From NCBI GenBank assembly GCA_049840735.1, contig JASGJN010000010.1:1-64000 (forward strand): 64,000 nucleotides of DNA, given 5' to 3'. A program made the position numbers and the translations under genes. Shown piece after piece: positions 1 through 64,000 of the stretch; within the stretch, counting starts at the first letter, position 1, and each line of letters starts with the position of its first letter. The notes under the pieces were generated by a model. That model saw only the letters and a program-made list of their open reading frames with translations, was not told where the DNA came from and did no database searches. This DNA comes from Anaeromyxobacter sp. (GTDB lineage: Bacteria; Myxococcota; Myxococcia; Myxococcales; Anaeromyxobacteraceae).

Positions 1-15191: not shown

Positions 15192-15626
15192 TCAGCTCGG
15201 CCGGCGCCACAGCGGCAGCAGCTCCGACGGCAGCTGCGCGGCCACCTCCTCGGCCTGGTCCTCGTCCAGCTGCGCCCGCAGCGCGGCGAAGACGGCCCGG
15301 GCCGTGGGCTCCACCTCCTCGGCCCGCTCCTCGGGGACGCCCGAATCCTCGGCCACCGCCGCGTAGAACTGCTCTGCGCCTCCGCCCGGCGGCCGCGCCC
15401 CGGCCTGCGCGTGGCGCTCGCAGGCCAGCAGCCGGCCGCGGAAGGGCTCGGGGAGCAGCTCGCGCAGCGGCTCGAACGCCGGGTCGGCCAGCCGCCCCGC
15501 GAGCGCGCAGGCGACCGCCTCGACGGCGCGCACCGCCTCGGTGCGCCGCGGCAGGCCCTCGCGGGCCAGCGCGTCCACCAGCGGACCGAAGTCGGCGCCA
15601 GCGTGGGGGTCCGGAGAGCCAGCCAT
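15192..15626 (-). CDS. DUF2267-like protein
   Basis: Duplicated motif AVRAVEAV..AL..RL / TARAVFAALRAQL...QLPSEL..LW. Confidence 0.7.
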   Translation of the reverse strand: MAGSPDPHAGADFGPLVDALAREGLPRRTEAVRAVEAVACALAGRLADPAFEPLRELLPEPFRGRLLACERHAQAGARPPGGGAEQFYAAVAEDSGVPEERAEEVEPTARAVFAALRAQLDEDQAEEVAAQLPSELLPLWRRPS

Positions 15627-15909
15627 GCGGCGCAAGCTGGGCACGCCATCGCCGGGTGGCAGCACCCGGCCGGCGCCGAGCGCGCCGGAGGCACACATTC
15701 GGGCGGTGGTGGGCTCCGAACGGGCGCCGGCGACTGCGCAGCGAGGCCGGCGGGGCGCCGCCCGCGGCCCCTCTCCTCGCGGTGGGTGAAGGCGAACCCC
15801 CGACGCTGCCTCCGTCGACTGATGCGGCTGCTTCGTCGCGCTGCGGCACAAGCGCGCTATCATGGCGCCCGGCGCGGTCATTCTCCTCTGCGGATGGGGG
15901 TAGGACCCG

Positions 15910-18900
15910 GTGAGCGTCGGGGGTTCACGAGCATCGGAGCTGCCGCAGCGCAGGGGTACTCCCTGGGCGTCGGCCCTGCCGTGGGTGGTCCTGGTGGCCG
16001 CCATCTGCGCGACCTTCGTCATGGTCTGGGCGCTGGATGACGCGGCCCACGTCCGCTCCAGCTCCGCCTTCGAGCGCGCCACCCGCGACGTGGTGGAGGC
16101 GCTCGAGGACCGGATCCAGGACGAGCACGAGCTGCTGCGCGGCGGCGTGGGGCTCTTCGCGGCCAGCGCCGACGTGACCCGCCAGGAGTGGGCGCGCTAC
16201 GTGCGCTCGCTGCACCTGGCCGACTACTACCCGGGCATGATCGGCATGGGGTACGGCGTCTGGGTACCCCAGGGCGCGCTCGCCGCCCACGAGGCCGCGG
16301 TGCGCCGGGAGGGGTTCACCGACTACGCGGTCTGGCCCCCAGGAGCGCGGGAGGGCTACGCCCCGGTCTTCTACGTCGAGCCGTTCGTCGGCCAGCCCCG
16401 TGCGGCCTTCGGCTTCGACATGCTCTCCGAGCCGGTGCGGCGGGAGGCGCTGGAGCGGGCGCGCGACACCGGGACCGGGGCGCTCTCGGCGCGGGTGGTC
16501 CTGATCCAGGAGCAGAACCCGGTGGAGCGGCCCGGGGTGCTGCTCTACGAGCCGGTCTACCGCAACGGCGCCGCGATCGGGTCGGTGGCCCAGCGCAGGG
16601 AGGCGCTGCTGGGCTGGGTCTACGCGCCCATCCGCATCCACGACTTCGTCCACTCCGCGCTGCGCGCCCGGCCGCCGGGGATCGCGTTCGCCATCCACGC
16701 CGCGGACCGCGATGGCCAGCAGGACCTGCTCTACGACAGCCAGGCCGACGGCCCCAGCGCACTCCTCGACGCCCGCCCCGACCACGAGAGCGTCGAGCGG
16801 CTGGAGATGCTGGGCCAGACCTGGACCGTCCACTTCCGCAGCCTGCCCGGGTTCGGGGCCGCGGTGGGGCGGGGCGCCGGGCAGGCGGTGCTGGCGGTGG
16901 GGCTGCTCGGCAGCCTGATCCTCTTCGGGCTCACGCTGCGGCTGGCCCGCTCGCGCGCGCGGGCGGTCGCGCTGGTGGACGCGCTGCGCGAGGGCGAGGA
17001 GCGCTACCGCTCCGCGTTCCACAACAGTCCCGGGGGCGCGCTGCTGGTCGATCCCGAGAGCCAGCGCTTCCTGGCCTTCAACGACCAGGCCTGCCGGCAG
17101 CTGGGGTACTCGCGCGAGGAGTTCGCCGGCCTGACCCTGAACGACGTGGACGCCGCCGAGACGCCCGCCGAGACCAGGGAGCACGTCCGGGCGGCGCTGG
17201 ACGCGGGGCACGCCGAGTTCAGGGTGGTGCAGCGCCACCGCTCGGGGGAGCTGCGCAACGTGGAGGTGATCGCGCACCGCGTGCACCTGGCCAGCCGGCC
17301 GGTGTTCCTCTGCTTCTGGCGCGACGTGACCGATCAGCTCCGTGCCGAGCGGACCCGCCGCCGCGAGGCCCAGGCGCTGGCGGTGCGGGTGCGCCTCATG
17401 AACGCGGCGCTGACCTGCTCGCTGAAGGAGCTGCTGACGCAGACGCTGGACGAGCTGGAGGAGCTGACCGGCAGCCGGATCGGCTTCTACCACTTCGTGG
17501 ACGAGGAGACCGGCGCGCTCTCCATGCAGGCCTGGTCCACCCGCACCACGCGCGACCTCTGCCGGGCCCAGCCAGGCACCGCCCACTACCCGATCACCGA
17601 GGCGGGGGTATGGGCCGAGGCCGTCCGGCTGCGGCGGCCGGTGATCCACCAGGACCTCGCCAGCGTCGCCGGGCGCAAGGGTATGCCGCCGGATCACGCG
17701 GAGGTGGTGCGGGAGCTGGTGGTGCCGGTGGTGCGCGACGGCCGGGTGGTGGCGGCGCTGGGCGTCGGGAACAAGGCCGCGCCCTACGGCGAGGACGACG
17801 TGGCGGTGGTGTCGAGCCTGGCCGACCTGACCTGGGAGGTGGTGGAGCGACGGCGGGTGCTGGATCGCCTCCGCGACAGCGACGCGCGCCTGGCGGCCGC
17901 CTTCGACCGCGCGCCCATGATGATGATGCTGGCGCGCCTCGACGACGGCTGCCTGCTCAGCGTCAACCAGCGGTTCCTGGAGGTCTCCGGGCTCGCGCAG
18001 GGCGAGGCGCTGGGCAGCTCCCTGGCGGACCTGGGCCTGCTCTCGGAGGCGGAGCTCGGGCAGATGTTCCAGGACATCGCGGGGGGCCGGAACCTCGGCG
18101 GGCGCGAGCTGGGGGTCCGGGCCCGGCGCGGCCGGCTGGTGGTGCGGGCGTGGGGCGAGCTGATCGAGGTGGCCGGCGAGCGCTGCGTGCTGGTCATCGC
18201 GCAGGACGTCACCCAGGAGCACCAGCTGCGGACGCAGCTCACCCAGGCGCAGAAGCTGGAGTCGGTGGGGCGGCTGGCCGGCGGCGTGGCCCACGACTTC
18301 AACAACATGCTCTCGGTGATCCTGGGCAACGCCGAGGCGCTGCTCTCGGAGGGCGCGGTGCAGGGCCCGCTCCGCGAGGACCTGGAGGCGATCCAGGACG
18401 CCGCCACGCGCGCCTCGGTGGTCACCCGGCAGCTGCTGGCCTTCGCGCGCAAGCAGGCCATCGAGCCGCGGGTGCTCGATCTGAACGACGTCGTGCCGGG
18501 CGTGCTCAAGATGCTGCGCCGCCTGATCGGCGAGGACATCGATTTGCAGTGGCGGCCCGGGTTCGAGCTGCGCCGCGTGCGGATCGACCCGTCGCAGGTC
18601 GATCAGCTGCTGGCCAACCTGTGCGTGAACAGCCGCGACGCCATCCACGGCGTCGGGCGCGTCACCATCGAGAACCGCCAACGTGGAGCTGGACGCGGCC
18701 GCCTGCGCGCGGCTGGACGGCCTGGCGCCGGGCACCTACGTCAAGCTCGGCGTCCGCGACGACGGCAGCGGCATCCCGGCCGAGGTCCTGCCCCATGTCT
18801 TCGAGCCCTTCTTCACCACCAAGCCGAGCGGGCAGGGGACGGGGCTGGGGCTGGCCACCGTCTACGGCATCGCCACCCAGAACGGCGGCGCGGTCGAGGT

Positions 18901-19375
18901 GGAGAGCTCTCCGGGGGCCGGCAGCGCCTTCTCGCTCTACTTCCCGGCGGTGGCGGAGCCGGCCAGCGTCGACCCGCCGGCGCGCGCGGCGCTCTCCGCC
19001 GGGAGCGGGGAGACCATCCTGCTGGTGGAGGACGAGCCGGCCGTGCTCCGGGTGACCTCCACGCTGCTGCGGAACCTTGGCTACACGGTGGTCACCGCCG
19101 GCACCCCGGAGGACGCGCGGGCCGCGGCCCGGCAGGTGGCGGGGCAGCTCCGCCTGCTGGTGACCGACGTGGTCATGCCCGGCATGAACGGCCGCGACCT
19201 GGCCGACCTGCTCACGGCCGAGCACCCCGGGCTGCGCTGCCTGTTCATGTCCGGCTACACCGGCGACACCGTCAGCCGCCGTGGCGTGAGCGCCGAGAGC
19301 GACCTCTTCCTGCAGAAGCCGTTCACCGCCGAGGCGCTGGCGGGGAAGGTGCGCGAGGCGCTGGCGCGGGCGTAG
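15910..19375 (+). CDS. Hybrid sensor kinase CHASE-PAS-GAF-PAS-HisKA-HATPase-REC; +1 frameshift at about 18673
   Basis: CHASE motif AFGFDMLSEPVRREALERARDTG, QAQKLESVGRLAGGVAHDFNN, FEPFFTTK..GQGTGLGL, receiver LLVEDE...TDVVMPGMNG...KPF. Confidence 0.93.
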
Positions 19376-19432
19376 CCCGAGCTGTCGGGCTCACGGATAC
19401 CAGCCACGGCGGGAGGTGCCTCATGGAGACGA

Positions 19433-20185
19433 TCAGCACGCCGTCATGATCTCGCACCCGTCGCGGGTGACGACGACGGTGTGCTCCCACTGCGCCGAGA
19501 GGCTCCCGTCGGCGGTGACGATGGTCCAGCCGTCGTCGAGCACGCGCACGGCGGGGCCGCCCAGGTTGACCATCGGCTCCACCGTGAGGGCCATCCCGGC
19601 CCTGAGCCGCGGCCCGGTCCCGCGCCGGCCGGTGTGCGCCACGTGAGGCTCGGCGTGCATCTGCCGGCCGATGCCGTGGCCACCGACCTCGGTCACGACC
19701 GCGACCGCTTCCTGGCGGGCCAGGGCCTCGATGGCGGCGCCGATGTCGCCGAGGTGGGCGCCCTCGCGGATGACCGCGAGGCCGGCGTCGCGGCAGCGGC
19801 GGGCCACCTCCACCAGGCGCCTCGCCGCGGGGGTGACCTCGCCGATCAGGAACGTGGCGCTGGTGTCGCCGTGGTAGCCGTCCGCCTCGGTGGTCACATC
19901 GACGTTGAGGATGTCGCCGGGCTGGAGGCGCTCGTCGCGGCTCGGGATGCCGTGGCACACCACCTCGTTCCGGCTGGTGCACACCGCGGCGGGGAAGCCG
20001 TGGTAGCCGAGCTGGCTGGGGCGGCCGCCGCGGCGCGCGGTGTCCTCGCGGACGAGCCGGTCGATGTCGGCGGTGGAGAGGCCGGGGCGCAGCTGGGCGC
20101 CGACGAAGGCCAGCGTCTCTGCGGCTACGCGGCCAGCGTTCCGCATGCGCTCGACCTGGGCTGGGCTGAGGATCTCGATGGCCAT
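19433..20185 (-). CDS. map: Type I methionine aminopeptidase
   Basis: NEVVCHGIP, NVDVT, GDTS, GHGIG, TVEPMVN, SAQWEHT metal ligands. Confidence 0.96.
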   Translation of the reverse strand: MAIEILSPAQVERMRNAGRVAAETLAFVGAQLRPGLSTADIDRLVREDTARRGGRPSQLGYHGFPAAVCTSRNEVVCHGIPSRDERLQPGDILNVDVTTEADGYHGDTSATFLIGEVTPAARRLVEVARRCRDAGLAVIREGAHLGDIGAAIEALARQEAVAVVTEVGGHGIGRQMHAEPHVAHTGRRGTGPRLRAGMALTVEPMVNLGGPAVRVLDDGWTIVTADGSLSAQWEHTVVVTRDGCEIMTAC

Positions 20186-20282
20186 GCGCTCCAGGTTGCC
20201 GCGATCGGCCGCCGCGGATCCAATACCGTTTCGGTTTCGCCCACCCACCCGCGGCAGCTTGATCCAGCGCGCGCCCACCGGC

Positions 20283-20606
20283 ATGATCCCGGCCGTGAGC
20301 CTCTCCCAGATCCGCTACTTCGTCGCCGTGGCCGAGGAGGGCCATGTGGGCCGCGCAGCCCAGCGCCTCCACCTGGCGCAGCCGCCGCTCAGCCGCCAGA
20401 TCCGCGCGCTGGAGGACGAGCTCGGCGCGCAGCTGTTCGAGCGCACCTCGCGCGGCATGACGCTGCTGCCGCGCGGGCGCGTGTTCCTCGACCACGCCCG
20501 GTCCATCCTGGCGGCGGTCGACCATGCGGTCGTGGCGACGCGCGCGGCGCTGGAGTCCCCCGAGGCGTGGTGCCCGAACCCGGGCAGGCGGAAGGCGGAG
20601 GGCTGA
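20283..20606 (+). CDS. Short LysR-type regulator (HTH and linker only)
   Basis: IRYFVAVAEEGHVGRAAQRLHLAQPPLSRQIRALEDELG.QLFERT; 107 aa, no effector-binding domain. Confidence 0.85.
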   Translation: MIPAVSLSQIRYFVAVAEEGHVGRAAQRLHLAQPPLSRQIRALEDELGAQLFERTSRGMTLLPRGRVFLDHARSILAAVDHAVVATRAALESPEAWCPNPGRRKAEG

Positions 20607-20828
20607 GCTTCGAGTCGAGTCGCGGGACCAGGGCGCCGCGCCTCCGCGACCGGCCAAAGGACGACGGGCCCCCCGCTGTGGCTGCCCGGGGCTTCGAACG
20701 AGAGGTCGAGCTGTTCCGCCAGCATGGCGGCGGCCTCCCTCAGGGCTTCCTCTGCCTCTCCGTGAGCATGTCGGTCTGCACGCGCTGCGGTTCCCCGCCG
20801 TCCGCCACCCTGGGATGATGGGCAGGTG

Positions 20829-21857
20829 ATGAACCCCATCGAACTCCTCCAGGACGCCGCGCGGTCGTGTGCGCGGTGCCAAGGCGATGCGCTACTCCAC
20901 TCCGAACCGGAGAACCGCGCGTATCCCGTCTTCCAGCAGAGCCCTCCGTGGCCCGTGCGCGTGGTCGTGGTGGGGGAGGCGCCGAACTTCGACGACACCT
21001 TCGATCCGGCGAAGCGGCGGTTGACACTGGAGCCTGGCACGGACCCGACCGGCGCGTTCATGTTCGACCTGCTCGCCTCCGTCGGCCTCCGGCCGGAGCA
21101 GGTCGTGTTCACGAACTCCGTCTTGTGCCTTCCGGCTCGTAACGCGGAGGGAAAGCACCCCGTCTCCGCGAGGCAACAGGGCCTCTGCTCGGATTGGCTC
21201 GCCGGGTTCATCGACGCGGCGAACCCGGTCGTCGTCGTGACCTTCGGTGCCGTCGCGCTCCAGGGCGTCGGCCGGCTCGAGCGGCACGGACTGTCGCTCG
21301 GAAAGGGTGCCGGGAAGCTCCACCCGTGGCGCGGCCGGCTCCTGCTGCCGCTCTACCACCCCGGCCGTCTCGGGCGGGTCACGAGGCGCGCGGAGCAGCA
21401 GATGATCGACATCTCCGTCCTGCGCGACGCATTGACCCCGGCGGCCGCGCCCGATGCTGGTCTCGTGCTGGACGCCGCCACGGCGAGGGCGGTGATGCAG
21501 GATCATCCCGACGGCGCGCGGCTGGTCTTGCGGTCGAAGGACGGCCACGTCCACCGTGACCTCGCCTGCGCCATCGGCCTGTCCTGGTCCCGCACGCCCG
21601 TGTTCGCGTACCTGGAGTCAGGCGATGGCCCGCCCTTCCAGAGCGAGACGAGGTTCTACGTCGAGCGTATCGCCCGGCGGGACGGGCTATGGGTCATCGA
21701 GTGCCGGCACCAGCGCGGCATCCACGAGGTGGAGGTCCACCCGCTCTCCGAGGCGGAGAGCGCGAGCATCCAGGAGTGGCTTGGGTCGCTGCCCGGTGAG
21801 GCCGTTCAAGACCTGGACGCGACGATGCGGCACATGCTCGACCCGCGGGCGCTCTAG
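20829..21857 (+). CDS. Uracil-DNA glycosylase superfamily protein (family 4/5-like) with an extra C-terminal domain
   Basis: CARC, VVGEAP, FTNSVLC.P, later C, LYHP motif; about 130 extra unrecognised residues. Confidence 0.82.
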   Translation: MNPIELLQDAARSCARCQGDALLHSEPENRAYPVFQQSPPWPVRVVVVGEAPNFDDTFDPAKRRLTLEPGTDPTGAFMFDLLASVGLRPEQVVFTNSVLCLPARNAEGKHPVSARQQGLCSDWLAGFIDAANPVVVVTFGAVALQGVGRLERHGLSLGKGAGKLHPWRGRLLLPLYHPGRLGRVTRRAEQQMIDISVLRDALTPAAAPDAGLVLDAATARAVMQDHPDGARLVLRSKDGHVHRDLACAIGLSWSRTPVFAYLESGDGPPFQSETRFYVERIARRDGLWVIECRHQRGIHEVEVHPLSEAESASIQEWLGSLPGEAVQDLDATMRHMLDPRAL

Positions 21858-21897
21858 ACGGCTCCGTCCGTTCACGACGAGCCGGAGGTGCGAGCGG

Positions 21898-22359
21898 TCA
21901 AGGGAGGCAGGGGAATGGTCGCCCACTCGGAGTAGAACCGCTTGGTCGTCGCGGGCGAGAGGTGCCCGAGCCAGGGTAAACGCAGATTCCAGGGGCACGC
22001 CGTCGGACAGGAGCCAGGTCGTCACCGTGTGACGCATCGACCCGGTGACCACGGCCGCATGCCAGCGTCCTTCGCCGCCTGCCGCACCGCCTTGGCGTAG
22101 CGCGAGATGGAGAAGCTCCCTCGCGCCTGGACTCGCCGCGCGACACGAGGCCACGCTCTCGGCACCAGGTGTAGAGGTGCTTGATGACCGCCTTGCGGTG
22201 AGTCCTCGCCTTCATACCGTCGAGCGCGTCCTGGAGGTGCCGGAGCGTGACCGTCCGCAGGTGCCGGCCGTCGAGCACGTCCCGCAACCACTCCAGGTAG
22301 GCCCTCTCCTTGCGGCGCCACTCGGCCGCGAGAGGGGAGTCCTCCTCGGCCCACGGCAT
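21898..22359 (-). pseudogene. Degraded tyrosine recombinase (integrase)
   Basis: Across shifting frames: core-binding-like segment (LRTVTLRHLQDAL...KHLYTWCRERGLV), then RHTVTTWLLSDGVP and LGHLSPATTKRFY (box II and catalytic Tyr). Confidence 0.8.
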
Positions 22360-22506
22360 CGACTCGCTCCGCTCGCCAGCCATTCCCCAGGCCGGCGAGG
22401 CGAGGATGGCTCAAGGACGGAGTAGCACGCGGCCGGACGCCTTCCGGCCCGGCCCATCCATTCGCGCAGGGGAAAGGCTGGGGAACGGCGGACCACGCGC
22501 CGACCG

Positions 22507-22544
22507 CAAAAGAGAAGGGGCCTCGCATCTCCGCGAGGCCCCTT
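22507..22544 (-). terminator. Intrinsic terminator next to the displaced tRNA 3' end
   Basis: AAGGGGCCTCGC...GCGAGGCCCCTT hairpin followed on the minus strand by CTCTTTTG. Confidence 0.75.
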
Positions 22545-22550
22545 CGGATT

Positions 22551-22563
22551 TGGCTCCCCAGGC
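22551..22563 (-). repeat. att-like direct repeat of the tRNA-Asn 3' end
   Basis: TGGCTCCCCAGGC identical to 25459-25471. Confidence 0.8.
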
Positions 22564-22595
22564 CGGACAGGTCACGAACCGGCAAGCTTCTCCCG

Positions 22596-22946
22596 ATGCG
22601 GGTGGTGGTGCCGTGGGACCGGGTCGCGCTCGGCCTGGAGCTGCCGGTGTTGCCGGGGAGGCCGCTGCCGAACCCCGTGGTGCGCGCCAGGGAGCTCAAG
22701 GGGGCCCTGGAGAAGCACGGGACCGCTGCCGAGGTGGCCCGGGCCTTTGGCATCACCAGGGCGAGCGTCTGCCAGTACCTGACGATCCTGCGGCGGCTGC
22801 CGCCAGAGCTGTTGGCGCAGGTGGAGCGAGAGAAGGGGCAGGCGAAGCAGAAGACCATGTCCCTCCGGCATCTCCTCGATCTGGAGGCGACTGGCCGAGC
22901 CGAAGGACGGGTAGACCGGCGTCCATCCAGGGCCCGCACCCGCTGA
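22596..22946 (+). CDS. HTH DNA-binding protein (island)
   Basis: TAAEVARAFGITRASVCQYLTIL helix-turn-helix. Confidence 0.6.
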   Translation: MRVVVPWDRVALGLELPVLPGRPLPNPVVRARELKGALEKHGTAAEVARAFGITRASVCQYLTILRRLPPELLAQVEREKGQAKQKTMSLRHLLDLEATGRAEGRVDRRPSRARTR

Positions 22947-22976
22947 TTCGCCGTTGCCGTCGAGGACCTTCGGGGC

Positions 22977-23465
22977 ATGATGCGGAGGATGCGCGTCGAG
23001 CTCTCGCTGTTCGCGGACTACTCGCAGTTCTACCTCCAGGATGAGGCCGCTGACGGCAACCTCGGCGATTCGTGGGACGATGACGCCACCGCGCGCAACC
23101 TGGCCATCGCGCCCGGCACGGTGGGAGTCGGGACCTTCAGGAACGTGGACGTTCCGGTGGCAGTTGAGGTCCTGAGTGCCGCGCCGCCGCCGGACTATGC
23201 AGCATTCGACCTCGTCACCGAGGCGTGCATGGACGTCCCCTCCGGCCGAATCGTTGTGGCGGGCTGCACGGACTACTTCCCCGAGGCCCGGCGGATCGAG
23301 GTCCCGCCCGGCCGCTACAGGGTGCGGGTCTACTCAAGCGGCTACGCAACCATCAGCGGAGACGGGCTGGAGGGCCAAGACCACTACCTCGTCCGCTTGT
23401 GGCGCGACGACGTGGTGGTGCGCCCCACGGTGCTCCATGACGTGCGCCCGGCGCCCGTGAAGTAG
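22977..23465 (+). CDS. Hypothetical protein (island cargo)
   Basis: Protein-like acidic 162-aa ORF (FADYSQFYLQDE...PPGRYRVRV...DHYLVRLW). Confidence 0.8.
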   Translation: MMRRMRVELSLFADYSQFYLQDEAADGNLGDSWDDDATARNLAIAPGTVGVGTFRNVDVPVAVEVLSAAPPPDYAAFDLVTEACMDVPSGRIVVAGCTDYFPEARRIEVPPGRYRVRVYSSGYATISGDGLEGQDHYLVRLWRDDVVVRPTVLHDVRPAPVK

Positions 23466-23567
23466 AAGACCGTTGTCGCCGTCCTTCGGCGGCCAAGATG
23501 TCGCGGCCATGGGGATAAGGGGTTTGAGCGCGGATCGCGCTCGCCCACCCGACCCATGGAGTCCAGC

Positions 23568-23780
23568 ATGGCCGCGACGAAGCGTGCAGCCGTCTACCTG
23601 CGCGTCAGCACCGACCGCCAGACCGTTCAGAACCAGCTCGCCGACTTCGAACGCCTCGTGCAGGCGCGCGGCTTCGAGGCGGCCATCTACGAGGAGGTGG
23701 AGAGCGCCGCCAAGGTGAGGCCCGTCCTCGAACGTCTTCTCGCCGATGCCCGCGCCGGACGGGTCCACGCCGTGGCATCG
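23568..23780 (+). pseudogene. Truncated serine recombinase (resolvase N-terminal fragment)
   Basis: AAVYLRVSTDRQ...NQL...ESAAKVRPVLERLL; similarity ends before the DRLxR motif. Confidence 0.85.
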
Positions 23781-24056
23781 AGCGCACGAAGGCGGGGATG
23801 CAGAGGGCTAAACGAGGAGGATCGGGCGCCCCCGGACCTCGCCGGTACTGCTCCACGCCGCCGCCGACCTTGTTCAGCGCGGCGTCCCGGTGGCCAAGGC
23901 GGCGAGGGCCAAGGGCGTCACCCGCGCCAGCCTTCGCCGGTGGCTGGCCGAAAGGGCGGCCACGCGGGGCGGAGGAAACGTCCCGGAGGTCGAGCCCGAG
24001 CAGGTCGCCGGGCGGCCTGGCCGGTAACGTCCGGTTTCGGCCACTACCCCGCAGGT

Positions 24057-24479
24057 TCACCGGGAGCTCGGGAACTCCAGCATCCGGAGCTGCTCGAAGT
24101 CGAAGGAATCGCCGCCCAGCATGTCCGGCGAAGCCTGGAGCCGGTCCTTCTCAGGGAAGGACTGCTCGCCCTCCCAGCACGCAAAGAGCTGCACCGGCCC
24201 CAGGGCGGTCGCGCGGGCGACATACTCGCGGAGTGCGGCCACGGATGCGCGGCGCACCGTTTCGTCGTCGGGCTCCTGGAGGCCCTCGGGCATCTGGTTG
24301 TACGAGAACCCACAGCCGCAGCCCTCGTGCGAGCCCGCGTAGTAGACGTTCGGCCACGCGAAGTGGGCACGCACGGGGTCTCCCGCCTCCGCCTCATGGA
24401 CGTAGAACGCAGGCTGCTCCTCGTGCCAGGCGATGAGCGGGAGCGTGGCCGGCGACGCGATGTAGATGGCCATGCACAT
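24057..24479 (-). CDS. Hypothetical protein with Cys/His motif (island cargo)
   Basis: 140-aa ORF MCMAIYIAS...YYAGSHEGCGCGF...FACWEG; TAGAAT upstream. Confidence 0.75.
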   Translation of the reverse strand: MCMAIYIASPATLPLIAWHEEQPAFYVHEAEAGDPVRAHFAWPNVYYAGSHEGCGCGFSYNQMPEGLQEPDDETVRRASVAALREYVARATALGPVQLFACWEGEQSFPEKDRLQASPDMLGGDSFDFEQLRMLEFPSSR

Positions 24480-24819
24480 GGCTGGCTCTGATTCTAGCGT
24501 GAGTGGGCGAAGCGTGAAGCGGGTGAAGACGGGGCACCCGTCGGCGCGGACCGGGTGCCCCGCTCCAACTACCGCCCCGGCCGCCGCCGCTTGCCCTGGG
24601 ACACGATCACCTCGACCACGGCGAGCGCGATCTCCAAGAGGAGCGGCAGCGGCCTTCGACGCCACGAACGCATGACGACCTCCCGCTCCCGCAGGCGCCT
24701 GCGGAACATGGGGAAGAGCGGGAGGGCGGAGCTGAAGATCGCGAAGGTCACGCCGCAGCGGCGCGCTTGGGTTGGCAGGTGCGCGCCGCGCGTCGCCGCC
24801 TGCCCGGTCCCGGCGAGAC

Positions 24820-25330
24820 GCCGGCCCGGGCGGCGAGGTCGGTGCCAAGGTGGCGGAGGCGGGCGAAGACCCACGAGAGCGAGGTCCGGTTGGCCACGGC
24901 GATTCCTCGGCGAGGGTGTTGCCGGCGAAGCGCGCCTCCAGGAGCTTCCGGTCGGCAGGTGGCAAGGTGCTGACCCAGTCGTGCAGGTCCACCGCCGAGG
25001 CGAGCGTGTCGCAGGGGTCCGCCGAGGAGGCGGCGAGCCAGGCCGTCTGGAGCTCGGCGTCGCCCTCGCCGGTGAAGTCGCCGTCCTCGTCGAGGAGACC
25101 GTCGAGGCGGCGGACGACGACCTTGTTGTCGATGAAGTTGGCGATGTGCATCACGTCTCGGCGAGGCTGGCCACCGCTCCGCCTTCCGGGACGCCATCGC
25201 CCAGACCTGGCCGACCGCCTCGGCCATGCGGTCGTCCTGCTCGACGGGTGTGAGGTGGCGGTCACCGCCTCCCGCGCGGGCGACGACCCGCGCGGCGCGC
25301 AGAAGATCACGGCCGCATGGGGCCTGTCGA
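24820..25330 (-). pseudogene. Fragmented sigma-region-4-like/HTH gene remnant
   Basis: DWVSTLPPADRKLLEARFAGNTLAE then, in another frame, IAVANRTSLSWVFARLRHL; boundaries approximate. Confidence 0.5.
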
Positions 25331-25419
25331 TCCTCGGCGCGCAAGCGATGGGAATCGTGGGCGTTCCAAGCCGATTCGGTGCTCTAGGCGGGTTCATCCA
25401 CCGCCTCGCCCCCCATAAG

Positions 25420-25453
25420 ACGACGGGCCCCTCGCTTTCGCGAGGGGCCCGTC
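25420..25453 (-). terminator. Hairpin directly downstream of tRNA-Asn
   Basis: GACGGGCCCCTCGC-TTTC-GCGAGGGGCCCGTC perfect stem, weak U-tract. Confidence 0.65.
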
Positions 25454-25458
25454 AGGAA

Positions 25459-25534
25459 TGGCTCCCCAGGCATGACTCGAACATGCGACCCGGTGATTAA
25501 CAGTCACCTGCTCTGCCAACTGAGCTACTGGGGA
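25459..25534 (-). tRNA. tRNA-Asn (GTT)
   Basis: Minus strand TCCCCAGTAGCTCAGTTGGCAGAGCAGGTGACTGTTAATCACC...GTTCGAGTCATGCCTGGGGAGCCA, 76 nt. Confidence 0.97.
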
Positions 25535-25548
25535 ATGGCAGGGCCGGG

Positions 25549-25578
25549 AATCTAGAGAACCGGCCGGGGTCCCGTCAA
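25549..25578 (-). promoter_or_regulatory. Sigma-70-type promoter of tRNA-Asn
   Basis: TTGACG-N18-TAGATT, 14 nt upstream of the tRNA. Confidence 0.7.
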
Positions 25579-25609
25579 GAGGTTCTCGCGAGGTGCGGCG
25601 TCCTTGCGC

Positions 25610-25871
25610 CTACCCCCCCAGCGTCCCGCCCACCAGGCGCGACTTCAGGGCGATGGAGGCGGCCACGAAGCCGGAGAGCTGGCCGTCCTCGAACTGGAAG
25701 AAGGGGTCGTTGTAGACGTCCGGGAAGTCGTGGACGTTGCGGATGTCCTCCTCGGTCAGGCCGGGGCGGGATCCGCTGCGCCAGCGCGAGCACCTTCTTT
25801 TTCTGGTACGCGACCAGCTCCTCCATCACCAGGAGGGCGGCCCTCGCCGTGGCGGGATCGTGGGCAGACAT
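25610..25871 (-). CDS. Small hypothetical protein; +1 frameshift at about 25769
   Basis: Repair gives MEELVAYQKKKVLALAQRIRPGLTEEDIRNVHDFPDVYNDPFFQFEDG. Confidence 0.75.
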
Positions 25872-25911
25872 GGGGCCGGAATGTACCGGACCCGGCCGCT
25901 ATACTCCACCG

Positions 25912-26913
25912 GTGATCCTCCCCGGCTTCACCCACCGGCCCGGCCTGCACTGCGGCTCCACCGCCCTCGTCAACGCGCTGGCGGCCCGCGGCGTGGTGCT
26001 CTCCGAGCCGCTCGCCTTCGGGCTGGGGGCGGGGCTGGGGTTCCACGCCATCCACGCGCCCGGGCTCTCGCCCTCGCAGCAGCTCCTGGGCCGCGCCATC
26101 CACCTCGAGCGGACCGCCTGCGAGCTGCTGGGCGCGCCGGCGGTGGAGCGGACCGCGCCCACCGCCGAGGCCGCGCTGGAGGGCGTGGAGGCGGCCCTGG
26201 CCCGCGGCGTCGCCCCCATCCTCTCCACCGACCTGGCGCTGCTGCCGTACTGGCGGTCGCGCACGCCCTTCGGCGGCCACCGGGTGGTGCTGGCCGGGCT
26301 GGAGCGCGGGCACGACCTGGCGCTGCTCTCCGACACCGGCCACCTCGGCCTGCAGGGCGTGCCGCTGCGCGCGCTCGACGCCGCCCGCGCCTCGCTGGCG
26401 CCGCCGCTCGGCCTCCCGGGCCGGCCCTGGCTGGAGATCGACGCGCCCCCCGCGCCGCGGCCGCTGCCCCTGGTCATCCGCGAGGCGCTGCGCCGGCAGG
26501 CGCGGGACCTGCTGCTCGACGTCGAGGGGGTGGCCGGGGTCTCGGCGCTGGAGCGGTTCGCGGCCGAGCTGCCCTCCTGGCCGGCGCGCGCCGCCGGTGA
26601 GGCCGACCGCGCCTGGACCTTCCGCTTCGCCCACCAGGTCATCGACCTGCGCGGCACCGGCGGCGGCCTCTTCCGCGGCCTCTACGCCCGCTTCCTGCGC
26701 GAGGCGGAGGAGCTCGTCCCCGGCCTGGCGGCGCTGGGGCTGGCGCCGCGCATGGAGGCCATCTCCGGCGCCTGGTCGCGCCTGGCCGCGGGGCTGCGGG
26801 CTGTCGGGGAAGAGGCAGGGGCGGAGGTCCCGGAGGCCCTGGCGGCCGAGGCGCGCGCCCTGGCCGCCGCCGAGCGGCGCTTCTTCGAGGACGTCGCGGC
26901 GAGGGTGCCGTGA
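25912..26913 (+). CDS. BtrH N-terminal/DUF4872-like papain-fold protein
   Basis: GLHCGST (Cys), SEPLAFGLGAGLGF, FGGHRVV (His), LSDT (Asp), GTGGGLFR.LYA.FL. Confidence 0.82.
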   Translation: MILPGFTHRPGLHCGSTALVNALAARGVVLSEPLAFGLGAGLGFHAIHAPGLSPSQQLLGRAIHLERTACELLGAPAVERTAPTAEAALEGVEAALARGVAPILSTDLALLPYWRSRTPFGGHRVVLAGLERGHDLALLSDTGHLGLQGVPLRALDAARASLAPPLGLPGRPWLEIDAPPAPRPLPLVIREALRRQARDLLLDVEGVAGVSALERFAAELPSWPARAAGEADRAWTFRFAHQVIDLRGTGGGLFRGLYARFLREAEELVPGLAALGLAPRMEAISGAWSRLAAGLRAVGEEAGAEVPEALAAEARALAAAERRFFEDVAARVP

Positions 26914-27764
26914 GCCGCGGACCGGCCGAGGGCGCCGCTCGGGCGCGGCTGGCGGAGCTCCTGGCCCGGGAGCCCGTCCCGCTGGCCGAGGCCGCGCTGG
27001 CGCTGGCGCTGGACGAGTACCCGGGCCTGGAGCCCGGCCCCTACCTCGCCCGCCTGGACGCCCTGGCGGCGCGCGTGCGTGCGGCCGCCGGGGCCGGCCG
27101 CGCCGCGGGGTTGCTGCGCGCCCTGCGCCAGGTGCTGCACGACGAGGAGGGGCTGCAGGGCAACACCCAGGACTACTACGACCCGCGCAACTCCTGGCTC
27201 AACGAGGTGCTCGATCGCCGGCTGGGCATCCCCATCTCGCTCTCGGTGGTGACGATCGAGGTCGCGGCGCGCGCCGGGCTGACGCTGGAGGGCGTCGGCT
27301 TCCCCGGCCACTTCCTGGTGCGCTACGCGCCGCCGGGCGGGCCGGAGGTGCTGGTGGACGCCTTCAACGGCTGGGAGCTGCTCTCCGCCGACGAGGTCCT
27401 GGTGCGCGCGCGCGGCGCGGTGCCGGGGCGCCAGGGACAGCCGCTCGACACCCGCTCGCTGCAGGCGGCGGGGCCGCGGCAGATCCTGGCCCGCATGCTG
27501 GGCAACCTGCAGCGCATCTGGGAGGAGCGGAAGGACGACGTGCGGCGCTGGGCCGCGCTCGACCTGGCGCTGGTGGTCGCGCCCGGGCAGCTGGAGGCGC
27601 TGCGCGAGCGCGGGCTGGCGGCGGCCAGGCTGGGCGCCATCGCCGCGGCGCGGCGCGACCTGGAGGCCTACCTGGCCCAGGCCGCCAAGGCGGAGGACGC
27701 CGGCGAGGTGCGCGCGGTGCTGGACGGCCTGGCGCGCGCGGGCGGCGGGTTCCTGTTGAACTGA
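26910..27764 (+). CDS. SirB1/YchA-like transglutaminase-like protein with TPR
   Basis: GNTQDYYDPRNSWLNEVLDRRLGIPISLS, GVGFPGHFLV, ILARMLGNL, RERGL. Confidence 0.92.
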   Translation: MSRGPAEGAARARLAELLAREPVPLAEAALALALDEYPGLEPGPYLARLDALAARVRAAAGAGRAAGLLRALRQVLHDEEGLQGNTQDYYDPRNSWLNEVLDRRLGIPISLSVVTIEVAARAGLTLEGVGFPGHFLVRYAPPGGPEVLVDAFNGWELLSADEVLVRARGAVPGRQGQPLDTRSLQAAGPRQILARMLGNLQRIWEERKDDVRRWAALDLALVVAPGQLEALRERGLAAARLGAIAAARRDLEAYLAQAAKAEDAGEVRAVLDGLARAGGGFLLN

Positions 27765-27771
27765 GGCGCGC

Positions 27772-28092
27772 TCAGCGCCCCTCCAGCGTGTGGAGCCGGA
27801 GCCGCTCCACCGGCTCGCCGCCCACCAGGTGGCGCTCCACGATCTCCGGGACGTCCTCGGGCGTGACGTGCCCGTACCAGACGCCCTCCGGGTAGACCAC
27901 CATGGACGGGCCGTGGGCGCAGGCGTCGAGGCAGCCGGCGCCGTTGGCCCGCACCTGCCCCTTGAGGCCGCGGCGGGCCAGCTCGCCCTTCAGCGCCTCC
28001 CGCACCGCCTCGCCGCCGGCGCCGCAGCAGCCGCGGGGGTCGGAGGCGTCGCGCCGGTTCTCGCAGACGAAGACATGGTGCTTGAAGCGCAT
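27772..28092 (-). CDS. Thioredoxin-like [2Fe-2S] ferredoxin
   Basis: HVFVCEN...GCC...GCLDACAHGP.MVVYPEGVWY. Confidence 0.93.
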   Translation of the reverse strand: MRFKHHVFVCENRRDASDPRGCCGAGGEAVREALKGELARRGLKGQVRANGAGCLDACAHGPSMVVYPEGVWYGHVTPEDVPEIVERHLVGGEPVERLRLHTLEGR

Positions 28093-28137
28093 GCCGCACT
28101 GATAGCGCCGCGCCGGGCCCGGCGCCAGCGCCTTCGG

Positions 28138-28924
28138 TCAGCCGCGCGGGACAAGCTGGCCGCGCGGCACCACCAGCAGCGCGCCGCCGGAGACGCCCAG
28201 ATCCTGACCCACCAGGTGGCCCGAGGCCTCGCTGGTCAGGTAGAGGACCGCCTGCACCACGTCGTCCACCTCGGCCACGCGGCGGTTGGGCAGCGTGCCG
28301 GTGATGGCCGGGCCTACCGTGGCCAGCGCGGCCTCGGCCATGGGGGTGCGGACCCAGCCCGGCGAGACCAGGTTGACGCGCGTGCGCGGCGCGAGCTCCA
28401 CCGCCAGGCTCATGGCCAGGGACTGGAGCGCGCCCTTGGTGGCCGCGTAGTGGCCGTGGCGCGGCTCGCCGCGCTGCCCGGCGGTGGAGCCGATGAAGAC
28501 CACGCTGCCGCGCGCCCCCTGGCCCAGCAGCGGCGCCGCCTCGCGCACCAGGTAGAAGGCGCTGAACACGTTGATGCGGAAGATCTCCTCCAGCTGCGCC
28601 GAGGTGATCCTGGTCGATGGGGGCCTCGTTCCAGATCCCCGCCGAGTGGACCAGTCCGTCCAGGCCGCCCATGGCGCGCGCCGCCTCGGCCGCGCAGGCC
28701 ACGCAGCCGGCCTCCAGGGCGAGGTCCGCACCCACGGGAAAGGCGCGGCCGGGGAAGCGGGCCGCCAGGGCCTCCGCCTCGGCGCGGTGCGTCCGGTACT
28801 GGATGGCCACCCGGCCGCCCTGCGCCAGCAGCGCCTCGGCGATGGCCAGCCCGATGCCGGAGGAGGCGCCGGTCACCAGCGTGCGGCGGCCGGCCAGGTC
28901 GGCGTACTGCGCCAGCACCGTCAT
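28138..28924 (-). CDS. Classical SDR oxidoreductase; +1 frameshift at about 28610
   Basis: TGASSGIG, HSAG, YAATKG, VNLVSPG. Confidence 0.9.
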
Positions 28925-29820
28925 CGCCTGGTCCTCCGCGCGGCCGGCGCGCGCGGCGGGGCCCACCGGGCGCCGTCGAGGATGTCCAGCACCTGGGTGA
29001 AGCTGGAGATGGCGAGCGGCCAGCGCTTCTGCCCCTCGTCGGCCACGTGACGCTGGGTGACGCGCGGCGCGGAGATCACCGCCAGCCGGTCGCGGTACTC
29101 GCGCGACACGTAGGTGCCGTACTCCGCCCAGACGCCCACCGCGCCGCAGGCCTGGGCCACCGGCATGTCCTTCTTGACGTTGTCGCCCACGTACAGCACC
29201 TCGCGCCCGGGGAGGCCCAGGTCGGCCAGGATGCGGCGCAGCCCCTCGGGGCTGGGCTTCTCGGCCTCGCGCGGCAGCTCCACCACCCGCGTGCGCGAGC
29301 GGTAGTGGCCGGCCTCCTCGCGGCGGCGGATCTCCGGGGCCAGGTTCTTCTCCGGGAGCGGGAAGGAGGGGAGGGTGTAGAGGGCGTCGAAGTGCCCGTC
29401 GAGCTTGAGGTGCTTGAGCCGCAGCTCGGCCGCGTTGCGGGGGGCGTCGGTCAGCCCCACCACCGCAACCTTCCGCTCGCGCAGCCGGTCCAGCGTCTCG
29501 CGCACGCCCAGGTAGGGCTTGAGGTAGCGGTCGCGCGCCGCCTTGAAGGCCTGCCGGGCCGGCTCGAGCACCAGCGCGCTGAAGGAGTCGAAGTCGCCCT
29601 CGTAGGGCTTGAAGATCTCCGACTCCTGGATGGCGAAGGGGTACTCGTTGGACTCGTAGGTGCCGTAGACCGCCTTGAGCGACTGGACGATCCGGACCCG
29701 CGGCAGGCCGGTGGTGGCCACCAGCGAGTCCAGCATGGACTCCAGGGCGGGGACGATGAAGTCCACCCACGGATAGAGGGTGTTGTCGAGGTCGGTGACG
29801 ACGGCGCGGAAGCGCGGCAC
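28921..29820 (-). CDS. HAD-superfamily hydrolase
   Basis: DLDNTL motif I, EKPS, YVGDNVKKD motif IV. Confidence 0.9.
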   Translation of the reverse strand: MPRFRAVVTDLDNTLYPWVDFIVPALESMLDSLVATTGLPRVRIVQSLKAVYGTYESNEYPFAIQESEIFKPYEGDFDSFSALVLEPARQAFKAARDRYLKPYLGVRETLDRLRERKVAVVGLTDAPRNAAELRLKHLKLDGHFDALYTLPSFPLPEKNLAPEIRRREEAGHYRSRTRVVELPREAEKPSPEGLRRILADLGLPGREVLYVGDNVKKDMPVAQACGAVGVWAEYGTYVSREYRDRLAVISAPRVTQRHVADEGQKRWPLAISSFTQVLDILDGARWAPPRAPAARRTRR

Positions 29821-29925
29821 GGGGGCATGGTAATCCACCGGGCACCGGATGTGGGCCGAAGCCTCCTGGGGCCCTTGGTTGGACCGGGCCGAGGAGCGGG
29901 ACGCCGGCCCCCGGGGTGGTCTACC

Positions 29926-31626
29926 ATGCGCAGCGTGAACCCTGCGCCGCGCTTCCACATCCTCGCGCCGCTCCCGCCCATCGAGGGCTGGGAGCGCTCC
30001 CTCGCGCTCGATCGCCAGGGCGGCGTGCCGCGCCCGGTGGTGCTCTCCTTCGCGCCGGCGGCGCTGGCGGAGGACGCCGCCCGCCTGGCGGCCCTTAGCC
30101 GCGACGCCGAGGCGGCGGCCCGCGCCAGCGATCCGCACCTGGTGCAGGTGCTGGGGCTCGAGCCGGTCGGCGAGCGGCTGGCGCTGGTGGAGCGGCACCG
30201 CCCAGGCACCTCGCTCCGCGCGCTGCTGGACGAGGCCGGCCGGCTGCCGCCGGACCTGGCCGTCCGCGCCGTGGTGGACGCCTGCGCGGGGCTGCAGGCG
30301 CTGCACGCGCTGGTCCCGGACGGCGAGCCGGTGGCGCACGGCGGCATCAGCGCCGAGCGGCTGGTGGTGGGCGAGGATGGCGCCACCCGCGTCTCCGGGC
30401 TGGGGGTCCACGGCGGCCGCGAGCCGCGCGCCGACCTCCGCGCGCTGGCCGCGGTGCTGCACGAGGCGCTCTCGGGCGAGCCGCCCGGGACCCCGCCGGC
30501 GACGCTGGAGGTCCCGGGGGTGCCGCCCGCGCTGGCGGCGGTGGTGGACCTGGCCCTGGGCGCCGCGCCCGGCGGGCCGTTCCCCACCGCGGCCTCGCTG
30601 GCGGAGGCCATCGCCGCGGCGCTCCCGCCAGCGGCCGGCGGCGCCCTGGCCGCCTACGCCGAGGCGGTCGGCCCGCCGCGCGAGGGGGCCGCGCCGGTCG
30701 CGCCGGCCCCGGAGGCCGTCCCGGAGGTCTCGGCGGAGCTGATCGCCCCTGCCGCGCCGCAGCTGCCCGAGGTCTCGGCGGAGCTCATCGCGCCGGCGCC
30801 TCCGCGCCCTGCGCCGGCCCCGCCGCCTCCGGCCATGGCGCCGCCGGCGGCCGCGGCCCCGCGCCCCCCGGCCCCGGTGCCGGAGTTCGATCCGGGCCCC
30901 ATGGCGCGCGCGGCCGAGGCGCTCGACGCCGCCAGGACCTTCCCGGCGCCGCCGCGCCAGCAGCCCCGCAGCCCCGCGCCGTGGATCGCCGCAGCGGTGA
31001 TGTTCGCCGTGGGCGTGGCCTTCCCGGTGGTGCTGGACCGGCTGCACCGTCCGCCGGCCCCCGCCGCGGCGGCGCCCGCCCCGGCGGCGCCGCCCGTGAC
31101 CGAGGCTCCGGCGCACCCCGCGCCGGAGCGCCCGGCCGCGCCGCCGGCCACGGCGGCAAAGCCCGCGAAGGCCGAGCCGGCTGCGCCCGTCAGGGCGAGC
31201 GCCCCGGCCGCGCCCCGGGCCGCCCCCGAGCCGTCGCTGGCGGTCACCACCGTGCCGGCGGTCGAGGTGGCGGTGGGCGGCAAGAAGTACGGCCGCGCCC
31301 CCGTGACGGTCGCGCTCCCGCGCGGCGACCACGAGCTGCGCCTCACCGACGCCGCCGAGGGGATCGACGTTCGCCGCACCGTGAAGGTCCGGGGGCCGGC
31401 CACGCCGGTCCGGATCGAGCTGGGCCGCGGCTGGCTGGACGTCACGGCGCCGGCCGACGCCGAGGTCCGGCTGGACGGCCGGGTGGTGGGCAAGGGGAAC
31501 GTGAAGGTGCAGCTGTGGGAGGGCCGCCACCGCGTCGAGGTGCGGCTCGGGCAGGCCAAGGTCCAGGAGCGGTTCGAGGTCGCGCCCAACGAGACCTGGA
31601 CCTACAACGTCACGCCGACGCCGTGA
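29926..31626 (+). CDS. Membrane pseudokinase (degenerate Ser/Thr kinase fold) with Pro/Ala linker and PEGA-like domains
   Basis: DPHLVQV, GTSLRALL, HGGISAERL, DLRALAAVLHEALSG; TM segment WIAAAVMFAVGVAF; GRAPV...GDHELRL. Confidence 0.8.
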   Translation: MRSVNPAPRFHILAPLPPIEGWERSLALDRQGGVPRPVVLSFAPAALAEDAARLAALSRDAEAAARASDPHLVQVLGLEPVGERLALVERHRPGTSLRALLDEAGRLPPDLAVRAVVDACAGLQALHALVPDGEPVAHGGISAERLVVGEDGATRVSGLGVHGGREPRADLRALAAVLHEALSGEPPGTPPATLEVPGVPPALAAVVDLALGAAPGGPFPTAASLAEAIAAALPPAAGGALAAYAEAVGPPREGAAPVAPAPEAVPEVSAELIAPAAPQLPEVSAELIAPAPPRPAPAPPPPAMAPPAAAAPRPPAPVPEFDPGPMARAAEALDAARTFPAPPRQQPRSPAPWIAAAVMFAVGVAFPVVLDRLHRPPAPAAAAPAPAAPPVTEAPAHPAPERPAAPPATAAKPAKAEPAAPVRASAPAAPRAAPEPSLAVTTVPAVEVAVGGKKYGRAPVTVALPRGDHELRLTDAAEGIDVRRTVKVRGPATPVRIELGRGWLDVTAPADAEVRLDGRVVGKGNVKVQLWEGRHRVEVRLGQAKVQERFEVAPNETWTYNVTPTP

Positions 31627-31632
31627 GAACCG

Positions 31633-31682
31633 GGCCTTCGACCTCGCGAGCCCTGCGGGCCCGCTACGCCCAGGCCGAACGG
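31633..31682 (-). repeat. REP-like intergenic element, copy 2
   Basis: Minus strand CCGTTCGGCCTGGGCGTAGC-hairpin-GAGGTCGAAGG, between convergent genes. Confidence 0.65.
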
Positions 31683-31736
31683 GGTCGATGACCCGCTCGC
31701 GGCGCCTCGAGGGCACCGCGAGCGGACCGCGTCTCC

Positions 31737-32225
31737 TCAGTGCTCGTGGTGGCCGTCCGGGCCGTGGGCGTGCCCATGCTCCAGCTCCTCGGCGGTCGCC
31801 TGGCGCACGCCGCGGACGGTGACCTCGAAGTGGAGCGTCTTGCCCGCCAGCGGGTGGTTCAGGTCGATGGTGATGGTCTCGAGCCCGATGTCGCTCACGG
31901 TGAAGGGTACCTCCTCGCCGTTCGGCCCCTCGGCGAAGAGCTGCATCCCGATCTGCGGCTGGAAGCCCGGCGGGAAGGCGGTGCGCGGCACCTGCTGCAC
32001 GCCGCTGTCGTCCTTCTCGCCGTAGCCGTCGGCCGGCGCGACCACCACCTGCTTGGCCTCGCCCGGGCTGAGCCCCTCCAGCGCGGACTCGAGGCCGGGG
32101 ACGATCTGCCCCTCGCCGTGGAGGTAGGTGAGCGGGTCGCCCGGCTCGGACTTGTCCACCACCTCGCCGTCGCCGAGGTGCAGCGAGTAATCCAGCTCGA
32201 CCACGCTTCCCTTCTCGATCTTCAT
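31737..32225 (-). CDS. slyD: FKBP-type peptidyl-prolyl isomerase SlyD
   Basis: LTYLHGEGQIVPGLE, DLNHPLAGKTLHF, His-rich tail. Confidence 0.96.
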   Translation of the reverse strand: MKIEKGSVVELDYSLHLGDGEVVDKSEPGDPLTYLHGEGQIVPGLESALEGLSPGEAKQVVVAPADGYGEKDDSGVQQVPRTAFPPGFQPQIGMQLFAEGPNGEEVPFTVSDIGLETITIDLNHPLAGKTLHFEVTVRGVRQATAEELEHGHAHGPDGHHEH

Positions 32226-32316
32226 GAAGCTCTCCCGTGGGCCCTGATGCCCGGCAACCGTCATTCTCCGTTCCGGGACCGGAGGCAAGGGAAAACGGGC
32301 CGGGCGTCCGGCCGCA

Positions 32317-34599
32317 TCACCAGTACCCCCAGCGGCGCCGGAGGATCCACTCGGCCGACAGCACGGCCGCCAGCGCGGCCAGCGCCCACCAGCGGTCCCA
32401 GATCGGCACCTCCTTCCGCCGCCCGATCTCCACCACCTCCGGATCGGTCAGCTGCAGGTCGGGGAGGTCGCCGCCGGGCAGGGCCGAGAAGGCGCCCCCG
32501 GTGGCCTCGGCCACGGCCTGGAGGAGCTGCGGGCGCGGCGCCGCGTCGGCGTCCTCCGGGCCGGCGCCGTGCACGGCCACGGCCGCCGTGGCCTGATTGG
32601 TCGCGCCCTCGGCGGCGGCGACGATCTTGTACGCGCCCGGTCCGGGCGGCGTGAGCTCGATGCGGGCCGAGCCGTCGGGCCCGGCCACCGCCTCCCCCTT
32701 CGCCACGGTGCGCCCGTCGTCGTCCACCAGCGCGGCCGAGACCTTGCGCCCGGCGGCGGGGCCGAAGTCCGGGCCGCGGGAGGAGACGGTCACGCCCACC
32801 GGCGCCCCGGGCTCCACCGCCGGCGCGTCCGGCTCCACCTGGAGCGGCGCCAGCGCGGGGTCCTTCACCAGCCAGCGCAGCGCGCCGTTCCAGAACCGCT
32901 GGTAGGCGCGGCCGCCCTCGCCCGACTCGGCGGCCAGGAAGCCCCAGCGCCAGGAGGCGTCGGTGGTGATGGCCAGGGTGCGCCCCTGGCCCACCTCGCG
33001 CACGGCCACCAGCGGCGCCGGTCGTCCCTCCACCTGCACGGCGGGCGCCTCCAGCAGCACGGCCGCGCCCGCGCCCGGCGGCAGCGCGCGGGTCAGGTTC
33101 ACCGCGGTGATCGGCGGCAGGGCCGACCAGAGCGCGTCGCTGGCCCCCTCGCCCGGCACCAGCGCGGTGACCGGGTGGCGGCGCCCCTCCGGCGTGAGCC
33201 GCAGCCGCGTCTCGCCCTCGGCCTCGCCGCTGCCGTCGAGCGGCGCGACCGGCAGCACCTCGGCCAGCGCGGTCTCGCCGTAGCGCCCGTCGCCGAAGCT
33301 CTGCTCGCCGCCCACCATGGCCAGCGCCCCGCCGCCGCGGACGTAGTCGCGCAGGTTGGGCAGGAAGCGGTCGATCTCCAGGCCTCGGTACGGGCCGTAG
33401 GCGAAGTTGACGAACACCACCGCGTCGAAGGTGTGGAGCTGCTCCCCGAAGATCTCCGAGACCGGGAAGGGGATGAGCGAGAGCTGCTCCTGCGGCCCGG
33501 GCGTGTCGGTGTTGGAGCGGAGGATGAAGAAGCTGACCAGGTCGACGTTGGGGTCCTGCTTGAGCAGGCCGCGAAGGAAGCGGACGTCCCAGCTCGGCCG
33601 CCCCGCCACCAGCAGCACGCGGACCCGGTCCCGGATCACCCGCAGCACGAAGGACCGGCTGTTGTTCTCGGTGACCACCTCGCCCGGCAGCACCGGCGCG
33701 GCGACCGTGAACTGGGCGGTGCCGGTCCGGTCGGGCGCGAAGGAGAGGGACACCTCGTAGCGGTCGCGCCCGGGCTCGAGGCGCAGCCGCGCCGTGGCCA
33801 CCACCTGCCCCTCGCGCCGCAGCACCACCGGCACCTCCTCGCCGGAGAAGCCGCGGGCCCGCACCGTCACCTCGACCGTGGTGGTGCTCCGCACGAAGGC
33901 GAACTCGTCCACCGCCAGCCGCTCGATGGCCAGGTCGCGCGGCGCGTCTCGCCCCACCGCCACCGCGTTGACCGGCAGCCCCAGCGCGCGCAGCCGGGCC
34001 GCGGCCGGGCCGGAGAGGCCGTCGGCCAGCGCGCCGTTGTCGGCGCCGTCGGAGACCACCAGCGCGCCGGCCAGCCTGCGGGTGGAGCCGCCCGCGCCGG
34101 AGGCCACCGCCTCCAGCGCCGCCAGCAGGTCCGTCCGGCCGCCGCGCGGCGGCAACGGGGCGGTGGCGGCCGCAGCGCCGGTCGCGGCGGCGTCCCCGGA
34201 GAAGGTGTACCACTCGAGATCGACCCGATCCCGCAGCCGCTCCAGCTCGGCCCGGTGGGCGGCCAGGAAGGCCGCCGTGGCCTCCGCCCGCGGCTGGCCC
34301 TCGGCCTCGACCGGGAAGCCCATGGAGCGGGAGTCGTCCACCAGCACCGCGAACCGGTTCCGCACGCGGGCGGTCTGCATCAGCTCCACCGCCGGCTCCA
34401 CCAGCAGCGCCACGGCCAGCAGGGCGGCCACGGCGCGCAGGCCGAGCAGCGCCGCCTTGCGCAGCGGCCGGGCCTCGGCGGCGAGCCCTCGCAGCGCCAG
34501 CGCCGTGACCACCAGGGCCGCCAGGGCGAGCAGCGCCAGGGCCCAGTGCGGGAGCGGGGAGAGGGCGGTGAGCCGCCAGGCGTTGTAGCTGCCCTCCAC
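32317..34599 (-). CDS. Membrane protein with vWA-like and class I glutamine-amidotransferase-like domains
   Basis: VLVDDSRSM, VVSDGADN, ENN, RVLLVAGRPSW, C-terminal EWILRRRWG. Confidence 0.8.
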   Translation of the reverse strand: MEGSYNAWRLTALSPLPHWALALLALAALVVTALALRGLAAEARPLRKAALLGLRAVAALLAVALLVEPAVELMQTARVRNRFAVLVDDSRSMGFPVEAEGQPRAEATAAFLAAHRAELERLRDRVDLEWYTFSGDAAATGAAAATAPLPPRGGRTDLLAALEAVASGAGGSTRRLAGALVVSDGADNGALADGLSGPAAARLRALGLPVNAVAVGRDAPRDLAIERLAVDEFAFVRSTTTVEVTVRARGFSGEEVPVVLRREGQVVATARLRLEPGRDRYEVSLSFAPDRTGTAQFTVAAPVLPGEVVTENNSRSFVLRVIRDRVRVLLVAGRPSWDVRFLRGLLKQDPNVDLVSFFILRSNTDTPGPQEQLSLIPFPVSEIFGEQLHTFDAVVFVNFAYGPYRGLEIDRFLPNLRDYVRGGGALAMVGGEQSFGDGRYGETALAEVLPVAPLDGSGEAEGETRLRLTPEGRRHPVTALVPGEGASDALWSALPPITAVNLTRALPPGAGAAVLLEAPAVQVEGRPAPLVAVREVGQGRTLAITTDASWRWGFLAAESGEGGRAYQRFWNGALRWLVKDPALAPLQVEPDAPAVEPGAPVGVTVSSRGPDFGPAAGRKVSAALVDDDGRTVAKGEAVAGPDGSARIELTPPGPGAYKIVAAAEGATNQATAAVAVHGAGPEDADAAPRPQLLQAVAEATGGAFSALPGGDLPDLQLTDPEVVEIGRRKEVPIWDRWWALAALAAVLSAEWILRRRWGYW

Positions 34600-34600
34600 G

Positions 34601-35371
34601 CTAGCTCCGGCGCCGCAGGATGAACGGCAGGTGCACCGCGTCGTCCTTGTAGTCGGTGCAGAGGGCGTACATGGCCAGGTTCACGCCCACGCGGAAGGCG
34701 GCCTCGCGCTGCGCCTCGCCGCCGGGCGTGCACGGGTACTCCCAGTCGCCCAGCTCGCTGCGGGCCCAGGCGCCGCCCAGGTCGTTCTGCGAGTAGACGA
34801 CGGCCAGCCGCCCGTCCAGCGCCTGCGCCTCGAGCCAGGGCTTCACCATCACCCGCCCGCCCAGCCGGTCGAGCAGGTAGAAGGTCTTGAAGAGGACGTG
34901 ATCGCGGGCCACCGGCGCGAGCGGCGCGGCCGGCAGGATCGCCGCCAGCTCGCGCCGGACCGAGGCGTCGAAGCCGGAGCCGTCGGAGCCGTCGGCGGCG
35001 TCCACCAGGAGCATGCCGCCGTACTGCAGGTGGCGGCGCAGGGCGGCCCGCTCCGGCTCGGAGAAGGGCGGCAGCGCGCCGGCGCCGGCCAGGTAGAGCA
35101 GCGGGTGCTGGTGGAGCCCCGGCCGATCGAGCCGGACCGGCACCGCGCCGGGCGCGGGCTCGATGGAGGTGCGCCGCGCCAGCTCCCAGCCCAGCCGCCG
35201 CAGCGCGCTGGGGCGGGGGTTCCAGTTGCCGCCGTGCTGCACCTGCCCGATCTCGAGCATGGACGGCACCGGCATCGCGCCGCCGCGCCGCGGGACGGCG
35301 GCGGCGGCGAGGGCGAGCGCGGCGCCGCGGAGGAAGGCGCGGCGCGGGAAGGGACGGGGACCTGGGGGCAT
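34601..35371 (-). CDS. DUF4159 family protein with Tat-like signal
   Basis: RRAFLRG Tat motif; HPLLYLAG, L..GGMLLVD, DH.LFK.FY, GVNLAMYAL..DYK.D. Confidence 0.85.
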   Translation of the reverse strand: MPPGPRPFPRRAFLRGAALALAAAAVPRRGGAMPVPSMLEIGQVQHGGNWNPRPSALRRLGWELARRTSIEPAPGAVPVRLDRPGLHQHPLLYLAGAGALPPFSEPERAALRRHLQYGGMLLVDAADGSDGSGFDASVRRELAAILPAAPLAPVARDHVLFKTFYLLDRLGGRVMVKPWLEAQALDGRLAVVYSQNDLGGAWARSELGDWEYPCTPGGEAQREAAFRVGVNLAMYALCTDYKDDAVHLPFILRRRS

Positions 35372-35502
35372 CGCGGGTGCCGGCCAGGCGGCGCGACGGC
35401 GCCTCCCCGGCCAGGATCCTCAGTCTAGGGCCAACCGCGCCGGCGCGCCCGGAGAATCCGGCACCGGCGTCGGCCGCCCCGGCCGTGCTAGAGTCCGCGC
35501 CC

Positions 35503-35754
35503 ATGTCACGGAAGGAGAGGGCGAAGGCGGCGCGCCTGGACCGGCTCGAGGCCCTGCTGGCAGAGGGGGCCCACCGGGCGGCGGGCGAGGCGGCGCGGGC
35601 GGTGCTGGCCGACCAGGGCGCAAGCGACGAGGAGCGCGCGGGGGCCGCGCGGGTGCGCCGCTCGCTGCGCCCGGAGCCGGGCGCGGTGCTGGCGGGCGCG
35701 CTGGCGGCGGCCCTGGCGGTGGTGGTGGCCCTCTGGACCGTGCTGCGGGGCTGA
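35503..35754 (+). CDS. Small hypothetical membrane protein
   Basis: 83 aa with C-terminal hydrophobic helix; TAGAGT 8 nt upstream. Confidence 0.65.
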   Translation: MSRKERAKAARLDRLEALLAEGAHRAAGEAARAVLADQGASDEERAGAARVRRSLRPEPGAVLAGALAAALAVVVALWTVLRG

Positions 35755-35755
35755 C

Positions 35756-36427
35756 GTGAGCGGCGTGATGGCGACCGCGGCGAACGTGCTGGAGCCCCGC
35801 CTGGTGGAGGCGCTGGGGGGGCTGGCGCGGCTCGCGCTGGAGCTCCGCCGCGCCGGTCCGGCCCTGGGCATCCCGGTGGCGCTGGTCGGCCTGGTGGCGG
35901 CGGTGGCCGGCGAGCGGCTGGGCCGCGTCACGGCCGCGGCCGGGGGCGCGCTGGTGGGCGCCCTGGCGGCGCAGGCGGCCGGCGGCTGGCTGGACGCGCA
36001 GACCGGGCTGGGGGCGGGCGTGGTCGCGCTGGCGGCGGCCGGCCTGCTGGGCGCCGCGTGCGCCTTCTGGCCCATGGGCTTCCCGGTGGCGGCCGGCGGC
36101 CTGGTGGGCGCGCTGCTGGGGATCCACGTCCCGGTGGGCGGCCACGACTGGCTGGGCGCGGTCATCGCCGGCGCGGTGGGGGCCGGGCTCTGCCTGGTGG
36201 GCGCCCGCTCCGTGGGCGTGTTCCTGGCCGCGTTCGCCGGCGGGGTGGCCCTGGCCGCGGGGCTGTTGGCCACCTTCGGCGGCGGCGGGCTGGGGGCCGA
36301 GCTGGCCGCCCGGCCCTTCGCCCTGCTGGGCTTCGGGCTGGTGGTGGGGATCGCCGGGGCGTCCTACCAGCTGTCGCGCGCGCCGGCCCAGGGCGGCAAG
36401 CCCGGCCCGCCCGCGCTGGAGACCTGA
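35756..36427 (+). CDS. Hypothetical multi-pass membrane protein
   Basis: Gly/Ala/Leu-rich repeated hydrophobic segments; adjoins the upstream gene. Confidence 0.75.
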   Translation: MSGVMATAANVLEPRLVEALGGLARLALELRRAGPALGIPVALVGLVAAVAGERLGRVTAAAGGALVGALAAQAAGGWLDAQTGLGAGVVALAAAGLLGAACAFWPMGFPVAAGGLVGALLGIHVPVGGHDWLGAVIAGAVGAGLCLVGARSVGVFLAAFAGGVALAAGLLATFGGGGLGAELAARPFALLGFGLVVGIAGASYQLSRAPAQGGKPGPPALET

Positions 36428-36433
36428 GGCGCG

Positions 36434-37405
36434 CTACTCCGGCGGGCCCAGCAGCTCGAAGTCCGGGATCTCGGCCCGCAGGTAGTCCCGCAGCCGGGCG
36501 GTCAGCTTGGCCTCGATCTGGCGGGCGCGCTCGCGCGTGAGCTTGAAGCGGTCGCCGATCTCCTGCAGCGTCAGGGGCGCGGTCCCCTCCGGCGGCAGCA
36601 GGCGGTGCTGGAAGATGTACCGCTCCTTCTCGTCGGTGACGCCCTCCGCGAACTCCTCCAGCTTCTCGCGGAAGATCCGGCGCAGCTCCTCGTCGCCGAG
36701 CTGCGTGTCGGCGCCGGGCTCGCCGGTGTCGCCCATGCGGTCCAGCCGCGTCTGGCGCGTGTCCTCGCCGTCGGGGCCCACCGGCGCGTCGAGCGAGAGG
36801 TCGTCGGCGGCCATGCGCGCCGCCATCTCCTCGACGTCCTTCTCCTCCACGTCGAGGTTCCTGGCCAGCAGCCGCGGCGTGGGCTCGATGCCGCGCGCCA
36901 GCAGCTTCTCGCGCTCCTTGGCCAGGTTGAAGAAGAGCTTGCGCTGGGCCTGGGTGGTCCCCAGCTTCACCATCCGCCAGTTCTCCATGATGAAGCGGAT
37001 GATGTACGCGCGGATCCACCAGGCCGCGTAGGACGAGAGCTTCACGCCCTTCCACGGGTCGTACTTCTTGACCGCCTGCATGAGCCCCATGTTCCCCTCC
37101 TGGATCAGGTCCAGGAGCTGGAACGCGGTGCGCCGGTACTCGTGGGCGATCTTCACCACCAGTCGCAGGTTGGCGGCCACCAGCCGGTAGGCGGCGTCCA
37201 CCTCACCGGTCTCCCGGTAGCGGACCGCCAGCGCGTGCTCCTCCTCGCGCGAGAGGACCGGGTGCCGCTGCACCTCGGCCATGTAGGCGCGCAGCGGGTC
37301 GTAGCGGACGAGGCCGCCGCCACCGTCCTGCGACCCGCGCTCCGGCAGGGCCGGGAGGGCACGGCCCGTCTCCGGGCTCTCGTCGTCGTGCGTCTCGTCC
37401 GTCAT
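36434..37405 (-). CDS. rpoH: Sigma-32 (RpoH)-family sigma factor
   Basis: NLRLVVKIA, DLIQEGNMGLM, RpoH box QRKLFFNL, TLQEIG...TRERARQIE. Confidence 0.93.
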   Translation of the reverse strand: MTDETHDDESPETGRALPALPERGSQDGGGGLVRYDPLRAYMAEVQRHPVLSREEEHALAVRYRETGEVDAAYRLVAANLRLVVKIAHEYRRTAFQLLDLIQEGNMGLMQAVKKYDPWKGVKLSSYAAWWIRAYIIRFIMENWRMVKLGTTQAQRKLFFNLAKEREKLLARGIEPTPRLLARNLDVEEKDVEEMAARMAADDLSLDAPVGPDGEDTRQTRLDRMGDTGEPGADTQLGDEELRRIFREKLEEFAEGVTDEKERYIFQHRLLPPEGTAPLTLQEIGDRFKLTRERARQIEAKLTARLRDYLRAEIPDFELLGPPE

Positions 37406-37478
37406 GGCCAGGAACCGGCGGCGGACCGGGGGGGGCCCCCCGGGGGGCCGAATGTGGCGGCCGCGCCGGATCGTTGTG

Positions 37479-37505
37479 ATATAGGTGCTTGGCCTCGCGC
37501 GCAAG
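37479..37505 (-). promoter_or_regulatory. Possible sigma-32-type promoter upstream of the rpoH-like gene
   Basis: CTTG-N16-CCTATAT on the minus strand. Confidence 0.5.
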
Positions 37506-37663
37506 GCGCGAGTCGACACGCCGGCGCATGGCGGTTTTCGCGGAACGGCGCGGACTTCGGTTCCCCCCAGTGTGAAGCCGAGGCCCACGCGGTTTCAGTG
37601 CGAGAGCCCGCCATGCGCCGCCTAGAGCGCCTCCCCGAGCGGGAGGCCACGAGGTGGTACAGC

Positions 37664-39568
37664 ATGGAAGAGGTCCAGGACGGGGCGCCCGCCGCGGCGC
37701 CCTCGGATTACATCTCCGAAGCATCCTTCGACGAGCTCGGGCTCTCCGAGCCGGTCCGCCGCGCGGTCGCGGAGCGCGGCTACGTCAAGCCCACGCCGGT
37801 CCAGAGCGCGACCTTCCGTCCCATCCGCGACGGCAAGGACGTGATCGTCCGGAGCAAGACCGGCACCGGCAAGACCGCCGCCTTCGCCATCCCCATCCTG
37901 GAGCGGATCCCGGACGGCCGGCGCAAGCCGTCGGCGCTGGTGATGTGCCCCACCCGCGAGCTGGCCCTGCAGGTGGCGGACGAGTTCAACGCGCTGGCCA
38001 AGCACCGCGACCTGACGGTCGTGGCGGTGTACGGCGGCGCGTCCATGGGCGAGCAGCTCGACAAGCTGCAGGCCGGCGCCGAGATCATCGTCGGCACGCC
38101 GGGCCGCATCTACGACCACATCCGCCGCAAGACGCTCCGGCTCGACGACGCCGTCGCGTGCTGCCTCGACGAGGCGGACGAGATGCTCAACATGGGCTTC
38201 TTCGAGGAGGTCACGCGGATCCTCGACCACCTGCCGGACGACGCGCAGCAGCTGCTCTTCTCCGCCACCGTCCCGGCCGACATCGAGCAGATCATCCGCG
38301 ACTACCTGACCGAGCCGGAGACCATCCTGCTCTCGGGCGACGAGTACTCGGTCGAGAACATCACCAACGTGATGTACCCGACGGTCGACGCCTACCCGAA
38401 GCCGCGCAACCTCCTCTACATGATCGAGATCGAGGAGCCGGAGACGGCCATCGTCTTCTGCAACACCCGCAACGACACCAGCCTGGTGGCGGCGGTGCTG
38501 AACCGGAACGGCTACGACGCCGAGCTCCTCAACGGCGACCTGCCGCAGAAGGAGCGCGAGCGGGTGATGGCCAAGGTGAAGCGCGGCGAGGTCCGCTTCA
38601 TGGTGGCGACCGACATCGCCGCCCGCGGCATCGACATCTCCGACCTCTCCCACGTCATCAACTACTCGCTGCCGGAGGACCCCGCCGTCTTCCTGCACCG
38701 CGTGGGCCGCACCGGCCGCATCGGCAAGAAGGGCACCAGCCTCTCGCTGGTCTCCGGCGCCGACATCCACACGCTCACCGCGCTGCAGAAGAAGTTCGGG
38801 ATCGACTTCCAGCAGAAGGCGCTGCCCACGCCGGACGAGGCCCGCCGCATCTGGACCGAGCGCCACGTGGGTGAGCTGAAGGACGCCATGAGCGCGTCCA
38901 TCTTCGAGGCCTTCATCCCGCTGGCCCAGGAGCTGAAGCACCGGCCGGACGGCGAGTTCCTGATCGCCTTCGCGCTCAAGTCCTTCTTCACCCACCACCG
39001 CATGGAGCGGGCGCAGGACCGGGAGAAGGCCGAGCACAAGCGGACCGAGCACGAGCGCCGCGCGCGCCCGGACGCGCCGCGCGCGCGCGACGGCGAGGAG
39101 GGGCGCGGCCGGCGGGATCGCGACGGCCGCGAGGGTCGGCGGGATCGCGACGGCCGGCGCGAGCGCGGCGGGCGCGACCGGGATCGCGGCGGGCGCGGGG
39201 AGCGCGGGGAGCGCAGCGAGCGGACGGCGGAGGCCGCCGTCGAGGCGCCGACCACCCCGTCCGTCGAGGTGGCGGCCGGGGAGGTGCCTGCTTCCCAGGC
39301 AGCCGAGGCGGCGCCCCAGCGGCCGCCTCGCGCCAAGATCTTCCTGACCCTGGGCGAGGCGGACGGGGCCGACGAGGCCAAGGTCCGCGAGGCGCTCCAG
39401 GCGCTGGTCCCCGGCCTCGAGCCGGTGGCGGTCGAGCTGCGGCGCGCCCACAGCTTCATCGAGGTGAAGCCGGAGCAGCTGGACGAGACCGTCGCCGCGC
39501 TGAACGGCAAGGAGTTTGGCGGCAAGCAGCTCTCCGCGGAGAAGGCCCGCCGTCCGCGGCGGCGCTGA
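37664..39568 (+). CDS. DEAD-box RNA helicase with C-terminal DbpA-like RNA-binding domain
   Basis: TGTGKT, PTRELA, TPGR, DEAD, SAT, ARGID, HRVGRTGR; Arg/Asp-rich linker. Confidence 0.96.
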   Translation: MEEVQDGAPAAAPSDYISEASFDELGLSEPVRRAVAERGYVKPTPVQSATFRPIRDGKDVIVRSKTGTGKTAAFAIPILERIPDGRRKPSALVMCPTRELALQVADEFNALAKHRDLTVVAVYGGASMGEQLDKLQAGAEIIVGTPGRIYDHIRRKTLRLDDAVACCLDEADEMLNMGFFEEVTRILDHLPDDAQQLLFSATVPADIEQIIRDYLTEPETILLSGDEYSVENITNVMYPTVDAYPKPRNLLYMIEIEEPETAIVFCNTRNDTSLVAAVLNRNGYDAELLNGDLPQKERERVMAKVKRGEVRFMVATDIAARGIDISDLSHVINYSLPEDPAVFLHRVGRTGRIGKKGTSLSLVSGADIHTLTALQKKFGIDFQQKALPTPDEARRIWTERHVGELKDAMSASIFEAFIPLAQELKHRPDGEFLIAFALKSFFTHHRMERAQDREKAEHKRTEHERRARPDAPRARDGEEGRGRRDRDGREGRRDRDGRRERGGRDRDRGGRGERGERSERTAEAAVEAPTTPSVEVAAGEVPASQAAEAAPQRPPRAKIFLTLGEADGADEAKVREALQALVPGLEPVAVELRRAHSFIEVKPEQLDETVAALNGKEFGGKQLSAEKARRPRRR

Positions 39569-39683
39569 GCCGACGCCCCGGGACGGGGCCGCCGCTGGCG
39601 CGGCTCCGTCCACCCTCCGTTTATCGCCCGGGGGCTCCACCCGACCTCACCGCGTGGGGTAGAGTGGGCCTTCCGGGGGATGG

Positions 39684-41747
39684 ATGGCCCTTTCGACGAC
39701 GCCCGAGCTCCTGCGTGAGCTCGCGACCCTCTACCGCAGGATCGCCGAGCTCGAGGATGCCGGGGGACTCCGTCCTGGCGAGGGGGCGCCCTCCGAGCTC
39801 CGGCGCGACGCCCAGGGCCTGGCGGCCGGCCTGCACGCCCCGGTCGCCGCCCTGTCGAGCGACGTCATCGGCGTGCTGTCGCCCGCCGGCGACCTGCTCT
39901 TCGTCAGCGACGCGGTCGAGGCGGTCTTCGGGTACCGCTCGGACGAGCTGGTCGGGCGCAACGCCTGGTCGTTCGTCCACGAGGAGGACCTCGCCACCAT
40001 GGCCAGCGCGCGCTCGGCGCCGCTCGACGACGGCCTGCCGGTCGAGGTGCGGGTCAAGTGCGCCAGCGGCGACCTGCGCCGGGTCGAGTTCTCCGCCCGC
40101 GCCTGGCCGGCCGAGGCGCCCCGCTACATCGTGGCGCGCTGGCGGGTCCCCGCCGGAGAGGCTGCCGCGCCCGCCGGGCTGGACGCCCAGCGGCTGGCGG
40201 ACGAGCTGCGCCGGGCCGCGGCCCTGGCCCGCATCAGCCAGCTGGCGCTGGGGCTGCCGCAGCTCTCCGACGTGCTGGACGCGGCGGTGGCGCTGGCGCC
40301 CCCGGCGCTGGGGCTGCCGCTGGGCGCGTACCTGGAGCCGGGCGTGGGCGGCTTCCGCGTCCGGGCCGAGACCGGCTTCCCGGCCGGCATCCGGGAGCGG
40401 CCGGTCCCGCTGGTGATGACCGCGGCCGGGCTGGTGCAGGCGGGCGGGGCGCCGGTGCGGGTGCTGGAGCTGTCGCGCGACAGCCGGCTGGCGGACCCGC
40501 TGCTCGAGTCGGCGGGCGCCTCCTGCGCGGTGGCGGTGCCGGTCCGCGGCAAGGAGCGCGCGCACGGCGTGCTGCTGGCGGCGGGGCGGCGCGCGCGCCA
40601 CTTCGAGCCGGAGGAGGTCCACTTCATGGAGACGGTGGCCAACGTGCTGGCCACCGCGCTGGATGCCCGCGCCGCCCAGGACGCGCTGCGGGCGCGCGAG
40701 CGGCTGGCGCGCGCGGTCTTCGACCAGGCCCGCGACGGCATGGCCATCGTGGACGGGGAGGGGCGCTGCCTGGAGGTGAACGCCGCGGCGGAGCGCGTGC
40801 TGGGCGCGTCCTTCGAGGCGCTGCGCGGCCGCCGCCCGGCGGAGGTGGCGGGCGTGGGCGTGGACCTGCGGCCGCACGCGGCCCGACGCCAGGGCGACGC
40901 GGGGGTGACCGCGGCCGTGGGCGCGCGCATGGTCGAGGCGGAGATCGTGCCGGACATCGTGCCGGGGCTGTCGCTGGCGGTGGTGCGGGACGTCACCGAG
41001 CGCGAGGAGATGGTGAACCGCCTGTCGCTGGCCGACCGGCTCATCTCGGTGGGCACGCTGGCGGCGGGGGTGGCGCACGAGCTCAACACCCCGCTGGCCT
41101 ACGTGACCTCGAACCTGCACTACCTCTCGGACGCGATGCAGGAGGCGAAGCAGCTCTCCGGGCAGGACGCGGAGGAGGCGCTGCGCGAGTCGGTCGAGGG
41201 CGTGGCGCGCCTGCGGACCATCCTGGACGACCTGCGCAGCTTCGTGCGGACGCCGCGCAACGACGTGGGGCCGGCCGAGGTGGAGGCGGTGCTGCGGTCG
41301 GCCATCGCCATGACCTGGAGCGACGTGCGCCACCGCGCCAGGCTGGAGCGCGACGTGGAGCCGGTGCCGCCGGTGGTCGGCAACCCCTCGCGCCTGGTGC
41401 AGGTGTTCGTGAACCTGCTCCTGAACGCGGCCCAGGCCATCCCGGAGGCGGAGCGGGAGCGCCACCAGATCCGCGTCGCGGCGCGGCTGGCGGGGGAGGG
41501 GCGGGTGGCGGTCGAGGTGTCGGACACCGGCTGCGGCATCGAGGCGGTGATCCTGCCGCACATCTTCGAGCCGTTCTTCACCACCAAGCCGCCCAACGTC
41601 GGGACCGGGCTGGGGCTCTCGATCTGCCGCGCCATCGTCCACGGCCTGGGCGGCAGCATCGAGGTGGCGAGCCAGCCCGGGCGCGGCAGCACCTTCCGCG
41701 TGCTGCTGCCGGTGGCGGCGGGGCCGGCCTCCGCGCCCGAGGCGTAG
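39684..41747 (+). CDS. PAS-GAF-PAS histidine kinase
   Basis: FVHEED PAS, GAF (CAVAVPV...FEPEEVHF), GVAHELNTP, NLLLNAAQA, FEPFFTTK, GTGLGL. Confidence 0.93.
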   Translation: MALSTTPELLRELATLYRRIAELEDAGGLRPGEGAPSELRRDAQGLAAGLHAPVAALSSDVIGVLSPAGDLLFVSDAVEAVFGYRSDELVGRNAWSFVHEEDLATMASARSAPLDDGLPVEVRVKCASGDLRRVEFSARAWPAEAPRYIVARWRVPAGEAAAPAGLDAQRLADELRRAAALARISQLALGLPQLSDVLDAAVALAPPALGLPLGAYLEPGVGGFRVRAETGFPAGIRERPVPLVMTAAGLVQAGGAPVRVLELSRDSRLADPLLESAGASCAVAVPVRGKERAHGVLLAAGRRARHFEPEEVHFMETVANVLATALDARAAQDALRARERLARAVFDQARDGMAIVDGEGRCLEVNAAAERVLGASFEALRGRRPAEVAGVGVDLRPHAARRQGDAGVTAAVGARMVEAEIVPDIVPGLSLAVVRDVTEREEMVNRLSLADRLISVGTLAAGVAHELNTPLAYVTSNLHYLSDAMQEAKQLSGQDAEEALRESVEGVARLRTILDDLRSFVRTPRNDVGPAEVEAVLRSAIAMTWSDVRHRARLERDVEPVPPVVGNPSRLVQVFVNLLLNAAQAIPEAERERHQIRVAARLAGEGRVAVEVSDTGCGIEAVILPHIFEPFFTTKPPNVGTGLGLSICRAIVHGLGGSIEVASQPGRGSTFRVLLPVAAGPASAPEA

Positions 41748-41783
41748 CAGGCGCCGTCTGTCGAGGGACGGGCCATCCCGGAC

Positions 41784-41834
41784 CCGGTCAGCCTGAGCGT
41801 AGCCCCGCCGGTAGGCGGGGCGGAGTCGAAGGCC
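41784..41834 (+). repeat. REP-like intergenic element, copy 3
   Basis: CCGGTCAGCCTGAGCGTAGC-hairpin-GGAGTCGAAGG, between convergent genes. Confidence 0.75.
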
Positions 41835-41870
41835 GGCGCTGGCCGGCGCTCCCCTCGGCTTGGGCCCCGC

Positions 41871-43169
41871 TCAGTTCAGCGCCAGCGGCTCCGCCAGCTG
41901 GGCCTGCAGCGGCGCGATCTTCTCCTTGAAGTCGGGCATCCAGGCTTCGGGGAGGGGCGCGTCGCGCGGGATCTTGAGCTGCAGCGGGTTCACGTAGGCG
42001 CCGCCCTGCTTCACCGCGTAGTGGAGGTGGGGGCCGGTGGAGAGGCCGGTGTTGCCGGTGTAGCCGATCACCTGCTTCTGCGAGACCGCGCGGCCGGCCG
42101 AGACGGCCACGCCGGAGAGGTGGCAGTAGACGGACTCGAAGCCGTTGCGGTGGCGCAGGATGACCGACTTCCCGCAGCCGCCGTTCCAGCCCGCCTGCTT
42201 GACCATGCCGTCGCCCACCGCCCAGACCGGCGTGCCGATGGGCGCGCCGTAGTCCACGCCCTGGTGCGCCCGCTGGTAGCCGAGCAGCGGGTGGTTGCGG
42301 TTGCCGAAGCCGGAGGTGATGCGGGCGAACTTGAGCGGCGACTTGAGGAAGCCGCGGCGCGCCGAGGTGCCCTGGTCGTCGAAGTAGCTCACCTGCCCGG
42401 TGGGATCGGCGTAGCGGAAGAGCCGCTTTCGGCCGGTCGCGCTCCCCTCGTACTCGGCGGCCAGCACCTCGCCGTAGCGGAGCAGCCTGCCGTCGGCGAA
42501 CACCTTCTCCACCACGATGCGCATGGCGTCGCCGGCGCGGACGTCCAGGTAGAAGTCCACGTCCCAGGCCAGCACGTCGGAGGCCAGCACGGCCAGCTCC
42601 GGATCCTCGCCCGCCCGCTCCAGCGAGGCCCACAGCGAGCCCTCGATCCTCACGGCCACGCGCTCGGTGGTGGTGGTGAGGACCACCGGGCGCTTGGTGC
42701 CCTGCAGGGACCCGTCGGGCTGCCGCTCGACGATCCACTCGTCGGCCGGCCCCTGCCGGTAGGAGAAGCGGTGCAGCTCGCCGTCGGCGTCGCGCCGCTC
42801 GATGCGGAGCTGGTCGCCCGCGCGGGCGCGGTTGAAGGGGAAGAGGCCGGTGAGCGCGCGGACCACGCCGTTGACGCGGTCCATGGGCAGGTCGAGCTTC
42901 ACCAGCGCCTGCGCCAGCGTCTGGTTGCGCCCCAGCCGGACCGTGACGGCGCTGAAGCGCTCGGGCGGCGGGGCGGCCGCGATCACCGCCTCGGGCACCG
43001 GCGGCTGCGGCGCGGCCGCGACGGCGGGCGGCGCCTCGGGCACGGTGCGCAGCCGGCCGGCGGCGCCGGCCAGCGCGATCGCCAGGAGCGAGAGGAATCC
43101 GAGGCCGGCCAGCAGGGCGGGCAGGCGGCGGCGGGAGGGCAGGTCGTCGGGGCGGTGCTCGCGCATCAA
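41871..43169 (-). CDS. M23 peptidoglycan metallopeptidase (MepM/Csd3-like)
   Basis: HQGVD (HxxxD), YCHL, STGPHLHY (HxH); N-terminal anchor. Confidence 0.94.
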   Translation of the reverse strand: MMREHRPDDLPSRRRLPALLAGLGFLSLLAIALAGAAGRLRTVPEAPPAVAAAPQPPVPEAVIAAAPPPERFSAVTVRLGRNQTLAQALVKLDLPMDRVNGVVRALTGLFPFNRARAGDQLRIERRDADGELHRFSYRQGPADEWIVERQPDGSLQGTKRPVVLTTTTERVAVRIEGSLWASLERAGEDPELAVLASDVLAWDVDFYLDVRAGDAMRIVVEKVFADGRLLRYGEVLAAEYEGSATGRKRLFRYADPTGQVSYFDDQGTSARRGFLKSPLKFARITSGFGNRNHPLLGYQRAHQGVDYGAPIGTPVWAVGDGMVKQAGWNGGCGKSVILRHRNGFESVYCHLSGVAVSAGRAVSQKQVIGYTGNTGLSTGPHLHYAVKQGGAYVNPLQLKIPRDAPLPEAWMPDFKEKIAPLQAQLAEPLALN

Positions 43170-43228
43170 GGACCGAATGTACCAAACTCCGGGGACGCTT
43201 CTCTACCTGCCTGCCGCCCCACCTCCAC

Positions 43229-44726
43229 CTACAGGTCGGCGCGCCGCTCGGAGTGCTCCCGCCCGTCGAAGCGGAACAGGGTGCCGCGCCCCTCCACCTT
43301 GGAGTGCAGGTTCACCGGCCGCCGCCACATCGACTGCACGTTCCGCAGCGTGTCGCGCGCGTAGTCGAGCTTGAGGTCGACGCCGTCGTGCTTGTGCACC
43401 AGGTAGAGCTCGCCGCGGTTCTCGAAGTTCCCGTCCTCCACCGCGATGGTGGGCTGCCCGAAGTTGGTGAGCATGTGGAGGAGCTTCTCCTTCACCTTCT
43501 TGAACTCGCGCTCCACGATCTCCCAGCGCTGGTGCTTCTCGTTGTAGCCGAAGGTGAAGAGCTTCTGCTGCACCGAGAACTCGAGGGTGAGGAACTCGTC
43601 GATGAAGGTCACGTCGTTGTAGTGCTTGCGGACCTCGAAGATCTTCTCGCGCCCCAGCCCCAGCCGCTTGTCCCACTGCTGGCGCTGCACGAACGAGTCG
43701 CACTCGTCGTACTCCTTGCCGAAGCGCCCCTTGTTCCAGCGGTCCTCGATGTCGCGCCACAGCTCCACCCCCAGCTTGTAGGGGTTGAGCTGGCCGGGGT
43801 GCGTGGCGAGCGTGCCGGAGTGGTGGTCGGCGTAGTCGATGATCTCCGACGCCTCCAGCGCCTTCTCGGTCATGATTCTGGAGTGCCAGTAGGTGGCCCA
43901 CCCCTCGTTCATGATCTCTGGTCTGCCCCTGCGGCGCGAAGTAGTAGGCCTCCTCGCGCGCGATGGAGAGCACGTCGTGCTCCCACCGCTCCAGCGGCGC
44001 GTGCTCGAGCAGGAACAGCAGCACGTCGCGCTCGGGCCGCTCCGGGAACTTCTTCTTGCGGGCCGCCTCCTCGTCCAGCTTGCGCTGCTGGGCCTCCATG
44101 AAGTCGCGCGGGTTGATGTACTCGCGCATGTACTCGCGGTCGCTCTTGAAGCCGCGGGCCACCTGGCGCTCCTCGCCCTCGCCGGGGGTGGGCCGGTCCG
44201 GGCGCCGCTTCACGTAGGGTGACTGGTAGTCGATCAGGTTCTCCAGCGACAGGCAGCGGTCGATGAAGTCCTCGACCGGCTCGACGCCCAGCTTGTCCTG
44301 GTAGCGGCGGACCCGGGTGGCGTGGTTCGCCATCTGGTCCATCATCTTCCGGTTGGTGTGCCGGAACATGAAGTTGTTCTTGAAGAAGTCCACGTGCCCG
44401 AAGACGTGGGCCATGACCAGCTTCTGGTCCACGTCCATGTTGGACTCGAGCAGGTAGGCGTAGGAGGGGTCGTTGTTTATGACCATCTCGTAGATCTTCG
44501 AGAGGCCATACTCGTACCCCTTGCTGAGCCGCTCGTACTCCATCCCGAACCGCCAGTGCGGGTAGCGGTTGGGGAAGCCGCCGTAGGCGGCCACCATGTT
44601 GATCTCGTCGAACCCCAGCACCTCGAAGATGGTGTCGAAGAAGTCGAGGCCGTAGGCGCGCGCGTAGCCCTCGATCCGGTTGCGGATGTCGTGGAGGCGC
44701 GGCGGGAGGTGGGTGTGCTTGTCCAT
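43229..44726 (-). CDS. spoVR: SpoVR/YcgB family protein; +1 frameshift at about 43918
   Basis: [45 protein letters not shown] after repair, NPYKLG. Confidence 0.94.
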
Positions 44727-44733
44727 GGCGCCC

Positions 44734-45840
44734 CTACTTGCCCGACCCCAGGAACTGCTTGATGGAGGCGTAGATCGCGTCCTTGTCGGCGATCTCGGAG
44801 AGCGCCACGTTCTCGCGCGCGCCCACCGCCTCCTTGAGGTCCTTGATGAACTGCCCGGAGCCGTACGGGCTCTCCACCTGCCCGTAGCAGAAGAGGTTCA
44901 CCGCCGGCAGGATGCGCGACTGCAGGAGGTCCACGCAGAGCCGCGTGTCGTCCGCGCTCCAGTTGTCGCCGTCGGAGAAGTGGAACGGGTAGACGTTCCA
45001 GGAGGAGGGCGCGTAGTCGGTCTCGATCATCTCCAGCGCCAGCCGGTAGGCGCTGGAGATCATGGTGCCGCCCGACTCGCGGGTGTGGAAGAAGGTGTCG
45101 CGGTCGACCTCGCGCGCCACCGCGTCGTGGATGATGAAGCGGGTCTCGAGCCCCTTGTAGTGGCGCCGCAGCCAGGTGTCGATCCAGAAGGACTCGATGC
45201 GCACGATCTCCTTCTGCTCGTCCCCCATCGAGCCGGACACGTCCATCATGTAGATCACGACGGCGTTGGTCTCGGGCAGCGGCACCTGCTTCCAGGTGCG
45301 GTAGCGCCGGTCCTCGCGCACCGGGATGATGACCGGGTTCTTGCGGTTGTAGGAGCCGCTGGCGATCTGCCGCCGCAGCGCCTGCTTGTAGGTGCGCTTG
45401 AAGTGGCGCAGCGACTCCGGCCCGGAGGGCGAGATGCCGGTGTACTTGAGCCGGGTGGTGACGATGCGGTCCTTGCCGCGCGGCTGGATGCGCGGCAGGG
45501 CCAGCTCCTCGCCCATGATGTCGGCCAGCTCCTCCAGCGAGACGTCCACCTCGAGGATGTGCTGGCCCTCGCCCTGGCCCGCCTTGCCGCTGCCGGGCTG
45601 CGCCTCCGAGGGCGACAGCGGGTCGCCCGGGTCGCCCTCGCCCTGGCCCACGCCGCCCTGGCTCTTCTCGCCGTAGCGGAAGTGCGGGATGTCGATGGCG
45701 GGCACGGGGATGGTGATGAAGTCCTTCCCCTTCTTGCCGACCATCTCTCCCTTCTGGATGTACTTCTTGAGGTTCCGCTTGATGCGGCCGCGGACGATGT
45801 CGCGGAACCGGGCGTGGTCCTGCTTGATCTTGAGCGACAT
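44734..45840 (-). CDS. yeaH: YeaH/YhbH (DUF444) vWA-like protein
   Basis: [43 protein letters not shown]. Confidence 0.94.
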
Positions 45841-45884
45841 GCCGCGCGCCCCTGGTCTGGACCTTGCGGGCCCGGTGGAGTCCG

Positions 45885-47957
<2,073 letters not shown>

Positions 47958-48159
47958 CGTGCTCCTCGAAGTCGATCCGGCCGGCGTGGCCGGTGAAGGG
48001 AGCATAAGGACCAGCCAGGCGGGTTGCAGAGTCAGGCGACGCCCAGCCGTGACCCCGTGGGGTGTGACGGGCGGCTGGGGGCTGCTCGAATGGAGTGCGC
48101 GCGGGCGGGCGGACGGCCCAACCGCGGTCGTGACGAGCGACGCCGCGCGGCCCCAGGAC

Positions 48160-49198
48160 TCAGGGACGCGGGCGCTTGAAGTACTCGACCTGCCAGGTGT
48201 GCACGGCCGCGTTGTGGCAGGCCAGGTCCGGACAGAACACGTGCGACCCGTCGTTGCGCGACACGAAGTAGAGGTCGTTGCAGTCGGCCGGGGCCAGCGC
48301 CGCCTGCAGGGCGGCCGCCCCCGGGCTGGCGATGGGGCCGGGCGGGAGGCCGGCGGTCGTGTACGTGTTGTACGGGTGGGCCGCCATGAGGTCGGCGCGC
48401 GAGATGTTCCGCGACCAGCGGCCGGTGCGCAGCATGGTCGCGTACATCACGGTGGGATCGGTCTGGAGCCGCATCCCGGTGCGGAGCCGGTTGTGGAACA
48501 CGCAGGCGATCCGCGGCCGCTCCTCCGGGCGCCCCGTCTCCTTCTCCACGATCGAGGCCAGCGTGACCGCCGGCCCGATCCCCAGCAGCACGCCGTCCTT
48601 CCGCTGCGCCTCGGCCCTGGCCCACTCGGCCTTGAACCGCTGCACCATCGCCACGGCGATGGCCCTGGCGTTCACGCCGCGCGGGAAGGCGTAGGTGTCG
48701 GGGAAGAGGAAGCCCTCCAGCGAGTCGTAGGGCAGGTCGAGCGACCGGGCGACCTCGGGGTCGCGCGCCACGGCCAGGAACTCCGCGCCGCTCGCCAGCC
48801 CGCTCTGGTCGATGATGGCCGCGATTCTCGTCGGCCCGCAGCCCCTCCGGCACGGTGAACTTGTAGACCTTCACCAGCCCGAGGTGGACGCGCTCCAGCG
48901 CCTCGTCCGGCGTGAGGCCGCCGCTGAACGCGTACTCGCCGGAGCGGAAGGGGCGGGGGTCGCGCTTCACGAACCGGAAATAGAGCCAGGCCCGGCGCTC
49001 CTCCGAGAGGACGCCCGCCTGGGCGAGCGCGCGGATCACCGCCCGCCCCGACGCGCCGGGCGGGATGACCACGACCTTCTCCTCGGGGCCGCCGTAGCGC
49101 GCGTGGCGGAACCCGGAGACCGAGCGCCAGGCCAGGAAGCCCACGGCGCCCGCCCCCGCGAGGAGCAGGACCAGGAGGATGAGCAGGGCGCGCTTCAC
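48160..49198 (-). CDS. mltG: Endolytic transglycosylase MltG; +1 frameshift at about 48825
   Basis: [26 protein letters not shown]...[13 protein letters not shown]...GLPPGPI. Confidence 0.95.
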
Positions 49199-49608
49199 GG
49201 CGTGCCTCGGTCCAGCCAGCCCTGCAGGATCACCGCCGCTGCCTCCGCGTCCACCATGCCCCTGGCATCCTTCGACGAAATCCCCCGGTCGCGCAAGCGG
49301 GTCTCCGCCTCGAAGGAGGAGAGCCGCTCGTCGTACAGCTCCACCGGCACGCCCAGCGCCGCCTCCAGGCGCGGCGCAAACGCGCGGGCGTAGCGGGCCG
49401 AAGGCCCTTCGCTCCCGTCCATGTTGAGCGGCAGGCCCAGCACGGCGCGCGTGACCTCGTAGTCCCTGGCGACGGCGGCGATGGCCTCCAGGTCCTGCCG
49501 CTCGTTGCGGCGGGTCACGGTGGTGACGGCGCGGGCGGTCCGCAGCACCTCGTCGGCCACGGCGAGGCCGATCCGGACCCGTCCCAGGTCGACTCCGAGC
49601 GTGCGCAT
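49195..49608 (-). CDS. ruvX: YqgF/RuvX family nuclease
   Basis: LGVDLG..RIGLAVAD, GLPLNMDG, DERLSS, VDAEAAAVILQ. Confidence 0.95.
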   Translation of the reverse strand: MRTLGVDLGRVRIGLAVADEVLRTARAVTTVTRRNERQDLEAIAAVARDYEVTRAVLGLPLNMDGSEGPSARYARAFAPRLEAALGVPVELYDERLSSFEAETRLRDRGISSKDARGMVDAEAAAVILQGWLDRGTP

Positions 49609-49654
49609 GGCGGTGGAATCTAGACCAGGCGCGGTGCGTCGTCGAACGCCGCAT

Positions 49655-49690
49655 GGTCCGTGCGACGGACCATGGTCCGCGGCGCGGACC
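49655..49690. promoter_or_regulatory. Two tandem perfect palindromes GGTCCG-N5-CGGACC (candidate activator sites)
   Basis: 49655-49671 and 49674-49690, identical arms, different spacers. Confidence 0.7.
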
Positions 49691-49731
49691 CTCGCGGCGG
49701 GGCCTGATGCCGCCTGGCGCGGGTTTGGCGC

Positions 49732-49747
49732 TGGCACGGCGCGCGCT
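49732..49747 (+). promoter_or_regulatory. Candidate sigma-54 (-24/-12) promoter
   Basis: TGGCACG-N4-GCGCT with exact GG-N10-GC spacing; GGAGGA and ATG 49806 downstream. Confidence 0.6.
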
Positions 49748-49805
49748 CTGGGAGGTGGGCAACCGAGCCGGGGCTTCCCCGGCCGCTCCACGGAGGAAAC
49801 CCGCC

Positions 49806-50708
49806 ATGATCTCCCCCGCCTGCACCCCGGCCACCGGCCCGTCCTTCGAGCCGCTGGCCGCCCAGTCCGCCACCGCCAGCGCCCTGCACGCCGGCGCGGA
49901 TCGCCTGCTGGCGCTCCCCGCCGGGCGCTCCCCGCTGACCGCCGCGCCCGCCCAGGCGTACGCGGCGCGGACCGCCCGCCGGACCATGCTCGGCTACGCC
50001 AGCGCGCCGGCCCCCGCCACCCGGCCCAGGACCACCACCACCAAGAAGACCACCACGTCGAAGGGGGCGCTGGCCTTCCTCGACGACAAGACGCTCACGG
50101 TCGAGGAGAAGCTCTTCCGGTTCCTCCTCTACGTGGCCGACAAGTACGACAAGGCCATCGAGAAGAAGCTGGACGAGATCTCGGGGAAGTCGAAGGCCAA
50201 GACCACCTCCACGTCGGGCTCGAGCGGCACCAAGAAGAGCAAGAAGAAGGGGCTCTTCGGCTCCCTGGCGGGCTCGCTGGGCAAGGCGCTCAGCGTCGTG
50301 ACGCCGCTGGTCGGGCTGCCGCTCAAGCTGCTGGGCGACAAGGGGGTCATGTCGCTCGTGAAGCAGGTGAGCGGGCCGGTGCTGGCGGCTGGCGCCACCG
50401 CGCTCGGGATGCCCATGCTGGCGCCGGTGCTCGCGAAGGCCGGGCCGGAGCTGCTGGCGGGGGCGGCGAGCGCCCTGGAGAAGCTGACGGGAGGCTCTGG
50501 CGGCTCGTCGTCCGGGTCTTCCTCCGGCTCGTCCTCCTCGGGCACGAGCAAGAGCAGCAGCGCCTCGGAGCCGGACGTGTCGCAGAAGGACACGCTCGAG
50601 CTGCAGCGGCTCCAGGACAAGCAGAAGGAGATGTTCTCGCTGGTCTCCAACCTGCTCCGCTCCATGCACGACACGCGCATGGCGGTCATCTCCAACATCC
50701 GCTCCTGA
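49806..50708 (+). CDS. Hypothetical protein with T3SS needle/tip-filament-like C-terminal helix and hydrophobic core
   Basis: Low-complexity N-terminus, amphipathic/hydrophobic middle, Ser/Gly linker, C-terminus ELQRLQDKQKEMFSLVSNLLRSMHDTRMAVISNIRS. Confidence 0.75.
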   Translation: MISPACTPATGPSFEPLAAQSATASALHAGADRLLALPAGRSPLTAAPAQAYAARTARRTMLGYASAPAPATRPRTTTTKKTTTSKGALAFLDDKTLTVEEKLFRFLLYVADKYDKAIEKKLDEISGKSKAKTTSTSGSSGTKKSKKKGLFGSLAGSLGKALSVVTPLVGLPLKLLGDKGVMSLVKQVSGPVLAAGATALGMPMLAPVLAKAGPELLAGAASALEKLTGGSGGSSSGSSSGSSSSGTSKSSSASEPDVSQKDTLELQRLQDKQKEMFSLVSNLLRSMHDTRMAVISNIRS

Positions 50709-50716
50709 GGCGCGCC

Positions 50717-51214
50717 ATGGCCGACACGGAGCTGGAGCTCGAGGGCGTGGACGAGGTGGAGCGAGCGGTCGAAGGGGAGGGGGCGGACGACGGGCTGGAT
50801 GGCGACGAGCGCGCGGCGCTGGCGGGCGGGGCGACGCTGGCCGAGGTCCATGGGCTCACGGCCGAGCTGGGGGGCGCCATCCTCGACCTGGCCGAGGCAG
50901 AGCTGCGCGCCGGGCGGCTGGAGCAGGCCCGGACGCTGCTGGAGGGGCTGGTGGTTTCGAATCCTTTCGATGGCCACGCCTGGGGTCTTCTTTCGAGCAC
51001 CCACCGGAGGCTGGGGCAGCCGCTGGCGGCGCGCTTCTGCGCCGAGGTCGCAGTGAAGCTCGTTCCGGAGGACCCCTGGGCCCGGCTGGCCAGGGTCGAG
51101 AGCTGCCTGGCGATGGGCCAGGGGGAGGAGGCGCGGGCGGAGCTGTGTGCGCTCACAGACGACACGGAGGTCGGCGGCCGCGCGCGCATGCTCGCCGGAG
51201 CGCTCTCACGGTGA
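50717..51214 (+). CDS. TPR protein resembling SycD/LcrH class II T3SS chaperones
   Basis: 165 aa, acidic; TLAEVHGLT...[23 protein letters not shown], second repeat [10 protein letters not shown]. Confidence 0.72.
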
Positions 51215-51269
51215 ACGCCGAGGGCCCGAAACCCGCCGCCAAACGGGTGAAATCGCCAACGCGACGTCC

Positions 51270-51298
51270 TTGACGGCTCTATTCCGTTTCGGGATAGT
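51270..51298 (+). promoter_or_regulatory. Possible sigma-70 promoter of the cold-shock gene
   Basis: TTGACG-N17-GATAGT. Confidence 0.5.
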
Positions 51299-51377
51299 CC
51301 GCCGCCGAGCCCAGGGTCCGTGCCCCGAGGCTCCAGGGGCCGGCGGTCGGCCCAGGGAACGAAGAAGGAAGCGTGCG

Positions 51378-51578
51378 ATGGCTATCGGCACCGTGAAGTG
51401 GTTCAACGACGCGAAGGGCTTCGGCTTCATCTCGCAGGATGGCGGCGAGGACGTGTTCGTCCACCACACCGCCATCCAGATGGATGGGTTCCGCACCCTG
51501 AAGGAGGGTGAGCAGGTGCAGTTCGACATCACCCAGGGCCCCAAGGGGCTTCAGGCGGCGAACGTCCGCCGTCCGTAG
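51378..51578 (+). CDS. cspA: Cold-shock protein (CspA family)
   Basis: [31 protein letters not shown]. Confidence 0.97.
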
Positions 51579-51746
51579 TAACTTCGGTCCGTCGATGAGC
51601 ACCGGGCGGCCTCGGAACCAACCGAGGCCGCTCGCGCTTCGAGCGGGTCCGGCGTGGCGCGCCGGACGGACGGTTCCCTCCAGACGACGAGGCCAGCGGC
51701 TCCGCACGGACGGAGCCGGAGCGCGACACCAAGTGGAAAGGCAAGG

Positions 51747-51968
51747 ATGAGCGAGAAGGAAGCAGGCATCGAGGTACAGGGCACCGTCGAGGAGGCGCTC
51801 GCGGGCGGCATGTACCGCGTGAAGGTGGACCAGGGCCCGGTGGTCCTGGCCTACGCCTCGGGCAAGATGAAGAAGTTCCACATCCGCATCATCCCGGGCG
51901 ACCGGGTGAAGCTCGAGCTGTCGCCGTACGACCTGACGCGCGGCCGCATCACCTACCGCGACAAGTGA
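51747..51968 (+). CDS. infA: Translation initiation factor IF-1
   Basis: [42 protein letters not shown]. Confidence 0.97.
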
Positions 51969-52083
51969 GCTGCGGCCCCGCCTGCCCCACGACTCCGCCG
52001 CCGGCCCCAGGCCGGCGGCTGCGCTCGGGGCAGATGGGCCCGCGGGCTCCCTCGGCTCCGTTCGCCCGGGCCGGCGAGTCTCC

Positions 52084-53250
52084 ATGACCTCGACGGTCCG
52101 CGCGCTGGATCCCGCCGGGAGCGCCGCACCTCCCCGCCGGAAGCTCTGGCTCGACTGGCAGCGCGGCCTGGCCGTGCTGTTCATGGTCGAGGTGCATGTC
52201 CTCGACGCGTGGCTGGCGGTCTCCGAGCGCAGCGGCGTCACCTACGACGTCCTCCGGATGATCGGCGGCTTCGCCGCGCCCGGCTTCCTCTACATGGCCG
52301 GGCTCTCCCAGGCGCTGGCCGACGCGGCCATGGCGCGCAAGGGCGCCACCCCGCGCCAGCGCCTGCTGGCGGCGCTGCGCCGGGGGCTCTGGCTCTTGGG
52401 CGTGGCCTACGCGTTCCGGCTCACCGAGTTCCTCTTCGGCCGCGCCTTCCTCCGCCCGGACGGCTGGCGCGACCTGTTCCGGGTCGACATCCTGAACATC
52501 ATCGCGGTGGGGCTGCTGCTCTCGGCCCTGCTCACCGCCGGCCGCCGGCGCGGGCTGGCCACCGCGCTGGCCGCGGCGGGGGCGGCGCTGGTGGTGCTGG
52601 TCACCCCGCCCATCGCCGACGCGCTCAGGCACTACGACCTGCCCAGCGCCACGCGCCTGGTCGAGCCGCCCATCCTCCAGGCCCCCAACCACGCCGCCGA
52701 CGTCCTGCTGGCCTACCTGTACGGCCGCTACCCGCGCGCCATCTTCTCCATCTTCAACTGGACCGCCTTCCTGCTGGCCGGCGCGGCCCTGGCGCCGCTG
52801 GCGCTGCGCGGCGTGCGGGCCATCACGTGGCTCGGGGCCGCCGCGCTGCTGGCGGGCGCGGGCCTGCTGGTCGACCGCGGCCCGGACTTCTACGCCCTCC
52901 AGGACTACTGGCACACCTCGCCCGCCTGGTTCCTGCTGCGGCTGGGCGGCTGCGTGGCCCTGAGCGGCCTGCTGCAGCTCTTGCCCGCCGCCGCGGAGCG
53001 CGCGCTGGGCTGGCTCACGCAGCTCGGGCGGGAGTCGCTGGTGGCCTACCTGGTGTCGGTCGAGCTGACCTACGGCGTGCTGGTCCACTCGCTCTCGCGC
53101 CGCCTCTCGATGGCCTGGACGCTGGCCGGGATGGTGGCCATGGCCGCGTTCACCTGGGTCGCCGTGGTGGCCTGGGCGCGGCTCCTGGCGCTGTGGCGGG
53201 CCCGCGGCGCGGCGCGCGGCGGCGGAGCGTCGCCGCCCGCGGTGGCGTGA
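52084..53250 (+). CDS. Membrane acyltransferase-like protein (DUF1624/HGSNAT-like)
   Basis: LDWQRGLAVLFMVEVH, AAPGFLYMAG, DILNII, LGRESL.AY; many TM segments. Confidence 0.8.
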   Translation: MTSTVRALDPAGSAAPPRRKLWLDWQRGLAVLFMVEVHVLDAWLAVSERSGVTYDVLRMIGGFAAPGFLYMAGLSQALADAAMARKGATPRQRLLAALRRGLWLLGVAYAFRLTEFLFGRAFLRPDGWRDLFRVDILNIIAVGLLLSALLTAGRRRGLATALAAAGAALVVLVTPPIADALRHYDLPSATRLVEPPILQAPNHAADVLLAYLYGRYPRAIFSIFNWTAFLLAGAALAPLALRGVRAITWLGAAALLAGAGLLVDRGPDFYALQDYWHTSPAWFLLRLGGCVALSGLLQLLPAAAERALGWLTQLGRESLVAYLVSVELTYGVLVHSLSRRLSMAWTLAGMVAMAAFTWVAVVAWARLLALWRARGAARGGGASPPAVA

Positions 53251-53270
53251 GCGGAGCCCGCGGCCCGCCG

Positions 53271-55313
53271 CTAGCGGTCCTCGCCCTCCAGCCCCTCCGC
53301 CTCTCCCGGCTCCTCCGTCCCGGGCGGCACCGCCGCGGACGGGCTCGCGAACACCAGCCGCTGCGCCAGCGCCGCCTCGAGCTCCTCCGGCGTGAGCGAC
53401 CCCTGCTCCGCCATGCGACCCAGCAGCCGGTCCACCCGCGCGTCCCAGGTCTCGGTGGTCGCGCCGCGGTTCCACATGAAGTGGAAGCGCACCGGGTTCG
53501 GGATCACCGTCGCCAGGAAGGCCGCCTCCCTCGGCGTGAGCTGCCGGGCGTCCTTCCCGAACCAGTGGCGCGCCGCCGGCCCGATGCCCCACAGCCCCGG
53601 CCCCCACTCCACCACGTTCAGGTAGATCTCCATCAGCCGGCCCTTCGGGACGCTGGCCTCCAGGCCGATGGTGATCACCGCCTCCCGCACCTTGCGGGCC
53701 AGCGTGCGCGAGCGGGTCAGGTAGAGGTTCTTGGCCAGCTGCTGCGTGATGGTCGAGCCGCCCCGCATCCGCGTCCGCTTGCCGTCCTGCCCCTCCGCCA
53801 CCGCGTTGCGCAGCTCCTCGAAGTCGAAGCCCTGGTGGCCGAAGAAGCCGCCGTCCTCGCTGGCGGTGACGGCGCGCACCACGTACCCGGGCAGCTCGGC
53901 CACCGGCACGAAGTCGCCGCTCGCCGGGCCGACGGTCAGCACCGGGGCCGCGCCGGTGTCGAGGGTGGGGCGGTGCTGGAAGCTGCCGCGGAGCGCCACG
54001 GCCGGCGCCTTGCGGGCGGCCTCGCGCATGCGCGAGAGGTCGATGGCCGCGTCCACGGTCCAGGCGCCCGGGACCTGCAGCGGGCCAGAGAGGCCCAGGT
54101 GCGCGTCGAAGGTGCCGGCCGGCCGGGGCGCCTGCGGCGGCGGCGCCAGCGCGCCGGGCAGCGCGCCCACCACCGCGGCGTAGTCCACGCCGTCGGCCCG
54201 GGCCGAGAAGGAGAAGGGGAGGCCGGGGCCGAGCCGGGCCTCGCCCTCGAGCTGCACCGCCGCCCCCAGCGTGCTGGCGCGGCCGCCGGTGAGGGAGACG
54301 CGCTGCTCGGCGCGATCCCAGCGGAGCCGGCCTTCGAGCGCACCGGCGAGCGGTCCGACCGGCGTGGGCGCGATGGCGTCCCCCTCGACCGTGAGCCCCG
54401 TGAGCGAGGCGGTGAGGTGTCCGTCGGCGGTGGCCAGGTCGGGCGCGGCGTCGCCGTGCGCGGCCAGCTCCAGGGTGCCGCCAATCCAGGCCACCGGGAT
54501 CGGCCCGCGCCCCGGGGTGCCGCTCCAGCTGGCGGCGTCGATGGGGGGGCGACCCGCGGCCAGCGCCGGTGGCTCAGCCTGCGGGCGCGCCTGGAGCAGC
54601 CCCGGCCCGAGGCCGGACAGCCGCAGGGTGCCGTGCCAGCCGGTCCGATCGCGCCGCAGCTCCAGCGCGCCGCTGCCGTCGTCCGGCAGCTGCAGATCCA
54701 GCTCCAGCTGGCTCCCCTCGCCGCTGCGCGCGCGGCGCAGCAGCAGGTGGATGGGGCCGGTCTCCCAGTCCCTCCCGGCGGCGTGGAAGGCGACCACCAG
54801 GTTGCGCACCAGGATGGGCGCGGCCGCGCCCTCCTCCTCCTCCGCGGCGGCCGCCTCCACGCCGGGCGCAGGCGGCCCGGACGGCTTGCGGGCCGGGCGG
54901 CGCAGCCGCTGCCCCAGCTCGCGCAGGACGTGCTCGCGGTCCGGCAGCTCCAGCCGCACGCCGTAGAGGCGCACCGAGGCCGGCTCCACCCGGGCCATCA
55001 GCAGGGACCAGAGCCGCGGACGGACCCGGACCCGCTCGATGCGCAGCAGCGGGGCGTCGGCCGGGCGCGACCCGGCCAGCACCACCGGCCCGAACGTGAC
55101 GCGGAGCAGGGGGTCCACGTGGACCTCCTGCCCGACCGTCACCTCGCCCAGCAGCCGCGCGCGTAGCGCGGACTCGATCTTCCCCCGCAGGGTGGCCTGA
55201 ACCCCGTCCCGCGAGAGGACCAGCAGGAGGCCCGCGTAAAGCGCCACCAGCACGCCCAGGACCTGCGCCAGGGCGCGCACTCGTCGGCGGGCAGGGGAGC
55301 GGGGAGGGGCCAT
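53271..55313 (-). CDS. Monofunctional peptidoglycan glycosyltransferase (GT51) with long N-terminal region
   Basis: SEDGGFFGHQGFD, RGGSTITQQLAKNLYL, RKVRE, YLNVVEWG; no transpeptidase motifs seen. Confidence 0.9.
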   Translation of the reverse strand: MAPPRSPARRRVRALAQVLGVLVALYAGLLLVLSRDGVQATLRGKIESALRARLLGEVTVGQEVHVDPLLRVTFGPVVLAGSRPADAPLLRIERVRVRPRLWSLLMARVEPASVRLYGVRLELPDREHVLRELGQRLRRPARKPSGPPAPGVEAAAAEEEEGAAAPILVRNLVVAFHAAGRDWETGPIHLLLRRARSGEGSQLELDLQLPDDGSGALELRRDRTGWHGTLRLSGLGPGLLQARPQAEPPALAAGRPPIDAASWSGTPGRGPIPVAWIGGTLELAAHGDAAPDLATADGHLTASLTGLTVEGDAIAPTPVGPLAGALEGRLRWDRAEQRVSLTGGRASTLGAAVQLEGEARLGPGLPFSFSARADGVDYAAVVGALPGALAPPPQAPRPAGTFDAHLGLSGPLQVPGAWTVDAAIDLSRMREAARKAPAVALRGSFQHRPTLDTGAAPVLTVGPASGDFVPVAELPGYVVRAVTASEDGGFFGHQGFDFEELRNAVAEGQDGKRTRMRGGSTITQQLAKNLYLTRSRTLARKVREAVITIGLEASVPKGRLMEIYLNVVEWGPGLWGIGPAARHWFGKDARQLTPREAAFLATVIPNPVRFHFMWNRGATTETWDARVDRLLGRMAEQGSLTPEELEAALAQRLVFASPSAAVPPGTEEPGEAEGLEGEDR

Positions 55314-55434
55314 GGGGCGCGGCGCTCAATACAGGCCCTGCGGCGGGAGATCAACCGGGTCGGGCGTCCGCCGGGGGGCTGTCGAGCACTCGAGGGGATG
55401 AAACTGGCGACAGGGCTGTTATCCTCCCTTGAAC

Positions 55435-56715
55435 ATGGCTTTTCTTGGTCCCAGCCTGCGGCGCCGGAAGGTCTCGGAGCGCCCTGCGGCACGGTCGCTC
55501 ACGGCCGTGCTGGTCTCGCTGGCGATCAACGCCGCGGTGCTGCTGATCCTGTTCGCTGCCGGCGCCTTCGATCCGGTCGAGCCCAAGAAGGTGAAGCAGG
55601 TCACCCTGGCGCCGCTCACCAGCGCCCAGTGGGAGGCCAACCGGGCCATCAGCGGCGCTCCCCGACCCCCATCCACCACGGCGCCGCCGCTCCTCCCCAA
55701 GGAGCTGGCCAAGGTGGTGCCGCCCCCCCCGCCGCCGCCCGAGAAGAAGCAGGGCGGGCAGATCGTCCAGGTGGCGCCGTCCAAGGACTCGAAGAAGCCG
55801 GACAGCGCGCGCTACCTCTCCGACCGCGACAACTCGGTGGAGAAGGAGACCGTCTCGCGCTGGCAGGGCAGCCAGTACTACGAGAACGTCCTCCCGTCCC
55901 CCAGCGACGGCGTCCACAAGAAGCTCCCGCCGGCGGCCGAGGCCAAGGGCGAGGGCGGCAAGGGCGCCGAGAGCCACGAGGGCAAGGAGGGCGACGTCCA
56001 GCGCGGCACCGGCGCCGACAAGCTGCAGCTGCCCAAGCAGGCGGTGCAGGACAAGCTCGCGCTCGAGCGCGGAACCAACGGTGACCGGCCGGGCGAGGTG
56101 ACGGTGGCGCCCAAGGAGGACCGCGACCACGTGGCCGGCGCCGGCGACCAGCTGGCGCTGCCCGGGTCCGCCGAGGCCGGCGGCGGCGCGAAGAAGCAGG
56201 GCTCCATGGACGCCCGGCTGCTGCCCGACATGCGGACCATGGAGCGGATCGCCGGCGGCCCGTCGATGGACCGGATCGACGGCGTCGAGACCGGCGACGT
56301 CACGGCCCTCAACACGCGCGGCTTCAAGTACGCCACCTACATCAACCGGATGATGGACCCCATCGCCAAGGAGTGGCAGCGCCGCGCGCGCGAGGCCTAC
56401 CTGGCGCGCGATCCGGACGGCACCGTCTACCCGATCCAGGACCGGACCAACGCCGTGATGGTGGAGCTGAACGCCGACGGCAGCGTGGCCTCCATCCACT
56501 TCCTGCAGCGCTGCGGCCTGGACTTCCTCGACCGCACCGTGACCGACGCGGTCAACGCGGCCGGTCCGTTCCCCAACCCGCCGCCGGGGCTGGCCGATCC
56601 GGACGGGAAGATCCGCATCGCCTTCTCGACCACCTTCATGCCCGCCCGCCCCAGCATGCGCGCGCTGCCGCCGCCGGGCTGGTCGCGCCAGGGACAGCAG
56701 CCGTATCCGCAGTAG
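55435..56715 (+). CDS. TonB-family protein (TM anchor, Pro-rich linker, TonB_C-like domain)
   Basis: VLVSLAINAAVLLIL anchor; LNADGSV...CGLDFLD...AVNAAGPFPNPP. Confidence 0.8.
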   Translation: MAFLGPSLRRRKVSERPAARSLTAVLVSLAINAAVLLILFAAGAFDPVEPKKVKQVTLAPLTSAQWEANRAISGAPRPPSTTAPPLLPKELAKVVPPPPPPPEKKQGGQIVQVAPSKDSKKPDSARYLSDRDNSVEKETVSRWQGSQYYENVLPSPSDGVHKKLPPAAEAKGEGGKGAESHEGKEGDVQRGTGADKLQLPKQAVQDKLALERGTNGDRPGEVTVAPKEDRDHVAGAGDQLALPGSAEAGGGAKKQGSMDARLLPDMRTMERIAGGPSMDRIDGVETGDVTALNTRGFKYATYINRMMDPIAKEWQRRAREAYLARDPDGTVYPIQDRTNAVMVELNADGSVASIHFLQRCGLDFLDRTVTDAVNAAGPFPNPPPGLADPDGKIRIAFSTTFMPARPSMRALPPPGWSRQGQQPYPQ

Positions 56716-56730
56716 CGGCGGGGCTGGGGC

Positions 56731-56780
56731 GCCCTTCGACTCCGCCCGCCCTGCGCTTGCCGAAGGGTCAGGGCGAACGG
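56731..56780 (-). repeat. REP-like intergenic element, copy 4
   Basis: Minus strand CCGTTCGCCCTGA...GGCGGAGTCGAAGGGC, between convergent genes. Confidence 0.65.
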
Positions 56781-56786
56781 CCGTCA

Positions 56787-57545
56787 TCACAAACTGAACG
56801 TCCCCTTGATGCCCAGCTCCAGCCACTGGTGCAGGGCCCGGTCGTGGATGGCGACGTCGGTGGTGGTGAAGCCGGCGCCGCGGGCCTCGACCGAGGTGTA
56901 GGTCCCGAGCGACCAGGAGACGAACGGGCCGAGGGTGAACCAGCGCCCCAGCGCGAGGTCCAGCCCGCCCTCCAGCATCGGCAGCTCGAAGGCCGTGTAG
57001 GTCACCTCGCCGAAGAACGGGTTCCCGAGCGGGTCCACCAGCGTGGTGTCGGCCTGCAGCACCTCGACGCCGAGGCCCACGCCCACCCACGGATCCACCG
57101 GCGCCCCCGGGCGCAGGTGCAGCTGCAGGTCCACGCCGAAGCGCCAGTCGAACGCGTCGCAGCTCTGCCCTGGTGGGCAGTAGACGTCCGAGACGGTGGT
57201 GGGGGCCAGCTCGATGAAGACCCCGCCGCGGACCGCCGGGTTGAAGCGGTAGCCCAGCTCAAGCCAGATGGGGAGCTTGTGGTCGACGAGGTCGCCCAGG
57301 CGCGGATCGCCCTCGTCCGAGATGTCGCCGCCCGGCCACCCGTAGCCGAAGCGCGCACCCAGCGTGAGGCCGGTCGGTCCCGGTCCGGGCGGAGGGGGCG
57401 GCGGGCGCTGCGGCGGAGGCGCGGCCGGGCGGGCCGGCGCAGGCGCGGTGCCGCCGGGATAGCGCGGGTCGTACTGCGCAGCGGCCGACGCCGGCGCGAG
57501 GAGCAGGGAAAGGGCGGCGGCCAGCTGCAGCGAGCGGATGCGCAT
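56787..57545 (-). CDS. Outer-membrane beta-barrel protein
   Basis: Signal peptide, alternating strands (LELGYRF, DPWVGVGLG), C-terminal GIKGTFSL. Confidence 0.8.
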   Translation of the reverse strand: MRIRSLQLAAALSLLLAPASAAAQYDPRYPGGTAPAPARPAAPPPQRPPPPPPGPGPTGLTLGARFGYGWPGGDISDEGDPRLGDLVDHKLPIWLELGYRFNPAVRGGVFIELAPTTVSDVYCPPGQSCDAFDWRFGVDLQLHLRPGAPVDPWVGVGLGVEVLQADTTLVDPLGNPFFGEVTYTAFELPMLEGGLDLALGRWFTLGPFVSWSLGTYTSVEARGAGFTTTDVAIHDRALHQWLELGIKGTFSL

Positions 57546-57633
57546 GTGCCCTCCGGGGCGCTCACCCGGCCGCCCCGCGTGAGGCTCGGGGCGACCGGAG
57601 CGCTCCGGCGAGTCTACTGCGGCGCCGGCGCGG

Positions 57634-59205
57634 CTACTCGACCTTCATGCCGGGCGTCCAGCGGAGCACCGGCTTGCGCGCCGCCCGGGTCTCGTCCAGC
57701 CGCGCCCGGATCGCCCGCGTGGGGGCCGCCTTCACCGCGTCCGGGCTCGACCTGGCCTCGGCGGCGATGGCCTGCATGGCCTCGACGAAGGCGTCGAGCG
57801 TCTCCTTCGACTCGGTCTCGGTCGGCTCGATCATGAGCGCGCCCTGCACCACAAGCGGGAAGTAGATGGTGGGCGGGTGGAAGCCGTGGTCGATGAGCCG
57901 CTTCGCGACGTCCATGGTGGTGACGCCGTCGGTCTTCTGCGTCCGGTCGTCGAAGACCACCTCGTGCAGCGAGTCGGTCTCGTAGGGCAGGTGGAAGGCG
58001 TCCTTCAGCCTGGCCCGCAGGTAGTTGGCGTTGAGCACCGCCAGCTCGCCGGTGGCCCGCACGCCCTCGGGGCCGTACTCGCGGATGAGGGCCCAGGCGC
58101 GGGTGAACATCCCGAAGTTGCCCCAGAACTCGCGCAGCTTGCCGATGGTCTGCGGCCGCTCGGCGGGATCGGTCACCAGCCGGTAGGCCTGCCCCTCCTT
58201 CACCACCACCGGCAGCGGCAGGAACGGCGCCAGGGCCGCCTTCACCGCCACCGGGCCGGAGCCCGGCCCGCCGCCGCCGTGGGGCGTGGCGAAGGTCTTG
58301 TGCAGGTTGTACTGGATGACGTCGAAGCCCATGTCGCCCGGCCGGGCCACGCCCAGCAGCGCGTTCATGTTGGCGCCGTCGCCGTAGACCAGGCCGCCCT
58401 TGGCGTGGACGATCCCGGCGATCTCGGCGATGTGGCTCTCGAACACGCCCAGCGTGTTCGGGTTGGTGATCATGATCGCGGCCACGTCCTCGTCCATGGC
58501 GGCGCGGACCGTCTCCGGGTGGAGCCGCCCGTCCTCGCCGGACGCCAGCTGCACCACCGCGTACCCGTTGAGCGCGGAGGAGGCCGGGTTGGTGCCGTGG
58601 GCGGTGTCGGGGATGAGCACCTTCTTGCGCGGGTTGCCGCGCGCCTGGTGGTAGGCGCCGATCACCATCAGCCCGCACAGCTCGCCCTGCGCGCCGGCCG
58701 CGGGCGTGAGCGTGGTGGCGTCGAAGCCGGCGATCTCGCTGAGCGCCCGCTCCAGCCCGTACATCAGCTCCAGCGCCCCCTGGCAGAGCTCGGCCGGCGT
58801 GAGCGGGTGCAGCCCGGCGAACCCGGGCAGCCGCGCCAGGGCCTCGCTCGACTTCGGGTTGTACTTCATGGTGCAGGAGCCGAGCGGGTAGAACCCGGTG
58901 TCGATGCCGTGGTTCCAGCTGGAGAGGTGGGTGAAGTGGCGGACCACCTCCAGCTCGGACAGCTCCGGCAGCCCGTCCACCTCGGCGCGCAGCAGCGCCG
59001 CGGGCAGCTCCTGGGCGGGGTCGTGGGCAGGGTCGGCGGGCGGGAGCGACACGCCGGTGCGGCCGCGCGAGCCGTGCTCGAAGACCAGCGGCTCCTCGTG
59101 CGCCAGGCCGCGGACGGCGCCGCCCAGGCCGGTGGCCTCGGGGCCCGCCTGCGGCGCGGCGGCGTCCTTCTCCAGGGTGGGCTTCCAGCCGGTGGGGTTG
59201 GCCAT
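57634..59205 (-). CDS. gcvPB: Glycine dehydrogenase subunit 2
   Basis: YPLGSCTMKYNP, PAAGAQGE, AHGTNPAS, NLHKTF.TPHGGGGPG, MIEPTETES. Confidence 0.97.
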   Translation of the reverse strand: MANPTGWKPTLEKDAAAPQAGPEATGLGGAVRGLAHEEPLVFEHGSRGRTGVSLPPADPAHDPAQELPAALLRAEVDGLPELSELEVVRHFTHLSSWNHGIDTGFYPLGSCTMKYNPKSSEALARLPGFAGLHPLTPAELCQGALELMYGLERALSEIAGFDATTLTPAAGAQGELCGLMVIGAYHQARGNPRKKVLIPDTAHGTNPASSALNGYAVVQLASGEDGRLHPETVRAAMDEDVAAIMITNPNTLGVFESHIAEIAGIVHAKGGLVYGDGANMNALLGVARPGDMGFDVIQYNLHKTFATPHGGGGPGSGPVAVKAALAPFLPLPVVVKEGQAYRLVTDPAERPQTIGKLREFWGNFGMFTRAWALIREYGPEGVRATGELAVLNANYLRARLKDAFHLPYETDSLHEVVFDDRTQKTDGVTTMDVAKRLIDHGFHPPTIYFPLVVQGALMIEPTETESKETLDAFVEAMQAIAAEARSSPDAVKAAPTRAIRARLDETRAARKPVLRWTPGMKVE

Positions 59206-59207
59206 GG

Positions 59208-60545
59208 CTAGCTCCTCACCGACTTCGCGAAGAGGTCGATGAGCTCCGGGGAGTGGAGCTCGGTGGCGACGCAGAGCAGCGCGCCCTTCGCCCTCGGGTG
59301 ATCGGGGAACCAGCGGGCCAGCGGCGCGCCGGCCACCAGGCCGCGCCTCGCCAGCCGGGTCACCACCGCCTCGGCGTCGCCCACGTCGAAGGCCTGCTCG
59401 TTGAAGATCGGGCCGGTGAAGGCCGGCTTCACGCCCACCGCCGCCAGCGCCTCGCGCAGGCGGCGGGCCCGGGCGTGGTTGAGGCGGGCCAGGTCGGAGA
59501 GCCCCTTCCTGCCCAGCAGCGAGAGGTGGATGGTGGCCGCCAGCGCGCACAGGCCGGCGTTGGTGCAGACGTTGGACGTGGCCTTCTCGCGCCGGATGTG
59601 CTGCTCGCGGGTGGAGAGGGTGAGCACGAACCCGCGGCGGCCCTGCTTGTCCACGGTGGCGCCGCAGACGCGCCCGGGCAGCTGGCGCAGGTAGGCCTCG
59701 CGGATGGCGAAGAAGCCCGGGGCCGGGCCGCCGAAGCCCATGGGGTTGCCGAAGCTCTGGAAGGTGCCGACCGCCACGTCCGCGCCCAGCGCGCCGGGGG
59801 ACTGCAGGAGCCCCAGCGACAGGGCCTCGGCGGTGACCGCCACGGTCAGCGCGCCGGCCTTCTTCGCCAGCGCCGCCGCCTCGGGCAGCGCGTCCACCAC
59901 GCCCAGGAAGTTTGGGTAGCCGACGATCACCGCGGCCGTGTCTGCGTCCACCGCCCGCTCCAGCGCGGCCAGGTCGGTCCGGCCGTCGTCGCCGAAGGGC
60001 ACGGTGACCACGGCGTCGTGGGTCGAGCGCAGGTAGGTGGCGAGCACCTTGCGGTACTCGGGGTGGACCGCCGCGCTGACCACGATCTTCCTGCGGCCGG
60101 TCACGCGGGCGGCCATCAGCGCCGCCTCGGCGGTGGCGCTGGCGCCGTCGTAGAGCGAGGCGTTGGAGACCTCCAGGCCGGTGAGCAGGCAGACGAAGGT
60201 CTGCCACTCGAACAGCGCCTGGAGCGTGCCCTGCGAGATCTCCGGCTGGTAGGGCGTGTAGGCGGTGAAGAACTCGCCCCTGAGCAGCAGCTGGTCGACC
60301 ACCGGCGGCACGTGGTGCGGGTAGCAGCCGGCCCCGGCGAAGGGCGGGTGGCCCACCTCGTTGGCCGCCGCCAGCCGCCGGAACTCGGCGAAGAGGGCGA
60401 TCTCGTCCAGCGCCGGCGGGAGGTCGAGCGGCCGCTCCAGCCTGAGCTGCGGGGGGATGGAGCGGAACAGCTCGGGGACGGTCTTGGCCCCCACGACGTC
60501 CAGCATGGCGCGGACGTCCTCGGGGGTGTGGGGATGGTAGCGCAA
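59208..60545 (-). CDS. gcvPA: Glycine dehydrogenase subunit 1
   Basis: [44 protein letters not shown] start. Confidence 0.97.
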
Positions 60546-60634
60546 GCGGCACCTGGGCCGCGCGGTCCCAGGGCTGCACGGCGGGCCCGGCGCGGCGGGG
60601 AAGGGGAGGCGGGCCGCCGGGGGCGGCCCACCGG

Positions 60635-61021
60635 TCAGTCCTGCTCCTCCACGAACGCCTGATAACCGCGCGCGTCGAGCAGGTCATCCCACTCACGGGG
60701 CTCGGAGGGCTCGATCACCACCATCCAGCCCTCCTCGTACGGATCCTCGTTCACGGTCTCGGGCGCGTCGGAGAGGGGGTCGTTCACCTCGACCACCTTG
60801 CCGGTGAGCGGCGCGAAGAGCTCGGAGACGGCCTTGGTGGACTCCACGACGCCGAACGACTCGCCCTTCTTGACGGTGTCGCCCACGGACGGCAGCTCCA
60901 GGTAGACCACGTCGCCCAGCTGGTCCTGCGCGAACTCGGTGATGCCGACCACCACGTTGCCGCCCTTGCGGCGGGCCCACTCGTGCTCGCGGGTGTACCG
61001 GAGATCCTCGGGGAAGTTCAT
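60635..61021 (-). CDS. gcvH: Glycine cleavage system H protein
   Basis: [29 protein letters not shown] (lipoyl Lys), VNEDPY..GW. Confidence 0.98.
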
Positions 61022-61035
61022 TCGGCGACTCCTGT

Positions 61036-62118
61036 TCAGCTGCGCGTGTAGAACGGCGTCTTGACGGCGCGCGCGGCGGCGGGCCGCCCGCGGATCTCGA
61101 TCGAGAAGGTGGAGCCCTCGGCGGCCAGCGCCGGCGGGACATAGGCCAGGCCCAGCGAGGTGCCCAGCGACGGGCTCCGGGTGCCGCTGGTCACCTCGCC
61201 CACCCGGCGCCCCTCCTGCAGCACGGGGTAGCCGTGGCGCGCGATGCCGGCGTCGGTGAGCACGAAGCCCACCAGCTTGCGGGCCAGCCCCTGCTGCTTC
61301 TGCCCGACCAGCGCGTCGCGGCCGATGAAGTCGCCCTTGTCCAGCTTCACCACCCAGCCCAGCCCGGCCTCGAGCGGCGTGGTCTCGTCGCCCATGTCCG
61401 AGCCGTAGAGCCGGTAGGCCATCTCCAGCCGGAGCGAGTCGCGCGCGCCCAGGCCGGCGGGCTGGAGCTTCTCGTGCGCGCCGGCCTCCATCAGCTCGCC
61501 CCACAGCCCGGCCGCGGAGCCGGGCGGGCAGAACAGCTCGAAGCCGTCCTCGCCGGTGTAGCCGGTGCGGGCCACCAGGCAGGGCACCCCCGCCACCTCG
61601 CCCTGGGCGAAGCGGTAGGAGCGCAGCGCGGAGAGGTTCACGTTGGTGAGCCGCTGCAGCAGCTGGGCGGCGAGCGGCCCCTGGACCGCCAGCTGGGCCC
61701 ACTCGTCCGACTCGTTGCGGACGTCGGCGCCGCCGGCGTGGCCGGCCAGCCACTCGAAGTCCTTCTGCCGGTTGGCGGCGTTCACGCAGACCAAGAGGTC
61801 GTCGGCGGCGCGGCGGTAGACCACCACGTCGTCGATGATGCCGCCGCTCTCGCGGCAGAGGCAGCCGTACTGGGCCTGGCCGTCGGCCACCTTGGAGAGG
61901 TCGTTGGTGAAGAGCCGGTTGAGCGCCTCGAGCGCCTTGGGGCCGCGGAAGACCACCTCGCCCATGTGCGAGACGTCGAAGATCCCGACTCGCTTCCGGA
62001 CCGCCTCGTGCTCCGCCAGGATCCCCTCGTACTGGACCGGCATGTCCCAGCCGGCGAACTCGACCATGCGCGCGCCGGCCTTCACGTGGGTGTCGTACAG
62101 GGGCGTTCGGAGGGCCAT
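61036..62118 (-). CDS. gcvT: Aminomethyltransferase (T protein)
   Basis: FAGWDMPVQY, FDVSHMGE, RTGYTGEDGFE, GLGARDSLRLE. Confidence 0.98.
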   Translation of the reverse strand: MALRTPLYDTHVKAGARMVEFAGWDMPVQYEGILAEHEAVRKRVGIFDVSHMGEVVFRGPKALEALNRLFTNDLSKVADGQAQYGCLCRESGGIIDDVVVYRRAADDLLVCVNAANRQKDFEWLAGHAGGADVRNESDEWAQLAVQGPLAAQLLQRLTNVNLSALRSYRFAQGEVAGVPCLVARTGYTGEDGFELFCPPGSAAGLWGELMEAGAHEKLQPAGLGARDSLRLEMAYRLYGSDMGDETTPLEAGLGWVVKLDKGDFIGRDALVGQKQQGLARKLVGFVLTDAGIARHGYPVLQEGRRVGEVTSGTRSPSLGTSLGLAYVPPALAAEGSTFSIEIRGRPAAARAVKTPFYTRS

Positions 62119-62160
62119 GGAGGTGCGCCTCTGGGGGGCGGCGGGGGGTGGGCGCGGCGG

Positions 62161-62188
62161 ATTGTACCGGGGTCGACCCGGGGGTCAA
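62161..62188 (-). promoter_or_regulatory. Sigma-70-type promoter of the gcv operon
   Basis: TTGACC-N16-TACAAT, 42 nt upstream of the gcvT ATG. Confidence 0.6.
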
Positions 62189-62288
62189 GCGTGGCCCGAG
62201 TGGGCCAGGTCCTGCCCAGTAAACGGGACCTTGGCCTAGTCGAGGAGGCCCCGGACCGCAAGCCGGAGCGGGCGCGTCCGGCCACCTT

Positions 62289-63383
62289 TCACTTGCAGGC
62301 CGTGGGCTCGCAGCGGCCCGCGCCGGCCGCGGCGCAGCAGTAGAGGGGGGCGCCGGCCGGCGACTCGAAGCGGTAGGACCAGCCGCTCGCCCCCACCTCG
62401 ATCACGCCGTGGCCCCACTGCGTCGAGCCGTAGAGCTGCGTGGCGCCGGCGCCGGCCACCTCGCCGAACCGCTCCAGCGGCCGGCCCCGGCTGCCGTTGC
62501 CGGAGATGAGCACGTCCAGGCCGCCCGCCATGCGCAGGTGCTGCAGGTCGTGATCGTGGCCGGCCAGGAAGGCGGCGACGCGGCCGGCGCCGGCGGCCAG
62601 CAGCCGGTCCATCGCGGCCTGGTAGGCGGCGGTGCCGACCTGATCGCGGTGATCGCCGGCGGTGGCGGGCGGGTGGTGGCCGACCAGGAAGCAGGTCCGC
62701 CCCTGGCCGCAGCCGCGCGCGGCCTCGGCCACGAAGGCGACCTCGTCGTCCAGGCGGAAGCCGCCGTAGCCGTCGTGCGCCACGAGGTTGGTGTCCACCA
62801 CGATGAAGCGGGCCGGGCCGCGGTCCACCACGTAGTGGCGGGCCGGCATCGACCAGGCCGGCGAGGCGTGGGCCACCTCCAGGCAGGCCTGGCGCCGCGC
62901 CAGGTCGCCGCCCGGGTCGGAGTCGCGGCAGCTCCAGACGTCGTGGTTGCCGAGCGCCAGGTAGATGGGCAGGCCGCGGAGCGGCGCCAGGGCCGCCTCA
63001 TGGCGGGCGAAGAGCGGGTCGTCCGGCGGGGTGAAGCCGGGCGCCACGGTGTTGTCGTCGGGGGCGAAGCGGCAGCCCTCGGCGCCGGCGACCGCCGGGT
63101 CCGGGCCGCACTCGTAGATGTTGTCGCCGGCGAAGAAGGCCAGCTCGAAGCGGGCGCGACGGTGGGCGGCGGCCAGCCCCTCGGCCACCTGCGCCTGCTG
63201 ACAGGTCGGGTCGCCGAAGTCGCCCAGGTGGAGCACGCGCAGGCGCGGCTCGGCCACCTGCGGCGCCGGGGTCGGGTCGAGCGCCGCGCCGCGCCGGACC
63301 GCGAAGGTGGGCGAGCCGCAGGCGCAGCAGCCCAGCGGCGCCGCCAGCGCCAGCGCCGCCAGCGCGAGCGCGGCGCGGCTCAC
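62289..63383 (-). CDS. Secreted metallophosphoesterase (purple acid phosphatase-like)
   Basis: GDFG, GDNIY, GNHD, GHHP, AGHDH; signal peptide; GTG overlaps the folD stop. Confidence 0.9.
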
Positions 63384-64000
63384 CGGAGCGCCCGGCGCGC
63401 CCGGCGCGCCAGCTCCACGGTGTTCACGAGGAGCATGGCCCGGGTCATGGGGCCGACGCCGCCCGGCACCGGGGTGATGGCGGAGGCGCGGCGGGAGGCG
63501 ACCGCGAACTCCACGTCGCCCACCAGCTTGCCGTCGGCGCGCTTGTTCATGCCCACGTCGACGACGACCGCGCCCTCGCGGATCCACTCGCCCTTCACGA
63601 GCTCGGCCCGGCCGATGGCGGCCACCACCACCTCGGCGCGCCCCACCTCGGCGGCCAGGTCGGCGGTGCGCGAGTGGGCGACGGTGACGGTGGCGTGGCG
63701 CTCCAGCAGCAGCGCCGCCATGGGCTTGCCCACGATGTTGGAGCGGCCGATCACCAGCGCACGCTTGCCCTTCAGGTCGACCTTGGTCTCGTCCAGCATG
63801 CGGATCACGCCGGCCGGGGTGCAGGGGCGGGGCACGCCGGGGAGGCCGACGGAGAGGGCGCCCACGTTGAAGGGGTGGAAGCCGTCGGCGTCCTTGGCCG
63901 GGGAGATGGCGTTGAGGACCGCCTGCTCGTCCAGGCCCCTGGGGAGCGGCAGCTGGACCAGGATGCCGTGCACCGAGGGGTCGGCGTTGAGCCTGGCCAC
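63380..64000 (-). CDS. folD: Methylene-THF dehydrogenase/cyclohydrolase, 3' part
   Basis: [43 protein letters not shown]. Confidence 0.97.

Follow-up and report, generated by a model that had tools for sequence, protein, structure and literature searches.

Which secretion machine is served by a gene pair that looks like a T3SS substrate and its class II chaperone when it is encoded with no injectisome genes nearby? The question was raised by a preliminary description of the window, that is, the whole stretch of 64,000 nucleotides of Anaeromyxobacter sp. DNA that was analysed. We confirmed the pair at 49806..51214. The sizes of ORF1 (300 aa) and ORF2 (165 aa), the 8-nt gap between them, all segments quoted from ORF1, and the flanks formed by yqgF and a cold-shock protein gene (csp) were as first described. 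The RuvX/YqgF flank was identified by PF03652 (E = 2.5e-42) and is divergent from ORF1. The designation 'orphan' holds locally, there being no injectisome genes in the 44-57 kb stretch of the window, but fails genome-wide, as a non-flagellar T3SS lies on other contigs. The gene mltG/yceG (48160-49198 of the window, minus strand) is apparently frameshifted here and intact in relatives; several further genes of the assembly also look frameshifted, so a sequencing error is likely.

ORF1 had no significant match in Pfam or NCBIfam and none among plasmids. An AF2 model based on a 92-sequence alignment consists of a disordered N-terminus, a confident helix (99-132), a helical pair of moderate confidence (179-228), a disordered linker and a second confident helix (258-299). 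Fold searches with this model (pLDDT 61) returned generic helix matches only (best Z 5.0), and Foldseek returned nothing at E<=1e-3.

Features of the locus and of further genes with the same promoter pattern
Feature	Position	Strand	Remark
ORF1, likely T3SS(2) substrate	49806..50708	+	300 aa; M. xanthus counterpart MXAN_5822
LAFLxDPxLSVEEKL block and long helix (aa 90-132)	50073..50201	+	also in Myxococcaceae counterpart
Gly/Ala-rich helix-turn-helix (aa 179-228) with one hydrophobic 19-mer (aa 192-210)	50340..50489	+	AF2 pLDDT 56-73
Needle-type C-terminal helix (aa 258-300)	50577..50705	+	AF2 helix, tail profile comparisons
ORF2, SycD/LcrH-like TPR protein, likely chaperone	50717..51214	+	165 aa
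ruvX/yqgF, conserved divergent neighbour, same intergenic region	49195..49608	-	context
Palindrome GGTCCG-N5-CGGACC, copy 1, predicted activator site	49655..49671	.	2 matches in window vs 0.01 expected
Palindrome copy 2, 19 bp after copy 1	49674..49690	.	same window count
Sigma54-like -24/-12 box (GG-N10-GC), facing ORF1	49732..49747	+	TT of -12 element absent
Further promoter-pattern genes	L214:177-1667, L212:5167-5811, L216:4131-5912, L213:202-1101		

Searches with ORF1 yielded 94 homologues at E<=1e-3, the named ones from Anaeromyxobacteraceae; conservation forms blocks near residues 90-103, 190-214 and 267-299. The ORF1 profile matched at least 63 of the 68 sampled genomes of the window's family; these family tallies are floors, since a stricter first look was applied. 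A TPR gene follows ORF1 in 54/54 family loci (a set that includes the window itself and duplicates), and a divergent ruvX lies beside it in 44; eight of the remaining loci are truncated and in two ruvX was not called. In Myxococcaceae the counterpart has 340-590 aa and shares both the 90-132 block and the tail; it lies beside ruvX, and a gene of the same TPR family comes after it. The best Myxococcaceae loci have the TPR gene in 30/30 and ruvX in 28/30 cases; the TPR gene was present in 17 of 20 further, hand-picked loci, two of which are without gene calls. Direct searches with the Myxococcaceae protein miss the window's genome, so orthology rests on synteny, the two shared blocks and the partner. 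One counterpart is identical to MXAN_5822 of M. xanthus DK1622, and its partner clusters with ABF88185. The TPR partner was also found in three of the five sctJ-positive genomes that have no match to MXAN_5822. In five other families ORF1 was found in none of 49 genomes, and sctJ matches there were at FliF level only. The order-level tallies include one unpublished genome (G162), on which no claim depends alone.

With 165 aa, three TPRs and a family-wide likeness that includes the N-terminal arm, ORF2 agrees with class II chaperones, which have about 140-170 aa. Its top NCBIfam family is LcrH/SycD (TIGR02552; E = 2.1e-11, 43.7 bits, under the cut-off of 104.8), and it is the best of 33 matches to this family in the genome. 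By HHalign, the TPR family scored 95% with SycD (109 columns), 60% with YscY and 0.2% with YscG. Of the 60 PDB matches listed, those to PcrH and AcrH had the longest single stretches, though generic TPRs scored higher. Complex prediction for the TPR protein and residues 84-300 of ORF1 gave a score of 0.02. The SycD likeness, combined with adjacency to the putative substrate at all 54 family and all 30 best Myxococcaceae loci, supports the chaperone pair that had been proposed, and ORF2 is likely a class II-like secretion chaperone for ORF1.

Of the three FlhA/SctV genes in the window's genome, two belong to flagellar clusters and the third to a non-flagellar cluster on contig C13. The latter reads gene 1, a weak sctI, sctJ, an inserted cassette, a sctQ-like gene, fliO and sctRSTUV; a sctL-sctN-sctO unit lies on contig C17. 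This is the only non-flagellar sctJ/sctV set of the genome, and it is of the short type. From its gene content we recognize it as the short Myxo system, T3SS(2), in dispersed form. Myxococcaceae possess both this system and the long T3SS*.

None of the five family genomes (of 68) without ORF1 has a true sctJ either: their best matches, if any, have E-values of 1e-16 to 1e-17, vs 3e-40 in the window's genome. In G157, G063 and G159, which are 96-100% complete and have no ORF1, sctV matches reached FlhA level only (43-44%). The ruvX-csp junction is clean in G157, and G063 and G159 retain only a TPR-like remnant. Eleven of the 63 ORF1-positive genomes are without a strong sctJ; all are fragmented (300-820 contigs), and the two that were rechecked do have sctV (68-71%). 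ORF1 is gained and lost together with the small T3SS. Its membership in T3SS(2) is indicated both by this co-occurrence and by a promoter shared with the short locus (see below), which together bear out the earlier suggestion that the pair serves a myxobacterial T3SS encoded elsewhere. The two-gene unit is conserved across myxobacteria and is a real satellite of the short myxobacterial T3SS.

The cassette on C13, at about 679.6-687.2 kb (L014:11600-19200), encodes VgrG, DUF2169, pentapeptide, DUF3540 and PAAR proteins of the T6SS spike type; it interrupts the T3SS operon after the sctK position and before sctQ, and G020 (L080) does not have it. Contig C17 carries two separate flagellar clusters (L018/L019 and L016/L017), the first of which adjoins a gene of >3,000 codons. 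In genus g6, ORF1 is deleted and a shortened TPR-like remnant is left next to ruvX (L170, L171).

The region upstream of ORF1 contains two copies of a palindrome and a promoter box that we take, from its consensus, to be sigma54-like. The exact palindrome occurs at 22 sites genome-wide, vs 1-8 for other spacers, and four of the 22 precede the three other T3SS units of the genome; sctQ carries a palindrome pair of its own. The sigma54-like box is present in 25/32 usable family loci vs 50/5,084 upstream regions of the window's genome (1%). Since the exact palindrome is kept in 3/54 family loci, a degenerate model alone carries across genomes. With 21 ORF1 promoters as its training set, none of them from the window's genome, this model placed ORF1, a comEA-like operon, sctQ, gene 1, radC and sctL within the top 12 of the 5,084 genes of the window's genome. 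A comM-like gene before recA, missed in gene calling, has the same composite promoter. The names comM and comEA are our assumption, based on Pfam content (ChlI/Mg-chelatase and HHH_3) and context. In other family genomes, with the threshold at the 99th percentile and longer stretches (700 bp) for the comEA-like genes, promoters over threshold preceded comM-like genes in 21/24, comEA-like genes in 21/23, radC in 12/23 and gene 1 in 8/8 cases; for the controls infA, prkA and tonB the count was 0/62. Exact composite patterns had been tried as well and were discarded (0/4 family genomes; 1, 1 and 2 matches in Myxococcaceae vs 3, 2 and 2 for controls).

In Myxococcaceae the family model gave 0/32, and a one-base-longer variant was present in 37/38 ORF1 promoters. 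A model of this variant (N8) scored 3/3 of the best comEA matches and 3/6 short gene-1 promoters far above null, with 0/9 long gene-1, 0/7 74-aa and 0/3-0/4 comM promoters; the N8 seed was chosen after a first Myxococcaceae fit had hit another, non-significant motif, and these counts are therefore not fully independent. The family-trained model likewise gave 0/9 for gene-1 promoters of the long locus. The pattern was not found before comEC. These data predict a regulon in which the ORF1 unit would be controlled by sigma54 and an activator, and which in the window's genome includes recA, radC and an XPB helicase gene. Both the shared promoter and the link to DNA uptake were overlooked in the preliminary description.

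The same pattern was seen before genes for a 496-aa protein (ahead of the XPB helicase), a 214-aa and a 593-aa protein, and a TPR lipoprotein-like gene; these are candidate T3SS(2) substrates or DNA-uptake parts. It also stands before repeated genes of 194-290 aa (L222:176-1048, L218:246-830; genomic sites C26:326631, C7:244968 and C12:95429) with no Pfam match at 1e-3. We take them to resemble transposases, suggesting mobile elements that may use the regulon.

The DNA-uptake genes also share the losses of the pair. G157, G063 and G159 are devoid of comEC, comEA and comM along with ORF1 and the T3SS. The comEC gene is missing in four of the five ORF1-negative family genomes vs 6/63 positives, all six of which are fragmented. 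Among Myxococcaceae, comparison of the lists showed that the four comEC-negative genomes, all of one genus, are four of the five without sctJ. Joint loss of comEC and the T3SS amounts to three lineages, and the figures are plain counts that include kin and are not independent. As comEC is common without a T3SS (32/34 in one family), any dependence is one-way. There are exceptions: G020 has the pair without comM, G099 has comEC without sctJ, and G179 (76% complete) is without the pair, yet has comEC, comEA and comM. In g6, a lineage without the system, radC and its motif remain. Altogether, the ORF1 unit is likely induced together with the DNA-uptake genes.

The C-terminal tail connects ORF1 to the T3SS loci by homology. 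When compared with 69,643 six-frame ORF ends of the genome, the tail had a single other match, gene 1 of the T3SS operon; HHalign of the ORF1 and gene-1 tails gave 98.2% (E = 3.8e-14). In the short locus, gene 1 (151 aa) is the first gene of the sctI-sctJ operon and thus occupies the sctF position; the spot before sctI-sctJ holds a needle or pilin gene (mxiH, prgI-like, hrpA) in Shigella, Providencia, Salmonella and Pantoea loci. The long locus also starts with a gene of the tail family, which clusters with MXAN_2434, the first gene of T3SS*. Furthermore, the long locus has ORFs of 71-77 aa, in 1-6 copies and in 25/69 Myxococcaceae genomes, that consist mostly of an ORF1-type tail and have no hydrophobic hairpin. 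The 74-aa ORFs are present in DK1622 by accession, with their locus position deduced from G062, where two identical needle-sized 74-aa ORFs with the tail lie in the long locus (L173:9252-9476 and 11667-11891, minus strand). With a profile of the 74-aa family, the ORF1 tail came out on top of 5,127 (E = 5e-12), and this family is closer to the ORF1 tail than gene 1 is (HHalign score 61 vs 44). For the SctF missing from T3SS*, we regard the 74-aa ORFs as the strongest candidate. Between the two copies in G062 lies a gene for a 390-aa DUF1521 protein (L173:9740-10912), followed by a TPR gene; it is a possible T3SS* substrate. A reading of the long locus as a mirror of yscE-F-G was rejected (upstream gene vs YscE, 0.3%; MXAN_2435-type TPR vs YscG, 0.2%).

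Similarity of the tail to true needles was weak and came from several routes. The needle family PF09392 was the top Pfam family for ORF1 homologues (9/92 at E<=0.1), for ORF1 tails (6/44 at E<=0.5) and for the MXAN_2434 family (31/80). In five whole-genome scans, 7/9 weak PF09392 matches fell inside T3SS loci or the ORF1 locus. The strongest score came from a 223-aa relative (E = 1.8e-5 over 5-71 of the 71 positions), still under the cut-off (25.2 vs 29.4 bits). The tail profile ranked five real needles 3, 4, 5, 6 and 16 of 5,119 C-termini, with E-values of 1.5-25. HHalign of tail and needles gave 50% (E = 1.6e-4), with a score of 23.5 vs a maximum of 14.4 in 100 shuffles. In the Atlas, the clusters closest to the tail are those of needles and tips (leads under 0.9). 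The tail of IpaC scored as high as needles (rank 3 of 5,127) and that of YopD ranked 2,501st. ORF1 itself did not match PF09392 or TIGR02105, and no family member exceeded any needle cut-off. PDB searches with the tail profiles and the 74-aa protein retrieved no needle, apart from one match at E = 1.1 in a separate search; the 74-aa family reached only 4% with needles by HHalign, and a fold search with an AF2 model of MXAN_2434 (pLDDT 52) gave no matches. SctF proteins are helix-turn-helix proteins of 60-90 aa, whereas ORF1 has 300 aa and a linker ahead of its tail; the 71-77-aa paralogues agree with SctF in size only. Nor is ORF1 encoded before sctI-sctJ, although its paralogue gene 1 is. The needle-type tail of the preliminary description is therefore upheld weakly, by PF09392 recurrence, ranks and shuffles, with every cut-off out of reach: the tail is a probable remote needle homologue, short of family membership. 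The 223-aa relative stems from family f4, in which a tail-family protein of 223-246 aa is encoded among three SycD-like TPR genes (L081:7635-8363, L082:9635-10375, L174:3454-4125) and, in L174, adjoins sctV.

The centre of ORF1 had been described as long and amphipathic or hydrophobic. Residues 192-210 are indeed hydrophobic and are the only segment at transmembrane level, marginally so (Kyte-Doolittle 19-mer, 1.76); the first of the segments quoted is amphipathic (1.0-1.3). A 19-mer value of at least 1.6 was found in 68/92 homologues, and the value for ORF1 falls between those of tips (0.7) and translocators (1.9-2.9). Homology to SctE/SctB was not detected: HHalign of the centre with single sequences of YopB, YopD, IpaB and IpaC gave <=0.8%, the SseC/YopD families were absent from the 21 families matched by ORF1 homologues, and ORF1 matched PF04888 at E = 0.48. 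The chaperone-binding motif [PV]xLxxP occurs in 4/92 homologues, at no shared position.

We consider it somewhat more probable than not that ORF1 is a chaperoned distal subunit, tip- or translocator-like, in a needle-type filament built by T3SS(2), and that it is likely co-induced with DNA-uptake genes. The analysis shows that the pair is conserved, syntenic and lost together with the T3SS, that the ORF1 tail is homologous to genes inside both T3SS loci, and that a promoter pattern is shared; control by sigma54 and an activator, export, binding by the chaperone, polymerisation, insertion into membranes and a part in acquiring DNA through cell contact are what we infer. The unit would be switched on with T3SS(2) and the DNA-uptake genes. 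The adjacent SycD-like TPR protein would keep ORF1, a likely substrate of the short system, soluble. The 151-aa product of the first gene of the sctI-sctJ operon would form the body of the filament, on which the C-terminal helix of ORF1 would stack, placing the hydrophobic hairpin at the distal end as a tip or translocator. Alternatively, ORF1 may be a translocator or pore-forming effector of T3SS(2), of the IpaC/SctB kind, with a generic amphipathic docking helix as tail and no needle. The adjoining class II-like chaperone gene, a hydrophobicity closer to translocators than to tips, and the rank of the IpaC tail are in keeping with this, but we find it unlikely: the same tail is the main part of the multicopy 71-77-aa proteins, which have no hairpin, and is also found at the end of the gene that occupies the sctF position, the YopD tail ranks far down, and no SseC/YopD family was matched. 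Less likely still, the tail family would build a periplasmic rod or short tube that feeds the pilus or secretin of another system, ORF1 capping or regulating it and never reaching the surface. Periplasm-type DNA-uptake genes are in the regulon, and the available parts of PMC3459982 report that Myxo systems have no secretin and propose a periplasmic needle for their ancestor. Distal contact with a membrane would better suit a protein that has a hydrophobic hairpin and a class II-like chaperone of its own, features that accompany such contact in SctE/SctB.

Other partners of the pair are improbable. The preliminary description had leaned towards the long predation system, T3SS*. In its favour, the 74-aa ORFs, which belong to the long locus, come nearest to the ORF1 tail, and Myxococcaceae carry both systems. 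Even so, the window's genome has the short set alone, and the common promoter is a mark of the short locus that long gene 1 (0/9 in both models) and the 74-aa ORFs (0/7) do not carry, leaving this partner very improbable. We give least credence to the flagellar export gate, the other option raised earlier, or to a role outside secretion in a shared stress or DNA-damage regulon. The genome does have two flagellar clusters, and recA, radC and the XPB helicase gene are in the regulon, but G157, G063 and G159 retain FlhA-level genes without ORF1 and sctJ/sctV.

Myxobacterial T3SSs have been described as having no SctF, tip or translocon in PMC3459982, PMC10433427 and PMC12075869, and the first of these contains an evolutionary model with loss of SctF in the basal myxobacterial lineage. 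T3SS(2) is reported to play no part in the killing of prey (PMC10196010, which cites Thiery 2022); the substrates of T3SS* are called unknown (PMC10433427). Outside subscription journals, we found no literature on MXAN_5822, 5821, 2457, 2460, 5654 or 2435, and no reports since 2021 on Myxococcus SctF or T3SS predation, on this pair or on the regulon. Our findings challenge the 'needleless' description, with every functional step remaining conditional. Since ORF1 ends in a weakly needle-like helix, is gained and lost with the T3SS and shares a predicted promoter with T3SS and likely uptake genes, needle-type parts are likely present in these machines, which may be active during DNA uptake. A bolder version, which we hold only tentatively and think doubtful, is that both loci encode divergent SctF-family subunits (the MXAN_2434 type, the multicopy 74-aa ORFs and gene 1 of the short locus), so that neither would be needleless, and that the short system is a competence-coupled T3SS which, with a filament tipped by a membrane-active ORF1, cooperates with the DNA-uptake machinery in breaching neighbouring bacteria or taking their DNA. 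If true, a competence-coupled T3SS would exist within the earliest-branching injectisome lineage. The analysis points to specific genes of a tractable model organism (MXAN_5822 together with its TPR neighbour, the 74-aa ORFs, and MXAN_2434), gives T3SS(2) a testable condition, DNA uptake, and offers the promoter element as a handle on the regulator.

Compared with known systems, ORF1 combines traits of several subunit classes. Its helix aligns in register with that of SctF (PrgI, MxiH, YscF; PF09392, TIGR02105) right up to the C-terminus, the tail has a conserved Q..S/N..I.N pattern, and paralogues occupy the sctF position before sctI-sctJ. Unlike SctF, it is 300 aa long, has a Ser/Gly linker in place of the N-terminal helix and PxxP turn, contains a hydrophobic hairpin, sits outside the operon and stays under every cut-off. 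It resembles the tip and filament proteins LcrV, IpaD and EspA in being a larger protein that ends in a needle-like helix, as does the T3SS filament protein Bsp22, and Atlas neighbours of the tail carry the tip/filament families PF04792, PF06511 and PF03433 on 12-17% of their members; however, the tail profile ranks LcrV 210th and IpaD 20th, and tips have no hydrophobic segment. With SctE/SctB (YopB/YopD-SycD, IpaB/IpaC-IpgC) it shares a hydrophobic centre, an adjacent SycD-like TPR gene and an IpaC-like tail score, but there is one substrate gene instead of two, no detectable homology of the centre and no conserved PxLxxP. Competence-coupled killing is known from the T6SS of Vibrio cholerae under TfoX and from pneumococcal fratricide. 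The predicted regulon is similar in that a contact or lytic machine would be co-regulated with comEA, comM and radC, as judged from promoters; it differs in that the putative machine is a T3SS, under predicted sigma54-like control. Finally, the core genes and their order in the window's genome match the short T3SS(2) (MXAN_5643-5654) and long T3SS* (MXAN_2434-2464) of Myxococcus. Where published accounts give these systems no SctF, tip or translocon, candidates are found here for each locus, together with a satellite pair and a shared promoter.
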